Made by a program: the position numbers and the translations under genes. A stretch of 64,000 nt of DNA from Auanema rhodensis (taxonomy: Eukaryota > Animalia > Nematoda), in contig OZ059896.1 of the NCBI GenBank assembly GCA_964057225.1, positions 17,980,001 through 18,044,000 of the forward strand, in the 5' to 3' direction. Below are positions 1 to 64,000 of the stretch, in pieces. Each line of letters begins with the position of its first letter. The first letter of the stretch is position 1. Under the pieces are notes generated by a model that had not been told where the DNA came from, made no database searches, and was given only the letters and a program-made list of their open reading frames with translations.

Positions 1-2156
1 TCTCTCTATCTCTCCCTCTCTCTCACTTATTCCCTGTCTTCTTCATATATTGCCCCTTCTTTATCCAATTTTCTTTTTCAATTTTTCTCTTTAGATATAG
101 AGCATTGATGGCTCTCTCAGAATTTCCTTAAGTTTCTGAGATTTGTCTCAAGTTGAAACTAGAAAATTGACTCACATCTGCTAGGTCTATCACTATACAT
201 CTTAACTAAGCATGTTATATGACCGAATGGGTGACTCAAGTTCCAATTGAGATAGATACCCTACGGCATCTTACAGCTGAAACACAATGTCCATAGGGAG
301 ATCAAGTTGAAACATCAAAGAGAGCATCAAGTTAGCTTACATCATGTAGTATATCAACTACAACGAAGACATTGTGAGAAATGAGAAGAAGAATTAGGTG
401 GAATATATCTTCAAATTGATTTTCTTTCAGAGGAATACGTTATTTATTGTATTTAGAAATAGATTATGTATTTCTTAATTTCCTTTATATTTCCTTTTAA
501 AAAATTTTTCTCGTTTGTTTGCTTATCTACGTTATAACCTTTAACACCACCCCTTCTATTACCCCCTTCCCCTCCTCTTGCTCGGGTTCGCTCTTTCAAT
601 CAGAAATTTCATTTATTCATTTTCATTCATCAACTTTTATTTTCTGTAGCTTAAGACATGACCCACATATGGTTCGATAAAGGACATCGCAATTGGAACC
701 CGTGGTGGTGGGTGCCGTAGAGACTACGCTAACCTCACTTCTTCTTTTCTATCTTACTTCCTTACTCTCCCCTTGATCTCACACGTCTATTCTTCCTCTT
801 GTCGCAGCCAACACCATTTTCTTCATCTTTCCCTTCTCTTTCTCTTCTTTCCTTTTTAGCTTCATAATGTTTCTCCTCTTTCTCTTTTAATCTCTAGTTT
901 TCACATGCCCTCCTGCACTATTCTCTTTTCTCTCGCGATCCCTTGACTTTTCTTTCAACTTCTCTTTTTTTCTTTTCTGCTTTTCACAATCTCTCTAAGT
1001 TTCTGCTTCTCTCATTCACTCACTCTCATTCCTTTCCTGGGTACTAAACTAAGAGAGAGCCCAACGAGGAATATATAGAAAGAAGAAGAAAGAAAGAAAG
1101 AGAGAGAGAAAAAAAAATAAAAAGAGCAAAGAGATCAAAATAAAGAGAGAGGGAAAAGATACAGGAAAAATCTATGACTACAGGAGACAAAACAGAGAGA
1201 AAGGAATGTAAACCCAGAGGGAAATCAGAGCACAAAAGGAAAAAGAGAAAAAGATTTCAAATATATTGGAATCTGTCATACTCATTAAGATTACTCAAAT
1301 CAAATACTTTGCAAAAAGTATTTGAGATTCTGAAATACATGAGGTAAATGAGAGTCAAATTGATCACTCTTTTCGTATCAAACATAGAGTAATGATCAAA
1401 TAAAATCTGTGAACAACTCCTGTACTCAGTTTCTGCCTAATATGTTTCTAAAAAAATTCTGGAGCAATTCAAATATACCAGAGTATACTAGATGAACCAT
1501 CATATGAGCAGCTTCCTCTCTCTCTCTTTTTCTCTCTCTACCCGAGTTCTCTCTATGCCCACTCTCCTACGTCTGTCTTCCGCAGCGTCTTTCATACTCA
1601 TCTATCCATCCATTACATTTCATTCGGCTTCAGTCTGCTATTCAGACTAGCCAACTGCTGGTTTCCCATATATGTATGGGCAGCTTGAGACTAGTGTGCC
1701 AGCGAGTCCACGACGTCGGCGATTCCTCTCTCTCTAGCTCTCTTCTTATCCCTTATACATACTACACATTCATCCTCTCTACGTTCATTGGACCAGATAG
1801 ACAGAGCATACGAGAGAGAAAGAAGAAGAAATAGAGAGGCTGAGAAGCAGGGAGATGCAGAGAGCATTGGTCTGTGCATGTGCATTGGTCGAAGGGGGGT
1901 AACGCCTCCTACTCTTGCTTTCTATTACTTGATCCTCTGTCTCTCTAGACATCCTTCTTCTATTCTCTCTCCACTTCCCCTCTCTCTCCTCCCTTTCTCC
2001 CCTTCCTCTTTTTCTTCTTTACTACCTCAGTTTGACTAGTCGAGACTCTACGCAGTAGTAGCAGAAGCACAAGTAGCAGTAGCAGCAGCCAGCCACATCC
2101 CTATTCCGGATATCGGCCTGCTTCACACCAGATTCTAAAATTCAAGTCAACTAAAT

Positions 2157-5100
2157 ATGTCCATCGCCGACAACGGTATGAGTTTTTTCGAGTTTTCTCT
2201 TTTTTCTTTTGTTTTTTTTTTCTCGTCCCCCCTTGACCATTATTTCCTCCCTTTCTTCGTCACCGAATCTCCCTCTCCCCTACTTTTACCCCATGCCCAA
2301 TGTTTTCTTATTTATCCTTAAGCCCCTCAGGCCATTTGCGGGCCTGTCTTACCTTTAGAAGAGCATCAGCATTTATACGTTTTGGAATATGTCTTCAAGC
2401 CTTTATTGCCATATAGAAGTCTTAAATCGTCTTGCAAGAAACATATTTCAACCTATTATTCATCGTTTTTTTTCCTTTATAACGAACCAGAAGAACATGA
2501 AAATGGAGAAAGAATTGCTTCTAAAGCTGTTTGTCAATTGCTTGATGAAATGACATCTGACTTTTCTTTTCTTCTTCAACATTTCTTAGGAGAATGTTGC
2601 AAAGCTACAATCATGTATATCAGAACATAATGTGTGAAAAGAAAATATTTCTCTTTCATATTCATGTATGTTTATCCTTAACTATTCTCAGAAGAATATA
2701 TGTTTCTCTTCTTATTTAACCCAAATATTTCCTTTTTTTTGTTAAATTTGAATGACGAAATGAAAATGTTTTTCAATAGCATCTTTTATCATCACCAACA
2801 TACGTTTAACTTTTAAAAATTTTATTTTTGTCAGTCAAAAAGATAAAAAGGAAATATTCTCGCAATCTCTTTTTATCTTTTCATCTCTAACGTTCACAAT
2901 TCTGAAAAAAAAACATTTTCTTCTTCGTTTTAATAATTTTTTTGACATTATTGTCGAATTAATTTCCTTCCGTTTGTGATGGAAAATAATGTACAGGAAA
3001 ATGAGTGACAAGACAGAAAGAAAAAAGAGTTTTTTTTTAATTTCTCTCTCTTTCTCTTCATCTCTATCTCTCTCTAACTTACTACATTGAAAAATTATCC
3101 ATCTGAAAGCACAAATCTAATCTTCGTTCGTTATGTTGTTCAGACACCAATGACAACTTGGCTTCACATGGCGAATCGGTGTCCAATCGCTTGAATTTCT
3201 TCCATATTTTCTTCCTTTAATCCCCGTATTACAACTCCAATTACAAAATGATGAAATAATTTGGTAAATCCTACATTAAGAATTTGATTATCAAAAATAG
3301 TTTTTGGAATCAAAAGTTCAGATTTTGTTTGCTATCATCTGTCCCTCCTCCCTTTACCCCCCGAGATTAATGAAACGTTTAGATTTTCATTTACATAATA
3401 TTAATCTTCTTTGTCTCTCGCCCTCTCTCTCTCTCTCTCTCTCTCTCTCATACCCCTTCCCTCTCTCTCTCCCTCTATTCTCTCTCCAATTCCCTATATT
3501 CCTTGTCCTGTTTCTATAGCATCTACTACTTCTTCTTCTATAAAGAGCTTTTCATCATCGTTGTTTCTACTATTTCTTACCAACATATTTGATGTTTCTT
3601 TTGTTTATAACATTATATATTATTATTTTTAAACATTTACTTTTCTAATTGATATAATACTTTCAAGAAAAGAAAATATCCTTTATTTTGCTCATTTTTC
3701 AACTTTTCTTACTTGAAAGACTACTCATATCGTTTCATCAGCAAATAATTGAGAAGCACATTGCTCTCGACTTTCACTTTCATTCTGTCATGCAGCTACA
3801 AGACGAAACTTTGGCCTTGCAGAAGGAAGCTTCACACTATGGCAAGCTAAACTTAGCCATATTTCCGCATCATTCATCATTTTTATTTGAGAAAAAAGGC
3901 TTTTAAACATAAAAATATATATAAATAACTATAATTATATATTTATGTTTTAATTGAATATCTTAGAAAATATTTTTATGTTTTTTCACATTACTATCAA
4001 GAAATCCATTTCTTCAATGAATCAGAAACTCTTTTTCTTCTTTTATTTTGTTGTTTTTGATTTTATTTTTCTTCCAGTTTATGTACATTCTATCGTCCCA
4101 ACCTCTTTCTATCTCACTTTTTTTCATATTTAACTTGCTTTTCCCTCTTTTCATTCCCCAGCTATATTTGGAAGCTATAACTATAGCAGTAATTTTCATT
4201 TTTCATAAAAAATTTCCAAATAAGCAGGTGAAAATTGAACAGGGGATTATAAAGCTTCATACTGATCTCCTGTTTTTACTTGGCAATAAAGAAACAAGCC
4301 AGTAATTGCTGTTGGTGCTCTTCTAACTGAAGTTTGGAGGCTATGACCGATGCCGCACGAGAATCACATCGATGTGCTTCACTAAACTCTCAGTAATTCC
4401 TTCCTTTCGTCCTCTTATCCCATGTAGCTTCAACCCCTCCCTTCCTCCTACCCCCCTTCTCGACCCTTTCTCTCTATCCTCTTGAAGACGACAGCGTTGT
4501 CGTCATCGCGGTAGTTGTCGTTGCCGTGTTATGTGTTGGTCCGTGTCAGAAGCCTAGAGACAGAGTGGACGTCTCTCTTCTGATCGGCACTGACGACAAT
4601 CTATTGGACTTGCTCTGCAGACTTAAGAAGCCCCTTCTCCTGCATTCATCCTATCATGCTATACACACCCTTGTCCTTTTGTTCGTCCAGAAGGTTTCCT
4701 ATTCTCACCCAACACATCCCTTTTATAATTGTCGGTTAGCATATTCAGCTATTTTCAGGATGATGGATTGGCATCACAGGAGATGGGTAGACGAAAACTT
4801 CCATCGATTCCATCTTACCCTAGCTACTCAACAATCCAGAACTACTCGACTAACAACTCAGCTCTGAGCAGTACCAGTGCTACTACTGGCTATGCTGCAG
4901 GAGCGCCAGCAACCCAACAACTTCACACATCTTCTAGCTCCATTGTTGGATCGGCAACTCCGTGGGTTGTTACACAATCGACTGGTGCGGGCTCAGTAGA
5001 TAAGATTTCATCACGCTTATACGGATCGTCAGCCATGCTAACTGGTACACAACCATCCAGCATTCCACAGCAACATGTTCCTGTCTATTTGTCATCATCA

Positions 5101-8100
5101 GCCCCAAGCACATCAGTCAGCCATCTAACATCGAATGTTCCAAATCTAATATCAGCTGGCACACATGTTGGTGCTTCTGTTGTTGCCGGAACATCCGTTG
5201 CTACTGGTTCATCAGTATCATCCACAACAACACCCGGATATGCGCCCGGCTTAGCACTATATGGAGCTACAGCAGGTGTACCAGCAACTGGTGGTAACGT
5301 CGAAATTGGCCGAAGCAATTTCTTCACAGAACCAGTGTCCAGACCAACATCTGCCTTATCTAGACCATCATCAGCACTTAGCCATATCTCCATGGATACA
5401 GATTTAATTTCTATGACAAGTCGTGGAGATCCGGCTATAGCTCCAGGCGCTACATATCAAGTCAAGCCAAAGACTGCCGTTCGGCAAACTGTTAGCTCAT
5501 TTGTGAACAAGCAGAATCAGCTTACACATCACTTTGTGCAGCAGTCTCCCCGAATTCCAAATACTTTAGCTCGAGTATTATTGAAGAAAGAACTGAAGGA
5601 AGCTTTGAATCGGCGCCGTGAAACTCTAGAAGCATGTGAGATCGAGGCAAGCCAACGTCAATATGTTGTACATAAGATGCTGGTTACGGGACTACTACCT
5701 GAGACTCGAGAAGATGATATTCCACGAGTTATACGATGTGATCTACCCGAAGAAATAGTCCGTGGGGCTCGTGTCGTTCCCGTGCAGCCAACTTCAGCTT
5801 TACTTTCATCAGCCTCCCTTCCTGGTGCCAAAAAAGAACATCAATATCAGCCCAAGTTGCGTGATCAAACAACATCAACATCTACAATGTACCATCAAGC
5901 TTCAACCACGTCTTCTGTTCCTCATTCAGCTATTCCACCTAAGCCACCAGCACATGGAACTCAATATGCAACAGCAGCCACATCTGGGCATCATGTTGCA
6001 CCATCATCTGTACAGCCAACAGGATATCACCAACCGTATTTCTCAACATCGTTGAGACAACAGGTTGAATCAGATCGTTATCGACTGGCACAGCAGAAGC
6101 GCACAACTGAGACTCAAACAGATATGAGCAACGTTGAAGAGTCATGTTATGCTCGAGTACCTATGACAAAGGAGAGAAGCTTGTCAGCTGAACCATTTAC
6201 ACCAAGAAGCACTACCCGATTTGATGCTACGGCACAAACTCAAACCGATTTGCTTGAAGCAACCCGCAAATACTTTGAAGATTACGATCGTCAATTGAAA
6301 GATCTTACAGAAAAGGCGAAGATGTCAGCTAGACGGCAACGTAGTTTCGAATTCCACGATGATGATTCGTTATCACGTGAACATCGTCGACAACAGCTTA
6401 TGGAAGAATTGTCTAAACGACGTGAACGTCTCTGGCAATCATCACAAATGCCTTCTGATTCTATGCCATATCGTGCTCAATTTGCACCCAACCTATCCAG
6501 CTCAGATTATTCTTCTGTTGTACCACATTACGGTAGTTTACCACGCATTGACTATCCAGCTAATGGACCACATCGTCGAGACTACACATGTCGTACGTCT
6601 GGCATGGGCATGGGTACCAGCTCATTTGATCCTTTAGCTGCAAGCACATCACTAAGTTATGATCCAATGGCTCCAGTCTCAACTTCACGCGGACGTCAAC
6701 AACAATGGCCATCAGCAGGAACTGGTATTCGTCATAATGCTTACAACTATGGTAGTTTGCCACGTAACTACGAACGATGTCTTGGTCAGGAAGGGCCTAT
6801 ACAAATCGAATATGAACAAAGCTTCGGAGCTAAACCATTCAATAGCAATACAAATACTGCAGGTTTAGCTCGTTCTATGTACGATCTGCAAGGTCTCGAT
6901 AATATGACTGGAAACATCAATGATGCTTTAAGCTATATGCCATCTGGACATGGTCGTTCTCTAAACTATCTTGATCAACTTCATCATCCATCTACGGATC
7001 GACTGCTTACAATGCGACATCAAATTGATCCATCTATACGAGGCTCTGCAGTTACTGGTAATTATGGCTCAACTGGCTTACATGGAGGTTTACAACCTGT
7101 TGGTACTTCATGCAGCTATGCAGACGACGCTTTCACCCTTCCTCCATACAACTCACAACAACAGGATATGCTCAGTCAATACGCTAACTACTTGAGTAGT
7201 CAATTCCAAAATGATTTAAGATCAGCTGAAACCACAGCTCCTTCTGCTTATACGTTACCAAATCCAATGCCTCTGCTATCATCTCGTTATGATTCGGGAC
7301 CCTTTTCCGATCCTTATCGTTTAAATCAGACGCCAACAAATATGCAATTAGTCAGCCGCAAGCATACACCATCTCGATATCCAACAACAGTTGGTGCTTC
7401 TAATACCGGATCAAACTTATTAGCTAATGCTGGTCATAGTGCTAATTCATACTATCCACCGCCTATGAGCGATCCCATTCAACCACAAACAAGCTTTGGA
7501 TCAGGATTCGATTACCGTATGCCATCATCACAAGTTTACAGTCGAAATGAGATGAACTATGGATCACGCCCATCTCATTATCCAGCAGATTATGGTAACA
7601 TCGGATACCGTGAAGCTGTTGCTGGACGCAATGTCATGGACGTCTACAATCAAAATGTGCCATATCATCAACAGCATGCAATGCATGCCGGCGCATCCGG
7701 TCTAGCTGGCAACTCTGTGCTAAACTCGCGTCTAGCATCAACATCAGCATATCCCACCGATCCAATGATGTCATCTTCATTAGGAGGAATGGGTGCCTTA
7801 CCATCAGCTAGTACTGCCACCGCATGGCCATACGGACATCAACATGCACAGCATCCTCAGCATCCGCAACAGCAACATCAACATCAACATCAACAGCAAC
7901 ATCAGCAGCAACAACAACAGCAACATCATCATGGTCTTGGCACAGCAGCTCGTAGCAGTCATCAGCTTTCCTATGGAGATCCGAATGATGCTTTATCCCG
8001 TATCTACGCTACAGTCGGCAGACGACGACCAGGTGCTTTATCCTCATCCGTTAACGCCTTTCAGCCCGATAGTCCTTCGTTTGTGATTGACGGACGTTAG

Positions 8101-10197
8101 AAGTCATGAAGGGAGATAGAACATCAAAGCATTAAGAATTGAATGAATGTAAAGATGTTGTAGTAAATCCCGATGAAAAATCAGCTGTCAATCATATAAA
8201 TATATATATATAGGGAACAGTATATATCATCATATAAATATATAAATTATAATAATAATTATATAATTTATATATGTTTATAGTGTTTTCTCAATGTTAT
8301 AATTATATTCTAGACCACAATTTTAATACTTTTATTTTCTTTTAACATCATTATCAATCAGCTTTTCAATTTCTTTTTCATTCAATTTCATTATTTTCTT
8401 CTGTTTTTTTTCCAAATAATATCATTCAATTCTTAAATAATATTTATTCTGAAAAGAAAAAATATTAATTTACTATATAACAACAACAACAACAATACTA
8501 TTTTTAAAAAAATAGTTTATGATGAGTATGCCTGATTATAAGTGTGATCTATGACCTCAAATCTTTTTTTATATATTTTTATTATTATTATTATTTAATT
8601 TATTATGCTCTGTTGAAGATGTTTATCATAAATATTAATAGTTTATTTGACTATTTATATAAAGAAAATTAGAAGAAAATTGACTAATAATAGAACAATG
8701 TGCTCTTAACAATTGATGTAAGAAGGTATGAAAACTAAAACCTTGAAAGCAAAGCAATATAACATAAAATAATTATAATTACAACTTTTATATTTACAAA
8801 ATTACTATTCACATATAGTAATTAATAAATATTATTTATACATAATGATTATAAATCATTTTATATATTTAAAATAAAGAAATAAAGAAAGAAACTTAAA
8901 ATTCTTGAATATAAGAGATTTAAGCTCCAATCTCATGCTTTAAGCTTATGTACTCACTCGATTATGCAAATGAGTTGAACATGCATTACTTGATCTTAAT
9001 AGCATACTCATTTACATGAAAATTAATTTTTTCAAATATATACTTTAGATATATATTAAATTATATATTATATACATATAGTTATGTATATTCATTTTAT
9101 GTTTCAATGCTGAAAAAAGGTTTGTAATAACAGCATTTTTTGGAAAAGAAAATTTTTCTTTTCCATTTTTATGACCTTAGTAACAATATTTATATGTAAG
9201 TAGTATAACCTTGACTACTAATACAACATTTTTCAAATTTAAGTTTTGAATATAATGGAGATGTGAGATAGAATAGATGGGGAGAAAAGGAATGAAGGGA
9301 TATAGTAATAGAATAGGAAGGATATACTGAATATTTAAAGAAACTTTTATATTCCGAAAAAATAACTAGATAACTATATGATATAAGTAATGTAAAGAGA
9401 CATTTCCTTATTTCGTTTGTTGAAAAAGAAATAGTCATCATCATGTCTAACTACATTCATTTTCTGTGTGCTTATACACATGAAAGCTAATGGAGGTAGA
9501 CAATAGGCTAAGAGAATGACTAATGATAGATATGAGTTTATTTAGTCTTTTCACTAGCTAACCAATTGCATTCATCTACTATTTTTTGATGTCTAACATT
9601 GTCGAAATACGGGAAAAAAACTTAATGAAACACATAAGTTAACTAAAAGTTGAACATGTTTTCTTATAAAATCAAAATGAGAAATACTACGTGAAATTGA
9701 CGTGAAATACACGTCTTATCATCTATTTCATTGATATTTGTGATAAGAAGCGGTTGCATGGTTTTTGTTTGGAAAAGAATTTTGTTTTGGCTTTCAGTGT
9801 TATAATAAGCTTCCGAAGAGACTTAGTTCCTAATCAGCTTATTCATTTTCTTTTAACCATAATATCGTTATAAAGTCTAATAACAGCAGGTTGATGATTC
9901 TTCGGATGTTAAACTGAAAGTCGTTTTCTATTCTAGTATTTCCAAGCAACAAAGAGGATTGAATATCATTAGTCTGAACTTAATATTTACTTTGGTGCTC
10001 AGATGCCAAAGATAGATTGTATATCAGTGAATAAATGAAAATACGAAATATTTAAAAGAAACGTTTGTGGAAATTCAAGTTTAAAAGATTTTAATAAAAA
10101 TTATTAGAAACCTAAAGAGCACATTATTCTATTTAAAAGTCAAAGTTTCAGTCGAAATGCAGAAAGAAACATTCTTCATAACTCTTATTTATCTTTT

Positions 10198-10271
<74 letters not shown>

Positions 10272-12669
10272 TTCTGAATATCTCTCTCATACACACACAT
10301 AATCATTTCACATATATCTCTAACATGTGGTCTAGAATATAATTATTTAAAATATCAGGCTGATCGGCGTTTAATTTAAACCTTTTTAACCATATTAATT
10401 CATATTTTTAGATAAAAATTATAATTATTCATCACATACTCTAGGAAGTGGAATACCATCTAGTAGACGAGTTCATACACTTTCTCCACGAGAAGTAAGT
10501 TTTTGATTTTGATGTTTGAATATGTATTTTGCTCAATCAGGCTATAAGCTCGTTCGATTTGCATCGTGAAGCCTCTCCAGGTCATCATATTAAACGAATT
10601 CTGTTAACTCGTCGTCATAAAGATCATAACATCTATAATGGTAATAATTAAATTTTCTTATGAATAATTGAAAAAATGATTTGAATTCAGATTTGGGTGT
10701 TCGAATTATTGGAGGCAAAAAGATGCCAAATGGAGAATTATCAGCATTTGTATCTGCTATTAATCAAAATAGATATAATCAAATATTGGGAGAAATAAAA
10801 GAAGGTTAATATATATTTATATAATTTATATATTTTATATTTTCTAGGTGATGAAGTTCTTGAATGGAATGGTATTCTATTGACTGGAAAAACTTTTGAA
10901 GAAGTTGAACGAATCACTAACTCCAGCACAGGAGAAATTGAAATTATTCTAAAAACGTAAGTTCTTCAAGTTTGACTTTCTCAAGTTTTAAAATTTATGA
11001 ATAGAAATAAAATATAACTTTGTTTGTTCTTTTAGTGAAGGTGATGGTCCACGTCGTGCACATAATACAACTGGCACACTGCATAAGTATGCTACAACTG
11101 GCGGACACCATAATCATCGTCATAATCATCATCATCAACATCATCACCATCAGCAGCAACAGCATCATCATCATCATAACTCGGAGCATGACCAACATTA
11201 CCATCACAACGATCTTCATCTTTATCAACAACATCAAGATGAACAACAACAGTCATTCGCCAATCATCACTATGATACGTTACCCATACTGCGGAACCGA
11301 GGTGTGTGATGATTTCGTTAACAATACGAATAGACACATAACATAGCCAATACTATATATGACGTCATCATTGTTAACATGTTTATCTCTGACGTCATCA
11401 AATGTTTTTTTCAGAATTATCTCCTGAACGTTCACCACCTGTTCCGATGCACCGTAAATGTGATACTTCCGGAAGATCAAAATCGACTGGAGCACGATCA
11501 CGATCAGTCTCATACGTAAGATTCTTTACTATATGAAATGGAAAAATAAAAAAATATAAACAATATTGTTAATTTCCCTTGAAGCATCATGCTTATGATC
11601 ATCTAAAAGCGTTCCGTTTCAGGGTCGTCACCAGGAAGCTGAAGCAGGCCTCGGACATCTTCAGGTGGCATTATCCTACAACCAGTCTACATCACAACTT
11701 CTGGTTCAGGTTTGTTTATTTTCTTTATTAAAGTGGATATACATGTCTAGATATTGGAACATTGTTCCTTATTAACTAGTTCCGTTCTACTTCATATCTT
11801 TTCTTGAAATATCATATTGTTTTTATAAAAATTTAAAAAAAAAATTTGCAGATTTTATCGGCACGTGGCTTGAAGCTTCGAGATACAATGCAGAATATTC
11901 TACCAAATCCATTTGTAAAAATCTATTTACTTCCTGGAAGAAAGTAATAACTAATACTATATGTATATAATTAATTAAATATTTTCATTACAGAGTATCA
12001 CATAAACGTCGAACTCGCTTTGTACCTAATAGCTGTGATCCTGAATGGAATCAAGAAGTGTTATATGATGTTCCATCAACAGCTCTTCATAATCATTTCT
12101 TGGAGTTTTCTATTTGGGATTATGATACTTTCTCTGAAAACAACGCATTAGGACAAGTTATCATCTCATTGAACGGTTCGTTTTGACTTTTTGATTGAAT
12201 ATTTCAAAGTTTATACGATTTTTCATCGAATGTTCTGCTCCAAAAACTTGAATAAAACTTTTTATATTTTAGAGCATCGAATTCTTGGAGGTATTGCTAG
12301 ATGGTATCCAATTCAAACGATGGACATTCGCCATAAATCGGCTTATAATCTTCCGGTTGAAAGACCGACAACAATTAACAACACAAGTTATTATAATCCA
12401 AGTGAGTTTAATTCTTTAAACTTATTTTCTCAAAATGTCTCTTTTTTCAATTTTGAATGAAAAAAAAATGAGAAAAAGGTTAATGCTAAGTTTAACGAAG
12501 ATGATAAACAGGTATGCTGTATGCTAAGCGTTGTTGCCAAAAGTTAGCAGAAGTACAGTAAAGCTTAGTTAACAAAGTTTTTTAAGGAAAAGAAAATGAA
12601 ACATTTTATTAATTATCTGAATTATATTCTTTAGGTACATTGGATATTGGTTATCCAGCTATTAACTAA
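2157..12669 (+). CDS. cla-1: Clarinet-like presynaptic active-zone scaffold (Piccolo/RIM/Fife-related; PDZ + C2), short-isoform model
   Basis: Phase-consistent exons 2157-2175 (MSIADN), 3144-3178, 4759-8095 (large S/T/Q-rich exon) and then many small exons from 10445. PDZ: DLGVRIIGGKKMPNGELSAFV...EGDEVLEWNGILLTGKTFEEVERI. C2: LQVALSY...ILSARGL...PNPFVKIYLLPGRK...DPEWNQ...WDYD. Stop TAA 12667-12669. Longer isoforms may begin upstream of the window. Confidence 0.75.
3423..3449. repeat. (CT)n microsatellite in a cla-1 intron
   Basis: Uninterrupted CT run of about 13 units. Confidence 0.9.
10202..10263. repeat. (TC)31 microsatellite in a cla-1 intron
   Basis: 62 bp perfect TC repeat; it accounts for the spurious SLSLSL ORF. 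Confidence 0.95.
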
Positions 12670-13605
12670 CTAGGATATAACTATATTTGTTATAACTATA
12701 TATGAAATCATAATAATTAGACAACTATTATGGAATAACAAGACTGAAGAATATATAATTTTCTTTTTATATTTATAAAAAGAATATTTGAATTGACTAA
12801 TAATTTCTAGAAGTGATTCTTAATTTTTTTTTTCAAATAACATGAAAAATGCTCATTATCCGGTATCTCGCCATATTGCTATGTGATTTTATATTTCTAT
12901 TCAATTCGGGTTTTTGTTTTCTATGTGCATACATACAGTCCGATTTGAACCGCATTATTCAATATTATTTTATAACTTAATGATTATTGTTAAATTCGTA
13001 TAATTTGTTAATTATGTGAGAAATATTTATATACTATATGTATTATGTGTAATATTCATGAATCGCCATTCATTTTCTACATTCCTTAAAAACCATTACA
13101 TGTCTGTGAAAGGTTTTCGTCGTCAATCACGATGTTTTCTGCTTTTTCTGTTCATTTTATAATATAAAATGTGTATTTTGCAACTATATTGTTATAGAAT
13201 ATAGTTAAATTAATAATTTGCCCAGCACTTTCGTCACATATTCAATCACTTGACCACCCGCCTGATGTGTTTTTTTCCTAGTTTGAAGGAAACTTTTGTG
13301 TATTGTAATAGTTTAGAAGTTTAATTATTTTTTATAAAAATAATAGATTTTTATATAATTCTTGTATTAACAGAGTAAATAATGTTATATAATTAAAACG
13401 TTTTATTATTATATATAAAACACAAATAGGAAGAATATTACAAATTAAAGCAACGAATCATCGAAAATATACATAATTAATAACTATATGCAAAGATTTT
13501 CGGATCATTTTTCTCAGTTATTTGTATATACATAAAATAATATTATATATAAGATCTTAGTATAAAGAAGATCAAAAAAAGTTCTTTCACAAGAAAAACA
13601 TTAAG

Positions 13606-14565
13606 CTAATTTCCTTTGCCAGTGTAGAAACCACCCAAATTCAAAGCACTCGATCCTGCAGATGATGAGGGAGAAGGAGAGTGTCGAGGAACTGGAGGTT
13701 GTCGTTGTTCAGCAAAAATATCTGATAAAGAAGAAGAAGATGAAGAAAAAGCAGAAGATGGAGATGGATGTGGTTGTGAAGAACGTGGAGAAGAGAATGA
13801 ATTAGAGGATTGCATCATCATTCTATTAGGAGAGAATCTTGAGTTAACACGATCATCATCATCATCAAAAGTTGAGCTGAGTAGAGATGCAAGCATATCA
13901 AAGGGATGTAGTCCACGATCCGCCGCTGAAATTTTTGGAAATTTTCTTTTATATATTCAGAATACACTGTGTGTGTGTATGTGTGTATAAGTATTAAAGA
14001 AATGAAATGTGAAAACTGATACTATAGAAGAAGTTGAGAAGCCATAAGGAGAATGTTAGTAAAACTTAATTAACTCACAAACCATATGGAGAATGGCCGA
14101 AGGATGTGAAACGATCCATTGGGCTACCTCCGTATAACCAATTACCGCTTGGAGCATATCCTTGCATTCCTTGCATTCCTTGATAACCAACTGGTGAATA
14201 TCTGTAAAACATGCGAATAACGCTGAGTCTATGATCCTGAAGTTACCTTGGTCGACCCCAGAATCCCATTGGTTGTGGAATAGGAGCAGGAGCATTTCCT
14301 ATGCCATTGTATGGTTCGTCACCAGTGATAGACTTCAATTCAGCCATACCACCTTGAGCAAAAGTCAAGGGTACGGCAACAGAGGCTAAAACTACATAAT
14401 GTTTATTCAAGCTTTATGCTGAAGCTGTAAGTTTTGGTTCAAAAACTAGTAAAATTAACTGCATATGAGCTATATGGTTAGAAGAAAAATAAATTTTTCA
14501 AATTACTTTTAAGATCAAAAAGAAGAAAACGAACCGAAAACAGCGATACAGTATGTGAACTTCAT
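13606..14565 (-). CDS. Secreted low-complexity G/P/Y/M/S-rich protein, 202 aa, family unknown
   Basis: Exons 14565-14535, 14385-14247, 14201-14083 and 13925-13606 have GT-AG ends and join in frame (609 nt). Signal-peptide-like N-terminus MKFTYCIAVFASVAVPLTFA|QGG; no Cys in the mature part. Confidence 0.8.
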
Positions 14566-16026
14566 TGTTGTGAATGAAAAGTCAGATGACGAAGATCAGA
14601 AATACGAACGTAGGCGTCCAAAAGAGATTTGTAACAAGTAAAATCAGAGGAGAACGACGAGGTAGAAGAGGTCGGCAACTAAACTCCAAAAATGATCGTT
14701 GTGTTCCTCTAGTGTGCCCCTTTTCTACTCCTCCTATCAACCGGTCTCCTCCTCATCTTTATTTCCATTCTCTTCTCTTCTTGTTAGCACAATTGGGCGA
14801 AAATGTTACACTCTGTCGACCATACAATAGCCACAAGCTATTTAGATCACAAACATAAAGCATTTGTGAAAATTATATCTACAAAAAGAGAAAAAGAGAA
14901 AAAGAAAATAGTTAAGATGGCAAACTATTTCACGCAAGGTCATCCCTATCATCCTATTGTTTCGACCATCATCACCATAACACACACGCAGATAGACACT
15001 CGCCCAACCCCACACCCCTAATGTACTACTTTGTCCCTGCCATGCCGTGGGGCATCTGAATCTGTTACTGCTTTTGTCGGGCATATAGACACAATTACTT
15101 CGGCCACCGCAAGAACTGCTTACAAGGACGTCTGGGCAAGCTAGCATATATGTGTGAAAATGCTTGCATAAAGTCAGACACGTCGTTCGGACCACGACAT
15201 ACATAAATTCTGAAGCTGACGCTAATTACCCCGAAACAATGTCTTTAAACAAAGCATGACATAGCAACGAAAGATAGAGAGAAATTAAAAGATGTAAGAA
15301 GAGAATTATAGAGAAAGAAAAAAAATAAATTAAGAGATTTATTATGTATAGTTCCATTGACAGTAAGTTTCATTATCAAGTGACCTTCTAAGCTAATTTC
15401 AAAAAAAATCTTTTCTCGTAAAAGCTTTTAAAGTCTTTTAACTACTTTATGAACGATTTGATTGAAGATGAGTAAGTTGAGAGTCAAATAGGAACAAAAG
15501 GCATTTGACGTCATAAGGAAAAGTATAATTGGAGGTTAAAACTGGTCGTCAAAACATCTGTGATGACTAATGCATTCTATTCTTGAGACTTAGGAATTGT
15601 TTTTTCTGTACCTTAAAAGGTATTTGATAACAAACATTTCAACTTTTCAATTTCTTCAGAACCAATATGCATGTTCGGCTTTCATACATAATTTCCTCAT
15701 AGAAGTCTCGAGTTCAATAACCCGGAAAGACGTAACAACTTACATTCATAGCGATGACTTATCACAATTTTGTAGAAGTGAAAGTTCACAAACAATCTAT
15801 GAGATTTTGTAAAAATCTTCTGAATATAAAATTTTCTATTGAACTTCAATATTTTTAAAAATTTATTTTACACACATGTAACATAAAATATTGAGTAGAA
15901 AGGGAAAAGAAAAGTAGATAGTAATATGACCTGTTCACCTAAGATAAGTTTCAACTTTAATTTCTTGTTTTCTTTAATTTTAATTGTTTTAATAAAATCA
16001 AGTGATATCTTCTTTACAGTTAAACA

Positions 16027-19000
16027 CTAACATGTATAAAGACTTGCAGCAAAAACAATATCCCTCTTAATAGCTGATGAAGCTAATTCCATTTTCTCAT
16101 ATAAATCTTGGTCTCCTACGATTCGAGCAGCATTTCTGAAAATTTAAAAACTTCACTTTTCTCGGACCTAATCGACCAGGGATTACTTTACAGAATAAAT
16201 TATTTTCAAAAAAACAAATTAAAAAAAAAAGAAAAATATGGGCAACATTACAAGACAGAAAAACATACCTAACATCTTTGCATAATTCACTCAATCGTTG
16301 GATACAACGAACAATCAAACCTTCTTGACACTGTGTTTTTTCCATAATTTCAGAAAATGGCTGTTAAATACATATATTTTTTTTGAAAACATTTAAAACA
16401 AACCTTGCCCAGAGCCCAATCATATACAATCGGCATCAAATCGAATCGTATTTCATCACCAACTTCAACTATTTGAACTTTTAGTTGTGCAGATGTTAAG
16501 TCTAATCGTTTAGAAACAGATAGCACATCATTTTTCAACTATTAGGCGAAAAAACTAGAACTTCACAAGAAAAAGCATTACCTCTTCAAACATTTTTCCT
16601 TCTGGTGTGGCTGTATCAAACTTGACACCATCTCCATTTTTGTATTGGCAAGTAAAAGCTGACAGCAAGGCAGCAACTTCAGCTGGAGTACGATCATGCA
16701 ACTTATTTTCAAGTAAAAGCTCAGCAACAAGTATTTCCTTGAAAAGTAGTTCTAGTGAATAAAGTCTAATTTAGAGGATTCTACCTGATAATGAATTTCG
16801 CAGGCTACCCGTCCTTTAAAGGTAACCATATTGTCTTTTCCGACATATCCTAGTGTGGTCAGCATCTAATATCAATTATATATTTTCTCAAAAACTATTA
16901 AAGCTCCACCTTCATGCGATCCTTATATTCATCACTAAGAAGCAAAGCGCCTGCTGAGAGTTCGAATTGCAGACGACTAATTTGGCTAGTTAAATCAACT
17001 CTTTCCAAAACAATTTCAATCTGAAATTTGCTAAATTCAGACTAAATATAAATAAAAACACTTATTACGTGATCTAACAATTCAGCACAGTGTTTAGCCG
17101 TATAAATAGTTGGATTAAGTAAATTATCTCTGAGGAATTTGACAGTTGTAGGCAATTCCAAATACTCCAAATTCACATAGCTGACTTCATTTTCTGGTTC
17201 GATAGTCTAACATAGTATATATTGAAGTAGTGAAAGAATTTTGTACAAAAGAAGAAGACTATAAGATAGAAAGCAAAACAGGGAGAAAGAACAAGACGTA
17301 GAGTGAGATATATAGAGAAAAAGAGAGTCATTGCGGTAATAAGTAATAGGTACAAACCTCAAAAGACGTCGATGCCCATTCATTTGCCAAGGAATTAATT
17401 TGTTGAAGAATTTTAACAATACTATGAGGTATTTCAGAAGACCTGTAACAATCATGATCCGTATTCTGTCTGTCAGGTAGGTAGATAGTTAAAAGCGATG
17501 TTGAGCGTATAATGAGGATGAGGAATAGGTGGAAAGAAGGATCGGCGAAACAATTACCACTTATAGGTCACTTGGTCAAACTCTTTTCCTCACTCACTCA
17601 CTTCTTTGGTCCGAATCGTGTCTATTTCTTAAAGTTACTCTAAGTCACTAAAACATTTCAAAATTTTCAACACATGCCGCAACTTCGACTATTTTTTCTA
17701 TTTTCACAAATAATTTTATTTATTTCCTTTCAAGGTCAGCTATAGTTTATATTTAGTTCATCCTATCAGCATATAAACCTCATTTTCTTATTTTAGTCAG
17801 TGCTGAGATAAATGTTTCTTCCGAATTAAACTGTGATTTTTCCTCACTATGTATGTGGAGGAATTCAACAGATGATTCGGGAGATTGGATTTTATCATCC
17901 CATGTCGACATTGATAACTCTAGAAGTATCATACCCATGAGAGAAGGAGATAGTTTGAGTTTACTCGAAAAATTCCTGTTTATTTATGAAATTCAGATGA
18001 ACCATTTGCCTATAGTGCAGGACTCATGGGTCGAACTCAGGCTATTTTGGTATCTGATGTTATTAGCTGTCAATTAGGTAATGGCTTTTCTCTATCGTAT
18101 CTCTATGAAACTTGAAGGTCTTTAGGAGGAGCGAATATCAAATATTGGTATTACCAAACAGGAATGCAATCACAACTGGAATTATGCATTCGTCAGCCAC
18201 CAGGAAGCAGGGACCCTGTGTCATTACAGTACGTGAAAAAAGAATTTCTGTTTAATTGAATTTTTCGAAATTCAGATGCTATGATGGAGTTTCTTCTACA
18301 CATGGTAACCAATGGATCTTTCGTGTCATCGAATTGCCACCTATTAGTCAACCATTTGAGGTTTCCAATACTTTCACAGTGTATAATAAGTTTTCATTTG
18401 AAGATAATCTTTCGAGCAACATATTACCCACCAACTGATATCATTGCTCTTGATGACATCATCTTCGAAGCAGCTTTATGCGGTTAGTATATCTTAAAAG
18501 TTGACACATCCTGAACTCACAAACTCACCAAAAGATCTGCTCAGGAATGAGCTTCTTTCTTATTCTTCTCCCAATTTTTCGAGTTTTTTTTCAAATTATA
18601 TTTCCTGAGCAGATCTTTTTCAGCTTTTGGGCAAAAAAAAAATGGACGAAGACGACATGTACGATCCACATCATCAGCATCACCTCCATTGATTGGATAC
18701 AATGACTGGCAATTACTTCGTGAATCCGAACATTTCAAAGGACAGACTATGCTCATTGTTTCACAAAATATGATGCAAGCAGAGAAGCCTATGAATCAAG
18801 AGATACCTAGTACAACAATTTCGGCTCCATTCACGTCTACACCTGCAACAATAACTACTTTTCCCAATCCGTTAGAAGCAATGTTTATTACAACGACAAC
18901 AACGACAACAACAACGGCCACTCTTGAGACAAGTTCAGAAACGATCATCAAATCAAGTACAATGATTGATCCTACAACTGTATCTTCTGGAGAAGAATCC

Positions 19001-22000
19001 AATAGCACATTGGAAAATACTGAAACATCTGTGGCACCGATAGTTCCCGAGCCAAATTTGCCGAAGGTTGATCCATTCGAGAACTTTGTGAAATTTCTTC
19101 ATCAAACTGCTCCTGTTCTACCGTACATTCCTGTGCTAGTCCGATCCTTACAGTCATCCATCGATTCCAGCAGGTTAGATCCTCCAATCGGAACAATAGT
19201 TAACGGAGTTCGCACTGCTAGTATGGTCAATCCAATTCCTGTATCTGCATCTCATTTCTATAACACGGAGCCACTACCTCCTCTTCCAATTCCTCCTTCT
19301 CAAACAGGAACAAACGACAATTTTTTGGTAGATATGGCAAAGAAATTCAACTTTGGGGAAGAAGAAAGCGTGATCAAACCTCAGTCCAGAAGACTGCCAG
19401 CAATAGCTCCTTTATCGGCAACCGAAAATTCTTTTGGAATGATAGCAACAACTTTAAGACCAATTTCCATAACCCCAACTATATATCCTGTTAAGCTTTT
19501 AAGGCAGAGGAAGTACGAGGAAAAGATACCCACATCAGAAAGCAATATTGATATGTCAAAGCTGAATACTAACGATATTAAAAAATTGTCTGAAATCCAC
19601 AACAAGCTGTTCGCCAAGAATGGCATGCAGTTCAGTACACCAATGCCTTTCCCTCAAACAACAACTCAGCTTATTGTTTTCCAAAAACCAACAAAAACGG
19701 AATCAGATGTAGCTAATAAGCTCACTGAATTAGCTAACATGCTACCTGATGGCGCATTGAGTGAGTTGACAGCGCTGAAAGATATTCCTGATTTGGAAGG
19801 CTTAACACGAGGAATGGATCTAAGTTTAATTAGAAAACCGGGAGGATTCATGACGCTCAAACAGCAATTCATAGATCGCCTAATGAGAAGAACAATGGGA
19901 TTGCCACTAGAAGATGCTTCTTTGTCTCGAAATGCTTTACCTCCACCTATTGTACCTTTTAAAGTTACAAAGAAAATGATGAGAGATAGAGCGCGAGCTC
20001 TGCGAAAACGAAAACTCCTCTAAATTTGCCAAAATATCTAGAGACCATTGTTACATGTAAAAAGTATAAATAAACTATAGCTCAATTCATGTTATTGATT
20101 ATTTGCATGATAATATATTTATATGGCATCAATTTAATTTAGAAATCAAAGCTCAAGGCGGTAATGAAGGTGGTGGAGGAACTTTTGGAGATACTCCTGT
20201 TGCACAACCACGTCTGCTTGAATTTGGAAAAGGAAATGGTTAGTATTGTCTAATTTCGCATTGATAATGGATATTACAATATAGAAATTGCATTAAACAA
20301 CGATAATATAAACCATAAGTGGGATAGTCGACGAGTTGTTCAAGATCCAGGTCATCGCCCTGTAAACTATGCTGCTCCGACATTTGAAGAAACAACTACG
20401 ATACAACCTTCACCCAGAATTGGACCACATTTCAATCCTATGTGTCCATCGTTGGATTGTGTGTTTGATCAGCAGGTTGGTTAAATTTTTCAACAGGAGA
20501 TGACCTAACAAACTTACACTGATAGACACTCTGCAATTACGTAACCAGTGAAAGTAGTAATCAAAACGCTACACTACGTAGCTGGATACTGTCTGATCGC
20601 GGTATTCTGAATTCTGTGACAGGTATTCCACACGATTTAAGTAGAAGTAAGAGTAATATACATTTCTTGATTGAAATATCAATTCAATATAGATGGTACA
20701 TTCATATACTCTGGAGGAACAAAAGTATCTTATGATGAAGTTTTCATATTATCCACGAAAGAGCCAATAAGTATTCAAGAAGAAGGCCGTTTAGATTTCT
20801 TTGTTTATATGGCTGGAATACATGGTCGATTACGCATTTGTATTAATACATTATCCTTGTGTCCTTTAACATTAGAAGGGAAAGATATTGATATTAATGC
20901 TCGCCAATGGAAAAGTCACCATATCCTCATAAGCCCTGGAACTCATGCAGTAAGCTCTGCTTTCACATAAAGTTGGGGAAAATAACCCAAAATTATGCAT
21001 TCAGATTCATTTTGTCGCCGATAGATTGAAAGAAAACTACTCAGTTGGATTGGACAGTATTCAATTACTCAATAAATTTGGAACAACATCGCTCGCATGT
21101 TGATACCTCTATTCCGGTTATGATATGATTTAAATATATTTTTTAATAAAGAATAGTTTGAAGTAACTAACCTGAAGCGTACTTGTGAACGAAGCTTAGC
21201 TTCTTCTATGATTTCATTAGCATTTATTTTAAAATGTTTCTTTGGCACACATACAATATCATCTAAAGTGATATCGTCAATCACTTTGAAGCACCCTCTT
21301 CCTAGATCATTATTTCCTATCCCATCTAAACCGTATTTACATATTCCTCTGACTCTGTGACATTCGTATGTCCAAGAAGAATTCTAAAACTTTCGAAATT
21401 TTTGGAAATAAAAATAAAGTAATTATGCCTCAGAAGGTTTAGGTTGAACAAAGTTATAAGCGTAGTTTTCATCGCAAGACACAAGAACTGAGTATTTCTT
21501 AGAATCACCAGAGGTAGAATCCTAAAAATAAAGTGACCTTCGTACCTTAATATAAAGCTTAAAAACCTTTAACAAAACAGCAATTTGATGATCCAATTTC
21601 CGGTCAGGATTGGATAGAACTAGTATCCGGCCTGATTGAAACACAATTGAACCTTGCTTAGTTTCTAAATTTAACGAAAATTTATATGCATAAAATATCT
21701 ATTCGTCTTCTGACTTATAAATTCTTTCCATATATCCTTCCTAACTGATAAATATTCAGAAATAGTTTTATAATAATCAGCTAGATTATCAGCACATAAT
21801 GAACAATTCAATTCACGTTTAAATTTAAGTTCTTCGACAGCCTGAAAACAATAAACTTGAATTAGAAAACTAAATGAAAATGCTCACGTTCTTAAGATCA
21901 TATTGCTTTTTCTTTTGTTCTCGAAGAGATGTTCGTTCAGCAAACGATCTTTGTAACATTTGCTCAATGTGTAAATGCTCTACACGAAGAAGGTTCAGTA

Positions 22001-25000
22001 GCATAGAATAGGTAACCCTGAATTTCGATTCAAGTGGTAATGATTTTCCCTTAAAAAAGTTTTTATTTTTCATTTTCTTTCTTCAGTTACCATCATAATA
22101 CTCTGATAATATCCGGAATCGTGTAATTTCTCTTCCTTAGCTAGAATAATTACTGTACCGGTGGAATCAAGACCACGGCGTCCAGCGCGTCCAGCCATCT
22201 TTAGTCCAATAATTAAAAATGAAACTTATAAAAATAGAAACTTGAATATATTCTCCTGGATTTAGAGGTCGTTTGCTTGTACCATCATGCTTTTCAACTG
22301 TATCGAATATAACAGATCTAGCTGGCATATTTACACCCATTGCAAATGTTTCTGTGGCGAAAAGAATCTAAAAAAAGTTAAAAGAAAAAAAAGAAACAGC
22401 TATTATTCACCTTAACATAACCCTTTTGGAATAATAACTCTACAACTTCTTTAAGAATCGGAAGAATACCACTATGATGTACAGCAAAACCTCTAATACA
22501 TAACTCTCTCATGATCAAAACCTAGAAAATTTACGAATATTCGAAAGCCGAAACTGATACAACTTGCTTGTGGTAACTCCTTATCAGACCCCTGCAAGCG
22601 ATTTATGCAATCCAAAAAGAAGTGTTTTATATGTCCTTTTTCTACATTGGTTGTCAAATCTAATGAAGATATTAATTGAGCAATATCGTCACACTTCTTT
22701 CTGGAGAACACAAAAACGACCATTGGCAACAGTTCCTTGGATTTCAGAAAATTGATGAGATTGATATAAATGTTCTTGTCATTATTGCCACGTTTGTATC
22801 CACCGCCACCGCCACCACCGCGGTTCCCATATCCACCTCCACCGCCACCACCGCGGTTTCCATATCCACCTCCACCGCCACCACCGCGGTTTCCATATCC
22901 ACCTCCACCGCCACCACCGCGGTTTCCATATCCACCTCCACCTCCACCACCACGGTTTCCATATCCACCTCCACCACGGTTTCCAACTGTTCCTCCTTGG
23001 TTGTTCTGATCAGACATTAACGGTTTCCTCATTGTTTCCTAAAGTATGTAATTTTATAATATCGAGGTAAATTAAACCACCTTAGATACAACTGCAGCTT
23101 TGTATGCAGCATTGTTCCACGCACCATCATGATCAATCAACTTGAATATATCAGTTTTACCTTTTCCTAACGATCCTGTATAAATCCAGTGTTCAAGAGG
23201 TACGGGTCGTTTTAAAGTGCTGACTACCGTAATCTGTCTTTTCTTAATTCGTCTAAAAATTAGAAAATATGGTTAAAGCCCCTTAAAAGGATAAATACTC
23301 ACCCTACCCAGTCAGCGAACTCTTCGTAATTGGGTACAGTAGCAGATAACATGACAATCTTCACATGAGCTGGAAGCATAATTAGGACCTACAAATAGAA
23401 CCTTTAATCAGTTGAACTGAACCGTTTAAAGTTACCTCTTCCCAAACATGTCCTCTTTCTACATTATTGATGTAATGCACTTCATCGAATATTACCCATT
23501 CCAAGTCTCGAACGGTTTCGGAACCGTTATACAACATCGATCTGGAACAGCTTACCATAACTGACTTGATAAAACTCATTATACCTCAAAATTTCAGTTG
23601 TCATAATTAAGCAAAAAGCTTCCGGATTTAACTGAATATCTCCAGTGACAAGACCTACATCATCAAAACAAAGCTTGAAATCCCGATATTTTTGATTAGA
23701 AAGAGCTTTGATTGGTGAAGTGTAAATAGCTCTAAAAACAAATTGAAATACGAAACTATACAGAATCAAACTTTACCTAGTCTTATGAGCTTTACAGAGA
23801 GCGATCGCATACTCAGCTACAACTGTTTTACCAGCAGAAGTATGTGCAGCAACAAACAGTGAATTACCTTCTTCCATGGATATTACAGATGCTTGTTGAA
23901 AAGGGTCCAATTTGAACGGATACTAAAAACATAAGTTAGAATCAATAATATGATTTTTGATATACGTTCTTAGCCATTCGATTTTCAATATCACGAAAAG
24001 CTGGTAGGTCCGACGTTGCATTCATAACTTTTATGAACTCATGAGTACTTCTCTTTTCTTGAAATCCGTCTAATTTTATATCCAATACTGGTAGATTATC
24101 AATTTCTTGCGAACTTTCTTGATCATCCAGCTCTTGATCAAGAACCTCGATCTTGACTTCTTCGCGAATTTTCTTTTCAGATTCAGATTTTAAGTTATCA
24201 TTAATCTTAGTTGTATGAACTGGAAATGTTTAAAAAATGAAATGAACCACAGATACAACAAACCGTCGCCAACCATATCCATAAGCTCAAAAATATCTAA
24301 ATCCTCTAACCGACTCAAAGTGTCAGAAATGACTACATCTTGTTTTTCCGGGTTTTTAGGAATAACCATGCCCTGATCCCATTCAGGAGGAATGTGAAGT
24401 AGTTCTCCTATATGATTTATAATATCATTACTATATATACATGTGTAGCAATAAGAAGTAGTATAATATGTATGTTTAAAAATGGCTTAAATGTTTTACC
24501 TCCATCTAGGTATTGTAGTTCTTCTGTTCCAGCCTCATTCTCCATAGAAGAGAGCAAATTTTCCAAATCTTCTTCAAATCCTCCTGTAGCAATAAATTCT
24601 ATTGAATATCACAAGTATATATATATTTATAACCTGGGAAAAATGGTATATTTGATGCACTACCGCGAGTAGAGTTGGCAGCATAGCTATCTGGTAGCCT
24701 GTGAATAAAGGTAAAGGCAAAAATGGATGAGTGATTAACCTATTAAGCGACATTGAGTTTGAAGCAGTAGCCATATTTTCAGCATCTAATATATACTCAG
24801 CAAAATCCTGGATATATAGTTACATAATTAGAGAGGATTCTACCGTGATACCTCAATATCTCCAGATTCATCCAAAACAGGACGAACCATGAACGGTGAT
24901 TCACATGGTATCAACAGTTCTTCGTATAAATTTTCAAGATCTGGTTCAATATCATTGTGATTCAAACTGTATATAACAGAATTAGAGTTATAATTCATGT

Positions 25001-25110
25001 ATGGCCCACTTATAAGTATTTTTAAAAGAATAAGTTTCTGTTTTATTCGAGAGTTCCTCAATAATGGCAGCTCGTAAAGTATTTTCAACTACACCAATAT
25101 CACCGTCCAT
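16027..25110 (-). CDS. skih-2: Ski2/SKIV2L DExH RNA helicase (SKI complex)
   Basis: [74 protein letters not shown]-terminal [12 protein letters not shown]. It has an RG-rich insertion typical of Ski2 rather than Mtr4. Confidence 0.92.
17674..21103 (+). CDS. Secreted MAM-like domain protein with a central T/P-rich mucin-like region, nested antisense in a skih-2 intron
   Basis: Signal peptide [20 protein letters not shown]; MAM-like motifs [13 protein letters not shown]...IIALDDI and LDCVFDQ...VGLDSIQL; large exon from 18624; stop 21101-21103; AATAAA at 21145. The junction between ~19960 and 20142 is uncertain. Confidence 0.75.
18530..18619. repeat. Perfect 18-bp inverted repeat with a 54-nt spacer
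   Basis: AAAAGATCTGCTCAGGAA (18530-18547) is the exact reverse complement of TTCCTGAGCAGATCTTTT (18602-18619). Confidence 0.9.
22795..22987 (-). repeat. 33-bp coding tandem repeat encoding ([11 protein letters not shown])n in skih-2
   Basis: About five near-identical units plus a shorter one; translation [21 protein letters not shown]...[10 protein letters not shown]. Confidence 0.95.
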
Positions 25111-25354
25111 CCTGTACCCAAAACTTTTATTCTAAAGAATACAATTTGAGAAAATTTCGGACTATTGACCATTTAAAAAAATGATAACTTTAAAAAATAT
25201 AAAAAATAATTTAGTATGCATAAGTCACAACACATTAAATTTAACATTGATCACAGATAGAATAGATCGAGTTCAACAACAGTAAAAGAATTGAATGAAA
25301 TTAACTTAATGAATAAAAAATATTCTTTTGGTATAATAAGGTCAAGTTCTGAAA

Positions 25355-28300
25355 TCAGAACATATCACCCAACAAAAAGTTCAGCACACGATCGATGGCA
25401 AAACAGGCGAATAAATCGAAAGATACGCAATAGACTAGTTTGTCCCGAAGCTAAAACCAATATAAATAAAGATTCTAATAACAAAAAATGGTCTTACCTG
25501 CTCAGGAAGAGTAACAAGCTCAAACTGATTCATCATATCATCAGAAGCACCAAAAGCTAATGAGAACACTGCGAAACCGGAGAACATAATACTGTAGAGC
25601 ATGGCTTTATTTTCCCACAAAGACTCCATAAATGGTCTGCCCTAACATAAGAAAATGAGTTAAATTTGGCCATAGTTAGAAAATATCCGTACCCTATAAT
25701 TCACAGCAAAAGTGCAAACTTGTAGAGCCATAGAAATAATATAGACGGTAGTATTGAGAATATTAGGGGTAAACTTAGCTTCCAGATCAACTGGTTCGGA
25801 GCTAGAAAAAAAAGAATTTCCAAAAATAATATAATGAAAGTAATTACATTGTTACAGATTGCTTAGATTCAGCAACCATATACAGCAAGCAACCAAAATG
25901 AACAACAAATTGAAGACTAACAGTAAGCAAGGTATATGCATTGAAAATATTAGCCATAGGTCGTTGTTTTGAGAGAGTTTTCAAAGGCTGAATAATATTA
26001 TATGTATATATTTGTAAATATAAAAAGTTCATGATTTGATACCTTAGATCTGGAAACAAAAAGGAAACAAGCAGCAAGAAGAAGTCCTTGAATAGTAGCT
26101 TGAGTATCACTAAATTTGACCTAAACAATTGTTTTAATAATGATGAGGAGGTTTCTAAATTTATACCCCATCTAAGTAAAGTACTGAGAGAGAATATGCT
26201 GAAACTAAAGCGTTCAATGCCAAAATTTTGAACATTTGAAGTGTTGTGACAAGAGTACATCTTCCTTGCTTGATAACATGGCAAACTAAACAACTATGGT
26301 AAGTACTTCAATTGAAATGTGATTTTACTTGAAGCAATGCTAGTGTATTTGGAAGTAAATGGAGCAGCAATAGAGGCATCTCCAAGTTTAACCACCTTAA
26401 ACACACAACTTAATTAATGATTTTCGGATTGAAAACATACTGCTGCTTTTTCTTCTTCTTCCAACTCCTTCATCATCTGATCAAGCTTCTTCTGAGCATT
26501 CGAAATAGATGCGGGTGCAGGTCTAGAATACGTGGTAATAACACTGCCTATACACTTTATCCAACCTTCCAACACGGTTAGGAACGGGATCCCCTCTTCT
26601 CATAACACCAGGTGGTACTCCAGGAGGAGTTGGCCCCCCAGTAGCAACTTCGCGCATCAATCGCTTGGCCTCATCGAGTTTAGCTAACTTCTCCTTCTCT
26701 TTCTGTTCAGCTTTAGTGGCATCATATGGATGAGATAACAGAGCAACACCTATAACATCACAATATTAAGATAAACAAGAGATAATACATACCAACATTA
26801 GAGTGTTTTAACGCTCCAACATCATTTGTACCATCTCCGCACATAAGAGTCACATGACCGAGAGATTTCAATTCATTAATAACACGTTCCTAAACAGTTG
26901 AAACATATCTTGAACAATTGAAAAATTTAGCAAACCTTTTGCTTAGGTGCCATTCTAGCGAAAACACGGATATGGGGAAGGATTTTCTTCAAAAACTTCA
27001 TGTTGTTATTCAATAAATAAGCAAATGCCTAAACAGAGTTAAAAACAATTAACAATAGTAATTCAAATGTTCACCGTTCCAGTAACACAAAATTCAAATT
27101 CCTTAATAAATTTCTTCAACTCTTTGCCTTCTGGAACCGCAGGAAGACTTACAGACTCGTCGACAGCCTTAAAACATGAAATCAAACAAAAATTACTTCA
27201 ACCCTTCAAACCTTCCATTCCCAATTATCTCCACTGGCAGGTTCATCAAGAACTAAAGTTTTCAACTTTTTACTGGTGAATTTCAGAACTTTAGCAACAT
27301 GGCAAGCGGTTAATGGGTTGTCTCCAGTAATAATTACAACCTATAAGATAATTATGCTATGTATGTTTAAAATTTTAAAAAACTTTATGAGAGCTTTCGA
27401 TGATTTCTTTGATCATAGCTTTGGTATCAGGCTTGAGGGGGCATGAAATGACAACAAATCCAACGAACTTCAACCCTACTTCAAAGAACTCGCGATTTTT
27501 ATCACGAATCTATAAAAGTTACGCATTTAGAGATGACGAGATTAACTAGAACATACTTCATTAGGTTTCATGGAACCTAACTCTCTTATGCCCATAGCTA
27601 AAACTCGAGAACCTTGGCGAGAAAGGGTTGTGTAAAGATCGTCATAGTCAGATGGAAGCTCAGCAAACTAAATATAATTATATCTATAAATTTCAGTGCA
27701 CGGTATACCATAGAGCGAAGAGTCTCTGGTGCGCCTTTTACGCAAGCAATCATTTGAGAATCCTGGGTTGCTTGATTTTGATATCCCGCAATTACTGTCA
27801 TGCGCTTCATGGCAGAAGAAAAATGATATCTGTGGAAAATCTTTACTCCAGCTTGTTTAGAAGTCTTTGGTGGCATAACAGCATCAGCTTTAGTAACAGT
27901 CCAGTCACACCACGAGAGGCAAGCTTTTTCAAGAGGATCTCCGACAAGACCATCATCGAACTTAACCAAACTATGGCAACTAGCCAAAACCTGAATAGCT
28001 TCGGACGAGGCATCTGTTGCTGTCTTTATCATTCCCTTCTCGGGATCAGTACTAAAAAAGAAATTTTATCAAATATATTTTTAAACGGAATACCTGACAG
28101 CGATACCCTCAACGATGAGACTATCAGTAGTTAAAGTTCCGGTCTTATCGAAACAACATATATCAATCTTTCCGGCAAATGGAATTCGGAATGGTTCGGT
28201 ACAAAATACACCAAGCTTTTGCAAAGCAATCAAAGAGTTATTAACAGCCAAAGAAAGCTCAATAGGCAGTTCGGGAGGAATAACGCTTGTCAAAATCAAA

Positions 28301-30148
28301 GTACATTCCAAAAACAACTTATACTTATTACGTTTCTCGTCTTCTCTGCCTGAAAGCGTTATTTTTATTTCCATGAAAAATTAAAAAATATCAAAGACAC
28401 ACCTTTAACCCACAAATAACCCGAAGCAGCGACGGCGAAGATAAGTAAGAAGAGAATGAAACAGAAGGTTTCAAAGTTATTGGCAGTGACACGCTTGACT
28501 CCAAACATAATAGTCCTGAGAAATTAATGAAAATCAAAAATAATTGAATTTGAAGATCAAACCTAAGCAATCTACCTTGACTTGTATTGAAGCCTACCCT
28601 GAGAACATAACATATACATCCTCCATCAGGAGATTTAAGTCCTTCACCCTTAGCTAAAATTACATATTTAAAGAAAAATTTTAATATAGAAACATTATCA
28701 CCTGGAGCGGTATGCTGCACTATCTTGGTACCTCCAAATATAACATGAAGTTTACTATCAGAATCAAAATCAAATATGCGGTCTCGCTCAAGATCCTCAA
28801 TAGGCTCCTTCATCTGTGGAACACTTTCTCCAGTCAACATTGATTCATCGACGATACATGGGCCTCGGAGCAAAATCATGTCACAAGGTACAGTTTGTTC
28901 ATCAGCACATCGTCCTGTAGATATAACAAATCTTACAAAAAACACATAACAGTAAGTTTACCAATAGAAACAATGTCCCCTGGGACAAGTTCGTCAGTTT
29001 TTATTTTAATCCACTTCTTGTTACGATAGGCCTAAAACGTTAATATAACTGAAGATGTAGTGATTCATCAGACGTTGATGAGAAAGCTTTTATTTCCCAT
29101 GTTCCGAATTTCTTGCATATTTTTCATCTGAGCTTTGACTAAGGTTGCTTCGAAAGTAGCAAGCATAGCCAAAGTAAAGAGCGAATAATACCACATATCT
29201 TCCAAACACCACAATCCAACACAGAACACCTGAACTTTCAATATGAAATCAAAACTAGGCATCGGACGTCACTTGAAAAACGAAAAATGGTGCTGTAGCT
29301 CTTTCTTTGAACAGTTCCCAGAATTGAGGAATTACCATTTCAGTTCTACAAATTACTGGTTATACTTAATTGCATTAACTCATACATTGCTTACTTATTA
29401 TCACCATATTTAAATTGTATTTCTTTAAATTCGTGATCATCAAGTCCAGTGGAAGTTTGATAAAATCTATATTGAAATATCGATTTAATGTATTATTTGT
29501 ATATTACCTCATGTTCTTTACCGTATCGAATTTAATGACTTCGAATTTTTTAGTTTCATTACTAAAAGTGTACAAAACCTTTTGAAATTCGAACCAGACT
29601 TTTACTTCACCATCTCTCTTGAATACATTTCTTAATTTTGTCTTTTTAATAGATAATACAAACCTTTTGGCGTTTGAGGGGAACTAATTCAGCCCAACCA
29701 TTATTGGGGGTTGGCACTACTTTAACAACTGTAGCTTTCAATGGATCGGGTTGCTTCAGAAGTAATTATTTTAAAAGTTTACAAAGCTCCAGTACTTACC
29801 CGTGAGCAGGTAAAAAAACAATTAACAGATACGAACCAATGACAGAAAAGAAAAACTAAAGCCTAAAGATATGAGATGATATATATTTTATATATATATA
29901 ATTATTTTACTTGTAATAAACAAACAATAGCGATTCCTATACAACCTAGTTCATAGTATTCTTCAAAACCATATACGCTTGTCCAAAAATAGATCCATAC
30001 GCTTAGTAAACCTCAAATTCAATTAGCTTCATAAACGTTAAATTTCCTTATGAACAATCATACCTACAAAAGGTGCAACATAAAGATGCGACCAATACGG
30101 TTTAGAATTGTAAAGTTCGATGGACTCTACAAGCTCATCCACTGCCAT
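25355..30148 (-). CDS. catp-8: P5A-type ATPase (ATP13A1/Spf1 ER transmembrane-helix dislocase)
   Basis: PPELPIE (P5A signature), DKTGTLT phosphorylation motif, [61 protein letters not shown]. Confidence 0.93.
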
Positions 30149-30569
30149 CGTGGCTAAGCTTGTTTATTTTACCCGTTGAATTCAGGAAAGTTCCTGAACC
30201 TAAAAGAAAGAAATTTTGTGAGTACACATGATTAAAAGTTTTTAAAGTTATATAAAGTTCCAAGACATTTTATGAGCAACTTTTCTTATCAGTTTTCTTT
30301 TTGAAAAAATTTAACTTATAAGTATAGCAATGATAGTTACGATAAGACTTCAATTGATTATGAGAATTTACTTAGAATTGCACAATATTTTGTAAACAGC
30401 GTACGTATTTAGGTGCATGATGTTTACATGTCTATCTCTCATATCTCTTCACGAACAATCTAGAAAATTCCTTTTTTTATACAAATTCTTCATAAAATTT
30501 CCTAAATAATCAATCGCTTCAACTTCTAAACGTAATATTTCAGTAATTTTTTATTCATTTTGAATCACA
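30149..30569. promoter_or_regulatory. Probable bidirectional promoter (catp-8 / mbf-1)
   Basis: The head-to-head ATGs are 421 bp apart, with TTCAG/TTTAG trans-splice-type acceptors facing each gene. Inferred from the arrangement. Confidence 0.55.
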
Positions 30570-31291
30570 ATGTCCAAATACGGTTGCCCAACCTCCGATA
30601 CTGATGTCAACGCTGTTACTGTTCTTCGTAAGAATGGACCTAGCACGAAAAAGCTCGGCTCTCAAGCAGTTCGTTCTAATATCTCATGAAGGAATTAATT
30701 TCATATATTCAAGGCATTAAATGCTGCTATTCGAAGCGGAGCCCAGATTGACACTCAGAAAAAAATGATGGCTGGTGGCAACAGACAACATACTGCTAAC
30801 AAAAATACCTTAAGGTGCTTTTTTGAATTATAATTAAAGAAATAATATAAGTATTTACTTTTATTATCACAAAGATTTGCATACATTCAACAATAAATTA
30901 CAGATTGGATGAAGAAACTGAGGAGCTTCATCATGAGAGAGTCTCCCTCTCTCTCGGAAAAGCTATGCAGCAAGCTCGTGCTGCTAAGGAATGGACCCAG
31001 AAAGATCTATCCACTGTATGCTTTACAATTATTGACAATTTTTCTATTTAACTTTTTCTTAGGCTATTAATGAGAAACCTCAAGTAGTCTCTGAATATGA
31101 GAATGGAAAAGCTGTACCCAATCAACAAATTTTGAATAAGATGGAGCGTGTACTTGGGGTTAGTAAAAATATATTCATCTTTATCACATGGATGATAATC
31201 ATTCTTTCTAAATTTCTATATTTAGGTAAAACTCCGCGGTAAAGATATTGGTACTCCTCTTGTAGCTAAGCCAAAGCCTGCCAAGAAATAA
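30570..31291 (+). CDS. mbf-1: Multiprotein bridging factor 1 (EDF1/MBF1)
   Basis: VTVLRK...[76 protein letters not shown]; five exons. Confidence 0.95.
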
Positions 31292-31581
31292 TATTATCGC
31301 CTAAAGTTATAAACATGATTTTCTATTTTATTCCTATGGGTTTTTTTCATGTAATATTGTTTGTTATATGAAGTTTCTTGAATGTATTTGTTTCTGTTTA
31401 CTTAATGGTTACTTTTCAAATTATAAAAATCTCTATAAGGGTGCTCTGCTGCTAGTGTCGCGCTCGATTGCAACACTAGTGGCACTGCAACAGCTCCAAC
31501 TACAACATAGCTTGAATTCATTATACTATCAAACCTACATACAAAATCTTATATTCTATATGTGGAAGTAAAAAAAAACAG

Positions 31582-33865
31582 ATGTTGCCATATCATGTTA
31601 GCCGGACTGCAGCCCGTTCATCAGGCTTTCGCTTGCTTAGGGTATCAATAATATTACAACGTTGGCGTCTAGTCAACATTTAATGAATACTATTTATATT
31701 TTCATTTTCAGTGGTGGAGATCTGCTCCAAGACTTAAAAGAATGGTGATTATATTCTCCACTTTATCGTTGATTTTTTTATTGTTGTTTATTTTACCTGC
31801 CAATGGCGCACTTACAAATCCTGAACTCTCAGTTCAAGTTATTCAAAACAACATGCAGCAGGTTTATCCCACAGTTTTAGTTTTGCATTATAATTAATTT
31901 ATGTATATATAGGTTATTGAAGAGAGGCAAGAACCCGAAATTGAGATAGTAAATGATATTGAACCACCAGTAAATCGAAAAACTCCCAGCAAGCGTAAAA
32001 TTCCTGTTTTTCGCGGTGAGACGAAGAGTTTTAATAATTATACTCATTGTTTTTTCAGGACCTCAAAATGAAAGACAGAAAGCTGTTGTGAAAGCTTTCC
32101 AACATGCTTGGAATGGTTATAAGAAATACGCTTGGGGTCATGATCAATTAAAGCCTGTTAGTAAAAGCTTCAGTGATTGGTTTGATACAGGCCTTACAAT
32201 AGTTGATTCTATTGACACAGCGATCATAATGAATTTGGAGAAAGGTACCATCAATTCGATTTTGAATATAATTAATTTTTTAAAGAAGTGGAGGAGGCTA
32301 CCGAATGGATTTCTAATGAGTTATCTTTCGAAAAGGATCGCTATGTTAACTTATTTGAAACAACTATACGTGTCCTAGGGGGATTATTAAGTGCTTATCA
32401 TTTAACAGGGAAAGAGGTAAGCGGTTATTAATTTTTTGCTTGTGTTCATCAGTTAGTTGAGATTTTCAAAGAAAAGTCCGTAGATATTGGAAATCGATTG
32501 CTCACTGGATTCACGCATTCGAAAACTTCTATCCCTTTAAGTGATGTAAATCTGAAAACGGGGTGAGCTATTGGTTGTCCAATTTCTTCATCTTTATTAA
32601 TGATTGAAGGGAAGCGAAATCTCCAGCTTGGTCAAATGAAGCTTCATTATCGGAGGTCACAACGCTTCAACTAGAATTTCGAGATCTTTCTCGCATAACA
32701 GGAAATTCTACTTTTGAGGAGATATCATTTAAGGCTTCCCAGCATATTCATGAAATTGGTTGTGCTAAGCAAGACGGTCTATGTGATATGTACCTTATTC
32801 CCACAACAGGCAAATTTAAGGGTATGGCTCATTCTAACGCCCCAGAGTTGTTTTTTTTATTTAGAAGGCACTACTATTACATTCGGAGCTAGAGCTGATA
32901 GTTATTATGAGTATCTGTACAAACAATGGCTTCAAACTGGTAAAACTATTGATTGGTGAGTCGATTTGTTGCTGATTCAATAAGCTCTTTTTACTATTAG
33001 GCTACGTGATGATTTTATCCAAGCAATGACATCTATGCAAAATAAATTATTACGAAAATCGGAACCAAATAAATATAGTTATGTTGGAGAATTGCTTGGC
33101 GGTTCCACATATTCTCCTAAAATGGTAAATTTTGATCCACAGATATTTTGATCTCATTTCTTTAGGATCACTTGGTTTGCTTCTTAGCGGGATCTCTAGC
33201 TGATAGTACAAAACATGGATTTTCAGATGAATATTTAGAGATAGCAAAGGTATATTTTAAAACGATGAATATAAACTTAATTGAACAACTTCAGGGATTA
33301 GGTAGAGCTTGTTATGCAATGTATGAAAATCCCACAGGGCTAGGTCCAGAAATAGCTTACTATAACATGGACGCTGGCCAATCAAAAGATCTCTCAATTA
33401 AAGTATGTACCTTTTTATTGAAGGTTTAATATTTAATTATATCTATTTTTAGCCCTTGGATGCTCACTCATTACTACGCCCTGAAGCTATAGAAGGGTGG
33501 ATGTACCTTTATCGTATAACAGGTGTAGTAATTCATCATTTTTATCTTAATGTGTAATCTTAGGTGATAAAATTTATCAAGATTGGGGTTGGGCAGCATT
33601 CACTGCGATTGAAAAATATGCAAAACTTCCAACTGGCTATTCTTCTGTAAATAGCGTTAAGAAAATTCCAGTGACTTACAGGTATGGAAGGTGAAATTTA
33701 AATTTTTTGATCGCATCTTGTTTCAGGGACCTTATGGAGTCTTTCTATCCTGCAGAAACATTGAAGTATCTCTATCTTCTCTTTGCCGATGACCAAAGCG
33801 ATATTCCATTAGATGAATGGGTATTCAATACTGAAGCCCATCCACTTCCAATTTATTCTCATTAA
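31582..33865 (+). CDS. Class I (GH47) alpha-1,2-mannosidase, ER MAN1B1-like, type II membrane protein
   Basis: [97 protein letters not shown]; N-terminal TM segment. Confidence 0.93.
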
Positions 33866-34628
33866 GTATTCGCATTTAAGTATTTCCTATAAGGGGTTCA
33901 AATAGCTACAGTTTTAACGCGGTATATCAATTGTGATTTAATCCTAGCGGTTTTTGTCAGTGTCTAGCCATTCTGCCTTTGTTGCAGTAAAGTTTAATTC
34001 TAGTCTTAATTCTAGTAGAGTTTCAACATAGTTGTTGCAATAGTTTTATGATTATGAGCGTATTTATAAATTTCGCAGGTGTCTGATCTATAGTGAAAGT
34101 AAATTATTTTATTTTATTTTTGTCTTTATTAAGACAACCTATGGTGTCCTTCTATTTGCAACGTTTGATTCCCTTTTTATTAAATTATTTTAATTGATTT
34201 TCTTGCATCGTGCATCGTTCACACATTTCATTTCTTTCGCCTTATATTTTATATGGACAGAATGTAAAAAGAACTTGATCAACAATGATCTTTTCACCAA
34301 AATCGTAGTTAGTTGAAATGAAAAACAGAATATGAATATAGAATTTAATAGCAGAACCGTGATGCTGCAAATATGGTATGATCTGAAAAAATCAAACGTA
34401 TTTCAAACCAGTTAACTTTAAAACCTGTTAGCGAGAAAGCGACCACATTGTCAATTTTATGACGGAAACAATGAATCAAAAATTTTCAAAAAGTCAACGT
34501 ATGTAGTAGCTACACCACGTCATCTTTCGTTTCATCAGTATATATACATTGCTTGAACTTTATCAATGATTGTATGTGAACTTCAGACTGTTCTATTATT
34601 TATAACAAGAAAACATCGAAAGCAACTA

Positions 34629-35739
34629 TTTATTCAACGAATCCGAGGTAGAAAGTTCATAGTTTACATTGGTTAGAACGTATAGAAACTTATAATTATT
34701 TCGAAAAACTGCATATTAAATAAGATTCAAAGAAAAAACCGATGCATCTACATGAATAAAGAAGAGTCGTAACGTAATCGAGTGATGGGGATAACAAACA
34801 AAAAATCTAAATACTAAGAGCATTTTCATAAAGAGTACAGGCTAAAAGTTGCTTCGTTTTTTTTTCTTATAGCAGGATACATTATTACGAGTAATCTATT
34901 ATAACGAAGGAGAAGCATGCAAGAAACTGTTAACTGAATATAATAACTCACACAGCGGTATGAAATGAACATTTTGAAATCGTTGTACATGTAATATATG
35001 TAATATGTCGACTTAAAGTGAGAACAAACAAGGCTTAGCCGATAAGAGAAAATAGTAACCCATGAGAGCAACACACATGAGGGGCATTTAAGGTAATAGC
35101 TGTATTATGGTCAGATCAAAAAGAAAACGCGTATTAACGGATAAGGAAAGACTGATGTACTACATCATCACAAAAAATCCCTGTAAAACAGACTATGATT
35201 TGATTCACCAAAAATAGCAGTGAGTAGAGTAAATACTGGGATAACGATAACTAGGCATTTAAATACACGAGGATACCTGCAGAATGAATCACAATTATTG
35301 CAGCCTATACAATATCGAAAATGGACACAACCTAAGGCACGGTTAGTTTTAGAGTGACAAGGCCGAGAAAACCTTAAAATTAGAAAGTAAATCTCATTAA
35401 AAGTCACGGGTAAATATAGAATTGAGCTTTTGAAGGTACAGGAATCCGCACAATTATGACTAAAAATAGAGAAATCTTTGGCAACTGGTTAACGTATTAG
35501 AGATACTAAAGCACAACGGTAAGTGGTAATGAGCAAGAGGTAAGTGATTTCGGGAATGTGCCCGAGTGAAATGGCAAAGGCCAGACTAGAAGGCCAAAAC
35601 TAATGTAGAACTAACTCCATCTACGGGACCCGGAGCCTTTGGCACATGTAATCGAAGAGTCCAGAGATTCGATTTCCATGACATGGAAAACTTAAACGTT
35701 CACAATCAAAATAAAAAAAATATATAAAACAGATCCATG
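34629..35739 (-). promoter_or_regulatory. Long (~1.1 kb) lin-66 3'UTR with many miRNA seed matches
   Basis: Runs from the stop (35740) to AATAAA (+ strand TTTATT 34629-34634). Seed matches are listed in findings; the UTR end is inferred. Confidence 0.55.
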
Positions 35740-37657
35740 TTAGAGATGAAGACCCCCGAGAGAGCTAAGAAGATCAGTACCAAAAGGATCATAATACTTG
35801 ACTGTTTCAATAGGAGGATTGTCTCCAATTGGTGCAGGGCCACTACCGGGAGATAAGCGATCACCAGAAGAAGGACTAGTACTTTCGAGACTAGGAGGAC
35901 TAGCGGAGCCCCCGCTGATACGGGATATGGCATTACCGGAACGACAAGTGCAACAACAGATACATGCACCAGAATCATTTCTCATTGGCTCAGTTTGTAC
36001 AGCAACATTGGACGTAAGCTATAAACTTTAAATATGAAGGAAAAAAGATGTTAATCTAAAGTACCTTGATTCCGAGACCTGAGCCAATAACACCCTTAGA
36101 ACTGTAAGAATCCCTGTTTGTGAATTGAGGAAACATCTGAGGAGAAAATTGTTTGTTCAGCGACCCTACACCTGACATTGTCTAAACGGAGTTACATTTT
36201 TAAAAAATTGAAAGTTCAGTTAATCCTTACGTCAACGGGCATCATGTAGTCGTTAGAAAAAACAGGATTCACTTCCAAAGAGTGACCCCCGAAAGGCTGT
36301 TGAGCTGAAAGAGATCTCACAATAGGACGCGGAGCCGCATTATTATTATGATTCATGGGAGAATACTGAGATGGAATTGTATTCTGGGATACACTTTCAT
36401 TTTTGAAAGCCTGTAAATCAATTTTGGAACGTTTAACATAGCACCAAAGTAAAACGTACCAGTTTACAGAAACTAGCAAGATCAACATGAGGCAAATTAC
36501 GGCGAACTGAAACGTAAGTGCGATTTGGAAACATGGCGAAAATCCATGGATGAGAAACGATCAAATTTAAAAATTCTTGACGACCCTCTCCAATAGTATC
36601 TCGAATCTTAGATGACATTTCAGCACTAATGAAATAATCGTAGAGGCTCTGGATAGCAGTAACTCCTCCACGTCTAAGAAGGTAGGAGGCTAAGTTAAGG
36701 ACACACAAGTAAATTGCAGGATGCTGAAAACTTAAGTTAATAAATAATTGTCATTACTAAATAACCTGGAGTTGTACAGTATCATCTGATTTCAAAATGA
36801 AGAGATGTGAACGGCGTTCGATGAATTGACGTCTTTTAAGCGAGGAGGTTCCCACATACTTCAGCATATCGTGCTCACTAGCTTGTGCCATTTGAGAATG
36901 CAAACTAAAAATAGCAAAATTTTAATTGATATCAGTATGGCTTCAAACAAACCTGCTTAACTGAATTTTGTTAGTACCATGTCTTTGGAAAATAGTTAAC
37001 AAAGCAGGTATTGCTTGTTGCTCGTTATGCAAGTCATACGAATCTCTTGCATTTGTCGGAGTTGGGCTTATTGCTTCTAAATTAACTTCCTTTGAATCAA
37101 TAAAAACCACATCAGCATCCTAAATAAACACATTGAGTATTTCCGCCACATGATACAAAATCTCACATTTCCATACAATGGTTGAACCAATGTTGCAGTG
37201 TATTCGTTTGTTTCGTTCAGAGATGCTTGGAATGCCAATGTAAAACCGACGCGAAGAACAGATGTCAAATCATTCAGCATCTAAAATCAGTTGTAAATCA
37301 TAAAACAAACACCATAGAACAATATATGTAAAATACAAGCCCAGTAATCTACCTGATCGCAGAAATCCTTGAGTTGAAATGAGATAACCATCTCATCTTT
37401 GCATGTTATAAGGCCTGCTTTAGCGGAGAGCCATGTGAGTTGACCATAGCCACTGATCGATTCAGCCTTTGGTTGTACTACATCGAGTAATCTAGTTGAA
37501 CAAAACCCATTGGTTCCTAATCCTAAGGAGTTAACACCTACAACAAAATAAAATATTTGAAGAGATGATATTATTCACCATTGTTAGAACTGTATGATGT
37601 TCCCCAAATACTGTTTTGACCAGTTTTGTCAAAGAGAGAGCTCATTCCATATGCCAT
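35740..37657 (-). CDS. lin-66: LIN-66 heterochronic post-transcriptional regulator (cold-shock-like domain)
   Basis: MAYGMSSLF...GYGQLTWLSAKAGLITC...ISFQLKDFCDQMLNDLTSVLRVGFTLAFQASLNETNEYTATLVQPLYG...YVGTSSLKRRQFIERRSHLF...LASYLLRRGG...FAMFPNRTYVSVRRNLP closely matches C. elegans LIN-66 as I recall it. Confidence 0.88.
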
Positions 37658-38365
37658 TTTCGTTGGTAATAACTTAAGATAGAAAAACGATGTTCTTTTT
37701 TTCCATAGGATAAGTTTCCCAGAGCCTGAACATGAAAAAAATGAAAAGACTACTAGTACTACACTGATAACGTTTCAAAGAAGATAGTGACACACTGATA
37801 AGCAACCAAAACAAAAAATTTCAACATAACACAAAAAAAATCAAATAGACCGTATTTAATGCATGTATTTACATTACATATGAGCAAAAATGAATGATGA
37901 TGAAGTAACTAAAAGTTGCCACGCATGATATGAAACATTGGAATCATTTTCGCAGCATGAAATTTCGTTGAAAGATTTTCAGGGCGATGAACATAATTTC
38001 AAATGTAACGAGAAGAATGACATTTTCGTTGGTAATAACTCAAGATAGAAAAACGATGATCTTGTTTTCCATAGGATAAGTTTTTCAGAGCTTGAGCATG
38101 TTCAGAATAAGAAGACTACTACAACATCGATAATGTTTCCAGAAGAAAGTGACACAATGATAAGCTACAAAACTATAACTAGAAAAAACCAAACAGACTG
38201 TATTTAATGCATGTATTAACATTACATATGAGCAAAAACGAATGATGATGAAGTAACTGAAGGTTGCCACGCCTCTTGCAAAAACATGAAACATTGGAAT
38301 CATTCTCGCAGCATGAATTTGCGTTGAAAGATTTGCAGTGCGATGAACATAATTTCAAATATGAA
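37655..38365. repeat. Diverged ~365-bp direct tandem duplication of the lin-66 5' region
   Basis: Copy 1 (~37655-38010) and copy 2 (~38021-38365) both begin CATTTTCGTTGGTAATAACT and share long blocks (GTATTTAATGCATGTATT, ACATTACATATGAGCAAAAA, GAAACATTGGAATCATT, GCGATGAACATAATTTCAAAT), with scattered substitutions and indels. Confidence 0.92.
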
Positions 38366-38837
38366 GCAAAGTGAGAGAACAGAAAAGAGAAAAATAGTTC
38401 AGTAGCCATTATGAAAGAGATCCGTTTATATTATATTTTAAAAATTATGAAAGCCATAATAAAGAATAATGATGAAAAGAGAATAGGTATTTTCAAAAAG
38501 CATCTAATGTGGGGCGATCAAAAATGATAATTGCAAAAAAAAAGTTTTAACTTAAAAATGCTTTTAATTGTTGAATGAAGGCTATTTAACAGAAAATCAG
38601 AAAATGAAGAGCACAAGACCGTTGGCTTTGGGTGTACAATGCAATGCGACGCGCGAGAAATGACTCGAATGAGTGAGAGTTAGCATATATTGTCGTAGAG
38701 ACGCAGATACATGCGGCGGCACAGAGATAGAGGGGATGGGGTAGCAGTCAGTCGCCGAGTGTTTCGTACATCAATAACCTGACAGGCATCATAGGATGAA
38801 GAAGAAGAATAAGAAGAAGAGAAAAGGAAAAAGAGGA

Positions 38838-38892
38838 CGAAGAAGAAGAAGAAGAAGAAGAAGAAGAGGAGGGGGGAGGAGGAGGAGGAGGA
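38838..38892. repeat. (GAA)n/(GGA)n purine tract upstream of lin-66
   Basis: About nine GAA units followed by GAG/GGA repeats. Confidence 0.85.
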
Positions 38893-39002
38893 AAAAAAAG
38901 AAGAAAAAGAAAACGAGATGGTTGAATGAAAGCTATGCTAACTCTCCAGCCTAACATAAGATTTGTTGCTGCCTGTGCTGCTGCAATGCTCGTAGATAAT
39001 CG

Positions 39003-39056
39003 ATGATAAGTGGCGAATCTTTGAGCTGATGAACAGAAGGCCTCGGCGTGGTCTGA
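39003..39056 (+). ncRNA. Possible box C/D snoRNA (weak)
   Basis: ATGATAA (imperfect C box), AATCTTTGAG followed by CTGA (D'), overlapping TGATGA, terminal CTGA flanked by TAATC/GATTA. It is short and the C box is non-canonical. Confidence 0.25.
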
Positions 39057-39842
39057 TTACTTGTGCAGTGTCTAATTCTCAAGCTCTCATCTGGGTCGAT
39101 ACTAACTTTACTCTCTGATCTCATTTCTTTATCTTCACCTCTTTCTCGTAACCCTCAGACATCTATCAAAGCGACTATCAAGACCGGTCGTAGAGATAAC
39201 AGTAAAACGCAGTCTTTATCATCTAAACCTACTTGGGGATAGAGGTCTAAGAACTCCGAAGCTATTTGCTTGGTTGGGTAGGTAGCATCATACATTAACG
39301 AGAGGCAACCTGCATGCGTTACTAAGGCTTCGACAGTAATAATGGAACACGGTGGAACTTATACTATAAATGGATTTATGAGGAAACTGGATTTTATATT
39401 GATCAATTCCGAGGAGACTCATGAAGAATACGATTACTCTTTCAACTGATGCTCACGCAACAATTATGTTTTATAATACGCATGACTTAGCTTTGTCATT
39501 CAAACCAAACTTAAGAGAAATTGGAATACATGCGATCTGTGATTCAATGAAAAAATGTGAAATAGTACTGGCTTATCATATTTTTAATGTCACAGAACTA
39601 AAAAGGGCAACCACTGTTTAAACGAAACGCAACTAACATCTTTATCAGAGTTACTACGAATTTGAGATTATTATTAGTGTTTTGTATACGAAATATAAAA
39701 ATTGTAATTGCCATATCGAAGATAGTAATTAGATGTAATGATTTTATTTTTTGCATTTCTGTGTCCATGCATCCATGTCATATTTAAGATCATTGTGAAC
39801 ATATCAGTATAATACAAAGAAACCCGCTGTTAAATTAATGAA

Positions 39843-40667
39843 CTATAACTCCATTGGCTCAGCTTCCGTACTTCCGTCTTTTTTAGAATCTTTGTCTTCT
39901 TCAGAATTTTCCGAACAATCTAACCCTTCATCACCTTGAAAAGTGTAATTTACAAAAGAATAAAATATAATACATACTATTTAGGAATTGTTGGAAGTTT
40001 GCAAGAAGGGTATTGAAGGCTTGTAGATGTGCACGTCGATCATTTAACTGAATACCAAAAAAGTTAATTTAATAAGGCAACTCTAACCTTGGATTCCAAC
40101 AACCGTTGACGCTCATGCTGTTGAGCAAGTTCTTCTTGTATGTCTTCAAGCTTTCTGTAAAAAAACTAGTATATCACTGCACCAGGGGGAATTCATACCT
40201 CGCAGTTTCATCCCTAGATGGCAATTCTTCAATTTGTTTCACTACTTGCGCATATTCTTGGCGATTTCTTCGCACCAAACGAGCCGCATTGAGCTCTCTT
40301 TTAGCCTCTGCCATTTTTTCTTTGCTTGCTAATATCTAAACTGTCTAGATACCCAAAATTCTCAGCATTAAATTCACCTCCTTTTCTATTTTATCAATCA
40401 TATCGTCATACTCTCTTGTTTGCTCTGCACAACAATCAGAAACAAGGTTTTGCTTCCTAAGAGAGAATTCAACAACCTCTATCTAAAACCTTCAGGTTGC
40501 TTCATGCTTAACACGCCAACTACCTGACGCAATGCTTTTGATGCTTCTTCTGGACAAGGATTAGCAACTAGTGAACGAATATGCCCAAGGAGAACATGAT
40601 ACCGTTTTTCTTCGGCTGTACCTTCCCCATCTGCTATTAACTTTCGTGAAAGAACTTCCTCTTTCAT
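39843..40667 (-). CDS. thoc-7: THO complex subunit 7
   Basis: EEVLSRKLIADGEG...SKEKMAEAKRELNAARLVRRNRQEYAQVVKQIEELPSRDET...LESKLNDRRAHL aligns by eye to THOC7 (EVIRKRLLIDGDG...AKRIRKNRQEYDAL). Confidence 0.88.
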
Positions 40668-40708
40668 TATCTGTATGTCTTTTTATTGAATTGTGAAAAT
40701 TTGATTCC

Positions 40709-40731
40709 AAGGTACCGGAAATTTAACCCAG
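40709..40731 (-). promoter_or_regulatory. Ur-element-like SL2 trans-splicing signal in the rpl-29/thoc-7 intercistronic region
   Basis: The minus strand reads CTGGG-TTAAATT-TCCGG (5-bp stem-loop with G-U pairs) followed immediately by TACCTT (UAYYUU), about 40 nt upstream of the acceptor AG at 40672-40671. Confidence 0.6.
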
Positions 40732-40781
40732 AAAATAAAAAAACAGTTGATGAAACAAATATTCATAACAAATTGAAACAA

Positions 40782-41011
40782 TTAAGCCGAAGACTCGGTC
40801 TTAGCGGTATGTCTCTTGTTGTGCTTCTTAGCGAAACGAAGGTTCTTCAAGAACTTGGGATCAACACCCTTCATGGACATGAATCTCTGCTTCTTTGGCT
40901 TGTGGATACCATTACGGTGAGCCTTTCTGTCTGTAAAGGAAACTAAATTAAAACCACATAAATAATAAACTCACTTTGGTTGTGATTGGTATGGTTCTTG
41001 GACTTGGCCAT
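40782..41011 (-). CDS. rpl-29: 60S ribosomal protein L29 (eL29)
   Basis: [12 protein letters not shown]|[38 protein letters not shown]; two exons. Confidence 0.97.
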
Positions 41012-41626
41012 GGCGCTAAGAAAATTACCCTGAAAGATTTCAAATAAACTGAATAAATGAGCACTTAGCAGAACACGCTTCACGAGAAAAATAACTTCTC
41101 ACATTATACTACAAGAACATGCAAATTAGTATATAAAAAGGATGAATATGAAAATTCAGAATAATAATTGAAAATTTATAAAAATTCGGAATAAAGTTTC
41201 ACATAGCATTTTAAGAAAAAAACCTTGATGACAGTTGAGCATGGACTTTCAGAAATGAATATATAGAAAAACATACAGATTACTTTACAAAAAACTCTCT
41301 TAAAAATCCTAATTCCCAAATTATAACCGACCTCTTTGAAATAAAACTCAGTGCTGGCTAGTATTACGGTAAAGAATTTGTCGCGGTGGGGTTTTTTTTT
41401 CAGACCTTTAAATCCCGTCAAGTTGTCTAAGCTGATTTCATATTCTCTAATTCATCTGATTTGCATATGTATTATTATTTGGCAAAGTCTTAAAAGGTTA
41501 TATATACAGCATACTCATAAAAGATTTAATGTTCTACTTAATTTCAAATTCGGAAACGTTATTTCGGCTTTTGTTTTAATTAGTGCCAACATGGAAAGTT
41601 TTTATGTATATATTGTTTAAGGTAGC

Positions 41627-44600
41627 ATGTCTTACTTCCGTAGTTTTTTCGGAGGGGGGCCAAGTAATTATTCTGAAGAAGATAATGGTGCTGAAATAGT
41701 TGAAAAAATAGTTGCAAGATTAGAAACATGCGATGATATAGAAGATCGTCGTGATGCACTTAGAACTCTTCGAAGTATGGTTAAGGTATCAAAGTTGAAT
41801 GTATGTTTATTTGATGTATATATTAATAGAAGCTTCGTGTAGCTGTTGGTTTTATGGGCATGAACGCTTTCATTAATATTTTGGAGAAAGAGAGAAGCAT
41901 GACTGATTTGCTAGCTCTTAGTTTAGATTTGTTGAACTGTATTCTCACTAGTGAAGATGAATACAATGAGGAGGATGAAGTTGGTTTAAGATTTGCTGAG
42001 GTTTGGATTGTTAAACTATGTGCTTCTCACTTTTTTCATAATTTTAAGCTTCTTCTAAAGAAATCATGCTTTATTCCATCTCTTCTTGCATGCATTGAAA
42101 TTTTTGAGTTTTCTGTTCGAAGGTAATATTACTTTTTCATGTAACTGTTAAATTTTTGATATAGAGCTGCTATTCAACTTATGACATCGTTGCTTCGTCA
42201 TCGTGGCTCAGAAGTTCAGGCTAGTGTTATGGGCCAGCCTTCAGGCGTTCCTTGTTTGGTTGATTCTGTTCATGACAAACGAGAAGTTGTAAGAAATGAA
42301 GCCATTCTTATGCTCTCAGAATTAAGCAGAAATAATCAACAAGTAAGCTAATACGATCTCAATGCAATAAAATATAATTTATTTCTTCTTAGATTCAACA
42401 ACTTCTTGCATACGATAATGCTTTTGTTTTGTTAATGGGCATCATTGAGTCTGAAGCATTAGACAGTGAGGATTTCTCTTTTGAAAAAAACCTCCTATTC
42501 TGATTTCAGGCATTGTTGTGGAAGATTGTTTATTTGTAATTTTGAATCTTTTGCGTAAAAATTCTATGAATCAGGAGCTGTTCAGAGAAAACAAGTATAT
42601 TTTCTTTTCTTGCACTCTAAAAATCTTTTTTTTTTCAGTTTAATTTACCAATTAAATCTTGTTCTTTATAAGTTTTTATATGGTACAGAGGATGAGCCAG
42701 AAGAACTCGAATGGCCAAAACAAAGAACTAATAATGTAATTTTCCTTCTTCAGGTTGTTAGGTACATTGAAGATTTATATTTTATTCAGAATGTTCTTAT
42801 TTATTTTTTAGAAGCTTGGTAAGTCCCGATAACTCAGGACTCAGCACACATAATGCGCAAAAGGCTGTTCATCAAACGCGTTAGTTAGTCTATTAAAATT
42901 TCTGTTGATTTTTGTTTGCAGAACTTCTGGATAATTTGTGCAGAGTTCTTTTATCTGAAACGGGTGTATCCGTAGAAATCTTAACTGAGACAGTAATTGT
43001 CGTTGCCGAATGTATCCGCGGAAGTTATACTAATCAAGAATATTTCGCCAGTTGTTCCATGGTAACTGGAGAGAATTCGTCCAGGTAATTTCTCAGTATA
43101 TTGCAGCATAATTTGTTTCTATTTAGATCTTCTCTTCTTGTATTGTTGACATCTATGACAGCTGAAAAACAACCATTCAAGTTACGGTGTGCTGTTTTCT
43201 ACTGCTTCTTATCATATCTCTTCGATAATGAATTTGGAAAAATTAAGGTACTTAATGTATTTCTGCAAATTATAATATCAACAAATTGCAGATTACTGAA
43301 ACTTTATTGTCTTCAGTTCCATCCGAAAACTCAGAAACAACAGGAGGCATGATAATTCAAGCTTTAACTGCTACAGAATATGTTCAATCGTGGTTCGGAA
43401 GCGTTTCTTTAATGCATTGCTTGATTGATGTACCTCACTTGAGGTTGAATACTATTTCTAAACATTTAAATTTACATATTTTCTTTAGGGAGCAATTATT
43501 GAGAGTTCAAGTGTCTACTTTACCTGAACAAGCTCCAATCTCTCTGATGAATCATATTGAAAACCAATTAGTAAGTTTTATATTATGAATGTTCTAAAAA
43601 GTGTTGCCTTATCAGATTTCATTTGGAAATCGTAGAGTTCAAACTAGAGTTGGATTGTTAATGCTTCTCTCCGTGTGGTTGCAAGACTGCCCAACAGCTG
43701 TTGAAGTATTTACATCAAACCAAGAGATTGTTCATTATTTAACATCACAAATAGGTATGATGTTTTAAACACTATTATAACTTGTTATACTTTAGTTGAT
43801 GAATGTGGTGAGGGAACAGAGTGTGAACAACAAATTCTAAAAGGGCTTATGGCTTTCATTCTGTTGACTTGCATTAGCCAAACAAAAGATGATTTGAGGT
43901 ATCTTATTCATCATTTTTTTGCTTTTTAAAATCTCGTATTTTCAAGACACTCGCTTGAACAATTAATTGAGAGAAGAGTAGGTCGCGAAAGAATGATTAC
44001 CTACTTAGAAGGTGTCTCTCGCACGGAGCACTTCGTACGCGCTGCTCAAAAGCCGTTGCCACTTGCTAAAATTCCCTCAGAATTGTTTTTGGATTTCCAA
44101 TTCATTAAACTGTTCAAAACAAGAGAAGGTAGTTCTGTTCGGACAAAACTAATTTAACTATTTTTTGTGTCAGGTGGTCTAATCAAAATTGTGTCAGCCA
44201 AGGGAGATTTCAACGGAACCACAAGCAGTGATGGAATTATTCAGTCGTTCAAAGTATGATTATCACTTTTCTGTATCATTATTTTTTTGATTCAAGGAAC
44301 TAATCAAACGTCAAGATGAGGAAATTTCGCTTTTGAAACAAGACCTTAAGAAGAGTCAAAAAGAAAACGAGAGAATACGAAACGAGGAAGTGAATAAAAC
44401 CAAAGTTGCACCCGAAGTTGATGCCTTACGGCAGCAGTTACAGCATCTCTCTACCAACTCTGTGCATGTAGAATCTCATCAAGTCCAGATTCAAGAGCTT
44501 CAACGGTTACTCAACTTATCAGAGAAATTTATTTTGAATTATTATTTATAGCTTAATAGAGCAATGGCGAGCAGAATCTGAAAAATATAAAAATTGGGCT

Positions 44601-45190
44601 CAGCAATGGCAGCAATACCAAGTTACCCAAGTATGATTGTTTACTAGACCTTAGTTTTTATACGTTATTATGATTTAATAATATCACATGGTTATAGATG
44701 ACTAATCCTCATGACACTGCTGTTGCTCAATTGCAACAACAATGTACAGAATTAGAACAACAACTCAGCTATGGTTATACTGCATTTGAGCAACAAAGTC
44801 AAACCGTATGCTTTACCTTAGCAAAAAAAATTGTGCATTTTATCTTTATAGATATCGGAGCAATCCTCGTTAGCGGAACAGTGGAGGAGTAGAGCTGAAG
44901 TTGCTGAAGCTCAGTTGTCCGCTCTTCAACAGCAGCAACAACACCAATCTCAGCTACAACAAGTTGAGCCAGCAATTCAATCTTCCACTAATATTGCTGA
45001 GGCATGTTCTATAAAATATTCTTTCATTTTTATGGCTTTACTTCAGGTATCCGTCGAATTAGAGAAATTGAAGTCTGAACAGGAAGATCTTCTTATGCTC
45101 CTTGCTGAGCAGCATAACAAGATCATAGGATATCGTAAACGACTTAGAGCTCTCCAGCAAGTTGTATCAGATGACGACGAAGACGAGTAA
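41627..45190 (+). CDS. uso-1: USO1/p115 Golgi vesicle-tethering protein
   Basis: [80 protein letters not shown]; C-terminal coiled coil [12 protein letters not shown] and acidic tail SDDDEDE. Confidence 0.93.
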
Positions 45191-45712
45191 TTTATTTATT
45201 TGGGATAGTTTCTATTTATTACAGTTTTAATGTAAATTGCTTCTGTATTCTATCTTTAAACTGTCTGTGATACTTATTGGGAAATATCTTTCTACCATAT
45301 TCTTGGGTTTTCCTTTTCTCTTATATGTGATAACTTGGGTCGGCTCTCGAAATAGATATTAGGTTCTGAATGCTATTGTTAATAGTCATAATTTGGTTGC
45401 GAGGTTATTATAATATCCCATTTAAATTAATTTTTTTCTTGTTACATCCACGGAGTTGTGGAATGGGATTGTCTAATAACCTGATGTAGTATATTTGTTT
45501 TCACTGCGAACTGACTGACATTCTTATCGATATAAATATCTTTTTACCTTTCTATTTGATGCTGTTAAATAATATAAAAATCATAAAGTAGAGCATGTAG
45601 TATGATTTATTGAAATCAATAGATCAAATAAAGTATTGGGGCAATTTCTGTTAAGTATACCATCGCGGAGCTCTCTTTCTTTCCTTTTTTACATTTTTTG
45701 TACATATGAGCT

Positions 45713-48700
45713 ATGATTGATGATGATCACTGGAATGCTTTTCGCTCATATAAGAGGGCATCTATCGAAACTCCTTCTTTTACGAAATGGATGGTAACTT
45801 CACTTCAAGTTTTAAAGGTATATAGAAGGAAACTTGAAGTGTTTTCAATTGAAATACTTTCTAATTCAGCTTGGAATTTTTGCCGGCAGTTGTCTATTCA
45901 TTACTCTAGGAGCCTGCTTTTCAAAGCTATTTATCCTTTTACTATCTACAAATTTACTAAATAATTCGTCTAACCATGGGATGCCCTGCGCTGATGGTCA
46001 GTTATAGGATTTATTTGTCTTATTCTTGAATTGTTCTCGTTTAGTTCCAAGAAGAGCTCCTGTTACTGCCGCGATCTACGTATGCATATCTTTAGTTCAA
46101 GTTCTCCCCGATTTCATCGAGTTACTTCAAGCGATAATCCGAACTTATAGAGGAACCCGAGCTGGACGAGTTAACTTCACTGTATCGATCAGTATCCAAA
46201 AAATAAATCAAAAATTTGTTCTTACAGCTTCTTGTATTGGAATCATGTCGTAGTCTTGGATTATCAATCCTTGTCTTCTTCGTGTTTCCCCAATTGGATA
46301 TTGGAAGATGTGTTCTCCTTACCGCATGTCTTCCTTTAATATCAGCTATTCAGCAGTTAATGGCCAGCATGTACTCTTCCTGTCGACCAACCAACTCTTT
46401 CCTTTTGAGAATGTGTAAGTTTCTTGTCTGGTTTTGTAATTATGGATTCAACAAGTTTTGTAGGGAGATGTGCTCTAACTCTACCCCATTTCATACTTTG
46501 TTTGGGACTTCTTAGTTCGTTCTATCTCTGGGCGGTTATTGATGTTCCTTTCAAGGTAATTATCTTAACAAGAAACTATTTTATCATATCTATAATTTCC
46601 GGCCGATATTGCTTTGCCTATCGGAGTTATTCTTAGCTCTGTTGGTTTATGGGAATCATGGATTGGCCCACAACACGAGGGAACTCTGTTCCATCCGCTA
46701 TACCAGGTTTTATTTTTTTGAATTTAAAGAATATGCTTGCTTTCAGGCTAAATATGGTATTAGAAAATTGAATCCATCTACAAGGATTGCACATGCTATT
46801 ATTCGTATTTTATGTGTATTATCTTTAATGGCTCTTGCCGCTGATTCTGAACTTGATACCAGCTATGTTTACAAGATTCTTACAAATCACAGTTTGAAGT
46901 TTTATCACACGTAAGTTCTCCATATATGTTTTGTTTTAATTTTTTTCTTAGTCGATTGATTGCTTTAACTATCGGTATCTGTATACTTCACTCGGTTCTT
47001 CGTGGATGTAGTCGTTTCCTTTCCACTATGGACATGAGAATTCTTTCGGGAATTCATCCAATGACTATTGCCCCAGTTATTCTTTATGGATTTATTAGAT
47101 ATTCTTGCTCAAAATCATTATGTACCGTTCCAAAGGTATATTATAATATTCATATAAAGGGTGATCATAATGATTTAGCTGTTTACTGCTTTTGGTCTTC
47201 GTTGGACATGTGATGCTTTTGGCGGATCAGCTCGTCCATTTAATGACTGGTACTTAGGCATGATTTGGCTAGCTGTTGGAACATACAGAGCTTGGATATA
47301 TGTTCGGCAAAGAAAGTTTGATAGAACAGAGGAAATGTTTGTTAATGACCCCTATAATAAGTTTATATCTGTACTTCAGAATGGATGCTCTCTCTCCTTG
47401 GACAAGCAGCTACTGCATTGAGCAATCTCTTGTTGTATTTAGACATTCGATCTCTAAAATTGTATGGTTAACGGTTAATTATATTTTACCAAAAATCTAT
47501 TTTTCAAGAGTGTTTCTTCAAAAATGAACACTGATCCATCAGCTGTCTTAGATGATGAAATGGTTATCAGAAATGATGAAACTAATAAGACATTGACAGT
47601 CTACATATGTGCTACTATGTGGCACGAAACTGCAACAGAAATGACTCAAATGCTTAGGAGTATTTTAAAGTTTGTTGTGCACTTATTATCTTTTGGAAAT
47701 ACTATAATACAGGTTGGACCAAGAGCACATGAGAAGACAAACTAACTCTAAGCCTGATGAGCTTAAATTTGTTCTTGAAGGTTTTTCTTATTTTCATATA
47801 TTTATTCTTAAACGTTCTACTGTTCAGGACATATTTATTTCGATGATGCTTGGTGTGACGTTGTTGAAAACGGTGAAACAAAACGGGTACCTAATGAATT
47901 CTTTGAACTTTTCTTCCATACCTTGAATGAAATGACTGGTGAAAAGCAAGATGAATATGGAAAAATGGCTTCAAGATGCTTGGTGAATACTCCATATGGA
48001 GGACGTGTGGTTATCAAATTACCAGCTGGAACCTTGCTGTTTGTACACTTAAAAGACAAAGTTTTGATCAGACATAAGAAGAGATGGAGTCAAGTAAATG
48101 CAAAAAAAAGTTTTTCATTCTATAGAAAACTTAGGTCATGTATATGTACTACCTCCTTGGTCATCGTATTATGGATTCAGCTACTTCTATCGATGATCGT
48201 CAGTTAATGGCTGATAATACTTTCATCTTGGCTATTGATGGTGACAGTAAGTTTGAACCTGAAGCTGTTCTTCGTCTTCTTGCTTTAATGGATCAAAAGA
48301 GTGATATTGGTTGTGCCTGTGGTCGTATTCATCCTATCGGATCAGGTATTTAGTTATAGTTAGATTCAAATAATCTATTTTACTCGAAACAGGAGTTATG
48401 GTGTGGTACCAAAAATTCGAGTACGCTATTGCCCATTGGTTCCAAAAAGCTGCTGAGCATGTCTTCGGATGTGTACTATGTGCCCCAGGATGCTTTTCTC
48501 TTTTCCGTGCTTCTGCTCTTATGGATGACAATATTATGCATAAATATACCAAGACTGCTGATCAACCAAGACATTTCGTTCAATATGATCAGGGAGAAGA
48601 TCGTTGGCTTAGTACACTCTTACTTAAACAAGTAAGTTTTCAATTCACATTCGTAAATTCTAGATTGAACTTTCAGGGCTATCGTATTGAATATGCTGCT

Positions 48701-50765
48701 GCTTCTGATGCCGAAACATATGCTCCTGAAGGTTTTGAGGAATTCTTTAATCAACGTCGTCGCTGGACTCCGTCATCGATTGCTAACACCATTGATCTGT
48801 TGGCTGACTACAAGGTATATTTTAACTTAATAAATAGATATTGCGATATTTCAGAGAGCTGCTGAAAACAATAATTCAATCTCTATGGCTTACATCGCTT
48901 ATCAATTTTTGGTTATTGCTTTCTCTATGTTAGGTCCTGCTATTATTTTCAGTATGGTTGTCTTTGCTCAAGTATTGTCAGGTTACTGAAACGAATTAAC
49001 TCATGATTTCTTTAGGTTGCTGCTTTTGGTGCTGATTCTGCTTCTATGATGCTTTATAACGGGCTCCCGATTGGTTTGTTTGTCGTGTTATGCTTCACAA
49101 CAGAATCTAATGTTCAACTATTTTATGCCAAAGTTATTCATAGTCTCAAATCTCTAAATTAGAAATATTCTTAAGATAATGTCTATCGTGTACGCCTTCG
49201 TTATGTTGGCTGTTCTTGTGGCTACTTCTAGTCAGATCGTGTTGGAAAGTATGTTCGAGGAATAGCTTAAAATTCTCAAATATATTTCAGCCGTTGTTTC
49301 ACCAACTTCTATGTTTGTTGTGGCTATGGTTTTGATTTTCTTCACAGCTGCTTGCCTTCATCCCAAAGAATTCACAAATGTCATATACGGTTATACATAA
49401 TGCTTAAAAGTAAAAACAATGAGGTTTTTATAATTTTCAGGAACTGTCTTCTTCTTAATGATTCCATCAACTTACATCTTCTTAACTTTGTATTCACTAA
49501 TTAATTTGAATGTAATTAACTGGGGAACACGTGAAGCTGTTGCTAAAGCTACTGGAAAAGTTTGAATTGGTGTATTTCTTTTGTTTTAATATATCTTCAG
49601 GTGGAACAAGACAGTGCTCTTGAGAAATGGTTACGTAAACTTGGTGAAGGAATGCTCGCTCCTCTCTTCCCATGCTTCTCTGCTAAGCCTGATCCTGTAG
49701 CAGAAAGATTGGAAAGAAAGTTATGCAAAATGGAACAAGAGCTCAACATGATTAAGCACAGTGATCAAGCCGTAACTGCTTTGGAACGTTATAAGATGCT
49801 TTCTGGTGAAGATCTTGAAAATTCTGTTTACTTGAACGAGGTTGTTGGTGTTCATAGAATAGTATCAATAGTATCTTTGAAGAGTTTCCAAATGATGCAG
49901 GATGGTGATGAAACAGCCGTAGCTGTGAAAACTGAAAAGAATCCTTTGGCGTGGATGGGAACATCCTACTTGAAGAGTTGTGAGCGCGGACGACTGAAGG
50001 GAGCTGAAGAACAGTTCTGGAACAAGCTTATCGAAACTTACCTTACGCCAATTAAATCTACATCTACTCAACAAAGGGATATCGCTGAAGGATTGGCTAG
50101 TCTTCGCAACAACGTTGCTTTCTTCGTTCTTCTCTTTAACGCTCTATTATCAATGGCCATTTATTTGATTCAGAAGCATAAGAACGTATTAAGTATTAAA
50201 TGGACTCCATACGGTATTAATTTAAACTTTGAGAAACACTCATCCACACATTCAGATGGATTCACTTGGACCAAGATGAATGAAATGAATGGACAGTTTG
50301 AAGAAACCGAAGATCCATTAAAGATTGATCCATTGGGAATGGGTATTATCATCTTCTTAATAGGAATTCTCATTGTGCAGACTATTGGTAATGAATAACT
50401 TTAGGCCTTTTAAAGAAAATGTTGTTAAGGTATGCTGATTCATCGTTTGAATACTTTGATTGGAGCTTTCCAAGAAGTTAAGCATATCCATGCTTTACAG
50501 CTTGGAGATGTCAGCAAAAAAGACGAAGATGAAAAAATATTAATCACAGGTAAAAATAATATAAGCAAGCTTACAATTTCTAACATTTATCTGCATTTTA
50601 GCCCGACAAATGCTTGATACAACTAATCAAATCAATTTACATGCTGGAGATGGGTATACTCGTCATACAGTTGAAAATAGTGGTGATCATGAAAATGTTC
50701 TCTACAAATTACAAAAAGCTCGTTTGACTGAAAGAATGAAAAGAGGAGCTTTATACAAAAATTAA
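45713..50765 (+). CDS. chs-1: Chitin synthase, eggshell-type CHS-1
   Basis: [57 protein letters not shown]. The N-terminus [10 protein letters not shown]...WMVTSLQ resembles CHS-1 rather than CHS-2. Confidence 0.92.
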
Positions 50766-51332
50766 TCATGTCGATCTGCACTTTTAACAAGTTTTCGAAT
50801 TTTTTTTTGCTTTTACTGTATCATATCAAAATCATAGTTTATACGCTTTCATCATTTTACTCATATGAATCTCGATAATAAGCCTTTTTACTTTTTTTAA
50901 TATTTGGCTCTCTATTAATAAAATGTTTTATCATATATGTCTGTTTAATTTCAGTTTTTCTACTTATTATGGTTCTGTCGTAAGCGAACATATCGTGAGT
51001 CTGCTTGGTTTGGACTATGATGTATACAGTCGCATGTTCAAGAGCTGTTATATATCATTTTCCTTAACTTGGACTTGTTACTTCTTGATACTTTCATCAC
51101 AAGCAACTTATAGCTTGATTAGTCATAAACAATTTGTCACGAAAACATTTTATTTCTGTATCCAAGGCGATAAAGGAATTAAAGATTCAGACTGAGAGAC
51201 ATGACAGTCGGATTTGATTTCCAACAGGTTTTCGATCAGCGGGGCATTTTCTTTGTCACTTTGGTCAAAGCTTTTCTCGAAAGACACAAACTTCTCTCGT
51301 AACAACAGAGAAGGACCAGAAGCAGAATCTTT

Positions 51333-54300
51333 ATGGATTACTTGAAGTTAATTCTGTTTCTTGGTTTTATCCAGGTGGCATCAGCCTGCCATCCTCAATT
51401 CGAGAAAGAACTAAGATATCTTGATCTGTATCTTGGTCTAGTACCTGAAGATGATGGAGAACTTCCAGCAAAAGGTAATTACTTTTATTTTCATTTTTAA
51501 TTAAATAAATGTTCAGAAGCAGAGAATTTTGCTTCATATGTGTCATCTGCTCACGATTTGGATTGTAACTTTGATAAACAATGCTTATGGAAAAATGCAA
51601 AGACTGATGGATTGTTAGACACATCTGAATGGTGGTATTTCCAAGTAAGAATAGTTGAATATAATTTGAAAATGTATTGTTTTTTCCTGACAGAAGTCAG
51701 ACGACAAAGTATTCCCTGTCCAGATTCAACCTGGAAGACAAGATATTCCTAAAGGTTTGATGTTGATATATGAGACGTATATCTATATAATCAATCTTAG
51801 GAACTCATTTAATTGTCTCTGGAAATACTACAACAACATCTGAAAGTGCTGTATTACTAAGTGCTCCAATTGCATGTCAACGTGGATCAGGAAATCTAAC
51901 TTTCAGGTGAATTTTAATATTTTTTGACACTTTCCTTCACATAACATTTCTTTTTTTTTTAGTTATTGGCTCTATAACAATGCTAAATTAGAAGTTATTA
52001 TTGTACGAGCTTCAAATAGACGAACTCATCTCCAAGTATAACTTTTATTCATTATAATTATTTTTGAATAAATATTATTATTTAGGCTTTATTAAGACCA
52101 TCAATGGATTGTCATTTCCTTCGTCCAGCTAATGATATTTGTGCTGTTACTATTCCTCCTATTGATGAACCATATCGTATTGCAATTCGAGCTTTCAATC
52201 TAAAGGTATTTCTTTCTTTATTTAACAAATAATGACACTTTTTTCCCTTGATAGGATAATGTCGTCGGAAGTATGGCTTTGTTATCGAACATCAGCTATT
52301 CGGCTGATATTTGCGGGGAATCTCGTAAGCTACATGCCGTGAGATCCGGCCTTTATACAGCTATTTAAGCTTTCCCAACCGTCTTCTCGAGCGCTTCGTT
52401 AAATCCTGTACAACAAACGACGATAAACCAGCTGTCCGATCTTAACTGCGCTCGCCCTCTTTCGAGATGCCTTTGGGGTAACTCAGCCCCAACTTTATCG
52501 GAATGGAAAGCTGGCAGAAGTCTGGATAAATGGGATCGTATGATGGACGTGAGTTCCGTTTTTCAGATTTTGTGGTATTGAGACTGTTCAGGTTGGAAGA
52601 GATGAAACACGACCCAACTCGTCTTTTATCTTTTTGGTGGTTGATTCATTGTCACCCCGACCATATTCTGTGCTTCGTAGTCACCTTATTCCATGCACCC
52701 AACGGACAACAACTCTTTCCTTCAGGTTTAAGACATCGCAAATGTGCTTTTGATTGGTTTTTTTTTTAGGTATTGGCTAAAAACCGGCACTCAGGTCGAA
52801 ATTTGTTCAGTAGATGCTAACAATACCCCGCTGAGCTGCGTGTATCTAACCGAAGAAGATTCACCAGGACCAATAGAAGTAGATGCTGACGCTTACGATC
52901 AACCTTTCCGCGTAAACTTCTATATAGTATATTCACCAAACTAATAGCCATTACTTATTTTCAGTTCACTATTGAAATTATAGCATTTGATGAAACATCC
53001 GTTGGCCTTGTTGCTATCTCAGATATAAAGCTAACTGGACTATTATGCTCTGAACAAGCTCCACCTGTTGTGACTACAATAAGTCCCCCTATTGTAACTT
53101 TTATTTATATAGTAATACTAACTGAAAAACATATGCTTTATAGATTTCTTCTATGTTTGGATTACAACAAGGATATGGAAGCAGGGTTCCTTATGAACTC
53201 ACTCTTAATTGTGATTTCTCTCAAGATTATTGTAGTCAATGGATTAATGATGACGGCCATGTAGTATATGGTGCTGCACCTAAGAGCACTGATAAATTCC
53301 CAATTCCTAAACATATCAAAGGAAATGTTGCTGTCTTCCTCATGGAGAAAAAAACCAGTTCAATTTTAAGATCTCGAGAAGTTTCTTGCGCCAACCATGT
53401 CTCCATAACAGTAAACTATATGAGGTAGGAATGAGGTTTTACGAATAATTTATTTATTTTGTTTTAAAGATCTGAGCATGCCAATTTTTCCATATGTGCT
53501 ATTGATCGTTGTGTTCGGGCTCGAGATACATCAGGATCCATATCTATTACAGTTACATCTGAAAATCCATTCGAAGTAAGAAAAACAAAAGACTTATTAC
53601 ATCTCAACTATGAATGCAACCATTTAACATGGAATTAATGCTATATGACTTTATGAACAAACTTATGATAGTTTTTGAAATCACATTGAATGATATCAAG
53701 CATATCCCATTATATCAGTCATTTAATTCATTTTATTTTGAGTTTTTTTTTTCAAAAAAGTTCTAACCTTAAACTAAGATTATTAATTTTTAGATTAGTC
53801 TTGAAGCTAAGAGCTCTGCTGACGCTATTGTAGTAGTTAGTTCTATAATTGTGGAAGGTGATATTTGTCCAATGAGGACAGCTGAAAGAATATCCTGTGA
53901 TAAACTTGAATGTAATTTCAAAAGTAATACTCTTCATTTAATTCTAACGTTTAAAAAAATCTTCTTAAGACAGTTTGTGTGAATATACATCTCCTATAGT
54001 TCAACCGGGTGATTTGAATATGAAGACTTCGAAAGGAGGTTCAATAAGAATATGAGTATATACATTTTACTCCTTTATTTTCAGGAATGGAAGTATACTT
54101 AAATGAAACAACAACTCGTTCATTATTACTCAGCCCAGTTTTTGATTTACAAGCTCCAGCAATTCTTAAAATGAAAATCACTCAAAACGCTTTTGGCTCA
54201 CGTGTATTAATCTGTCCAACTGTTGAAAGGTAATTTTCACAATTTTACAAAAACAAAATAATAATAATTTATATAAATATAAATATATGTATATGTATAT

Positions 54301-54683
54301 TCATAATCAAAAATACATGTAATCTAAAATCTATGATTGAAAGTTTTGCTGATGAGATCTTCTGACATTTGAAATGAAATATATAAAATAACTGAATAAT
54401 ATAAGTGAAGTATATAAAATAACTGATCTCTTTTCTAACATAAATAAATTAAAATTGTAACTAAAATCATTTCAGTGATTCTGATGATTGTCATGAACTA
54501 CTTGGCCCTCGGGTTACCTCATCTGCTACTCACAGTCTGTCATTCTCTTTAGATGTTGGAGCAAGACAGTTTACTATAATAATGCTGCATCCACACGCTG
54601 AGGAGTTTGGAGAAGCCATGTTCAAAATACATTCTATCAGTTTGGAGGCTGAAAATGGACAATCAATGTGTGAAAACGCATAA
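51333..54683 (+). CDS. Secreted multi-MAM-like domain protein
   Basis: Signal peptide MDYLKLILFLGFIQVASA|C; repeated modules LDCNFDKQCLWKN, LNCARPLSRCLWGN, LNCDFSQDYCSQW and LECNFK; many short GT-AG introns; stop 54681-54683. Confidence 0.78.
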
Positions 54684-55004
54684 TATTTTCTTTCAGTTTA
54701 TCAGATGCGAAAACACCACCAAAAAGTTTGAAATCGTGAGCCCTTAACAATGCCAAATGATTGAAAGAGTGCAATATTTTATATTATATTGTTATATTTA
54801 TTATTATTTTAAATTATTGTTTTTTTTTTCAAAAAATAATTTGAGAAAATGAGAGAAAATTCATCTATAAATAGAATATATAGCATATTTATCAAAAAAA
54901 CGTGTATTTGTTTGTATAATGATGATGATAGCATCTAATCTCATGTTTTTTTTAACAAAAAAACATTATAAACAAATTGTAAGTGGTATAACAACTCACC
55001 TTTT

Positions 55005-56594
55005 TTATACATTTTGACAACATGTACAGCTTGTACATGTTAATTTGCGAATTGTTGTTTTTATTCCTTGCTGAAAACAATATAAGTGTACTCATATGTC
55101 CTTCTTTCTTAGTAGCAAGTCTCACTTGAATATCTTGATGGTTATACAGAAAATACAATGAATGTGATATTGAGTATGTGGCTATCAAATAATTTGCTAT
55201 ATCACAAGCTGTCATAAGAGCTGAAGATGAAGAAGCATATTTCAACACCACAATAACTATTAATGGACTGATAAGAAAGCAAAGAACTGCCATTGAATGA
55301 AACTGAAATAGTATTTTTATTTTCTTTTTTCTTAATATCTTCATTTTTCTCTTTTTCTCATATCTGTAAGGTTCAAATAGAATAATGTAGCGTTTCCTAA
55401 TTCATATCTTAATGTATTCTGCAATCTTTTCTCTTTTTCTTCTTAATTAGATTGTGATGCAATAAATTCAAGACAAAAATAATATTGATAAGACGATTCA
55501 GAATCCAGAACGTTCTGTTTTGTCATCTGCACAGTTTCGAGATTGTTACAACCCCTAACCTATCAATAGGACAACTTTCTGATATTTTTAATTTTTCTTG
55601 GTCTATTGAACTCTCTCTCTCTGTCTCTATCCTCCTTCTTTCTTCTACTCTCTTCTAGTCATTTATTTCGATTTCTGTTCATCGTTCTTATGCTACTCCC
55701 TTTCCCAGACTTACGCTCTTCCTTTCTCCCAATTCCAGTCAATCATATGAAAAAAAAGAAAGAAAAATCGTGTATCTCCACGTTGATAACATACCAGAAT
55801 AGGACGCGCGAATTCAGTATTTAGCTTTTCTTTTAACAGAATTAGCAAAAGAATGAATGAAAGACATGACAAGCCCAGTGAAATCTCATAGACGGTAATA
55901 GCAATAGTTGATAGATGGATCGGAACGCAATCTCGACCACTTATAGGTGATAACTCTGCAATTTTCTCATTTAACTACTTGTCACATGCTGAATTTTGAA
56001 ACAATGTTCTCGCAAACATTTGTTCAGTACAATATAGTTTAAATATATGTTGATACCTATTGCAATGAATATAATAAGCAGGATTACGACAAAAACTACT
56101 CCAACGATGTAAGGAATTGCTCTCGATCGTATCGTAGCCGAATGAAAATACACAGGATGAAAGGTTGCTAGCCACCAGTCAAAAACTTCGGCGAGAAGTA
56201 GAACAACCTAATGAAAGAAAAAGCTAAGGACTTACTATGAATCAGCAGTTACCTGTATCAAGGCTACGGATGTTACTAATAAGACAATCCAATGACAATC
56301 TTTGTCATTTTGTCGCGAAAGACATCCAATTGTAAAAAGAAATATGGATAATACTATATCAACGACAAATTTTACTAAAATAATGGTAAATGTAATTATT
56401 TATTAAAAAACTTTAAAATATTTTATTGTTATTTATTGCTACAAATCTCAACATTTTACAAAAAACTTGTACTTACCACAGAATACATTGTATTTTTCCC
56501 GAAGACGTAATTGGTTTAATATTGTAACAAGAATTAGAAGAGAAATAATTAATAAAATACATGAAAAAACAAAGTATAATACAGGAAGAGTCAT
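55005..56594 (-). CDS. Small serpentine / class A-like 7TM receptor
   Basis: Spliced hydrophobic helices; a TM3-end motif AEVFDWWLATFHPVYF in place of DRY; TM7 region HSLYFLYNHQDIQ; Cys-rich tail TCTSCTCCQNV. The start codon is inferred. Confidence 0.65.
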
Positions 56595-56960
56595 AAGTAC
56601 ATGAAATGGCCAAAAGTGAGTACCATTAGTCAATCAATCAATGGTATTCGCCCTATGCACCTACCGGTCTCTCTCCCTTACATTTATTTGAACAGCCCAC
56701 ACTACTGTGCGACCTGTGTACAGATTTTCTTGAGAAATTCAGTAAATTGAAAAAAGTTCAGATCAAAAGCTTTATTAGTCTGACTAACATAGATTAAATT
56801 ATTTAGATATGTACAATCTGATGACAATGATGATATTGATAAGTAACAACCATGAGGTTTCATATACATATAAACAAAGAAAGTGAAATATAGATACAAG
56901 GAATTATTTAGAGATAAAGCTTCTTCATATCAAATGAGAACTAGAATTTTGAAAATTAAG

Positions 56961-59053
56961 TTATTCCTCACCGATTACGGATGATACAAATTTATTAACA
57001 TACAAAAATGATGGTGGTGGAGCTTGTGCGGCTAAGTAAAAGAAATGAACAGTAATTGGAAGAAGAGTTGTATCAGCTAATCGACAAATCACTACACTCT
57101 AAAGAACAAATCACGAGAAAATGAAAAAAGGAGAAGGGATCAAAACGTACCTGATCAAGACGCATAGATATAACTTGCTTAGCGGAATCGTGAAGACAAG
57201 TCCCATGTGTATCGCATACAAGTAGTCTGCAATAGTTTCAGTTCTGGCAAAAAAAACTCAAAGAACATTCGAACCTAAAGTGGACGGCTCGTTCACTTTT
57301 CAAGTTGATCGAGTATGGGGTCGCTTGACTTAGACAGTTTCTTTTCATTGTTAACAACCTAGACAGTATAGAAATATTACGAACCATCGCGATGTTTTTA
57401 CCCTTTATTATAATTTAAAATTATATCCATTCCAGAATTAAATCCAGACCATCTCCAGCATTTCTAAAAATAATAAGCTTAAAATGAACATTTAAACAGT
57501 TAATACTTACAGGAGAACTATCAACTATCCTTCCCAATCTGATACAATTTATATAAAAATTCTCGTTAGTAATATCAGCAACACTGAAACTAATATATTA
57601 AATGAAATGAAATAGATACAAAATAAATAATTAAAAGTAAAGAAAATTGGCTATGAAATACCTTTCCGGTTTCTCCTCATTTTCTAATACTGTTCGCCAT
57701 TGATCAACCATCAAGCCATTCAAGATTTCTCGAGGAATAAGTGAATCACGCTCAAGCTCAACAATACTTCCTTAACAGACAAGATAAGATAATTTAATTC
57801 TTTCAATATTATACCAGTTGTTACAACTAAATGATGAAGTCGTAAAGTTCCGAACAAACGGGAAAATTTCAAAAATAAAAAATTAGGAGGCATCTCAGAA
57901 AAAAAAGCTTGGATTTTAACTTTGAAATCGTCATCGGCTAAATCAGAACATTCTTCATTGTATTGTAAGAAAATCCACTGAATACTGTCAAGTTGTGATA
58001 AAAGTATTAACCTAATCATTATACCGTTTTAATCATTGTATACAGATCCATTTCCCCTTCAACTATAAGTAATTCTGTAGACGACAACAATGTCGTAAGA
58101 TTTGTTTCACTAGAATTCATGAGTATAAACTTTTTGAAACTAAATTCTTACTCTAATTCTTTTAGAATTTTTCTATCCCTCATCAATTTCCAAAAATTCC
58201 ATTTAAGAAGTGCTTGAGCTGTTTTTTTTACCTACAATAATGAAACTACATCAGGTTTTTTTCGCAACTTTCCCGTACCCTTGAAAGTCCGTATTTTTCA
58301 GCCACACGCAAGAAGCGCATGATATTTTTATCATTCAAACACATCTCCATCTCTTCATCACATCTATTCAGAACGGAGTCCTGCAAAATGCCGACTATAA
58401 AGAAAACAGAAAAAAATACGAAACCAGTTGAAAATAGGACGCTGATGCTGCTATTGATATCAGATCTTCTTCACGATATGATAATTCATTTTGATACAAT
58501 GATCCGAACACGGCATTTAGTCCTAAGAAAATGAAATAATTAAACCTTTTTTGCAAAGAAAAAAATGCTAACCTTCAGGTGTGATATTGGGGTCATCAGG
58601 GATATCTAAATCGTGTATTTCTTTTTTTGAATCATTCCAATCGCCATTTAACAAAGCCTAGATGGATTTAAAAATCTTACATACGTTCAAAGAACATACT
58701 TCGAAATAAGAGCACTGCTGAAGATAAAATCGATGAAGTTTCCAGGTTCTATTAAGAGCTCGTACAGTTATATTTGAATCTTCTCCCTAATTGCAATAAA
58801 AGCAAAAATCGATTGTTCGGTATTAACTTACCCTAAGAAAAAGTTTTTCATAAAGATAATGAGGAGTATCCAACTTGAAACTTTTAACTGCTGGTTCATC
58901 AATTTCCTCTTCTTTGTTTGAAATCTTTTTTGCTGCTGAGTTTCGTTTACGGGAAATTTTTCCTTTCTTTGGCGATTCAAAAGAATTAGAAAATAGCTCG
59001 GGAGAATCGGAAGGCTCTTCGTATCCACCTATTCTATCAAGTGTATTACCCAT
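56961..59053 (-). CDS. Germ cell-less (GCL/GMCL1)-like BTB-BACK Cul3 adaptor
   Basis: N-terminal MG, basic NLS-like KKGKISRKR, YLYEKLFLRGEDSNITVRALNRTWKLHRFYLQQCSYFEALLNGDWNDS...DIPDDPNIT...AVFGSLY, later FGTLRLHHL, CIRLGRI, WRWSGFNSGMDI. Confidence 0.82.
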
Positions 59054-59429
59054 TTCTCATTTCACCTAAAGTAATAATAATAAAATATGATCATAAGGCA
59101 ACAACAAACTTTCATATTTTGAAATAAGCTTTGTTACACCGTCACAATGCCAAAGGTTACGAGTGGACCATTGCCAATTGCACTTAGATCAACCTTGGAC
59201 CAACGCCAACTCCAGTTAGATGCGCAGGTCGGCTCTAAGAGAGATAATGCACTTTTTCGTATGAGAAATCCTCAGAAAAATTTGTAGGACAGTTCCTGTA
59301 ATATTATTCGGTTGGTCTGATAAGAAAAGTGCTGATGATATTTCTAACATATATTACATAGATCTTCTTTGAGCAAATTCAAAATGGAATAATAGAATTA
59401 CTAATCAAATAAGGTATTGCAGGTTGCTA

Positions 59430-61078
59430 ATGGCTCGTAGCTCCTTCCTCTTCACCTCTGAATCTGTCTCAGAGGGACATCCTGACAAGATGTGCGATCA
59501 GGTTCGAATATTTAGCTCAAGCTCTTATATTCAGAAGAGTTCAGATTTCTGACGCCGTTTTGGATGCTCATTTGGCTCAGGATCCCAATGCTATGGTAGC
59601 TTGTGGTAAGTTGATTGGGGAAATTTTTGAATCATCATCTAATATATTCTGAATGTGTAGCATTGTAACTGTTTTGTAAAAAGAGTTTGCTGAATTATTT
59701 ATTCTAGAAACCGTAACCAAGACCGGTATGATCATGCTCTGCGGAGAAATTACCTCTAAAGCTGTCGTTGATTATCAAACTTTGGTCAGAAACGTCGTTA
59801 AGAAGATTGGATATGACGATTCCAGCAAGGGTTTGTTAAATATTATTGTTAGTTTTTCCTTAATTTATATCTTTTGACTTGGTTTAGGTTTTGATCACAA
59901 GACTTGCAATGTACTGGTAGCTCTTGAGCAGCAATCCCCAGAAATTGCGGCTGGAGTTCACGTTCAGAAGAGCCCAGAAGACGTAGGAGCTGGAGATCAA
60001 GTGAGATAAGATATGTGAACTTGTTCTAATATCTATTTCTATCAGGGACTCATGTTCGGATATGCTACTGATGAGACCGAAGAAGCCATGCCTCTTACCC
60101 TCAAGCTTGCTCATGACCTGAACGCTAAGATCCATCAGCTTAGACGTAATGGGACCCTTGCGTGGCTCCGTCCAGATTCTAAAACTCAGGTAGATCTATT
60201 ATTCTTGCATTCTGTATTGAAGATATCTAGGTAACTATCGAATACTTCTTCGATGGCGGAGCCTGTATCCCACGTAGAGTACATACTGTTGTCATTTCCA
60301 CTCAACACAGTCCCGATATTTCTCTTGATACTTTGAGGAAGGAGATCAAGGAGAAGGTATATTGGTTGACTCAGCTTATTTTTAAATTCTAAAAAGCTGT
60401 AGGTTATCGATGTTGTTATCCCTGGAAATCTTCTTGATAAGGAAACTATTTTACATATTAACCCATGCGGTACCTTCATTGTTGGAGGACCTATGGGAGA
60501 TGCTGGTCTTACTGGACGTAAGATCATCGTCGATACCTACGGAGGTTGGGGAGCACACGGTGGTGGAGCTTTCTCCGGAAAAGACCCCACTAAGGTAAAA
60601 CATTCTATTAGTTTTGTTTTATAAATTTCTGTATATATAGGTCGATCGTTCTGCCGCTTATGCTGCTCGCTGGGTAGCCAAGTCTCTCGTCAAGGCTGGT
60701 CTTTGCCGTAGATGCTTAGTCCAAGTATCTTATGCTATTGGAGTTGCTGAGCCACTCTCTGTTATGGTTTTCGCTTTCGGATCATCAGCTTTGACTGCCA
60801 CTGAACTTCTTGAGGTTGTTAACGATAACTTCGATCTCCGCCCAGGAATGATTATCAAGTAAGCAGAAGAAGTTTGAATGTTTATGTTTAACCTTTTACC
60901 TTTCAGGGATCTTGATCTCAAGAGACCTATCTATGAGAAGACCGCTGAGAACGGTCATTTCGGACACAACGATTTCCCATGGGAAGTTCCACGTCCACTT
61001 AAGATCTCTCCTGCTATGGCTGAAAAAGCCAAGGGACCTGCTCTCGGTGTTGCTGCTGAGGGAGCCATTGCTCACTAA
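59430..61078 (+). CDS. sams: S-adenosylmethionine synthetase, tandem copy A (complete)
   Basis: [94 protein letters not shown]. elegans paralog number cannot be assigned. Confidence 0.97.
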
Positions 61079-61264
61079 ACTGTTGATCAAATTTCTAATT
61101 TTCTTATAATATTCTTATCAAATTTGACCGGTAGAATTGTTGTAGTAGAGTTTTTCCGGCATGGTTATGGTGGGAGTTAATAAATTTAATTTTTAATCAA
61201 AAGTTTTTATTTTTTCTGAAATTTTTACATACAAATGAGCAAATACAGGGGCGTTTTGGATAGA

Positions 61265-61556
61265 TTAGAAGGCAATGCTTGTTCTCCACAGGGCTCTGTC
61301 GCGATGATCTGATGAGGGTTCATGACTTGACATCCTATTAATTCTTCTTTCAGCCGGCCCTGATCTGATATAATCGGGGCGAGGCTCGATTACTGACTCT
61401 TGTCTCACCTGAAATAGACATTTTCATCTCCAATTATACCATACTAATCAATTATTTAATCAGATTCAGTATTTTCATATAGAATCTTCGCATCCTTTTG
61501 ATCTTACTGACCTGCTGATCACGATTTCGAATTCGACGAGCCTCGATTATTATCAT
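61265..61556 (-). CDS. Candidate 62-aa two-exon microprotein between the sams copies
   Basis: Acceptor TTTTAAG lies ~24 nt before the ATG. Exon 61556-61512 (MIIIEARRIRNRDQQ), GT...TTTCAG intron, exon 61408-61265 open for 47 codons to TAA, downstream minus-strand AATAAA near 61207. No homology recognised. Confidence 0.35.
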
Positions 61557-62714
61557 GAAAGCAATATGTATTCAACAAACTTAAAATAGAGATCAATTTC
61601 ATGAGCTATTCCTTAATCTAATCACTCAAATAGGTCATGTGTAAAGTACAAGTCAATTTGTCAATTTCGCCGGTAGATGATGTAATCATCATATGTATTC
61701 ATGTCAGTTGTCCTAACCCAAAATCCGATAAGGCGTAATCTTAATCACGTTAACACCTGGTAGGCTGTCGCTGTCGGCGATATCAGCGGCTGATATAAAG
61801 CGGTATCATCTTGCACTTGCTCATTCTAATTGCTTTTGTCTGTACCGATTCTCAATAGGGTACCATATTTGCTTTTTAGTGCGTGGAATGTATGGCACCA
61901 CCACGTTTCATGTGGCGCCATAGTAGGCAGGTCCGATGTTCACTATCTTTCTCCATCTATCGCATTTACTTCCTGTGGTGCGGCCGTCGTGGGCTGTCGC
62001 ACTTTCCTTCTACGGCTATCTTCCGTAGCTGGTGAGTCGGCGAAGATGCGACCGACACAGAAACGGAGTTGATACAGCGGCAGACAATAGAGAACAAGCG
62101 AGAAACATACGGGTCGCAATGATAATGACCTTCTCTCACTTGTCCAGCCTTTCACTTCATTTCTTCATTAGGATTCTCGGGTTCATTTCTAGTCTCCCGC
62201 AACTCCAGTGTTGCTGCTATCGTCATTATCAACGTCGTGATCACCATTGTCGTATGCTCTATAATCGCTCTATGTTTCATACATCATTTTCACAATTCAA
62301 CCTGTTATCCATCAATTAAGAATGTTTTGTATCCAGTGGATATTGCCTCTAATTGACGCATTGTCTCTGGTGGTGTGCCAGATTGGTGGTTAGATGATTC
62401 TCGATTAGTTCACTGATGGCTTCTCTCAATATTCTTGTTTTACATTATCTTTTATCATTATCTCCTGAATATTTATATATATATATATATATATACATAT
62501 ATCGTGAAACGGCAATTTAGAAGTAATCTATGCGACGCTCCTAGTTTCTTTCTAATTAAAGAAATAAGAATGAATTATCCATTTCCATAAACTAGTCGAT
62601 CCACTTTCTCTTTTTCTCGAGATTTATACTTTCTTTTGGCCCCGCCTCGTACAGCCAATTTAAATACAGAATATGTGATTTCATACTCATTCTTAAATTT
62701 TTCTAGGGTCGGTC

Positions 62715-64000
62715 ATGGCTCGTAGCTCCTTCCTCTTCACCTCTGAATCCGTCTCAGAGGGACATCCTGACAAGATGTGCGATCAGGTTTGGTGTTAAAA
62801 CAAATCCTCAATATATTTTGTTTTATTCTTCAGATTTCTGACGCTGTCTTGGATGCCCATTTGGCTCAGGATCCACATGCCAAGGTTGCTTGCGGTAAGT
62901 TCTTGCGTTACAGTTAAATCTCACTTTTCTTTAATATTGTTCGAGTTATTACTGAAATTGTTTACAACCTTTTTGTTTTAACATTTGCTATTGATTTTTT
63001 TTAGAAACCGTAACCAAGACCGGTATGATCATGCTCTGCGGAGAAATTACCTCCAAAGCTGTTGTTGATTATCAAACTTTGGTCAGAAACGTCGTCAAGA
63101 AGATCGGATATGACGATTCTAGCAAGGGTTTGTTAAATATTTCAAAAATTCAACGTGAAAATTACTTTATCCTATTTATAGGATTTGATTACAAGACCTG
63201 CAATGTTCTTGTCGCCCTTGAGCAACAATCCCCAGAAATCGCTGCTGGAGTTCACGTTCAAAAGAACGAGGAAGATGTCGGAGCTGGAGATCAAGTAATT
63301 CAGCTATTTTTGTCTTTGCCAACTAAATCCAATTTTGCTTAGGGACTTATGTTCGGATATGCTTCTGATGAGACCGAAGAGGCCATGCCCCTCACCCTCA
63401 AGCTCGCTCACGATTTGAACGCCAAGCTTCACGAGCTCAGAAGAAACGGATCTCTCCCATGGGTCCGCCCAGATTCCAAATCTCAGGTAATAATTTTAAA
63501 TAGTTTGTATCTGTTTTTTTTTTCAAATTTTATTGAATTGTTCTTTAAAACCTATGTTTTGAAGGTCACTATCGAATACTTCTTCGACGGAGGAGCCTGT
63601 ATTCCACGTAGAGTTCACACCATCGTTATCTCCACCCAACACAGCCCAGATATCAGCCTTGATGACTTGAAGAAGGAGATCAAGGAGAAGGTAAAACCCA
63701 AACCTCTTTTGTTTTTAAAAATTTCGAATTTGTCAGGTTGTCGATGTTATCATCCCAGCTAACCTTTATGACTCTGAAACTGTCCTTCACATCAACCCAT
63801 GCGGTACCTTCATTGTTGGAGGACCTATGGGAGATGCTGGTCTTACTGGACGTAAGATCATCGTCGATACCTACGGAGGTTGGGGAGCACACGGTGGTGG
63901 AGCTTTCTCCGGAAAAGACCCCACTAAGGTAAAACATTCTATTAGTTTTGTTTTATAAATTTCTGTATATATAGGTCGATCGTTCTGCCGCTTATGCTGC
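62715..64000 (+). CDS. sams: S-adenosylmethionine synthetase, tandem copy B (runs off the window end)
   Basis: Same motifs and intron positions as copy A; truncated by the window after DRSAAYA. Confidence 0.96.

What the first reader, a model, noticed from the sequence alone, without database searches (positions are those of the whole stretch)
34629..35739. lin-66 3'UTR is tiled with seed sites for about ten conserved miRNA families: a candidate miRNA-activity integrator
Seen: the gene is on the minus strand, so target sites appear on + as the miRNA seed itself. These are let-7 GAGGTAG 34645-34651 (just upstream of the PAS), miR-71 GAAAGAC 35146, miR-236 AATACTG 35232, miR-67 CACAACC 35326 abutting miR-124 TAAGGCACG 35333, miR-1 GGAATGT 35553, miR-44 GACTAGA 35584 and miR-790/791 TTTGGCAC 35638. 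A head-to-tail run at 35530-35547 joins miR-87/233 TGAGCAA, a let-7 6-mer GAGGTA and miR-86 TAAGTGA. Two miR-2 6-mers sit at 35167 and 35288. Known: these are C. elegans seeds, and LIN-66 represses lin-28 post-transcriptionally in the heterochronic pathway. Inference: nine positions-2-8 matches in 1.1 kb exceeds a rough uniform expectation (~0.07 per 7-mer, about 2-3 over a few dozen families). This suggests feedback in which muscle, neuronal and temporal miRNAs all tune a repression cofactor. I scanned by eye, so selection bias is possible.
Basis: partly seen in the sequence, partly recalled or inferred. Interest (0 to 1): 0.72.

Follow-up and report, generated by a model that had tools for sequence, protein, structure and literature searches.

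The report
Conserved microRNA sites in lin-66 tail
The untranslated tail of this roundworm's developmental-timing gene lin-66 really does carry an unusually dense set of microRNA docking sites that evolution has preserved, so the gene is very probably switched down by many microRNAs; this is a familiar kind of control on a gene not described as a target in any paper I could search.

Summary
All seed strings sit where stated. RNA contigs show one unspliced 3'UTR, 34616-35739 on the minus strand, which contains every site and ends just past the only AATAAA. The gene is the lin-66 ortholog of an Auanema-type nematode.

Dinucleotide shuffles give 1.9 (P about 2e-4) and the antisense strand has none.

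Enrichment alone would not survive the scan's look-elsewhere effect. A coding stretch in the same window reaches 7 hits. Conservation settles it:
- Against Auanema sp. JU1783, third codon positions and introns are near saturation. Only 27% of UTR 7-mers are intact, yet 12 of 13 seed matches are intact, against 24% for permuted seeds.
- The miR-44, miR-86, miR-87, miR-2 and miR-71 sites are kept in register in strongylids.
- The miR-71 site and three unexplained motifs are also kept in Caenorhabditis.
- The miR-1, let-7, miR-236 and miR-67 7-mers are Auanema-only.

The "integrator/feedback" model is untested. Verdict: a new member of a known kind.

The parts
34616..35739 (-). lin-66 3'UTR (about 1124 nt, unspliced)
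   Evidence: Four RNA contigs end at 34616-34627 and run without a gap into the last coding exon. The stop is TAA at 35740-35742.
35740..37727 (-). lin-66 coding region: nine exons, SL1-type trans-spliced 5' end at about 37727
   Evidence: Eight CT..AC (GT..AG on minus) joints, plus a loose end CAAACTTG (= CAAGTTTG on the RNA) at 37727. Exon 36460-36723 hits Lin-66-like winged-helix proteins.
34629..34634 (-). Only canonical poly(A) signal, AATAAA
   Evidence: Contig ends lie 2-13 nt beyond it. It is conserved in Auanema sp. JU1783.
34645..34666 (-). let-7 7mer-m8 site with extended 3' pairing, 10 nt upstream of the poly(A) signal
   Evidence: The duplex is -21.5 kcal/mol against -15.8+-2.1 for shuffled flanks, P=0.0135. 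The seed stands as a conserved island in JU1783. The 3' pairing is not significant there, and the site is absent from strongylids and Caenorhabditis.
34980..34992 (-). Overlapping miR-76 (TCGTTGT) and miR-246 (TACATGT) 7mer-m8 sites
   Evidence: Both lie in a 19-nt perfectly conserved run within a poorly conserved region. miR-76 is also present in Haemonchus and Ancylostoma. The miR-246 seed comes from memory.
35146..35152 (-). miR-71 7mer-m8 site, the most deeply conserved
   Evidence: It is aligned in register in JU1783 and three strongylids, and collinear in C. remanei, C. bovis and two Caenorhabditis-like RNA contigs.
35167..35172 (-). miR-2 6-mer, 21 nt from the miR-71 site
   Evidence: It is in register with a 7-mer CTGTGAT in strongylids.
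35092..35133 (-). Train of three unexplained conserved motifs following the miR-71 site on the mRNA: TACGCGT (35127-35133), TGATCTG (35112-35118), GCTATTACC (35092-35100)
   Evidence: These are the only non-low-complexity 7-mers, besides the miR-71 site, TCACTTA and the poly(A) signal, shared by the Auanema, Haemonchus, C. remanei and C. bovis UTRs, and they occur in the same order. No stable fold (z=+0.76).
35232..35238 (-). miR-236 (miR-8/200 family) 7mer-m8 site
   Evidence: It is conserved in JU1783 inside a 17-nt perfect run and is not seen in strongylids or Caenorhabditis. The seed comes from memory.
35288..35293 (-). Second miR-2 6-mer
   Evidence: It lies inside a 24-nt perfectly conserved run.
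35326..35341 (-). Abutting miR-67 7mer-m8 (35326-35332) and miR-124 8mer (35333-35341) sites
   Evidence: Both 7-mers are kept in JU1783. miR-124 7- or 8-mers occur elsewhere in the Dictyocaulus and L011 UTRs.
35530..35590 (-). Dense cluster: miR-87 (35530), let-7 6-mer (35537), miR-86 7mer-A1 (35541), miR-1 (35553), miR-44 (35584)
   Evidence: The cluster lies in runs of 51, 19 and 26 perfectly conserved nt. The miR-44, miR-86 and miR-87 sites are in register in three strongylids, while the miR-1 and let-7 6-mer sites are not.
35638..35645 (-). miR-791 (miR-96/182-type seed) 8mer site
   Evidence: GTGCCAA is present in JU1783 at the same place but misaligned by MAFFT. The seed comes from memory.

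Best explanation
The 1.12-kb 3'UTR of the Auanema lin-66 mRNA carries a set of selectively maintained microRNA target sites: at least eight, and probably about thirteen, 7- to 8-mer seed matches plus several 6-mers. Each site would let a miRISC complex (Argonaute ALG-1/2 with GW182 AIN-1/2) dock and lower LIN-66 output through deadenylation and translational repression. That would keep LIN-66 low and adjust it by tissue and stage. The old core is miR-71, miR-2 and miR-86. miR-44, miR-87 and miR-76 are shared with strongylids. miR-1, miR-124 (as an 8-mer), miR-67, miR-236, miR-791 and a poly(A)-proximal let-7 site were added or kept in Auanema. Shown here: the sites lie in the real UTR, they exceed chance, and they are preferentially conserved. 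Inferred: that microRNAs read them and that the result is repression.
For: The UTR is defined by RNA contigs. Enrichment with an external list is 8 against 1.9, P=2e-4, with 0 antisense; permuted seeds give P=4e-4. The sister species JU1783 has the same sites in the same order, 12 against 2.1 expected. Neutral sites are near saturation (third codon positions 0.43-0.47 identical, introns 0.45), while 12 of 13 seed 7-mers are intact against 27% of all UTR 7-mers (P=1.4e-6). Controls: permuted seeds 24% intact, antisense-orientation hits 1 of 5. The four sites in the poorly conserved distal third are all intact against an 8% background (P=4e-5). The miR-44, miR-86, miR-87, miR-2 and miR-71 sites are kept in register in Dictyocaulus, Haemonchus and Ancylostoma. 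The miR-71 site is collinear in four Caenorhabditis UTRs, two of them defined by transcripts. In C. elegans, LIN-66::GFP with its native 3'UTR is 'nearly invisible' but becomes visible with the let-858 3'UTR (PMC11184513), which fits a repressive native UTR.
Against: The cognate miRNAs were not shown to exist in this species; support is limited to earlier unchecked scan notes and phylogenetic bracketing. There are no Argonaute-binding or reporter data. About two thirds of the 26 conserved runs of 9 nt or more hold no listed 7-mer, so other factors also act, and some seeds may sit in blocks conserved for other reasons. Enrichment is not significant in Caenorhabditis (4 against 2.9). A coding stretch in the same window reaches 7 hits by chance.
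Confidence: 0.78

Rival explanations
1. The UTR is conserved mainly as a platform for RNA-binding proteins or other trans-factors, and most seed matches are passengers inside those blocks.
For: There are 26 perfectly conserved runs of 9 nt or more (438 nt), and only about 8 hold a listed 7-mer. Runs reach 51 nt, far longer than a seed. The motifs TACGCGT, TGATCTG and GCTATTACC are conserved as deeply as the miR-71 site and match no seed on my list. Block B is unstructured, as a binding platform would be.
Against: Conservation of blocks does not explain why the sequence holds four times more seeds than shuffles, and only in the sense orientation. Seeds in the poorly conserved distal third stand out as islands. 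Across strongylids, what survives in block A is largely the seed matches. No PUF/FBF motif and only one STAR motif were found.
Confidence: 0.13
2. It is a chance cluster picked out by an eye scan across thousands of windows (selection bias).
For: A 1124-nt coding stretch in the same window reaches 7 hits with the same list. At P of about 2e-4 per window, a genome-wide scan would be expected to produce some such clusters.
Against: Conservation was measured after the selection and independently of it: 12 of 13 against a 27% background, in-register retention in strongylids, and miR-71 retained in Caenorhabditis. The sister species shows 12 hits against 2.1.
Confidence: 0.03
3. The UTR works the other way round, as a sponge that titrates many microRNAs (a competing endogenous RNA).
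For: Many different seeds sit on one transcript. LIN-66 genetically buffers miRISC function (bioRxiv 10.64898/2026.07.07.737059).
Against: There is mostly one site per family. I have no abundance measurement for this species, and contig word-depths cannot rank expression. LIN-66 is reported as not abundantly expressed in C. elegans (PMC11184513). No TDMD-style extensive pairing is seen apart from a modest let-7 case.
Confidence: 0.03

Closest known systems
Heterochronic-gene 3'UTRs with multiple microRNA sites (lin-14, lin-28, lin-41, hbl-1 in C. elegans)
   Same: A long 3'UTR of a developmental-timing gene carries conserved seed matches. One is a let-7 site with some 3' pairing close to the poly(A) signal. 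Repression through miRISC is the expected mechanism (established knowledge; background).
   Different: Those UTRs are dominated by repeated sites for one or two temporal families (lin-4, let-7). Here there is mostly one site each for about ten to thirteen different families, most of them tissue-type rather than temporal. The let-7 site is confined to Auanema.
MicroRNA 'target hub' genes (many different miRNA families converging on one regulator's 3'UTR)
   Same: The seed density is about four times background, from many families, on a post-transcriptional regulator.
   Different: Hub status was defined statistically in mammals. Here it is backed by site-by-site conservation, and it weakens with phylogenetic distance: it is not significant in Caenorhabditis.
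Feedback loops in which a small-RNA pathway component is itself a microRNA target (e.g. let-7/LIN-28, let-7/Dicer; established knowledge)
   Same: LIN-66 associates with AIN-1, NHL-2 and NTL-1 and acts in parallel with miRISC (bioRxiv 10.64898/2026.07.07.737059). Its own mRNA carries conserved miRNA sites.
   Different: No experiment shows that miRISC activity controls LIN-66 level, so the loop is only a proposal. The sole indirect hint is the 3'UTR swap in PMC11184513.

Membership tests
lin-66 ortholog | Sequence homology to the LIN-66 winged-helix region (Pfam PF26288 WHD_lin-66) | tested here: met
   Exon 36460-36723(-) hits 57 proteins. The best is Auanema sp. JU1783 (81% identity, E=3e-42), followed by proteins named 'Lin-66-like winged helix domain-containing' from Dictyocaulus, Pristionchus, C. 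bovis and Ascaris. The JU1783 protein carries PF26288. The local Pfam copy gave only a sub-threshold WH_Egal hit on the single exon.
lin-66 ortholog | Orthology rather than the Caenorhabditis paralog; conserved neighbourhood | tested here: met
   The gene order Uso1/THOC7 - lin-66 - convergent GH47 in JU1783 matches the window. THOC7 lies upstream of lin-66 in C. bovis. The strongylid and Auanema proteins are closer to CRE-LIN-66 (46-52% identity) than the Caenorhabditis paralog group is (37-40% identity to the strongylid query).
lin-66 ortholog | Cold-shock domain required for function (PMC11184513) | not tested
Canonical animal microRNA target site | Watson-Crick match to miRNA nucleotides 2-8 (or 2-7 plus A1) inside the transcribed 3'UTR | tested here: met
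   Seeds for let-7, miR-71, miR-124, miR-1, miR-87, miR-44/279, miR-67, miR-76 and miR-86 were read from Table 1 of PMC4524723. The rest come from memory.
Canonical animal microRNA target site | Preferential evolutionary conservation of the seed match over flanking UTR | tested here: met
   12 of 13 intact against 27% background; controls 24% and 1 of 5. In register in strongylids for five sites. miR-71 collinear in Caenorhabditis.
Canonical animal microRNA target site | Cognate miRNA present and co-expressed in the species | not testable with these tools
   Only the 64-kb window is available, and it holds no Rfam miRNA. Earlier scan notes report lin-4, miR-2, miR-63/64, miR-43/44, miR-87 and let-7-family hairpins elsewhere in this genome; I did not check them.
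Canonical animal microRNA target site | Argonaute occupancy and seed-dependent repression | not testable with these tools
   No CLIP data could be reached. The only indirect support is the C. elegans 3'UTR swap (PMC11184513).
let-7 complementary site with 3' supplementary pairing (lin-41 LCS type) | Seed match plus significant pairing to the let-7 3' half, conserved | tested here: inconclusive
   Window: -21.5 against -15.8+-2.1 kcal/mol, P=0.0135. JU1783: -17.5 against -16.8, P=0.34. No let-7 7-mer in strongylids or Caenorhabditis.

The most novel reading that the evidence does not exclude
lin-66 mRNA may be an ancient sensor of miRISC activity. Its UTR would read a core of miR-71, miR-2 and miR-86 (plus lineage-specific additions and three unidentified conserved motifs). 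When microRNA activity drops, LIN-66 would rise. LIN-66 represses the same early timing genes by a 3'UTR-independent route, so it would compensate. This homeostatic loop would explain why lin-66 loss is so strongly enhanced by alg-1 and ain-1/2 mutations.
Probability: 0.25. Interest if true: 0.75.

Novelty: new member of a known kind. Interest (0 to 1): 0.55.

Why it matters
[quoted passage not shown] A 2026 preprint reports that it buffers the microRNA pathway in developmental timing (bioRxiv 10.64898/2026.07.07.737059), and it also tunes eIF3-dependent translation in neurons (PMC11184513). No paper I could search describes lin-66 itself as a microRNA target. Showing that its long 3'UTR holds selectively maintained sites, with a miR-71/miR-2/miR-86 core shared by Auanema, strongylid parasites and Caenorhabditis, has two uses. 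It offers a concrete explanation for the very low native LIN-66 level seen in C. elegans. It also makes a feedback between miRISC and its parallel cofactor directly testable in C. elegans. The mechanism itself, seed-mediated repression, is ordinary.

Tried and rejected
1. Tried to obtain a complete C. elegans miRNA seed table from the literature. Only the M. incognita table was usable, so the 55-seed list is from memory and serves only as a secondary analysis.
2. Tried to find Argonaute CLIP or CLASH evidence for lin-66. No usable supplement was held, and my recalled clone name B0513.1 mapped to a different gene ID in one file, so I dropped it.
3. C. elegans LIN-66 itself did not appear in either word search, and C. 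briggsae LIN-66 (P0082) could not be located. I used C. remanei, C. bovis and two Caenorhabditis-like RNA contigs instead.
4. L005 (C. briggsae P0023) proved to be the paralog, not lin-66. It has a short UTR with no listed site and was excluded.
5. Pristionchus mayeri (L004) has no AATAAA within 2.6 kb of the modelled stop and shows no alignable block, so it was left uninterpreted.
6. The idea that the plus strand encodes miRNA genes was rejected. Matches do not extend beyond the seed (apart from the let-7 pairing, which is target-like), there is no Rfam hit and no stable fold.
7. The idea that block B is a conserved RNA structure was rejected (z=+0.76). MAFFT misaligned the Caenorhabditis rows, so no covariation test was made.
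8. PUF/FBF, STAR, ARE and GGAG motif scans do not account for the conserved blocks.

Full report
WHAT IS THERE

The only slip is the let-7 6-mer, which starts at 35537 rather than 35536. The stretch 34616-35739 is A-rich on the plus strand and has 35% G+C. It contains a single TTTATT (AATAAA on the minus strand) at 34629-34634.

Four public runs from one study hold this sequence as spliced contigs. The contigs show eight CT..AC joints, which are GT..AG introns of a minus-strand gene. They end at 34616-34627, 2-13 nt past the AATAAA, and run unbroken into the last coding exon. They begin at 37727 with a loose end that reads CAAGTTTG on the RNA, the 3' end of an SL1-type spliced leader by my recollection. 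The 3'UTR is therefore real, about 1124 nt long and unspliced, and it contains every claimed site. The convergent mannosidase-like (GH47) gene ends at 34174-34197 and does not overlap it.

THE GENE

I searched one exon by reference (36460-36723, 88 aa). It hits 57 proteins. The best is Auanema sp. JU1783 CAI4228087.1 at 81% identity. Next come proteins that their sources name 'Lin-66-like winged helix domain-containing protein', from Dictyocaulus, Pristionchus, Caenorhabditis bovis, C. japonica and Ascaris.

The JU1783 locus has the same gene order as the window: Uso1, THOC7, lin-66, then a convergent GH47 gene. THOC7 also precedes lin-66 in C. bovis. Caenorhabditis has a second, more divergent paralog. 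The Auanema and strongylid proteins are closer to CRE-LIN-66. The gene is therefore the lin-66 ortholog of an Auanema-type nematode, as earlier scan notes had suggested for this genome.

IS IT MORE THAN CHANCE?

This gives 25 distinct seeds.
- 5000 dinucleotide shuffles give 1.91+-1.35 (P=0.0002), and the antisense strand has none.
- Letter-permuted seed sets give 2.1+-1.4 (P=0.0004).
- No other 1124-nt stretch on either strand of the 64-kb window reaches 8.

It gives 36 6-mers against 17.1+-4.0, and 5 antisense matches, which is near expectation.

One caution applies. The same sliding scan finds 7 hits in a stretch at about 18.5-19.6 kb that lies inside a 444-aa ORF. This finding was also picked from thousands of windows. 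Enrichment alone would therefore not be decisive.

CONSERVATION: THE DECISIVE TEST

I aligned the gene and the UTR with Auanema sp. JU1783.
- Third codon positions are 0.43-0.47 identical and introns 0.45, so neutral sites are close to saturation.
- Coding DNA is 0.73 identical.
- The UTR is 0.67 identical overall but 0.85-0.94 between 35016 and 35615, higher than the coding sequence.
- Only 27% of UTR 7-mers are perfectly conserved, yet 12 of the 13 seed matches are (binomial P=1.4e-6). All 8 from the external list are conserved. The thirteenth (miR-791) is present but misaligned.
- Controls behave as background: permuted-seed hits are 24% conserved and antisense-orientation hits 1 of 5.
- In the poorly conserved distal third, where background is 8%, all four sites stand as conserved islands (P=4e-5). 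The poly(A)-proximal let-7 site is one of them.
- JU1783 shows the same sites in the same order, 12 external-list hits against 2.1 expected.

DEEPER CONSERVATION

The Auanema UTR aligns in two collinear blocks with the sequence downstream of lin-66 in Dictyocaulus, Haemonchus and Ancylostoma (E down to 1e-9). Block A keeps TCTAGTC (miR-44), TCACTTA (miR-86, 7mer-A1) and TTGCTCA (miR-87) in register. The miR-1 site and the let-7 6-mer are lost there. Block B keeps TGTGAT (miR-2, a 7-mer in strongylids) and GTCTTTC (miR-71).

In C. remanei, C. bovis and two Caenorhabditis-like RNA contigs, the miR-71 site is again present. The RNA contigs have transcript-defined 3'UTRs of 1375 and 2066 nt. The site is followed in the same order by TACGCGT and TGATCTG, and in C. 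remanei and C. bovis also by GCTATTACC.

Site counts across ten UTRs:
- miR-86, miR-71 and miR-2 sites occur in all ten.
- miR-44, miR-87 and miR-76 7mer-m8 sites occur in Auanema plus strongylids (miR-76 is missing from Dictyocaulus and has two matches in one Caenorhabditis-like contig, L011).
- miR-1, let-7, miR-236 and miR-67 7mer-m8 sites occur only in Auanema, apart from one miR-236 site in an unidentified species (L009).

Enrichment of the external list is strong in Auanema. It is moderate in strongylids (7-8 against 2.7-3.9, P 0.006-0.04). It is absent in Caenorhabditis (4 against 2.9).

HOW IT MOST LIKELY WORKS

Shown: the seed matches lie in the transcribed UTR, exceed chance, and are maintained by selection.

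Inferred from the established mechanism of animal microRNAs: each site recruits Argonaute and GW182, which lowers LIN-66 output by deadenylation and translational repression.

The sites abut or overlap in places: miR-67 with miR-124, miR-87 with the let-7 6-mer and miR-86, and miR-76 with miR-246. Neighbours in such pairs cannot be occupied together. That fits alternative use in different cells rather than cooperation. Other pairs lie 21-56 nt apart (miR-2 to miR-71, miR-1 to miR-44), where cooperation is possible.

The let-7 site pairs along nearly the whole of let-7 in this species (-21.5 against -15.8+-2.1 kcal/mol, P=0.0135). This is not so in JU1783 (P=0.34). I therefore treat the 3' pairing as weak evidence.

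Indirect support comes from C. elegans. An endogenous LIN-66::GFP with the native 3'UTR is 'nearly invisible', whereas the same knock-in retaining a let-858 3'UTR is visible in muscle, epidermis and neurons (PMC11184513).

WHAT REMAINS OPEN

The 'integrator' or feedback idea is plausible, because LIN-66 associates with AIN-1, NHL-2 and NTL-1 and buffers miRISC mutants (bioRxiv 10.64898/2026.07.07.737059). It is untested.

About two thirds of the 26 perfectly conserved runs of 9 nt or more carry no listed 7-mer. The TACGCGT / TGATCTG / GCTATTACC train is as old as the miR-71 site and matches no seed I know. Block B has no stable fold (z=+0.76), and no PUF/FBF motifs are present. Other trans-factors, whether lineage-specific miRNAs or RNA-binding proteins, therefore also read this UTR.

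I could not verify that the cognate miRNAs exist in this species. The window holds no Rfam family, and the earlier scan notes on miRNA hairpins in this genome are unchecked leads.

COMPARISON AND VERDICT

This UTR works like the multi-site 3'UTRs of other heterochronic genes and like microRNA 'target hubs'. It differs in carrying mostly one site for each of many families, most of them tissue-type rather than temporal.

None of the 12 papers that mention lin-66 in the searchable library appears to treat it as a microRNA target. I read the four most relevant; the others I judged from title and abstract. It is a new member of a known kind. It is solidly supported at the sequence level and interesting mainly for the testable loop it suggests between miRISC and LIN-66.

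STEP LEFT OUT

Identification rests on one exon, on its homologs and on synteny.

Noticed in passing
window 35092-35133 (minus strand); also L003, L006, L007, L008, L002, L010, L011: Three short motifs, TACGCGT, TGATCTG and GCTATTACC, follow the miR-71 site in the same order in Auanema, strongylids and Caenorhabditis. They match no microRNA seed on my list, and the region has no stable fold. What binds them is unknown.
   Followed up: partly
window 35030-35050 (minus strand): TTCTCTTATCGGCTAAGCCTT is perfectly conserved between the two Auanema species and nearly so in three strongylids (TTCTCTTATCGGCTCTGCCTT). No known motif could be assigned.
   Followed up: partly
window about 18470-19600, plus-strand transcript sense: This is the second-densest stretch of seed matches in the window: 7 hits with the external list (miR-79, miR-239 x2, miR-76 x2, miR-1, let-7). 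It lies inside a 444-aa ORF (18689-20023), so it is probably chance, and it shows that such counts do arise without function.
   Followed up: partly
window 37727: The contigs carry CAAGTTTG (RNA sense) beyond the genomic match at the 5' end of lin-66. This is the end of an SL1-type spliced leader, so the mRNA is trans-spliced.
   Followed up: no
window 38748-38957: A simple-sequence tract reads as poly-Ser/Pro on one strand and poly-Arg/Lys on the other. It lies upstream of lin-66, and the read-laying tool skipped it as a repeat (38787-38922). No transcript contig covers 37800-39599.
   Followed up: no
L005 (C. briggsae) and the proteins P0016, P0023, P0097, P0099, P0102: Caenorhabditis carries a second, divergent lin-66 paralog. 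The C. briggsae copy has a short downstream region (AATAAA about 290-380 nt after the stop) with none of the listed seed matches, unlike true lin-66.
   Followed up: partly
window 36460-36723 and 36766-36903 (minus strand): Two lin-66 exons give sub-threshold Pfam hits to the Egalitarian winged-helix domain (WH_Egal; E=7e-5 and 0.05). This hints that the LIN-66 winged helices are related to those of Egalitarian.
   Followed up: no
L003, L006 (strongylids), L002 (C. bovis): A bestrophin gene lies downstream of lin-66 in strongylids and C. bovis, whereas Auanema has a convergent GH47 mannosidase there. The Heterorhabditis model (P0002) fuses lin-66 with bestrophin, which is probably an annotation error.
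   Followed up: no
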